NCBI GenBank assembly: GCA_965653075.1
Contig: CBFGYX010000001.1
Span: forward strand, 1-29,082
From: an uncultured bacterium
Lineage (GTDB): Bacteria; Bacteroidota; Rhodothermia; Rhodothermales; CAZKDQ01
Direction of reading: 5' to 3'
Length of the DNA stretch: 29,082 bases
The position numbers and the translations under genes were made by a program. The notes below the pieces were generated by a model. It had not been told where the DNA came from, searched no databases, and saw only the letters and a program-made list of their open reading frames with translations. Below are positions 1-29,082 of this stretch, one piece after another (positions within the stretch are counted from its first letter, which is position 1; every line of letters begins with the position of its first letter).

Positions 1-206
1 GTAGAGCCATCGGCCGAGTTGTTATCCACGACGATCACTTCGACGTTCAGCCCGGCCGACGCACGGCGCACGCTCTGCAGCGCCTGATGCAGAAACTCGC
101 GTACGTTGTAGTTGACGATGATAATTGACACGTCAACGACCGCCGCTTCCGTCACCACGGCCGGTGAATCGATATCGAGGGGCGATTCTGTACTGCGTTC
201 TCTCAT
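1..206 (-). CDS. Glycosyltransferase family 2, N-terminal part (runs off window edge; absent from ORF track)
   Basis: Manual translation from ATG at 206: MRERSTESPLDIDSPAVVTEAAVVDVSIIIVNYNVREFLHQALQSVRRASAGLNVEVIVVDNNSADGS; VSIIIVNYN and EVIVVDNNSxDGS are typical GT2 N-terminal motifs. Confidence 0.85.
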   Translation of the reverse strand, partial: MRERSTESPLDIDSPAVVTEAAVVDVSIIIVNYNVREFLHQALQSVRRASAGLNVEVIVVDNNSADGS

Positions 207-719
207 GACTCAAAGATACGGCGGCCCATTTGTAAAGTCGCGTCTCCGTTGCACTTCGGTTCCTTTCGGATTGCGTATCTAACTGCTGAATAACCAGGTG
301 GTAGGACAACCCCCTGGGCGCTGAAATGAAGGCAACGGGCAGGACAGATGAAGACGATGTCTTGGTTTTCGAGATTCCCGCGTTTAAGTTTGCCCACTCC
401 GAAATGCCGGAGACACGCCCGGGGGTTTCTCCTTACGGCAAAGATGTCGGTCAGCATCGGCGGCTGCTCACCTATCGCGTCAGATCCTTGAAGAATCGCA
501 CAAATGCGGCCTTGGGTGGGGGTTTCCCCTACGTTCATCCTTGCGGTGTGGTAGATTCCACGGCCGTGAAATCAGGGAACACCCGACGCGGTCTGCAGCA
601 GGTTCCGGGCAACATCGTGGGGCCCATAGCGCGCCAGACCACATCCCGGATGCCCGGCGATCAATTTGTGCTCAGTAGCTCGAGCTCAGGCGAATCAAAC
701 GTTCCGCGGTGAAGTCCGT

Positions 720-1367
720 ATGGCTCAGGTTTTTTCGAAGAAGGCCAATCTCCTACCACTCCTTTCGCTCGGTGGTGCGCTGCTCGGAGGGCTTTTTCTC
801 ATCTTTCTGATCTGGTACTTCTTCTCACCGGAGTTTACCGATGTGGGATATGCACCGGAGCAGCCGGTCGAGTACAGCCATCGTCTTCACGTGGGTGAAC
901 TCGGGCTCGACTGTCGCTATTGCCACGGCGGCGTGGAGGTTTCGCAGCATGCTGTGGTGCCGCCGACACAGACCTGTATGAACTGCCACGGGCAGATCCA
1001 GACGGAGTCGCTGCAGTTGCTTCCCGTGCGTGAAAGCTGGGCGACGAACCAGCCGATCGAGTGGGTGAAGGTGCACGACATGCCGGACTTCGTGCAGTTC
1101 AGTCACGCCGTGCACGTAACCAGTGGCGTCGGTTGTGAGACTTGTCACGGCCGCGTCGATCTGATGGACGTTGTGTCGCTGCAGGAGTCGCTTTCAATGG
1201 GGTGGTGCCTCGATTGTCACCGAGAGCCTGAGCTCTATCTTCGGCCGCCCGAACATGTCACGACTATGGGCTACGTGCAACCGGCCGACTTCGTGGAGCA
1301 GAACCTCGAGCGGATGCGGACCGACGGCATTCGTCCCCCGACAAACTGCTCAGCCTGTCACTATTAA
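720..1367 (+). CDS. actA: Alternative complex III pentaheme cytochrome c subunit ActA
   Basis: N-terminal TM helix; five CxxCH motifs (CRYCH, CMNCH, CETCH, CLDCH, CSACH); first gene of an act cluster. ATG 720 (MAQVFSKKAN) preferred over the track's 666 start. Confidence 0.93.
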   Translation: MAQVFSKKANLLPLLSLGGALLGGLFLIFLIWYFFSPEFTDVGYAPEQPVEYSHRLHVGELGLDCRYCHGGVEVSQHAVVPPTQTCMNCHGQIQTESLQLLPVRESWATNQPIEWVKVHDMPDFVQFSHAVHVTSGVGCETCHGRVDLMDVVSLQESLSMGWCLDCHREPELYLRPPEHVTTMGYVQPADFVEQNLERMRTDGIRPPTNCSACHY

Positions 1368-1435
1368 GCATGCGACCGAATCAGTCCGAGCGAATGGCCG
1401 AGGGTACGCCGTTGAACTCTGTAAACGACGATAGA

Positions 1436-4400
1436 ATGTTTGAGCTTCCTGTCGTCGAGCCGCAGGAGAAGCAGCTCGATGAGGGTGGGGATCGTTACTG
1501 GCGCAGTCTGGCGCAGCTTCACAACGATCCTGATTTAGCAGCCGATACCAAAGAGGAGTTCTTCCCCGGCGCAAGTGAGGGCCCGGGTAAGACCACTCGT
1601 CGCCAGTTTATGCAGGTAATGGGTGCCTCGATGGCGCTTGCCGGGCTTACCGCCTGCCGCAAGCCGGTTGAGCACATCCTGCCGTACACGCGCCAGCCGG
1701 AGGAAATCATCCCCGGTATTCCGCTTCAGTACGCAACCGGGATTCCTCTTCAGGGCGTGCTTCGGCCTGTATTGGTGCAGAGTCACGAAGGCCGGCCAAC
1801 AAAGGTCGAGGGCAACCCTGATCACCCGATGAGCCGCGGCTCCTCAGGCGTTTTTGAGCAGGCCTCGATTCTCAATCTGTACGATCCTGACCGCTCGAAG
1901 ACGGTCCTGCGCAATGGCGAGGCTTCTTCGTGGGACGATTTTGTAGGGGAGGTCGGGCAGATGCTGCGCGCCGGTAGTGCACGCGTGGCCGTCCTCGCAG
2001 AGCCAACTGCATCCCCAACGATCGAGCGTCTGCGTAGCCTGATGCAGTCGCGCTTCGGTGACTTGCGCTGGATTACGTACCACGACGCGGGTGAGGACAC
2101 CCTCGGCGAAGGTTTGCGGCAGGCATATGGCCGTGCCGTCCGTCCCCTCTACCATTTTGGTGAGGCCGAGGTCATCGTCAGCCTCGATGGCGACTTCCTC
2201 AGTGCAGCGGATCAGAATCACGTATACAACGCGCGTGAGTTTGCCGACCGTCGTAAGCTCGAGTCGGAGAATGACGGACTGAACCGCCTTTACGTCGTCG
2301 AGAGCCAGTACTCGGTGACCGGAGGAGCGGCCGACAACCGGTTGAGACTCCGTGCTTCCGAGATTTCGGCCGTCGCTTCGGCCATTGCCTCTGGGCTCGG
2401 CGTGGGTGGCGGTGCATCGGCTCAGCTCCCGGAATCGGCTCGAGCATTTGTTGGAGCAGTCGTTTCGGACTTGCGAAGTGCCGGTTCGCGTGGCCTTCTA
2501 CTCGCCGGGCCGACGCAGCCCGCGTCCGTCCACGCGCTTTGCGCGGCCGTTAATGCCGCACTCGGCAGCATTGGCACCACAGTGACGATGCTCGATGCCG
2601 GGGAAGGCGCTCCGCCACAGTCGGCGGCGGTCACCGAACTCATCGCCGAGATGCGCGGAGGCAACATCGACGCGCTCATCATGATCGGCACGAACCCCGT
2701 CTACAGCCTGCCGCCTGAGCTGGGCTTTGCGGATGCACTGGCCAATGTGGGCGCCAGCATCCATCTGGGCGTGCACGTCGACGAAACCGCACGCGCAGTC
2801 GGCTGGCACATCCCGCGCTCGCACGCGCTCGAGGCGTGGGGCGATGGACGTGCGTACGATGGAACGCTTTCCGTCATCCAGCCGCTCATTGCGCCGCTGT
2901 ACGAGCAGACGCGTTCGGATGTCGAGCTACTCGGATTGCTGGCGGGGCAGGCGGGTACATCCGGATACGACCTCGTCCGGCAGACCTGGCAGGATACCAT
3001 CAGCGGCTCGTTTGATGAGGGATGGCGCCGCGTCGTTCATGACGGCTTCCTTGCCGACACGGGTTACGCTGCGATCGCAGGTGCACCGACGGCGGGCGTG
3101 AGCCAGAACGGAGTTCAGCAGGCGGCAGCAGGAGGCATCGAGCTCGTCATCCGTACGGACTCTACCGTTCTCGATGGTTCGTTTGCCAACAACGCTTGGT
3201 GCCAGGAACTGCCCGATCCCGTCACGAAGCTCGTGTGGGACAACGCTGCGCTGATGAGCCGGCGCACGGCGGATGAGCTCGGTGTGGGTGCCCGCTACAA
3301 ACGCGGTGTCTACGAAGTGGATGTCGTACGGATTTCTGCCGGCGGCCAGGAAGTCGAACTTCCGGTCTGGATCGTACCGGGGCATCCTGACGGTACGGTT
3401 ACAGTGACTACGGGCTACGGAAGAAATATTGCGCACGACCGCGAGTTGCTTCCGCCACATATTTTCGACGCCGACCACCGCACGGATATTTACAATCGTG
3501 GAGCGCTGGCGAACGGAATCGGTCAGAACGTGGCTGTGCTTCGCTCGGCCGACGGATCGGCGTTCCGGCTCGATGTGTCGGTAGAAAGAACAGGGGCGAC
3601 GTACACGCTCGTCACCACGCAGGAGCATCATTCGATGGAGGGACGCCCGATCGTGCGGCGTACGACCATGGAGGAATACCGGAACGATCCGCTGTTCGCG
3701 GGGCGGGCCGAACCTCCGGTGCCGGGCGGCGAGGACTGGACGGAGTATCCTACGCTTTGGCAAAACCGGCATCCGCAGGAGCAGGCGCCGCAGCGTGCCG
3801 ATCGGTACTACCAGAACCAGTGGGGGATGGTCATCGACCTGAACGCCTGCACGGGATGCAATGCCTGTGTCGTTGCGTGTCAGAGCGAGAACAACATCCC
3901 GGTGGTCGGCAAAGGCGAGGTGGCAATCGGTCGTGAGATGCACTGGTTGCGCGTCGACAGGTACTTTGTCGGCGATGGTGCCGACGATGCCGAGATGGTG
4001 TTTCAGCCGATGCTGTGCCAGCACTGCGATAACGCACCATGTGAGTCGGTCTGCCCGGTCGCGGCTACCTACCAGTCGCCCGACGGCACGAACCAGATGA
4101 TTTACAACCGCTGCATCGGTACGCGGTACTGCTCGAACAACTGTCCGTACAAGGTCCGGCGATTCAACTTCTACAACTGGACGAAGACGATGCCGGCGAG
4201 CGTCCAGATGACGCAGAACCCGAACGTGACGGTTCGCTCGCGTGGTGTGATGGAAAAGTGCACGTTCTGCGTGCAGCGTTTCCGTTCGACCCAGCGCCAG
4301 GCCAAGCTTGAGGATCGGCCGATTGCAGATGGCGAAGTGATGACGGCCTGCCAGCAGGCTTGCCCGAGCCGCGCCATCTCGTTTGGCGACCTTAACGATT

Positions 4401-4543
4401 CGCAGGCCGAGGTCACCAATCTTAAGCGCAACAACCGCCGGTACGAGTTGCTGGCATACTTAAACACGAAGCCGCGCCTGTCGTACCTGGGCCGCGTCAA
4501 CAATCCCAACCCCAGTCTCCAGGAGGCACGGCCTGAGGCCTGA
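1436..4543 (+). CDS. actB: ACIII subunit ActB (molybdopterin-oxidoreductase-like domain fused to Fe-S domain)
   Basis: Tat/lipoprotein signal [21 protein letters not shown]; C-terminal Cys clusters [39 protein letters not shown]...CQQAC. Start MFELPVV (1436) chosen by resemblance to Rhodothermus ActB; 1370 is an alternative. Confidence 0.93.
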
Positions 4544-4602
4544 CGCGCTACACATCGGTGCAGTGCGGATCATCGCTCAAGTACGTTCAACCATACGCAT
4601 TC

Positions 4603-6087
4603 GTGAGTAAATCGGCTTCACATCATCATCCCGAGGCGACGGCAGACTTCCATGCCGACGCGCCGCTGGTGACGGGCAACCTCTCGTTTAGAGACGTCAC
4701 CGAGATGGTGGCGCTCCATTCGGAGAAGAAGACGCCACCCGCATGGTTCCTCGCGTTCGGCATCTCGAGCTCGCTGGTCATCCTGCTGCTCGTCATGCTG
4801 GCGTACCAGGTGTGGAACGGTGTCGGCGTCTGGGGTAACAACCAGCCGGTGGCCTGGGGATGGCCTATCGTCAACTTCGTGTTCTGGGTGGGCATCGGTC
4901 ACGCCGGCACGCTCATCTCGGCCATCCTTTTCCTGTTCCGTCAGCGGTGGCGTACCTCGATTAACCGTGCCGCCGAGGCGATGACGATTTTCGCCGTCAT
5001 CTGTGCGATGATCTTCCCGCTGTTCCATACCGGCCGTGTGTGGGTGGCCTGGTACTGGATGCTGCCCATCCCAAACCAGATGGATCTGTGGCCGCAGTTT
5101 AAGAGTCCGCTCTTGTGGGACGTCTTCGCTGTGTCGAGCTATTTCGCCGTCTCGGCTATGTTCTGGTACGTCGGCCTTATCCCTGACCTTGCCACGCTGC
5201 GCGACCGTGCGAAGGGCATCTGGCGTCGCCGCGTGCTGGCGTTTTTCTCGATGGGGTGGACGGGGGCCAACAGGCACTGGCGCAACTATGAGAAATCGTA
5301 CCTGCTTCTTGCCGGGCTCGCCACGCCGCTCGTTCTCTCTGTGCACTCGGTGGTCTCGTTTGACTTCGCCATATCAGTAATACCGGGCTGGCACACCACG
5401 ATCTTCCCACCATACTTCGTTGCGGGCGCCATCTTCTCCGGTTTCGCGATGGTCGTCACGCTGATGGTGATTGCCAGACGGGTGTACAACCTCGAGAACC
5501 TGATTACGATCGGCCATCTCGAGAAGATGAACATCGTCATCCTCCTGACGGGTACGATGGTTGGCTTTGCGTACATCACGGAGTTTTTTATCGCCTGGTA
5601 CTCGGGCGTCCAGTATGAGCAGTACGCGTTCATCAACCGTGCAACCGGCCCCTACGCCTGGGCTTACTGGACGATGATGACGTGCAACCTCATCTTCCCG
5701 CAGTTCTTCTGGTTCAAGAAGCTGCGCCGGAGCATTCCGTTCATGTTTGCGATCTCAATTATCGTGAACATCGGCATGTGGTTCGAACGTTTTGTGATCG
5801 TGATTACGTCGCTGCACCGCGACTTCCTGCCCAGCTCGTGGGGTTATTATTCGCCATCGATCGTCGACGCACTGACATTCCTGGGCACGTTCGGTCTCTT
5901 CTTTACACTATTCCTTCTGTTCCTCCGCTTCCTGCCGATGGTCGCGATCTCCGAGGTCAAAGGTGTCATGCCGCAGGCCGACCCGCACTTTTATGACGAC
6001 CACGGAGACGGTGCACCTGCAGGACGCGAGGTTGGATATGCGCGCCCGGATGCAAGTGATGTGGATGCAGCCGATAACGAAAACTGA
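4603..6087 (+). CDS. actC: ACIII subunit ActC (NrfD/PsrC family quinol-binding membrane subunit)
   Basis: [60 protein letters not shown] motifs; polytopic. GTG start at 4603 is a best guess. Confidence 0.93.
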
Positions 6088-6112
6088 TTAGCACGCCCTG
6101 AATCAAGGTGTT

Positions 6113-6724
6113 ATGAGCAGGTTCTTAAGCGACATCAAGGCCTCGATGGGCATCTACGAGAGTGGGCGCGGCGAAACGCACGGCCTTCTCGCCGAGTTTG
6201 CCAATCCGGCTGAGCTGCTGAACGCGGCGAAGGCGGTGCATGGGGCGGGATACAAACATTTCGACACCCACAGCCCTTTTCCGATTCATGGAATGGATCG
6301 AGCGATGGGACTCGGGAGCTCTCGGGTGGGGTACTTCGCTCTCGGAGGAGGTATCACCGGGATGTTTATCGGATTCTGGATGCAATGGTGGATGAATGCC
6401 GTTGACTACCCGCTCAACATCAGCGGTAAGCCGTTCTTCGCGTTTGAGCAGTCCATTCCTGTGGCTTTTGAGGTGACCGTTCTGTTGGCATCGATCGGCG
6501 CCGTAGCGGGGATGTTCGGCATGAATGGTCTGCCGCGGCCGTACAACCCGCTCTTTTATTCGGAGAACTTCCGACGGGCAACCGACGACGGTTTTTTCCT
6601 GCACATTGCAGCTTCGGATGCCATGTTCGACATCAACAAGACAGAAGAATTGCTCACGCAGGTCGGAGCCTTGAACACCGAGGTGATTTACGATCATGAG
6701 ACCGCGGAGGCCGAAGTTGCGTGA
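6113..6724 (+). CDS. actD: ACIII subunit ActD (DUF3341)
   Basis: HSPFPIHGMDRAMGL, MNAVDYPLNISGKP, FEVTVL, NGLP motifs; two TM helices; position after actC. Confidence 0.92.
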   Translation: MSRFLSDIKASMGIYESGRGETHGLLAEFANPAELLNAAKAVHGAGYKHFDTHSPFPIHGMDRAMGLGSSRVGYFALGGGITGMFIGFWMQWWMNAVDYPLNISGKPFFAFEQSIPVAFEVTVLLASIGAVAGMFGMNGLPRPYNPLFYSENFRRATDDGFFLHIAASDAMFDINKTEELLTQVGALNTEVIYDHETAEAEVA

Positions 6725-6731
6725 TCGCACG

Positions 6732-7484
6732 ATGACGATGAAGACATCCACACCGTTCGGGCTGATCCTGTTCTTGCTGGTCGTGGGATCAGCGTTGATG
6801 GGCTGTAGAGGAGCGGAGAGCCAGTCTCCGCCGGTCCACCTGAACCCGAACATGGACAATCAGCAACGATACGGGGCGCAGGAGGCAAACCCGCTCTTTG
6901 AAGACGGACGTGCGATGCGTACACCCGTCGTTGGAACGGTTGCGCGGGGTCTGCTCTACGACGACACCGAGTTCTACCACGGCCGGACGCAGGGCGGAGA
7001 CTACGTGACCTCGACGCCTATCGAGATCTCCGAGGAAGTGCTGCGGCGCGGCCAGGAGCGGTATAATATATATTGCTCCGTATGCCACAGTCCCTCGGGA
7101 GACGGCCTCGGCATCATCATTACGGGACAGTACGGATATACGCCGCCGCCGAGCATTCACGATCCGCGCATCGTAGACGAATCGGATGGCTACCTCTACG
7201 ACGTCATTACCAATGGCGTGCGGACGATGCCTGCGTACGGACATCAGGTTGCCGTCGCTGACAGGTGGGCGATCGTGTCGTACATCCGCGCACTTCAGCG
7301 CTCTCAGAACGCATCGCTTGACGATATTCCGCCCAATGAACGTTCAGGGCTTCGTCTTGCGCAGGATTCACCGACGCGGGACAGTGTCACGGACGATGAC
7401 GGCGCTGCGGATGCCGACACGGCGGGCGACGCCGCATCAGACGACGACGCTGCGGGAGCCGACACATCAGAAGCCGCGCAGTAA
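6732..7484 (+). CDS. actE: ACIII subunit ActE, monoheme cytochrome c lipoprotein
   Basis: Lipobox ALMG-C after hydrophobic stretch; PPVHLNPNMDNQ; single CSVCH; MPAY axial Met region; DRWAIVSYIRALQ; acidic tail. Confidence 0.92.
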   Translation: MTMKTSTPFGLILFLLVVGSALMGCRGAESQSPPVHLNPNMDNQQRYGAQEANPLFEDGRAMRTPVVGTVARGLLYDDTEFYHGRTQGGDYVTSTPIEISEEVLRRGQERYNIYCSVCHSPSGDGLGIIITGQYGYTPPPSIHDPRIVDESDGYLYDVITNGVRTMPAYGHQVAVADRWAIVSYIRALQRSQNASLDDIPPNERSGLRLAQDSPTRDSVTDDDGAADADTAGDAASDDDAAGADTSEAAQ

Positions 7485-7515
7485 CACAATTAGGCTGACT
7501 TAAACGTTAAGCTGG

Positions 7516-8778
7516 ATGTCACGAGACTTACAAAGATCGGGAGCTGCAGGCTGGTTGCTTGACCCTTACGGGCCTACCGCAGATCGGGCCGAAGCTGATT
7601 ATCGGTTCAGCGGGGGACCGCGTAGCTGGACGGTGCCGGCGATTGCTGGTGGCGTCCTGCTGCTGCTGGCCGTGGTGGGCTGGTTGGTCAATCCGCCGCA
7701 GTTCTATTTTTCGTACCTCGTCGGCTGGTTGTTCTGCGTGACCGTGTCGCTCGGGGCGATGTTTTTCGTCGTCATCCAGCACTTGACGCGTTCACGGTGG
7801 AGCGTGGTCGTTCGGCGTATTGCAGAAACGCTGGGCGCGGTGATGCCGCTGCTGGCGGTGCTATCGATTCCCATCTTTATCGGCATGCACGATCTGTATC
7901 ACTGGACGCACGCCGAACTGACCGATCCTGCAAGTCCTGACTACGACCCGATCATCGGTGGCAAGACGGCATACCTGAATACGCCGTTCTTCATCATCAG
8001 AGCCGTCATTTATTTCGTCGCTTGGAGCTACATCGGGACCAAACTGTACAGCCTGTCGCTTCGGCAGGACGTCACATCCGACCATACCATACCAGCGCAG
8101 CAGCGCAAGCTAAGCGCCTGGGGACTGGCGGTGCTGGCGGTGACGACGGCATTTGCGAGCTTCGACTTTATGATGTCGACCGATCCGCACTGGTTCTCCA
8201 CGATCTTCGGCGTCTACATGTTCAGTGGAGCGTTCTGGGTACAGTTTGCCGCTATTGTGGCCATCACCCTGCTCATGCAGCGCATGGGCGTAGGCTACGA
8301 GCGCACGGTAACCATCGAGCATTACCATGACCTCGGCAAGTTTATGTTCGGGTTTACGGTGTTCTGGGCATACATCGCATACAGCCAGTACATGCTCATC
8401 TGGTACGGCAACATTCCGGAAGAGACCATGTGGTACCGGCACCGCCTCCAGGATGGATGGCAGTACCACAGTCTGATTCTGTTGGTATTCCACTTCATCA
8501 TTCCCTTCATCATCCTGCTGCCGAGGTTCACGAAACGTAACCGGACAGTGCTGGGTGTGATGGCAGTGTGGTTCTTTGTGATGCAATGGTTCGACCTGCA
8601 TTGGATTGTCATGCCGGTGCTGAACCACAGCGGAGGATTCCACTGGATCGACTTCGCCACCTGGCTCGGACTCTTTGGGATTATGGCCGCCGTCGTGATG
8701 TACCGTCTCGGGCGGCATAGTCTCATTCCTCACAACGATCCGTACCTCGTCGAATCTCTTCACTTCGAAAATTACTAA
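7516..8778 (+). CDS. actF: ACIII subunit ActF (ActC-paralogous membrane subunit)
   Basis: WSVVVRRIAE, LYHW, YLNTPFFIIR, DFMMSTDPHWFSTIFG, HYHDLGKFMFGFTVFWAYIAYSQYMLIWYGNIPEE motifs. Confidence 0.92.
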   Translation: MSRDLQRSGAAGWLLDPYGPTADRAEADYRFSGGPRSWTVPAIAGGVLLLLAVVGWLVNPPQFYFSYLVGWLFCVTVSLGAMFFVVIQHLTRSRWSVVVRRIAETLGAVMPLLAVLSIPIFIGMHDLYHWTHAELTDPASPDYDPIIGGKTAYLNTPFFIIRAVIYFVAWSYIGTKLYSLSLRQDVTSDHTIPAQQRKLSAWGLAVLAVTTAFASFDFMMSTDPHWFSTIFGVYMFSGAFWVQFAAIVAITLLMQRMGVGYERTVTIEHYHDLGKFMFGFTVFWAYIAYSQYMLIWYGNIPEETMWYRHRLQDGWQYHSLILLVFHFIIPFIILLPRFTKRNRTVLGVMAVWFFVMQWFDLHWIVMPVLNHSGGFHWIDFATWLGLFGIMAAVVMYRLGRHSLIPHNDPYLVESLHFENY

Positions 8779-8811
8779 GCCGGGTTTGGCGGTTCGTATC
8801 CGCCGACGGCT
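8778..8811 (+). other. Stem-loop immediately after actF stop, no U-tract
   Basis: AGCCG(8778-82)/CGGCT(8807-11) outer stem and TTGGCGG(8786-92)/CCGCCGA(8800-06) inner stem with one G-U pair. Confidence 0.4.
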
Positions 8812-8832
8812 GCCAGGTCACCATCCAATAGC

Positions 8833-9603
8833 ATGGCCGAGAAGACACCACATTCAGAGGAACGGCACACGCCGGCTGCTCCGACGCTTCTTTTCCCACG
8901 GGAGGAGGCTGTCGTCAACTGCCAAGGTCTCCGTTTTGTGTGGGAGGCCTCTGAGGGAGCAACTGCGTATCGCATCGAGATTGCGGCCGATACCGGCTTT
9001 CAGCAAATCGTATTTGCTGAGGAAGTCGGTAGTGACGTGACGAGCATTAGCACCGAAGGCATACTTCCCGCCGACGAGAGCACGTATTTCTGGCGGGTTA
9101 TCGCAAGCGACGGCACCAAGTGGAGCCACGGCGAGAACATCGAGAGCTTTATCTGTGGCACCGAGGAAGAGGTGCGGGCGGGCATAACGTCGCCCGACCT
9201 TGATGAAGAGTTTGGCCCCGTGGCAAAGCTGTTCAAAGGCGCCGGCGTTGAGATGGCGGCAGACCTTTCGGATAGCGAGCGCGTACAGCGGCTTGAAGAA
9301 GAGATGGGCGTTGCGCACGAAGGCGTCGAAGCGAAGCAAATCATGGGCTTCGTACTCGCCGTCATTGTAGCGCTCGTCGTGTTGGTCATCGTGGTGGTGA
9401 ACCTGACATCGTCGATGACGCAGACGGTACGGGCCACGTGGTCGAGCCAGGCGACCTATCTTAATCTGGAGGAGACCGAGGCACGGGCGCTCGAACAGAT
9501 AAACACCTACGGCATCATAGACGAAGAGGAAGGTCGCTATCGGATTCCGATCGACCGGGCCATCGAGTTGATGGTCGAAGAACAGAGTGCTGACGCACCC
9601 TAA
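8833..9603 (+). CDS. actG: ActG-like single-pass membrane protein with an extra N-terminal Fn3/Ig-like domain
   Basis: One TM (IMGFVLAVIVALVVLVIVVV) followed by YGIIDEEEGRYRIPIDRAIELM, resembling the Rhodothermus ActG C-terminal YRIPIDRAM motif; located right after actF. Residues ~13-110 carry an Fn3-like pattern. Confidence 0.7.
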   Translation: MAEKTPHSEERHTPAAPTLLFPREEAVVNCQGLRFVWEASEGATAYRIEIAADTGFQQIVFAEEVGSDVTSISTEGILPADESTYFWRVIASDGTKWSHGENIESFICGTEEEVRAGITSPDLDEEFGPVAKLFKGAGVEMAADLSDSERVQRLEEEMGVAHEGVEAKQIMGFVLAVIVALVVLVIVVVNLTSSMTQTVRATWSSQATYLNLEETEARALEQINTYGIIDEEEGRYRIPIDRAIELMVEEQSADAP

Positions 9604-9620
9604 AGGAACTGAGGTAATAA

Positions 9621-9653
9621 CCCGGCTTTAGACGCGATAGTCGCCAAGCCGGG
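9621..9653 (+). other. Inverted repeat between actG and sco
   Basis: Perfect 8-bp CCCGGCTT(9621-28)/AAGCCGGG(9646-53) plus inner GCGA-TAG-TCGC. Confidence 0.45.
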
Positions 9654-9659
9654 AACACG

Positions 9660-10502
9660 ATGTGGCGCTACAATCACATATGGCTTTTGGCTTTCTTGCT
9701 CGGTGTAGTGTATCCGGGCGAAGCGTACTCCCAACGAACAGGGCATACTCCTGCCGAGCTGCAGGATATTGGTGTCGACGAACAGCTTGGCGAGCATATC
9801 CCGCTTGATCTGACGTTTCTCGATGAGGAAGGGCGGGAGGTCCAGCTGGGCGATTACTTCGACGGCACGCGTCCGGTGGTGCTTACGCTGACCTATCACG
9901 ATTGCCCGATGCTGTGCAACCTCATCCTGGACGGTTTTGCGCAAACGCTTGACGGATTTGCGTGGCTGCCCGGCGATGAGTTCGAAATCGTGTCCGTCAG
10001 TTTTGGTGAGGCCGAGACGCCGGAAATGGCGCTCAACCAAAAGGAGCGGTACATGAGGATGCTCGAGCGGCCAGGCATGGAAGATGGATGGCATTTTCTG
10101 GTGGGCGACAGCGAATCGATCGACGCGCTCACGGAAGCCGTTGGCTTTCAGTATAAGTGGGACGAACGGCAGCAAGAGTATGCGCATCCCGCCGTCCTCA
10201 TCTTCCTTGGAGGAGATGGGATGGTGTCCCGCTATATCTACGGCATCCAGTTTCCGCAACGGCAGTTCCGGAATGCGCTTGTCGAGGCTTCTGAAGGCAA
10301 GATCGGCACGACGCTCGACCAGGTCCTTCTTTTCTGTTTTCAGTTCGATCCCAATGCCAACTCATACGTGCTCCACGCGGCTAACTTCATGAAGCTCGGT
10401 GGTGTGCTGACAGTTTTTATTCTGGGGGCGTTCCTGATCATATTATGGCGCCGTGACCGGCGCACGATTGAAGCGGGTACAGACGTGCCCGCCCTGACGT
10501 AA
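9660..10502 (+). CDS. SCO1/SenC family copper chaperone
   Basis: Signal-peptide-like N-terminus, CxxxC (DCPMLC), YAHPA His, C-terminal TM anchor; upstream of oxidase subunit II. Confidence 0.9.
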   Translation: MWRYNHIWLLAFLLGVVYPGEAYSQRTGHTPAELQDIGVDEQLGEHIPLDLTFLDEEGREVQLGDYFDGTRPVVLTLTYHDCPMLCNLILDGFAQTLDGFAWLPGDEFEIVSVSFGEAETPEMALNQKERYMRMLERPGMEDGWHFLVGDSESIDALTEAVGFQYKWDERQQEYAHPAVLIFLGGDGMVSRYIYGIQFPQRQFRNALVEASEGKIGTTLDQVLLFCFQFDPNANSYVLHAANFMKLGGVLTVFILGAFLIILWRRDRRTIEAGTDVPALT

Positions 10503-10520
10503 CGGAGGAAATCTCAAACG

Positions 10521-11456
10521 ATGCTGGCACAAACGTTCTGGCTTCCCGAACAGGTCTCGACAATCGCGCCTGAGATTGACAGGGCTTTCTATTTCGTCCA
10601 CTGGACGTCTGTCATCATATTTATAGGCATCATCATCACGATGTCCCTGTTCGTCTACAAGTACCGCAGACGAACGCCCGATGACAGGCCGACGCTCGTG
10701 GAGCCGAGCACTGTGCTCGAGGTCTCGTGGATTGCGATACCTGTGGTACTCGTATTGATCATCTTCAACTGGGGCTTCCAGGGCTTTATCAAACTCGCCA
10801 CACCTCCGCCTGATGCGTATCAGATTAACGTGACGGCAAGAATGTGGCTGTGGGAGTTCGAGTATCCCAACGGAGTCCGGTCTACGGGTGAGCTCCACGT
10901 GCCGGTTGATCGACCAGTCCGCTTGCAGATGAGCAGCGAGGACGTCATCCATAGCTTCTTCGTACCGGCGTTCCGCGTCAAGCAGGATGTGCTTCCCAAC
11001 CGATATTCGTCGGTCTGGTTTGAGGCCACGAAAGCCGGCGAGTATCAAGCGTATTGCACGGAGTACTGCGGAACGCAGCATTCCAACATGCTCGCCTCGG
11101 TCATCGTTCACGAGCGTGAGGACTTCGACGAGTGGCTGCAGTCGGGTGGGGGAATGGAAGATCTGCCACTGGCTGAACTCGGGGCGCGGGTGTTCCAGCA
11201 GCAGGCGTGCCAGGCATGCCACACCACTGACGGCGGCCCGAGTGTAGGCCCGACGTTGCAAGGGTTGTACGGATCTACACGACAGTTTACCGACGGTACG
11301 TCTGCCGTGGCAGACGAGAACTATTTACGTGAGTCCATTCTGGATCCGGGCGCTAAGATCGTCCAGGGATTCCAGAACCTGATGCCGCCCAGCTACACCG
11401 GGCTAAGCGAAAGGGAAGTTAACGGTCTCATCGAATTCATCAGGGAGCACCAGTAG
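10521..11456 (+). CDS. ctaC: caa3-type cytochrome c oxidase subunit II with fused cytochrome c
   Basis: Two TMs; WLWEFEY; CuA ligands DVIHSF and [12 protein letters not shown]; C-terminal CQACH heme c and LMP Met. Confidence 0.96.
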
Positions 11457-11496
11457 CCGCAAGGTTAATGGTACCCACCGCTTTTTAAGACAAGCT

Positions 11497-13206
<1,710 letters not shown>

Positions 13207-13251
13207 GTCGGGTTGCTCGGAGTACTTTGAAGCTGATTACACTGATTTCTG

Positions 13252-13944
13252 ATGGCTACACAATCTGCCGCAGTGTCTGAGACGGCAACACACGCACCGA
13301 GTGCGCATCCGCCCCACTTGCAACACCACTTCGTATCGTCTGAGCAGCAGTTCGACGCGGCGAAGCTGGGCATGTGGCTGTTCCTCATCACGGAAATCCT
13401 GCTCTTCAGCGGGATGTTCGTGGCCTACGCTGTCTACCGCCTATGGCACCCTGAGGTCTTTCTGCACTCGAGCACCCTTCTCGACTGGAAGATGGGTGGC
13501 CTCAACACCCTGGTATTGCTCGGGTCGTCTCTGACGATCGCACTCGCCATCAACTGTGCTCAGCATGACGACAAGCGCGGCCTCGTGCGGTATCTGCTCC
13601 TCACGCTCGGCCTGTCGTTCCTCTTCCTCGTAGTCAAGTATTTCGAGTACACCGGCAAGTTTGCCTATGGCGTTTTCCCCGGTGCGCACTTCAATCCTGA
13701 AGGCAGCTATGCCGTCTATGATATTCCGTATGCGGCGCAGTTCCTCTCGATCTACTTCGTGATGACGGGCATCCACGCGATCCACATTATCATTGGGATG
13801 TCCGTAATGGCGCGAATGGCATACCGCGCGCATCGAGGTGATTTCAATAGTGAATGGTACACTCCGGTCGAGCTTACCGGCCTGTACTGGCACCTGGTTG
13901 ACATCATCTGGATTTTCCTTTTCCCATTGCTTTACCTGATATAG
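13252..13944 (+). CDS. ctaE: Cytochrome c oxidase subunit III
   Basis: LGMWLFLITEILLFSGMF, MTGIHAIHIIIG, GLYWHLVDIIWIFLFPLLY. Confidence 0.95.
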   Translation: MATQSAAVSETATHAPSAHPPHLQHHFVSSEQQFDAAKLGMWLFLITEILLFSGMFVAYAVYRLWHPEVFLHSSTLLDWKMGGLNTLVLLGSSLTIALAINCAQHDDKRGLVRYLLLTLGLSFLFLVVKYFEYTGKFAYGVFPGAHFNPEGSYAVYDIPYAAQFLSIYFVMTGIHAIHIIIGMSVMARMAYRAHRGDFNSEWYTPVELTGLYWHLVDIIWIFLFPLLYLI

Positions 13945-13971
13945 AGTCCATCTCTATCGCATGTGTCTGAT

Positions 13972-14484
13972 ATGGCAAAGTCTACTGCTCCGGTATCGCG
14001 GAGCCAACATAGTCACCACATCCTGCCCAGGGCCACGCTGTTCAAGGTCTTTGGTGCGCTGGTTGCGCTGACAATTATCACCGTTATCACCGCACAGTGG
14101 GACCTCGGTGGTCTTGATGTGCCGCTGGCATTAGCCATCGCTACGACGAAAGTCATTCTCGTGATGCTCTACTTCATGGCTTTGAAGTATGACAACCGGG
14201 TCAATGCGATGGTCTTCAGCGTTGGGGTTATCCTCGTCGGTATTTTCCTGACGTTTACGTTGTTCGACACCCAGTTTCGCGGTGACCTCCCCAACGTAGG
14301 CCGCGAGACGATCGCTGACGAAACGAGGAGGGAGGAGGCGCTGCGTGCACGTGAGCAGCAGTTCCAGCAGCAGGCACAGCCGCTCACACCTACGGCAACC
14401 CCTACTCAGGAGGAAGCGACAGGTAATGGTGCAGGGGCCGCAGAGACAGAGGCGCAACCGGTGGAGTCGGGCGACGAGCAGTAG
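13972..14484 (+). CDS. ctaF: Cytochrome c oxidase subunit IV (CtaF/CoxD-like)
   Basis: VFGALVALTIITV, ALAIATTKVILVMLYFMALKYD pattern; three TMs; follows subunit III. GTG 13963 is an alternative start. Confidence 0.87.
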   Translation: MAKSTAPVSRSQHSHHILPRATLFKVFGALVALTIITVITAQWDLGGLDVPLALAIATTKVILVMLYFMALKYDNRVNAMVFSVGVILVGIFLTFTLFDTQFRGDLPNVGRETIADETRREEALRAREQQFQQQAQPLTPTATPTQEEATGNGAGAAETEAQPVESGDEQ

Positions 14485-14573
14485 ACGATTCTGGTAGCGA
14501 ATGCAAATGCGATTGTGTTTTCGCTTACACGCATCGAGATAGTGAGTGGGGGAGAGACGGAGCAGGGTGCGAC

Positions 14574-14888
14574 ATGACAGGCACAGGTGGGACACTGATT
14601 TTCCTGATGATGGGCCTCCCCATCATGTTCTTCATGGTGGTGTGGAGCGTCGGCATGGCAATCCGTCTGACGTCGGCCGAAAGGAATCCCATCGATGACG
14701 TCGACGCCTTTATCCTTAGGCATGAACTTACGTTGCAAGGGGAGGCGGTACGTGTGGGCGCGCGCGATATCCGGCAGGATCAACTATTACGTGCGCCCAT
14801 GAGGCAGGTCGAGTACGAGTACGAAGGCGATCCCACGTACACGCTCCCACATCGGTGGGTTGAGGACCTGTACCAACGGGTCAACTGA
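14574..14888 (+). CDS. Hypothetical 104-aa protein with one N-terminal TM helix
   Basis: Only co-oriented ORF filling the gap; hydrophobic LIFLMMGLPIMFFMVVWSVGMAI then a soluble domain; no family recognised. Confidence 0.6.
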   Translation: MTGTGGTLIFLMMGLPIMFFMVVWSVGMAIRLTSAERNPIDDVDAFILRHELTLQGEAVRVGARDIRQDQLLRAPMRQVEYEYEGDPTYTLPHRWVEDLYQRVN

Positions 14889-14907
14889 GATCTCTTGTCG
14901 ACTGACC

Positions 14908-15519
14908 CTACTGTGACGTCAGTTTTGGGATCAAGTCGATCAGATAGTCGGCGAGGTTTCGGGCACTTTCCTCGCGTGATGTCCTCACGGTTGCAGAACT
15001 CTCAGAGAGGTGGCCGCTGACGCCCATAACGATGTGATTGCTCTTACCATGGGTGGCTGCAACGTAAGAAACCGCGTATCCCGTCGAGTCGATAAAGTTG
15101 GCGATGCGCTGCCAGTAGCTTCGCTCTTCCTCATCACCAATCAAGTGATCCTGCGTTACCAGCGTTCCACCCCGTAAATCAGGATCGATGAGATCGAGCG
15201 GCATCCGCGGATAAGTCGGCGCTGCAAGTTCAATGCGATCTCCCTCAAAGACCTGCGTCGCGCCGACGACGGTACCGATCGGTACCGACGCCTCGAGAGC
15301 CGTGCAGAGGACGGCATGGATGACACGATCTACGTTCATCTCACGCAGGAAGCGCTCGGTTCGCAACGTTGCCTTTACTTTCCCCATCCCGGTGATTGCA
15401 ACGCCGGTAACACCGTCCTGCGCAGATTCTGCCTCTTCAAGTCCTTCGAAACGGCCTCGTTCATACCTCTTCAAGAACGGCTCTGCTTCTTCTGCACTTG
15501 AAAATACCAAGCCAATCAT
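14908..15519 (-). CDS. Nucleoside phosphorylase/MTA-SAH nucleosidase fold protein with degenerate active site
   Basis: MIGLVFSSAEEA, TGMGKVKAT, GTLVTQD motifs in MTAN order; SD AGGAGA upstream; canonical EME and RxxSD motifs replaced. Confidence 0.7.
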   Translation of the reverse strand: MIGLVFSSAEEAEPFLKRYERGRFEGLEEAESAQDGVTGVAITGMGKVKATLRTERFLREMNVDRVIHAVLCTALEASVPIGTVVGATQVFEGDRIELAAPTYPRMPLDLIDPDLRGGTLVTQDHLIGDEEERSYWQRIANFIDSTGYAVSYVAATHGKSNHIVMGVSGHLSESSATVRTSREESARNLADYLIDLIPKLTSQ

Positions 15520-15601
15520 CGATACTCTCCTGCCGGAATGTGATTCTGGAAAGGAAGCAAACCTATCTGTTTACAAGAACATCTTTTAATAGGAACCCGG
15601 G

Positions 15602-16558
15602 ATGAAGGTTGTCGAAATACTTGAGAAGGCGGATAATCCCCTCATATCGTATGAACTCATCCCTCCCCGCCGAGGCGGTTCGATTGCCGGCGTATTTGAT
15701 ATAATTGAACGTCTCGTCGCGTTTGAGCCGCCGTTCATTGACGTGACCAGCCATAGTGCGGAGCAGTACTATGAGGATCTCGGAGACGGCAGCGTTCGTC
15801 GCTATGCTAAACGGAAGCGGCCGGGTACCCTAGGCCTTTGTGCAGCCATCAAGGGTCGATTCGGTATCGAAACGGTGCCGCATCTTCTATGCCTCGGGTT
15901 TACCCGAGAGGAGACGGAAGACGCGCTGATCGAGTTGAACTATCTCGGCATCCAGAATGTGATGGCGCTTCGGGGCGACGATAATGGCTATCAGAAGTCG
16001 CTGAACGAGAACCGCACGCGGAATAACTACGCTGTCGATCTGGTAAGGCAGGTCGCTGATATGAACCGCGGTCTCTACCTCGAGAACCTGCTCGACGCGG
16101 CGTCAACGGACTTCTGTATCGGCGTGGCCGGCTATCCCGAGAAACACTTTGAAGCGCCGAACCTCGAGTGGGACGTACAGAATTTGAAGCGGAAGGTCGA
16201 CGCCGGCGCGCATTATGTCACCACGCAGATGTTTTTCGACAACCAGCACTATTTCCGATTTGTTGACCTGTGCCGGGAAGCGGGAATCGACGTCCCAATT
16301 ATCCCCGGGCTCAAGATATTGACGTCCCGGAGGCAGTTACAGGCGCTTCCTAAGCACTTTTTTGTGGACATTCCCACGGATCTCGCCGAGGAAGCCAGTG
16401 CTGCTTCGGATGAGCACGTTAAAGACATCGGGATCGAATGGGCGATTCGTCAGGCCGATGAATTGATGAGCCACGGCGTCCCCTGTGTGCATTTCTATAT
16501 CATGCAGTCGGCAGAGACGGTTGCAAGGGTTGTTGAACCGCTTCGCGCAGCCGCGTGA
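15602..16558 (+). CDS. metF: 5,10-methylenetetrahydrofolate reductase
   Basis: SYELIPP, IDVTSH, ETVPHL, VMALRGD, GVAGYPEKH, KVDAGA..TTQMFFD, VHFYIM. Confidence 0.93.
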   Translation: MKVVEILEKADNPLISYELIPPRRGGSIAGVFDIIERLVAFEPPFIDVTSHSAEQYYEDLGDGSVRRYAKRKRPGTLGLCAAIKGRFGIETVPHLLCLGFTREETEDALIELNYLGIQNVMALRGDDNGYQKSLNENRTRNNYAVDLVRQVADMNRGLYLENLLDAASTDFCIGVAGYPEKHFEAPNLEWDVQNLKRKVDAGAHYVTTQMFFDNQHYFRFVDLCREAGIDVPIIPGLKILTSRRQLQALPKHFFVDIPTDLAEEASAASDEHVKDIGIEWAIRQADELMSHGVPCVHFYIMQSAETVARVVEPLRAAA

Positions 16559-16559
16559 T

Positions 16560-16593
16560 AAAGCAAAAGGCCCCGGCATGATGCCGAGGCCTT
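16560..16593 (-). terminator. Intrinsic terminator for hpf, between convergent metF and hpf
   Basis: Minus strand AAGGCCTCGGCAT-C-ATGCCGGGGCCTT (one U-G pair) followed by TTGCTTT. Confidence 0.75.
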
Positions 16594-16599
16594 GAATGA

Positions 16600-16914
16600 T
16601 CATCTATATGCGTAGCGACTGGTACTGCGCAATTTCGCTTTATACCGCATCAATTGTCGCCGAAGTCGCTCGATGGTGTTGTCGATCGCTTCTTCATGTG
16701 TGGAGGCCGTGTCTCGAGCAGTCAGCGTTTGCTTAACGACACGCAGACTGATTTCCGCCGTTCGCTCCTGAACGCCATTACCGGCTTTTGAAAGAACGAT
16801 GGTCGCATCGGTCACGCCGTCATAAAAACGTAGAAGCTTCTCGAGCTTCTGTTCGGCGTAAGTGCGGAGTTCGTTGCTTGCATCGAAGCGGCGGGCGGTG
16901 AACTGGATCTGCAT
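16600..16914 (-). CDS. hpf: Ribosome hibernation promoting factor (short HPF/RaiA)
   Basis: MQIQFTARRFDASNELRTYAEQKLEKL; AIDNTIERLRRQLMRYKAK; SD GGAGGT upstream. Confidence 0.93.
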   Translation of the reverse strand: MQIQFTARRFDASNELRTYAEQKLEKLLRFYDGVTDATIVLSKAGNGVQERTAEISLRVVKQTLTARDTASTHEEAIDNTIERLRRQLMRYKAKLRSTSRYAYR

Positions 16915-16973
16915 AGATACCTCCGTTGCTATCCGTACACGGGAATAACGAATGTGGAATCATCCACACTCTC

Positions 16974-17002
16974 TTAGTACGTCATACGAGCGAGGGAGTC
17001 AA
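16974..17002 (-). promoter_or_regulatory. Possible sigma70-type promoter for hpf
   Basis: Minus strand TTGACT-N17-TACTAA; good -35, weak -10. Confidence 0.3.
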
Positions 17003-17061
17003 CGGATCGTCGGAAATGATGCCGCCGAGTGCAGTTCTTGTAACCAGACGTACCGCCGGCT

Positions 17062-17520
17062 TTATCCGTGCTTTGAGCCGGACGAATCGAGCGACTGAAG
17101 GTAGTTGTTCTCAACGTCCTTCATTTCCTGAGCTGCCGCATCCGTGTCATCCGAGTATCCCAGCAGATGAAGGAGTCCGTGCAGTGCGTAACGGGCGGCT
17201 TCTCTCTCGTACGTTTCGCCAAATTCGGCGCATCGTTCGGCAGCCGTGTCGAGGTCCACGTAGATCTCGCCGTCAACGTCTTCTTCACCGTCGTCGGCCA
17301 TGTTGAACGCCAGCACGTCGGTGAGGTAATCGTGCTCGAGATAGCGGCGGTTCAGGTCCAGGACCGTGTCGTGATCGGTCAGGATGACCTCCAGGTGGGA
17401 TACGGCGGCGTCTTCGGAGCGAATCGCGTGCTGGAGCAAACGCTTGATCGCGCTTACCGGAGCCTCACGATTGGGATGATCGACGACGACATTGAGTACG
17501 AAGTCGGATTCGGAAGTCAT
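17062..17520 (-). CDS. ybeY: rRNA maturation endoribonuclease YbeY
   Basis: LNRRYLEHDYLTDVLAF, GEIYVDLD, HGLLHLLGY motifs. Confidence 0.92.
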   Translation of the reverse strand: MTSESDFVLNVVVDHPNREAPVSAIKRLLQHAIRSEDAAVSHLEVILTDHDTVLDLNRRYLEHDYLTDVLAFNMADDGEEDVDGEIYVDLDTAAERCAEFGETYEREAARYALHGLLHLLGYSDDTDAAAQEMKDVENNYLQSLDSSGSKHG

Positions 17521-17969
17521 CCGAGGTCGGAGAAGAGCGTTTCCGTCATTGAGAGCGCAACGCTGCTCATGATGAGCTCAGGTGGGAGCTGCGTGAAGTC
17601 GGTCGAGAGAAGCCTTTCGTCGACATTTGCATATAGGGAGCAGCCGACTTCCCGCTCGACGACGAGTCCGCTCGTCCTGCCGTTGCGACGGGCAAAGAAA
17701 ATGACTTCGCCCAGGTCCTCGCTCGCAATGAACCCGGTACAGTCCTGAAGCTGCAGGAACGAAGCAGGGGCGTAAACAGAGACGAGGGTACTGCCGGCCT
17801 CTTCGACGCCTTCCGGCAATTCAAGCCCGTTCAGTATCTCAAGCGCGAGATGGCGCCCCGACGCTTCATCCTTGAGCTCAAAGCGGGTCAGGCCGCCGTC
17901 TGTTTTGGGTAAGACACCAAGGACGTTGGAAATGCGTTTGAGGTCGGCCTCCGAAAACGAGAACGCCAT
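17517..17969 (-). CDS. Hypothetical ~150-aa soluble protein overlapping ybeY start by 4 nt
   Basis: ORF from ATG 17969 (MAFSFSEADLKRISNVLG); ATGA overlap with ybeY; protein-like composition; no family recognised. Confidence 0.7.
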   Translation of the reverse strand: MAFSFSEADLKRISNVLGVLPKTDGGLTRFELKDEASGRHLALEILNGLELPEGVEEAGSTLVSVYAPASFLQLQDCTGFIASEDLGEVIFFARRNGRTSGLVVEREVGCSLYANVDERLLSTDFTQLPPELIMSSVALSMTETLFSDLG

Positions 17970-18060
17970 TGCTGACCGCGGTAAACAGGTAGATTGAACG
18001 AACTGCACATTGGAATGCAGGTCGCAGAAAATAGCGGCAAGCCCGACCAATTACAACGAT

Positions 18061-18363
18061 TCAAACACTGGTATGCTGCTGCAATACCGGGCCCTGCGAG
18101 TCCATCCTCACACCCGTCGCGACTGCATCGTCATCCGACTCCTCACCGTCGTCAAGCCCTACGACATTCTTCGCATGGAGCCCTTTCGGGCCATCCTGAA
18201 GTTCAAACTCGACCGTCTGACCTGTCTTAAGGGTCTTGAATCGCTTGTCATCGGCGATGGCCGAATAGTGGACAAAGATATCGCCGCCATCGTCGGGGTG
18301 CTCGATGAAGCCGTAGCCCTTCTTGGCGTCAAACCATTTTACGACGCTACTTCGGGTACTCAT
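18061..18363 (-). CDS. Cold-shock domain protein with acidic C-terminal extension
   Basis: VKWFDAKKGYGFI (RNP1), DIFVHYSAI (RNP2), FKTLKTGQTVEF..GPKGLHAKNV; SD GAGGAGG. Confidence 0.95.
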   Translation of the reverse strand: MSTRSSVVKWFDAKKGYGFIEHPDDGGDIFVHYSAIADDKRFKTLKTGQTVEFELQDGPKGLHAKNVVGLDDGEESDDDAVATGVRMDSQGPVLQQHTSV

Positions 18364-18453
18364 TGCGTGCCTCCTCGTCTGTGTTCTACCGCATCTGGAT
18401 CATGACGGGACGCCATGATTGTACATTTTTAGGAATTTTACGATTTGAACACA

Positions 18454-18483
18454 ATAATAACGCACAAACGTCGGCGGAGTCAA
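18454..18483 (-). promoter_or_regulatory. Probable sigma70-type promoter for the cold-shock gene
   Basis: Minus strand TTGACT-N18-TATTAT followed by an AT-rich leader. Confidence 0.5.
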
Positions 18484-18537
18484 TGACTAAGCGCCGTTCC
18501 GCAGACTATGCGCCGAAGGCCTATATGTGCACGAGCC

Positions 18538-18570
18538 AAAAAGAAAGACGCGCCTTACGTGGCGCGCCTT
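18538..18570 (-). terminator. Intrinsic terminator downstream of the DUF2723 gene
   Basis: Minus strand AAGGCGCGCC-ACGTAA-GGCGCGTCTT (one G-U) then TCTTTTT, 10 nt after the stop codon. Confidence 0.8.
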
Positions 18571-18580
18571 GAGAGGTCGA

Positions 18581-21466
18581 TTACGGCTCCGTCGCGGTGT
18601 CAGATGGTTCAGCAGGCTCGACCACGGGAGCATCGCCGCCGTAGAGCCTCTCGAATTCCTCCGGTGTCTGGAAATAACTCGGGTCGTCAAGCACCTGCGC
18701 AATACGGCTACTAAAGTTGGACGCAGCCTGATAATCACCGGTCTCGAGATATGAGAACTGAATCATCTGTACATATTGCGCGGCGAAATCCATCTCACGC
18801 GATGTCTGCGCGGTCGTCAGACGGTGTAGGACGATGGGCTCGGCTCGTTGCATCAAGGCGTATACTTGCGACGTGTCGCCCAATGCATCATACGCTCGGG
18901 CGAGTAACAGGAACGACCGCTCATCTCCCGCAATCGTCTCAAATGGGACCCGCGCCATGATCGTGTCAAGTACACGACGCGCGCGTTCCGGCTCACCCTG
19001 ACGCGCCAGCTGTTCTCCCGTGTGGGCGAACACGTTGCGGTAGTTGTCCACCATCCGGCGAATGTTTTCGTCGTAATAGACCGTTGGGTCGTCGAGATTG
19101 GTGAAGACGAAATTGTTGAGGCGCTCGTCGGTTACGCCGGGAACGACGAGCCCAAGCGGCGTGCTATTTGAAACTGGGAGAACGCGGAACGCCTGTCCCT
19201 CGAGCACGAATCTGTCTTCCAACCCGAGCTGGCCATCCGGACTGACGGTCACCGCAAAGTAGATCGGCCGCTCCCATCCGCGCCGCGCGTTCTCACGGAT
19301 GATATCGAATGCCACTTGATCGGCCGCGTAGAGAATGTTGAGGTCGGTCGCAAACGGACGTCCTTCGAACGACCATTCCATAGTCGAATCGAGATTCTCG
19401 ATGCCGAGCGCAGCGACAGTCGGATCATTCTGTAGGGACGAAAGATCCACGGGTAGGGTGATTTCCGCGGGTTGCCATTGAACCACCCGTAGATTCTCGA
19501 TTTGCGCATCACTGAGCGACATCGGCAACGGTGCCGATTCGCGCGACGCCTGGTGCTTGAGCTGCTTGACGTACCAGGGAGTATTCAACAGTGAAAGGTT
19601 CGCGACGCGCACATCTCGGCGCACTCCCTCTACTTCCTGTAGATACCAGAGGGGGAAGGTATCGTTATCGCCGTTAGTGAACAGGATGGCGTTCGGTTCG
19701 ACGCTTTCGAGCAGGTTGCGAGCATAATCGCGCGCTACATAATTAGCCGAGCGGTCGTGGTCGTCATAATTCTCGAGCAGCATCCAAAAGGGAACGGCCA
19801 GAAAGACCGCAACGCCCGCCGCCAAGAGCATTTGGTTGAGCCGTTTTGCGTCTTCCCACCGATCACGCGATGAATCCGCCACCAGTTGAAGGATTCCCGA
19901 CGCGCCGATCCCGATCCAGAGGCTAAAAGCGAAGAACGAGGCTACGTACGAGTAGTCACGCTCGCGTGGCTGCATGGGGGTCTGGTTCAGGTACAGAATG
20001 ATCCCAAAACCTGTGACGAGAAACACCGTCCCGACAGCGAAGGCGCGGCGCCAATCCCGCGAGATATGAAAACCGGCGCCAAAGAGTCCGAGCAACAAAG
20101 GAAGAGCGAAGTATCGATTCCGGCTCGCCTCCTCGCTCGGCGTCTGACGGAGTCGAGCATCCTGTTCGATCCGGCTATCGATAAACCGGAAGCCGGTAAT
20201 GGCTGGTGAATCCTGCACATCGCTCGAGCGGCCGACGAAATTCCATAGCAGGTACCGCACGTACATGTGCCCCACCTGATACTTCCAGAAGAACTCCATG
20301 TCGGAGTTGTATTGCGAGTAGACGCGCAGGTGGTGCGGCTCGTTCGAGTGTCGGCGCGGAAAGAGCACCTCGCGCTCAGGGTTAACGCGTCCGAGGGCGG
20401 CGTCATAGGTTGGACCGCTGAGCAACGACGTCTGCCCGTACTGTTCGCGGTTCATGTACGAGATGAACGACTCGATTGTCTCGGGATCGTTCTGGTCGAT
20501 AGGCGGATTCGCCGCACTTCGGATGAAGATGAGGGCATAGGTAGAATACCCGATCAGGACGACCGTGATGACAAGAAGAACGAGGTTGGCGATCCGGATA
20601 CCGTTCTTTTGCGTGTAATAGAGGCCAAATATGAGCGCCGCCGCAACGCCGACGAGAAAAAGAACCGGGGCGCCCATATCGCGCGCAAGGGCAGGGAGTA
20701 TTCGGACGATCCCGGGATAGATCAGCAGAAACACACCGCACGAAATGAGGGCGGCGACGACCAATCCTATGAACGTCTGCTTGCCGTCCCACTCCGGACG
20801 CTCGAAGTGCTGGAAGTAAACAATGATCGCGACGAAGAAAATCGAGAGCAGGCTCAGGAGGTGCACGCCGATCGCAAGGCCGTAAAGGTAGGCGATCACG
20901 ATAAGCCAGCGCTCGGCCGTGGATCCGAATGCATGCTGCATACCGGCCGAAAGCTGTGCATCCTGAATGCGGGCGCGCTCACTCCATGCCAGCGTTAGCC
21001 AAACACAAAGCGCTGTGAATGTTGTTGACAGCGCGTAAGTCTCGGCTTCAACCGCATCGAACCAGAAGGAGTCACTGACGGCCAGGGTGAGGGCACCGAT
21101 GACGCCGCCGGTCCACGCGATGATGTGGTCGGTCGTTGACCAGTCGTCCCTCGGGCCCTTCATCTCCCGCATCAACCTGATCACGATCAGGAAGACCAGC
21201 ATAACCGTTGCAGCCGAGGCAACGACCGCGATCATGTTCACGGAGAGTGCCACATATGCCGCGGGCACAAACATCGAGAAGAGGCGCCCGATGAGCATAT
21301 AGAACGGTGCTCCGGGAGGGTGGGGGATCTGCAACCCGTGCGAGACCGCAATACGTTCACCGGGGTCCCAGAAGGAAACCGTAGGGGCTACCGTCGAAAT
21401 GTATAGCAGGAGTGCGGCGACAAAGACGGCGCCGGCAATAATCCGGTCGGTAAGGCGATAGTTCAT
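18581..21466 (-). CDS. DUF2723 / TMEM260-like GT-C fold membrane glycosyltransferase
   Basis: SFWDPGE, PHPPGAPFYMLIGRLF, FWFDAVEAETYALS, GLAIGVHLLSLL, QPRERDYSYV, FTNGDNDTFPLWYLQEVEGVRRDVRVANLSLL; polytopic N-half and soluble C-half. ATG 21466 (MNYRL) preferred. Confidence 0.88.
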   Translation of the reverse strand: MNYRLTDRIIAGAVFVAALLLYISTVAPTVSFWDPGERIAVSHGLQIPHPPGAPFYMLIGRLFSMFVPAAYVALSVNMIAVVASAATVMLVFLIVIRLMREMKGPRDDWSTTDHIIAWTGGVIGALTLAVSDSFWFDAVEAETYALSTTFTALCVWLTLAWSERARIQDAQLSAGMQHAFGSTAERWLIVIAYLYGLAIGVHLLSLLSIFFVAIIVYFQHFERPEWDGKQTFIGLVVAALISCGVFLLIYPGIVRILPALARDMGAPVLFLVGVAAALIFGLYYTQKNGIRIANLVLLVITVVLIGYSTYALIFIRSAANPPIDQNDPETIESFISYMNREQYGQTSLLSGPTYDAALGRVNPEREVLFPRRHSNEPHHLRVYSQYNSDMEFFWKYQVGHMYVRYLLWNFVGRSSDVQDSPAITGFRFIDSRIEQDARLRQTPSEEASRNRYFALPLLLGLFGAGFHISRDWRRAFAVGTVFLVTGFGIILYLNQTPMQPRERDYSYVASFFAFSLWIGIGASGILQLVADSSRDRWEDAKRLNQMLLAAGVAVFLAVPFWMLLENYDDHDRSANYVARDYARNLLESVEPNAILFTNGDNDTFPLWYLQEVEGVRRDVRVANLSLLNTPWYVKQLKHQASRESAPLPMSLSDAQIENLRVVQWQPAEITLPVDLSSLQNDPTVAALGIENLDSTMEWSFEGRPFATDLNILYAADQVAFDIIRENARRGWERPIYFAVTVSPDGQLGLEDRFVLEGQAFRVLPVSNSTPLGLVVPGVTDERLNNFVFTNLDDPTVYYDENIRRMVDNYRNVFAHTGEQLARQGEPERARRVLDTIMARVPFETIAGDERSFLLLARAYDALGDTSQVYALMQRAEPIVLHRLTTAQTSREMDFAAQYVQMIQFSYLETGDYQAASNFSSRIAQVLDDPSYFQTPEEFERLYGGDAPVVEPAEPSDTATEP

Positions 21467-21562
21467 CTGCGGGGACGGTTGACGAATCCTCTGAGACCTG
21501 CCTGGAAATGGGCCCGACGGCTCAACGACGGCCGAGCGGGTTCGTTTCAAGTTTGTCTACAT

Positions 21563-22234
21563 TCAGCTACGGGCGCCGGCGACTACCAGCACGATCTCAC
21601 CCCGAATCTTCGCTCGGCTCTCGAAATCGGCGGCGATATCAGCCAGTGATCCGCGGACGACCTCCTCAAATTTCTTCGTCAGCTCCCTGCAAACAGCTGC
21701 CTGCCGATCCTCTCCGAATGCTTCATTCAGTTGTCGAAGCGTCTTTAGTATGCGATGCGGTGATTCGTAAAAAACCAGCGTCCGTTCTTCGTTTGCGAGT
21801 GCTGCAATACGCGTGGCGCGTCCTTTCTTGTGGGGAAGAAATCCCTCGAATACGAATCGGTCGTTAGGCAGTCCGCTCAGGACGAGCGCGGGTACAAAGG
21901 CAGTGGCACCGGGCAGCGCCTCTACGGGCACACCTTCTCGTATGCATTCCCTCACCAGATAAAAGCCCGGATCAGAAATTGCCGGCGTGCCGGCATCCGA
22001 GATCAGCGCGATGGTCTCACCGGCCTTCATCCTTCTGATAAGGTCAGGCGTGCGGCCGCGTTCGTTATGGTCGTGATAGCTGAGCGTGGGCTTCGAGATG
22101 TCGAAGTGATTGAGAAGCACCGAAGCCACGCGGGTATCTTCGCAGGCGACGGCGTCGACCTCGTTAAGCACCCGTAAGGCACGTAACGTAATGTCTTCGA
22201 GGTTACCGATCGGCGTCGGTACGAGGTAAAGCAT
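21563..22234 (-). CDS. rsmI: 16S rRNA (cytidine1402-2'-O)-methyltransferase
   Basis: MLYLVPTPIGNLEDITLRALRVL, ACEDTR, ISDAGTPAISDPG, FEGFLP, FYESPHR, CRELTKKFEE. Confidence 0.96.
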   Translation of the reverse strand: MLYLVPTPIGNLEDITLRALRVLNEVDAVACEDTRVASVLLNHFDISKPTLSYHDHNERGRTPDLIRRMKAGETIALISDAGTPAISDPGFYLVRECIREGVPVEALPGATAFVPALVLSGLPNDRFVFEGFLPHKKGRATRIAALANEERTLVFYESPHRILKTLRQLNEAFGEDRQAAVCRELTKKFEEVVRGSLADIAADFESRAKIRGEIVLVVAGARS

Positions 22235-23615
22235 CAACGGGTGTGGGACGTCGTGGTCGGCGAAAGCGGCTCAGAATACTGGGGGTCGTCCGTAAATCCA
22301 ACCACACATAAATCATGGCGAGTATCCCGGCAATGAACAGAATAATGTTACTCGCCCACATCCCCACCCACGGATCGAGGAGCCCGCGATCGGCAAGTTT
22401 CTCACCTTGAACCAGTGAGACCCAGTAGAAGAGGAAGATTACGGTTGCGGCAGCACCGGCCATGCCGAGTCCGCCCCGTCGGATGCTAATGCCGATAGGG
22501 GCACCAATCAGGGCGAAGATGAAACAGGCAACGGCGATCGAGTACTTCTTGTGGATCTCAACCAGGTAGCGGTTCGCACGCTGTTTCTCCCATCCGAGTG
22601 TGCGTCGCGCCTCATCAATCGTATTTCGCCGCTCCCGCGCAAACTGCAACGCGGTGTTGTTGAGGGAAATTCCGTAATCCGGATCCAGAACCGACTCGTC
22701 AGTCGACGCAGAATGAGCCACGCGTGAGTCCGAGTCCACAGTCAGAGGCGGTGCGGCCAGACGTTGAGTTTTGCCGCGGATACTGACTCGGAGCGAGTCA
22801 AGAGCGGCGAGCATGTCAGCCGTGGGCATCGTGCGATCCGATCGCAGGCCCTGGGTTGGGTCGGAGCGTTCGAACTGAAAGTCGTCCAGGTCGATGCGGA
22901 AACGATAGCGATCGAAAGCAAGGCGTTCGTAGCGCTCGGGTTCGCTCCACACGTTCCCATCTTTAACCGTATGCAGCTCACCGTTCCTGAGCTCTAGGTC
23001 GACATAAGGCCCGCCATCGGGTGAGACCACCACGCCCCGTTCGGCTTTGATCACTACCTGCCGACGATTGCGTTGCGTGTAATCATAGATCAGCACGTCA
23101 GACATTTCGTTCGTCTCGCTGTCCACACGCTGCACCAGGATGCTATACCGGTTCAGACCCTGGTAGAATGCGCCGGCTTGAAGATCGAAAGCGGGCTTTT
23201 TCTTGCGGATATCCTGCCAGAGGTTGCGTGCGCGAAAGTTCGCCTCAGGTAGCACGATATGATTGAAGTAAACCATGCTTCCCGCCACAATGCCGGCCAG
23301 GACGAGACTTGGCCATACGATGCGTCCCACGGAGATTCCCGCGCTTTTGATTACAGCGAACGCCTGGTTCTCAGCGAGCCTGCCGTACACCATGAGATTG
23401 GTGATGAGGACGGCCATCGGAACGGCAAGCACAACCATGTACGCCAGGTTGTAGACGATCAGCTCGAGGATGACGCCGATCGGCAACCCTTTACCCGCGA
23501 TATCCGGCAGGTACTTCATCAGGAACTGCATCAGGAGCAGAAACATGATCACGAGCAGCCAGCCGAGGAACGGCCCCGGCATCATGCGCATGATCATGAG
23601 ATGAAGTCTGTTCAT
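22203..23615 (-). CDS. LptF/LptG family LPS export permease
   Basis: Three N-terminal TMs, GRLAENQAFAVIKSAGIS, periplasmic beta-rich domain, EIHKKYSIAVACFIFALIGAPIG, final TMs with WASN. ATG 23615 preferred. Confidence 0.92.
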   Translation of the reverse strand: MNRLHLMIMRMMPGPFLGWLLVIMFLLLMQFLMKYLPDIAGKGLPIGVILELIVYNLAYMVVLAVPMAVLITNLMVYGRLAENQAFAVIKSAGISVGRIVWPSLVLAGIVAGSMVYFNHIVLPEANFRARNLWQDIRKKKPAFDLQAGAFYQGLNRYSILVQRVDSETNEMSDVLIYDYTQRNRRQVVIKAERGVVVSPDGGPYVDLELRNGELHTVKDGNVWSEPERYERLAFDRYRFRIDLDDFQFERSDPTQGLRSDRTMPTADMLAALDSLRVSIRGKTQRLAAPPLTVDSDSRVAHSASTDESVLDPDYGISLNNTALQFARERRNTIDEARRTLGWEKQRANRYLVEIHKKYSIAVACFIFALIGAPIGISIRRGGLGMAGAAATVIFLFYWVSLVQGEKLADRGLLDPWVGMWASNIILFIAGILAMIYVWLDLRTTPSILSRFRRPRRPTPVDALPRTDADR

Positions 23616-23689
23616 CGCCGGGCGAACCGGAGAGGGGGAGGGAGGTACACGCGGATCGTCGTATGAGTGCACCGATCGATCCGCATCAA

Positions 23690-24337
23690 ATGGAAATCAG
23701 GAGCTTCACCTTTAATCCCTTCCAGACCAACTGTTTCATTGCGCACGATCAAGGCGAGGCCGTGATCGTCGACGCAGCGTCGTCCACACCTATCGAACAC
23801 GCCGAGATCGAGCAGTATGTGGAGGAGAACCAGCTGCAGGTAAAGCACCTCCTCCTGACGCACGGGCACATCGACCACATTTTTGGCTGCACCCACTTGT
23901 CTGAGCGTTTCGGGATGCCGTTCAAGTTGCATGCCGAAGACGTGCCGTTACTCGAGCGAGCCGAAGATCAGGCGGCGATGTTTGGCATTCCGCTCGATCG
24001 ACCTAAGGAGGTCGATGGATCGATCGAGGAGGGAGACGAAGTACAATTCGGTGGAGTCACGTGGCGAGTGCTCCACACGCCGGGGCATTCTCCGGGCTCG
24101 ATTGCGTTCTATGATGAGGCAGCGCGCGTGGTACTATCGGGCGATGTACTCTTCGCGGGCTCGATCGGCCGGACAGATTTGTGGAAAGGCTCGTTGCCGA
24201 TCTTGATGGAATCGATCTTTCAGAAACTGCTGCCGCTGGGGGATGATGTACGCGTTTACAGTGGTCACGGGCCGGTGACCACTGTAAAAGAGGAGCGGCG
24301 GCACAACCCGTTTCTCAACGAGGGTATGCCGCTTTGA
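23690..24337 (+). CDS. MBL-fold metallo-hydrolase, glyoxalase II/GloC(YcbL)-like
   Basis: FNPFQTNCFI, THGHIDH, HTPGHSPG, SGDVLF.GSIGRTDL, SGHGP.TT..EERRHNPFL. Confidence 0.92.
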   Translation: MEIRSFTFNPFQTNCFIAHDQGEAVIVDAASSTPIEHAEIEQYVEENQLQVKHLLLTHGHIDHIFGCTHLSERFGMPFKLHAEDVPLLERAEDQAAMFGIPLDRPKEVDGSIEEGDEVQFGGVTWRVLHTPGHSPGSIAFYDEAARVVLSGDVLFAGSIGRTDLWKGSLPILMESIFQKLLPLGDDVRVYSGHGPVTTVKEERRHNPFLNEGMPL

Positions 24338-24658
24338 CTACGACAACACGCGCGCGGCACGGTGTAGCACGACCAGAAGCTTAACACCTTCGCCTTCGAC
24401 GAGGCGCGGTACGGCGCTTTTGATGGCCCAGCCTTCATTCAATAAAGGCAGAACGTCGGGATGCTGTTCGACCGCTTCTCCGCACCTGAAATCCGCGAGT
24501 AGTACGCGGGATGAAGCCGATCCAAAACTATTGAACGTCGTCGGCTGATGTGGTATCTCGGCGCGCGGCGGGATGGGGGCGCGCAGGTAGCCATTCGTTA
24601 CTTGTCCCTTCGGCATCTCAAATTCTCTCCGCCACTTACCTGCCTGCTCGGCAGACAA
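24338..24658 (-). CDS. Hypothetical small protein (start uncertain: TTG 24658, ATG 24616 or ATG 24688)
   Basis: Stop abuts the MBL gene stop; AAAGGAGG precedes in-frame TTG 24658 and GGAGAG precedes ATG 24616; globular-looking C-half LLNEGWAIKSAVPRLVEGEGVKLLVVL. Confidence 0.55.
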   Translation of the reverse strand: MSAEQAGKWRREFEMPKGQVTNGYLRAPIPPRAEIPHQPTTFNSFGSASSRVLLADFRCGEAVEQHPDVLPLLNEGWAIKSAVPRLVEGEGVKLLVVLHRAARVLS

Positions 24659-24802
24659 ATGGCCTCCTTTAACGGGTGGATTACGCATGACCAGTTGCGC
24701 CAGAACTACCCTGTGGTCTGGGTAGATAGTATAGGCGGGATCATCCGGGTTTGTTCTCGCCGTTACGTCCCGGTTACCATCTGGGACGAGTCCGTTGCAG
24801 GC

Positions 24803-25900
24803 TCACAGTCCACCCGGAGCGGCGGTGCCGGTGATGAGGGGCTTGAGGCCGGGCATGGCCGGGCGATTGTGGTTGAGCAGCTCCTGAATAGACTGATAAA
24901 CCAGCTCCCCCATTGTCATACACTGGGCGAACGCGTCGGTCTCGTAATGCTCCTGCAGTTGCTCGCGCAGTCGTCTCACGTGTGAGGTCGAAGAAATAAT
25001 GTCCTCGCGCATGACATTCAGCAGGGCGTTGAACCGACCGGCGGAGACACGCACGCGGTTAGCGATCAATGCCCGCTCTTCCTTTTGATATTGCTGGACG
25101 TTCTCCGGCGCTAGTGTCTCGATGGCCACCTTGATGAACTCCTTGTTCTGCGAGTAGAATTGAGGCAGATACACCTGCTTGCGCCAGTGATGACTTTGCT
25201 GGTCGAAGTCTATCGGCCGCATCCGGAAGTGCCACTTCTCGAAATCGCGTGTGGCATCGATAACGAAGTTGCCGCTGTGCATATCGCCGAGGAGCCGCAC
25301 AAAGCAGCGTTCATTGAATTTGACAAACTCCTTGGCCAGCCTCACCTGGTCGAACCGGTGAGCCGGCATATTCTCGCGGGCGAAGGTTTCGGCAGGGATG
25401 CCGACGATGTGCTCCTCGATGATCGTGTTGTCGTGGATGAGATAGTGGATCCGGTTCGGCGACAGGATGTGCTCGAGCTCGAGGCCGTAGATTCTGTTGG
25501 CATCGACTCGCTTGACATAAAAGTAGTCGAAATTGTCGTTGATGCGATTGACGATGCGCACCCGGAACGGTAGCGTGTTGCCGTACAAGCAGACATCAAC
25601 GCGGTCGACGAACAGATGCTGCGCAATCGATTCGTCGCCATAGGCCTTGAGCAGGGCGTACGTCAGCGTGAGCTGCCGGTGTACCTCTTCCTGCTCTGAT
25701 TGCGGATAAAACACCGTCGACCATAGCGTGTCGCCACCGTGCTCATCGTAGAGCGGAATCGAGTTATTGTGGCGAAGCAAGTCCTCGTACCGAACACCAC
25801 GATCGTGCAACCGACCGTATCGTCCGAGATAGGTCGCGAGGTAATCGCTGATCGGATATACCTCTTTCTTGCGGCTAATCAGATTGCGGCGCGGGACCAT
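24803..25900 (-). CDS. Uncharacterised 365-aa protein with PI3/4-kinase/HipA-like atypical kinase motifs
   Basis: From ATG 25900: GNTLPFRVRI, YFYVK, IEEHI, LLGDMHSGNFVID, RPIDFD in the order expected for this fold. CDS well supported; kinase call is by motif only. Confidence 0.7.
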   Translation of the reverse strand: MVPRRNLISRKKEVYPISDYLATYLGRYGRLHDRGVRYEDLLRHNNSIPLYDEHGGDTLWSTVFYPQSEQEEVHRQLTLTYALLKAYGDESIAQHLFVDRVDVCLYGNTLPFRVRIVNRINDNFDYFYVKRVDANRIYGLELEHILSPNRIHYLIHDNTIIEEHIVGIPAETFARENMPAHRFDQVRLAKEFVKFNERCFVRLLGDMHSGNFVIDATRDFEKWHFRMRPIDFDQQSHHWRKQVYLPQFYSQNKEFIKVAIETLAPENVQQYQKEERALIANRVRVSAGRFNALLNVMREDIISSTSHVRRLREQLQEHYETDAFAQCMTMGELVYQSIQELLNHNRPAMPGLKPLITGTAAPGGL

Positions 25901-25907
25901 TGTACCG

Positions 25908-27056
25908 TCAGACCACGCGAGCCAACATATTCTCGCGTACGCTCTGGTAGTAGTTCTCGTAGTGCGGGATGATTTTGTTGATATCGAACACATCGACAGC
26001 GCGCTTCCGCGCCGCCTTCGCCATCCGGCTCTGCAGGGCATCATCCGTGAGGAGGGTGTATAACCGATCGGTGAAGCCGTCGATATCACCAAGTTCGCAT
26101 AGGTAGCCCGTCTCGCCTTCAACCACCAGTTCGGGCAAGCCGCCGATGTTGCTGGCCACAACCGGCACCTCACACGCCATCGCTTCGAGCGCCGCAAGAC
26201 CGAACGTCTCCGATCCGCTGGGGATCATGAAGGCATCGGCGATGGAAAGTATCTCCTCAACCGGTTCCTGCTTGCCGAGGAAGCGGACATCCTCGGTTAA
26301 CCCGAGCTCGGTCGTCTGACGCTGCACTTGCATCCGGTCGGGGCCGTCGCCTACGAGCAGAAGCTTCAGCTTCAGGCCGCGTTGTTTGAGCCGCGCAAAC
26401 GTCTCGACAACGTCGGCCACGCGCTTTACCGGACGGAAGTTGGAGACATGCACCAATACCTTCTCACCGTCGGGGCTCAAGACCTGCTTGAAATGCTGCT
26501 TATTCAGCCGCCGGAATCGCTTGGTATCAATAAAGTTGGGGATAACCTCGATCTCGTTGTCGATCGAAAAGCGGGATTCCGTTTCGTGGCGCAGGTACTC
26601 CGACACCGCCGTGACACCGTCCGACTCGTTGATGGAGTAGTTGACCACCGGCGCGAATGAGGGGTCCTGTCCGACGATAGTAATGTCGGTCCCATGCAGT
26701 GTCGTGACGATCGGCGTGTGGATGCCCTGCTTCTCCAGGATCTGGCGTGCGAGTACGGCGCTGGTCGCATGCGGTATCGCGTAGTGGACGTGGAGCAGGT
26801 CGAGTTTTTCATACCTCACCACATCGACCATCTTGCTGGTCAGCGCCAGTGCATACGGCGGATATTCGAAAAGCGGATAGGGATTGACGCTTACCTCGTG
26901 GAAGGAAATGTTCTGCCTGATGTGGCCGAGGCGGAAGGGCATCGAGTACGCGATGAAGTGCACCTCGTGACCACGAGCGGCCAGCGCTTTGCCGAGTTCT
27001 GTGGCCACGACGCCGCTACCTCCATAGACGGGGTAACACGTGATCCCGATTTTCAT
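25908..27056 (-). CDS. bshA: N-acetyl-alpha-D-glucosaminyl L-malate synthase (bacillithiol biosynthesis GT4)
   Basis: MKIGITCYPVYGGSGVVATELG, LHVHYAIPHA, TTLHGTDITIVG, HVSNFRPVKR, SETFGLAALEAMAC. Confidence 0.93.
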   Translation of the reverse strand: MKIGITCYPVYGGSGVVATELGKALAARGHEVHFIAYSMPFRLGHIRQNISFHEVSVNPYPLFEYPPYALALTSKMVDVVRYEKLDLLHVHYAIPHATSAVLARQILEKQGIHTPIVTTLHGTDITIVGQDPSFAPVVNYSINESDGVTAVSEYLRHETESRFSIDNEIEVIPNFIDTKRFRRLNKQHFKQVLSPDGEKVLVHVSNFRPVKRVADVVETFARLKQRGLKLKLLLVGDGPDRMQVQRQTTELGLTEDVRFLGKQEPVEEILSIADAFMIPSGSETFGLAALEAMACEVPVVASNIGGLPELVVEGETGYLCELGDIDGFTDRLYTLLTDDALQSRMAKAARKRAVDVFDINKIIPHYENYYQSVRENMLARVV

Positions 27057-27263
27057 AGCTTGGCTGTCCACCAATGATGGGCTGAAGATGTGTGTTGTCT
27101 GCAACATGCGCCAGGAATGAGCGCACGCCAGAAACTCACCTAAGTAACCGAGGTTGCACCCCGCCCTATGGCGAACCCGGGCTCGGGGCCGCCTTATTCA
27201 AGCTATTCATCCATAACCCACCACCTGCTCATGCGATCTGCATCTGCTACTACTTCAGTTTCA

Positions 27264-27872
27264 ATGACACGTCTCGCGATAGCAGCCGTTGTCTTCGTGT
27301 TGACCTTGGGGGCCGGTGATGCTCACGCGCAGTTCGGTGTTGCGGCTGGAGCGAACTTCGACAGCATGAGCGACATCTCGGGCGATCGAAGTGCGACGTT
27401 CGACAACGCATCAGGCTTTCATATCGGCGTCTTTTACGATCTGCCGCTCGGTCCGGTGGCCGTACGCCCGGGACTTTTCTACATGAACGTCGGGTCGTTC
27501 GATGCCGTGGCGGAAGGTAATGTCATCAATAACTTCGATCTCAACCTGATCGAGGTGCCGGTGGACGTCCGGGTGCGGATGATGATGCCGCTCATCAAGC
27601 CGTATGCCACGGCCGGACCTGTGCTGCGATTCGCAAGCTCAGGCGATGATGACTTCAGCGATTCGCTGAACAATTTCACCATGGCGGGCAACATCGGCCT
27701 GGGCGTCGAGATCGGTGCGCCCGGCGCGCAGATCCGGCTTTTCCCGGAGATACGCTACTCGTTCGGCATCTCGCGCCTCGTTGACGACGTCGAATTCCTG
27801 GGTGCCACGTTCTCGACAGAGGACAACATCCGCCTGAGTTCATTCATGCTCCGGCTGGGTGTCGCGTTTTAG
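27264..27872 (+). CDS. Outer-membrane beta-barrel protein (porin family/OMP_b-brl_2-like)
   Basis: Signal peptide MTRLAIAAVVFVLTLGAGDAHA|Q; FGVAAGANF, GFHIG, IEVPV, EIRYSFGIS; C-terminal LRLGVAF beta-signal. Confidence 0.85.
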   Translation: MTRLAIAAVVFVLTLGAGDAHAQFGVAAGANFDSMSDISGDRSATFDNASGFHIGVFYDLPLGPVAVRPGLFYMNVGSFDAVAEGNVINNFDLNLIEVPVDVRVRMMMPLIKPYATAGPVLRFASSGDDDFSDSLNNFTMAGNIGLGVEIGAPGAQIRLFPEIRYSFGISRLVDDVEFLGATFSTEDNIRLSSFMLRLGVAF

Positions 27873-27964
27873 GTCCCGGCTATAGTCGCTCGGGCCGCGG
27901 GCGGATAGCTTACTGGATATGGACGGCAACTGACGGCGGACGCGCCGGACATGCCTCCCTACCG

Positions 27965-28465
27965 TTATGCGTCCATGAGCACCCTGGCAGTGACGAGCGT
28001 CTGTCCGAGGTGCCGCTCCGAATGCTCGGCGGCGTGGAAGAGCATTCCCAGGACGGTTGAGGGAAGTTGCTTCCGGCCGACGCCTCGAAAATCCGGGAGT
28101 GTCACCGGATCGATAGAGCGCAGCTCATCGATCGCCTTGTCGATACGGTCTTGTGCCGCACGGATCAGCTCGTCCTTCGACTCGCCGGTCTCCTCAGCCT
28201 CGGAAGAGAGGTAACGCATCTGATCGGATGAAAGCTTTTCGCCGCGCGCGTAGGTGAACAGACGGTCGACAACGCCGGGGATGTGCTTCAGGTGGAAACC
28301 GACCGACGCGACGCCGGCCGGGCGCTCCCATAATTTGTCGTCAGGGAAATCAGCCAGGATGTCGGCGATCTCTTCTTTCACCTGCAGCAATGCATGAGCC
28401 GCAGGTTGCAGCGCAGCCGGTACGCCTTCGACGGGTCCTCGGAGCCAGACTTCGGGCTGTGTCAT
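27965..28465 (-). CDS. DinB/YfiT superfamily protein (possible thiol S-transferase)
   Basis: LWERPAGVASVGFHLKHI and FHAAEHSERHLGQ His pattern; helical ~166 aa. Confidence 0.85.
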   Translation of the reverse strand: MTQPEVWLRGPVEGVPAALQPAAHALLQVKEEIADILADFPDDKLWERPAGVASVGFHLKHIPGVVDRLFTYARGEKLSSDQMRYLSSEAEETGESKDELIRAAQDRIDKAIDELRSIDPVTLPDFRGVGRKQLPSTVLGMLFHAAEHSERHLGQTLVTARVLMDA

Positions 28466-28577
28466 ATCAGAATGCTATCGATTATGGGTAGGGGAGGTGC
28501 TGAAATGAATCGACCGGGAGGAAGTGCCCGGCGTACGACGGCGAGCCCTCGTCGAGGCCTCGCCCGGTTTCTCCCTA

Positions 28578-28724
28578 TGAGTGATGAGCATTGAGCGGTG
28601 GGCGGTGGGCGGTGAGCGTTGGGCACTGAGCACCGAGCGTTGAACATTGCGTACGGCGCGGTGAACAATGGGCGGTGAGTGTTGGGCATTGAGTATTGAA
28701 TATTGGGCATTGAGCATTGAGCGC
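28578..28724 (+). repeat. Degenerate heptamer tandem array, 21 units, consensus TGAGC(A/G)N / TGGGCNN
   Basis: Read in 7-nt register: tgagtga tgagcat tgagcgg tgggcgg tgggcgg tgagcgt tgggcac tgagcac cgagcgt tgaacat ... tgggcat tgagcat tgagcgc. Confidence 0.9.
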
Positions 28725-28732
28725 TGCGAACT

Positions 28733-29082
28733 CGCTCACCGCTCATCGCTCATCGCTTCCGTCTCACCGCTCATCGCTCACCGCTCATCGCTCATCGCTT
28801 CCGTCTCACCGCTCATCGCTCACCGCTCATCGCTCACCGCTCATCGCTCATCGCTAATAGCTCATCGCTCACCGCTTCCGTCTCACCGCTCATCGCTTCC
28901 GTCTCACCGCTCATCGCTTCCCGTCTCACCGCTCATCGCTTTCGCCTCACCGCTCATCGCTTCCGGCTCATCGCTCATCGCTCATCGCTCACCGCTCATC
29001 GCTCACCGCTCATCGCTCACCGCTCATCGCTCACCGCTCACCGCTCATCGCTCACCGCTCATCGCTCACCGCTCATCGCTCA
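28733..29082 (+). repeat. Homogeneous heptamer tandem array, ~50 units, CGCTCA(T/C) with CGCTTCC-GTCTCAC variants; runs to window end
   Basis: Direct reading; 7-nt register is broken only by a single extra C near 28922. Confidence 0.97.

Follow-up and report, generated by a model that had tools for sequence, protein, structure and literature searches.

A predicted orphan kinase with PI3K-like architecture encoded beside bshA in a Rhodothermales-like genome

What is encoded by the unnamed gene that follows bshA at a distance of seven nucleotides, and does its position tell us what it is for? A preliminary description of the window, by which we mean the whole stretch of 29,082 nucleotides that was analysed, had proposed an active kinase of PI3K/HipA-like fold, co-transcribed with bshA and acting either on a small molecule (a thiol intermediate, sugar or lipid) or as a protein kinase tied to thiol/redox metabolism. 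As to the gene itself this description is borne out, as coordinates and translation agree on an ORF of 365 amino acids (product P0001, Table 1) whose ATG at 25900-25898 follows the bshA stop TGA at 25910-25908 on the minus strand. The mechanical ORF list had indeed masked this start by continuing upstream as far as a TTG at 26197 (464 aa), into the 3' end of bshA; we place the start at the ATG at 25900 because it is supported by the N-termini of homologues (MASRKNLISKKK and similar), which corrects the annotation. The upstream gene is a true bshA, scoring 561.7 bits against the TIGR03999 equivalog cutoff of 273.7 and covering model positions 1-373 of 375 from its ATG at 27056. Neither a terminator-like nor a promoter-like site is present in the 7-nt spacer at the junction, and the window as a whole gave no match when scanned for Rfam families and tRNAs. 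Given the narrow gap and the absence of a terminator-like site, co-transcription of the two genes in the source genome is plausible; bshA would then be a neighbour, probably on the same transcript, with no functional partnership implied.

Table 1. The kinase gene, its motifs and the adjoining bshA gene; residues are numbered on P0001.
Feature	Residues	Position	Strand	Remarks
Orphan kinase gene P0001		24803..25900	(-)	365 aa + stop; ORF translation
Spacer cggtaca		25901..25907	(-)	7 nt, bshA stop to kinase ATG; read from sequence
bshA		25908..27056	(-)	N-acetyl-alpha-D-glucosaminyl L-malate synthase, 382 aa; TIGR03999, GT4 Pfam domains
GNTLPFRVRI	107-116	25553..25582	(-)	Loop between first two N-lobe strands
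YFYVK	126-130	25511..25525	(-)	Strand bearing K130, equivalent of the ATP-binding beta3 lysine
RIYGLELEH		25469..25495	(-)	alphaC-equivalent helix with R136, E141, E143
IEEHI	161-165	25406..25420	(-)	Contains E162
LLGDMHSGNFVID	203-215	25256..25294	(-)	About 25265-25294 in the preliminary description
LLGDMHSGN		25268..25294	(-)	Catalytic loop inside the preceding motif; D206 proposed base, N211 proposed Mg ligand, D-x4-N spacing
RPIDFD	228-233	25202..25219	(-)	Motif quoted in the preliminary description
IDFDQQ		25196..25213	(-)	DFG-motif equivalent; D231 (proposed Mg ligand), D233, Q234, Q235

Sequence searches provide the product with no name. Pfam returned no kinase model for P0001 at E<=10 (sole match SLATT_6, E 0.18) and none for 22 family members at E<=1, where matches were scattered and due to chance; within the same limits there was no match to the PF00454, HipA_C, HipA_2 or Pkinase HMMs. 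The sole NCBIfam match, MerG at E 0.17, is unusable, and the PDB yielded no match by sequence, either to phmmer with P0001 or to a family profile. When P0187, the most divergent member, served as the query, it retrieved itself and one relative, both without names. The family is without a Pfam or NCBIfam model, and every source name among those listed is 'hypothetical protein'. Long fusion proteins of 861-2455 aa were not found within it; P0126 has an N-terminal extension that Pfam identifies as a zinc ribbon.

The motifs quoted in the preliminary description are all present in the 365-residue ORF and in the order given there. In the AlphaFold2 model, the GNTLPFRVRI loop occupies the position of a nucleotide-binding loop between strands 96-104 and 112-118, and the strand bearing K130 (124-131) is followed by a helix (134-146). 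In an alignment of 211 sequences, in which close relatives predominate (median identity 66%), P111 is found in all, N108, K130, D206, D231 and D233 in 210, R136, M207, N211 and Q234 in 209, Q235 in 208, E141 in 207 and E143 in 206, while position 208 is His in 171 and Arg in 39. A smaller alignment, whose 22 sequences include identities as low as 28%, keeps N108, P111, K130, E162, G205, D206, M207, N211, D231, F232, D233 and Q235 invariant and R136 at 90% or more. We judge that the kinase motifs are not a product of chance, because the residues invariant in the 22 sequences are, where scored (F232 included), kept in 208-211 of the 211. The conservation check that had been proposed for the YFYVK lysine, the GDMH Asp and Asn and the IDF Asp thus came out in favour of a kinase: the beta3 Lys, the catalytic Asp, the Asn five residues on and the DFG-type Asp, by which the protein-kinase-like superfamily is recognized, are all conserved in 209-210 of 211 sequences.

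The predicted structure agrees with this assignment. The AlphaFold2 model (pLDDT 89.3, pTM 0.86) comprises an N-terminal alpha/beta module (about residues 10-95), a kinase core (about 96-262), a C-terminal five-helix bundle (about 265-344) and a non-conserved tail, with the N-terminal module and the helix bundle matching the core in their degree of conservation. Its order of secondary structure elements and its Foldseek matches reproduce the bilobal fold of Pfam clan CL0016, with an N-lobe sheet and alphaC helix, a hinge and a helical C-lobe. The full-length model has 366 matches in the PDB at E<=0.001; every one of the 48 listed is a kinase or pseudokinase domain, and 46 are catalytic subunits of the PI3K family (p110 alpha/gamma/delta, Vps34; E 1e-5 to 8e-5, prob 1.00, TMq 0.33-0.41, rmsd 8-11 A), the other two being LegK4 (rank 20) and the pseudokinase domain of JAK2 (rank 45). 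A model of the core only (residues 92-262, pLDDT 85.2) has 127 matches at E<=0.001 (best E 6e-5) and lies nearest to eukaryotic-type protein kinases (ePKs), CDPK1, CLK1, CDK1, CK1 and Wee1 among them, at TMq 0.45-0.56. Which solved structures come nearest hence depends on the model, and the label 'PI3K-like' is owed to the architecture of the full-length model and to language-model leads, because the TM-scores to PI3K are low and the core matches ePKs at least equally well. The nearest named language-model neighbours are the HipA_2, HipA_C and PI3_PI4_kinase clusters, at 0.89-0.90. Of the proposal made at the outset, the models support a protein-kinase-like fold that in its full-length form is nearest to PI3K catalytic domains.

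How widespread is this protein? The family counts at least 8000 protein clusters, every one of the 8000 candidates that were scored having passed E<=0.001. At the level of 50% clusters it has 587 representatives, and it occurs at no fewer than 595 species loci (595 of 600 pattern matches confirmed in species-representative genomes), being common in Bacteroidota and Rhodothermota. In the tree, which groups by taxon, the nine Rhodothermales rows (support 100) stand apart from the other 72 (support 100), and identity between the phyla is about 50%. With a tree that follows taxonomy across Bacteroidota and Rhodothermota, the family is housekeeping-like. In our literature search, SEAE1 of Segetibacter aerophilus (WP_147203046.1) came up in a single preprint, of September 2026, which presents it on purely computational grounds as a PI3K-like putative lipid kinase and, in its available text, names K140, R146, D216, N221, D241 and D243 as its catalytic residues (bioRxiv 10.64898/2026.09.18.752743). 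P0001 has K130, R136, D206, N211, D231 and D233, and because these six are identically spaced at a constant offset of 10, the two families are, as judged by residue spacing, very probably one and the same. The notion of a kinase of an undescribed kind can be retained only in part: the preprint very probably covers the same family, while a location beside bshA does not feature in its available text.

Does the neighbourhood point to a pathway? The ORFs of 80 related loci and the window were clustered in search of a conserved partner; the cluster-based part leaves aside seven loci (L002, L005, L031, L036, L039, L048, L079) in which the kinase ORF was missed by greedy ORF picking. With these seven outside the cluster-based part, no conserved partner, in lipid metabolism or otherwise, emerged across the 80 loci, and the neighbours are miscellaneous. 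Synteny is limited to lineages: in 10 loci a DUF3817 gene precedes the kinase, in 9 a gene for an MJ1255-family glycosyltransferase is a neighbour, and in 4 a LytTR regulator is encoded one or two genes upstream, which in 3 of them is directly adjacent and in the same orientation. The immediate neighbours in 73 loci number 143, of which 112 were scanned directly and 31 via a scanned cluster representative. The sole DNA-binding proteins in this set are LytTR response regulators (cluster 27), upstream in the three Pontibacter loci L055, L058 and L060, and one sigma-70 factor (L067), and no neighbour is a HipB-like or HTH antitoxin-type partner.

It is against this survey that the proposed bacillithiol link has to be read, according to which the kinase phosphorylates an intermediate such as GlcNAc-malate, or regulates BshA or thiol enzymes, and shares an operon with bshA for that reason. 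Several observations speak for it: apart from the 7-nt gap, genes for a DinB_2 protein and a glyoxalase-II-like MBL hydrolase lie near the kinase, and an MBL gene is convergent to it in L003, L004 and L007 too; bshA and the kinase are separated by 0, 53 and 63 nt in L006, L004 and L003, and in L005 by 7 nt when counted from the bshA stop to the first aligned kinase residue, the sole in-frame ATG/GTG/TTG start there overlapping bshA by 77 nt. Two cysteines, C104 (208 of 211) and C199 (193 of 211), are conserved, and Bacteroidetes are predicted bacillithiol producers (PMC6282198). However, when bshA was sought by tblastn in all 80 loci, with flanks of up to 6 kb or less where the contig ended, it was directly upstream in only 4, namely in 4 of 8 from Rhodothermales and 0 of 72 others. 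These four belong to one Rhodothermales subclade, the tree requiring at least three gains or losses, or two if only well-supported branches are considered, and the DinB gene is not kept at the same position in related loci. Among the papers listed by our search of the bacillithiol literature, no title or abstract opening mentions a kinase, and none of those listed there or in a search on PI3K-like kinase folds in Bacteroidetes describes this gene as adjoining bshA; the word 'kinase' is likewise absent from the available text of PMC6282198. The preliminary description had itself named restricted adjacency as the observation that would speak against the pathway link, and with the conserved co-localization expected of a bacillithiol gene confined to 4 of 80 loci, we consider that link very improbable. 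That bshA adjoins the kinase is peculiar to one lineage and does not testify to a common pathway, and a bacillithiol role should not be read from local gene order.

We turn to the enzyme itself. On balance, and by a narrow measure of confidence, we favour a stand-alone soluble enzyme, catalytically competent for ATP-dependent phosphotransfer, from an orphan family, very probably that of SEAE1, with an architecture nearest to PI3K/PI4K and a probable non-protein acceptor. A rather unlikely alternative is a protein Ser/Thr kinase, either regulatory and ePK-like or a growth-arresting toxin of the HipA type: the core-only model is nearest to eukaryotic-type protein kinases, HipA-family clusters are the nearest named language-model neighbours, and LegK4 and the JAK2 pseudokinase domain appear among the full-length matches. 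Yet P0001 and the 22 members examined have no HipA_C, HipA_2 or Pkinase match, PADLOC returned for P0001 no defence match of note (HamA at E 0.016), and a tree that tracks taxonomy, with its level of identity between phyla, is unlike that of mobile toxin genes. As the scanned neighbours of 73 loci also contain no antitoxin-type partner, we reject the HipA-type toxin-antitoxin reading.

Kinase folds can also be put to other uses, SelO and SidJ being atypical kinase-fold proteins with AMPylation/glutamylation-type chemistry, and the family could in principle share such an activity or be a non-catalytic scaffold. This fits with the range of activities that the protein-kinase-like fold is described to support (PMC10870513) and with the AlphaFold 3 model of SEAE1, in which, as reported, the canonical Lys-Glu ion pair is missing (bioRxiv 10.64898/2026.09.18.752743). 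We nevertheless hold it to be highly unlikely, as the canonical phosphotransfer residues are all present, near-invariant and in the usual order and spacing (D-x4-N followed by DFD), and the alphaC-like helix likewise keeps E141 and E143; a scaffold would not keep either set.

For the favoured phosphotransferase, an active enzyme is likely because the proposed Lys, Asp, Asn and Asp hardly vary. Judging from equivalent residues, K130 would hold the ATP phosphates together with R136 from the alphaC-like helix, N211 and D231 would bind Mg2+, and D206 would act as the base on an acceptor hydroxyl. In SEAE1, the corresponding R146 is described as contacting the ATP beta-phosphate and D243 (bioRxiv 10.64898/2026.09.18.752743). 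D233, Q234 and Q235, together with the conserved segment up to N252, may shape the acceptor pocket. That segment past the DFD is nearly invariant and polar (Q234, Q235, Y244, P246, N252), for which reason we lean slightly towards a non-protein acceptor. The leading candidate, a tentative one, is a membrane-lipid head group, and next, at a slightly lower probability, come soluble polar metabolites, glycosides or sugar acids for example. Counting against a lipid kinase is that no membrane-binding element was identified, and inositol lipids are stated to be relatively rare in bacteria (PMC9246714). More specific, and doubtful, is the idea that free-living Bacteroidota and Rhodothermota possess a native lipid kinase of PI3K/PI4K-like type with a housekeeping role, which acts on a membrane-lipid head group and could have joined the bshA unit in the Rhodothermales subclade. 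If so, it would serve phosphorylated-lipid homeostasis or signalling in these bacteria, the family would be related, on the prokaryotic side, to the phosphoinositide kinases of eukaryotes and bear on the origin of that type of enzyme, and its recruitment to the bshA unit would couple envelope or lipid state to thiol metabolism in that subclade. Identification of the substrate would give a function to thousands of genes in the environmentally dominant Bacteroidota and Rhodothermota.

How does P0001 compare with known kinases? With HipA and HipA_2 (PF07804, PF20613) it shares the kinase-like clan and the closest language-model clusters, but its family differs from them in lacking an HMM match and a HipB partner, in a tree that follows taxonomy and in much higher conservation. 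Choline/aminoglycoside-type kinases have an H-G-D-x-H-x-x-N catalytic loop and an IDFE/IDFD-type metal motif with a second acidic residue two past the Asp, and P0001 resembles them in both the type of loop and this second residue; they are, however, absent from the best 50 Foldseek matches of either model and gave no HMM match. The catalytic domains of eukaryotic class I/III PI3K and of PI4K (PF00454) provide the best full-length structural matches, with helical elements flanking the core, and their motifs, DRHxxN (as GDRHxxN) and DFG (as IDFG), resemble the G-D-x-H-x-x-N loop and the IDF(D) of P0001. The family motif departs from these, reading G-D-M-(H/R)-x-x-N and then D-F-D, with an invariant Met in place of the Arg of DRH, Arg instead of His in the 39 of 211 sequences noted above and an invariant Asp for the Gly of DFG. 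Moreover, 20 residues separate the Asn from the DFG-type Asp, as against about 13 in PI3K/PI4K, and at 365 aa in total P0001 has no C2, helical or Ras-binding domains.

The closest counterpart is SEAE1. As far as the preprint's available text goes (bioRxiv 10.64898/2026.09.18.752743), it differs in stemming from Segetibacter rather than from a Rhodothermales-like genome, and in its neighbours, a PAP2 phosphatase cluster that 4 of 20 Segetibacter genomes have intact, where P0001 has bshA (4 of 80 loci). Both occur mainly in Bacteroidota, with 7,867 homologues there and at least 8000 here, both have PI3K as nearest structures (for P0001, with the full-length model) with no usable PF00454 match (HHpred E=250 for SEAE1) and a predicted cytoplasmic location, and both stand in variable neighbourhoods with lineage-specific modules only. 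By its residues, P0001 is a predicted catalytically intact orphan kinase and very probably an added member of this recently flagged family.

What kind of enzyme is P0001, the 365-residue product of the orphan kinase gene in the window? No match was found in Pfam (best SLATT_6, E 0.18), in NCBIfam or, by sequence, among PDB chains, where a profile of the 22-sequence family alignment A1 did no better; a precomputed Pfam domain occurs in 0 of the best 120 homologues, and the source names shown all read 'hypothetical protein'. Nevertheless, the elements of a confident AlphaFold2 model based on A1 (mean pLDDT 89.3, pTM 0.86, below 50 only for residues 1-9) follow one another as in a kinase: first a strand, a loop (GNTLP), a strand and a further strand ending in K130; next helix 134-146, two strands, the hinge (HIVGIP) and the long helix 182-202; and then the GDMHSGN catalytic loop, a long hairpin at 212-229, the DFD motif and helices up to residue 344. 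With Foldseek, the full-length model yielded 366 PDB matches at E<=0.001; among the 48 matches listed, 46 are PI3K-family catalytic subunits (p110 alpha, gamma and delta, Vps34; E 1e-5 to 8e-5, probability 1.00, TMq 0.33-0.41, about 280-360 columns aligned), the others being LegK4 at rank 20 and, at rank 45, the pseudokinase domain of JAK2. To see whether the core drives this preference, residues 92-262 were modelled from a 57-sequence alignment (pLDDT 85.2). The best matches of this core were eukaryotic-type protein kinases (CDPK1, CLK1, CDK1, Wee1, CK1 and TTK; TMq 0.45-0.56, E from 6e-5), and the PI3K-like label therefore depends on the whole architecture, namely on the flanking modules. 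The models thus substantiate the kinase fold proposed in the preliminary description, and the placement of P0001 within the protein-kinase-like superfamily is robust. As a lead, a language-model search agrees with the PI3K-like branch: behind the unnamed clusters of the family itself, the first named ones were HipA_2, HipA_C and PI3_PI4_kinase, at 0.89-0.90 and with 125-135 of 256 features in common.

Invariant in A1, whose members go as low as 28% identity, are N108, P111, K130, D133, G139, T159, E162, G167, L203, L204, G205, D206, M207, N211, D231, F232, D233, Q235, Y244 and N252. In a full-length set of 211 sequences (137 database proteins, 73 locus ORFs and the window; identity to P0001 median 66%, minimum 30%), the catalytic positions are kept almost throughout (see table), position 208 is His in 171 and Arg in 39, and the segment after the DFD motif is near-invariant and polar (Q234, Q235, Y244, P246, N252). 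As the phosphotransfer set is complete and in canonical order and spacing, with a strand-3 Lys, Arg and Glu on the next helix, a catalytic-loop D-x4-N and a DFG-type Asp, we infer that P0001 is an active ATP- and Mg-dependent phosphotransferase, in which D206 would serve as the base while N211 and D231 would bind the metal. The active site first read from the window alone is supported by the invariance of K130, D206, N211 and D231 in A1 and their near-invariance in the larger set. All five motifs then quoted lie where they were described, but the left edge of LLGDMHSGNFVID was placed slightly off, its true span being 25256-25294.

Features of the kinase locus and conserved positions of P0001
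Feature	Position	Strand	Basis or conservation
Kinase ORF (P0001, 365 aa)	ATG 25900 to stop 24803	minus	reading frame and translation
bshA stop TGA	25910-25908	minus	sequence read directly
Glyoxalase-II-like MBL-fold hydrolase	23663-24337	plus	TIGR03413 96.5 bits, below cutoff 200.8
DinB_2 family protein	27965-28465	minus	in window, beyond bshA-kinase pair
MJ1255-type glycosyltransferase	~4900-5990 in L012, L013, L014, L016, L017, L018, L032, L041, L046		PF13528; TIGR00661 111 bits, below cutoff
Lys	K130		kept 210/211
Arg	R136		kept 209/211
Glu	E141		kept 207/211
Glu	E143		kept 206/211
Asp	D206		kept 210/211
Asn	N211		kept 209/211
Asp	D231		kept 210/211
Asp	D233		kept 210/211

The gene upstream, from ATG 27056, encodes BshA, the N-acetyl-alpha-D-glucosaminyl L-malate synthase of the bacillithiol pathway, as it matches the TIGR03999 equivalog over model positions 1-373 of 375 with 561.7 bits, where the cutoff is 273.7, and carries GT4 Pfam domains. 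The spacer between its TGA and the kinase ATG, cggtaca, is exactly 7 nt, and the ORF track does over-extend the kinase frame to TTG 26197 (464 aa), within bshA, both as previously noted; we place the start at the ATG in the table since homologues begin there in A1. No promoter-like or terminator-like site was found between the two genes, and from the sequence co-transcription in this genome is likely.

The family is large. At least 8000 homologues were found at E<=0.001 (8000 of 8000 scored candidates pass), 587 representatives of 50%-identity clusters match it, 79 of them at E<=1e-30, and species-representative genomes hold at least 595 confirmed loci (595 of 600 pattern hits), with a full-length identity between phyla of about 50%. 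The best 80 loci come mainly from Rhodothermales (L001-L008) and Bacteroidota (Cytophagales families, Saprospiraceae/Lewinellaceae, Chitinophagales, Flavobacteriales and Sphingobacteriales), with two further loci in Nannocystaceae MAGs. The sole domain fusion seen is in P0126 (491 aa), whose N-terminal extension of about 150 residues gives the TFIIB-type zinc-ribbon match among A1 members (PF13453, E 1.5e-10).

Does the kinase belong with bshA? In a tblastn test of all 80 loci, the kinase immediately follows bshA in four (L003-L006); these are four of eight Rhodothermales loci, and none of the 72 others shows this order. The gaps are 63 nt (L003), 53 nt (L004) and 0 nt (L006); in L005 the bshA stop lies 7 nt before the first aligned kinase residue, and the single start codon in frame (ATG/GTG/TTG) would give an overlap of 77 nt with bshA. 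In a maximum-likelihood tree of 81 kinases (quick search, SH-aLRT support), one Rhodothermales clade (9 rows, support 100) stands apart from all others (72 rows, support 100). Within it, a 7-row subclade holds the five bshA-linked rows as well as L001 and L007, both without bshA, and the bshA label requires three changes, or at least two when only well-supported branches are counted. Among these loci the adjacency is thus confined to one subclade, and by the test that the preliminary description itself set, the link to bacillithiol metabolism that had been drawn from it is not supported. Elsewhere in the tree, the kinases of L027 and L028, whose contigs were binned as Limnohabitans (Pseudomonadota) and Planctomycetota, fall within the Algoriphagus clade on branches 0.04-0.07 long, and their gene order is that of Algoriphagus; mis-binning of the contigs is a more probable reason than gene transfer.

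Clustering of all locus ORFs, which left out seven loci whose kinase ORF the ORF picker missed, found no partner conserved beyond the family level. DUF3817, with a thioesterase and a PCMT methyltransferase farther upstream, occurs in 10 Cyclobacteriaceae-type loci, and in nine loci an MJ1255/VC2487-family GT-B glycosyltransferase lies on the same strand, 1-2 genes upstream; this may be a second glycosyltransferase, unrelated to the Rhodothermales BshA, recruited beside the kinase, or may be there by chance. LytTR response regulators stand 1-2 genes upstream in four loci; in L055, L058 and L060 they directly adjoin the kinase in the same orientation, whereas in L062 the gene is inverted. The remaining neighbours are mixed (transporters, peptidases, DnaJ, FtsW and similar). 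The downstream gene is often convergent, so that the transcription unit commonly ends with the kinase.

In bacillithiol-using bacteria, MBL- and DinB-type families include thiol-dependent glyoxalase II and S-transferases. The MBL hydrolase gene, convergent to the kinase in the window, L003, L004 and L007, and the DinB_2 gene, not conserved in related loci, lend the window locus a thiol flavour. A 465-nt gap (24338-24802; 67 nt in L003, 25 nt in L004) separates the kinase stop from the MBL gene and may be an insertion or non-coding DNA. It holds a 116-aa ORF (24338-24688, minus) that matches nothing in Pfam or NCBIfam and has no relative among the 80 loci. An LptF/LptG permease gene (22203-23672, minus) follows the MBL gene, as in L003 and L004, and 18581-21550 (minus) encodes a 989-aa TMEM260-like protein O-mannosyltransferase homologue with a TPR match. 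At the other end, 28732-29082 is a tandem array of period 14 or 21 whose basic unit is 7 nt long and TCGCTCA-like; it holds about 25 copies of the 14-nt period (80-83% match) and runs past the window end. The listed ORFs over it (28668-29081 plus, open at the window end; 28462-28746 and 28475-28717 minus) read as repetitive peptides.

What might the kinase phosphorylate? The conserved polar segment after the DFD motif, the identity retained between phyla and the lack of an antitoxin-like or regulatory partner among the neighbours argue against a toxin-antitoxin kinase and disfavour a typical signalling kinase; the same observations favour a defined, conserved and probably non-protein acceptor. 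Because the full-length model resembles PI3K, a lipid head group would be the first candidate. Phosphatidylinositol is weakened as the default substrate, since inositol-lipid production is described as relatively rare in bacteria (PMC9246714). We consider the boldest reading, that the family is a native bacterial PI3K/PI4K-like lipid kinase, rather unlikely. A soluble glycoside-like metabolite stays in play, as two unrelated glycosyltransferases lie upstream in two lineages and no membrane-binding element was recognised.

The closest known system is SEAE1, a 'novel' kinase-like family described computationally in a preprint dated 2026-09-24 (bioRxiv 10.64898/2026.09.18.752743) and named in no further paper in our literature search. 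According to the sections consulted, its representative is WP_147203046.1 of Segetibacter aerophilus (Chitinophagaceae), its 7,867 homologues are mostly from Bacteroidota, its HHpred similarity to PF00454 is weak (E=250), its nearest structures are lipid kinases, its neighbourhood of PAP2 phosphatase, SmpB and AccD is preserved whole in just 4 of 20 Segetibacter genomes, and its substrate is left undetermined (10.64898/2026.09.18.752743). Neither these sections nor the portions of the bacillithiol literature searched mention a bshA-linked kinase, and 'kinase' occurs 0 times in the text of PMC6282198, a bacillithiol paper, as far as it was available. The catalytic residues reported for SEAE1, K140, R146, D216, N221, D241 and D243 (10.64898/2026.09.18.752743), correspond to K130, R136, D206, N211, D231 and D233 of P0001 at a constant offset of 10, and by this comparison of residue positions alone the two families are very probably the same. 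With the window gene, this recently flagged and experimentally untouched orphan kinase family gains a member whose local context is new for it.
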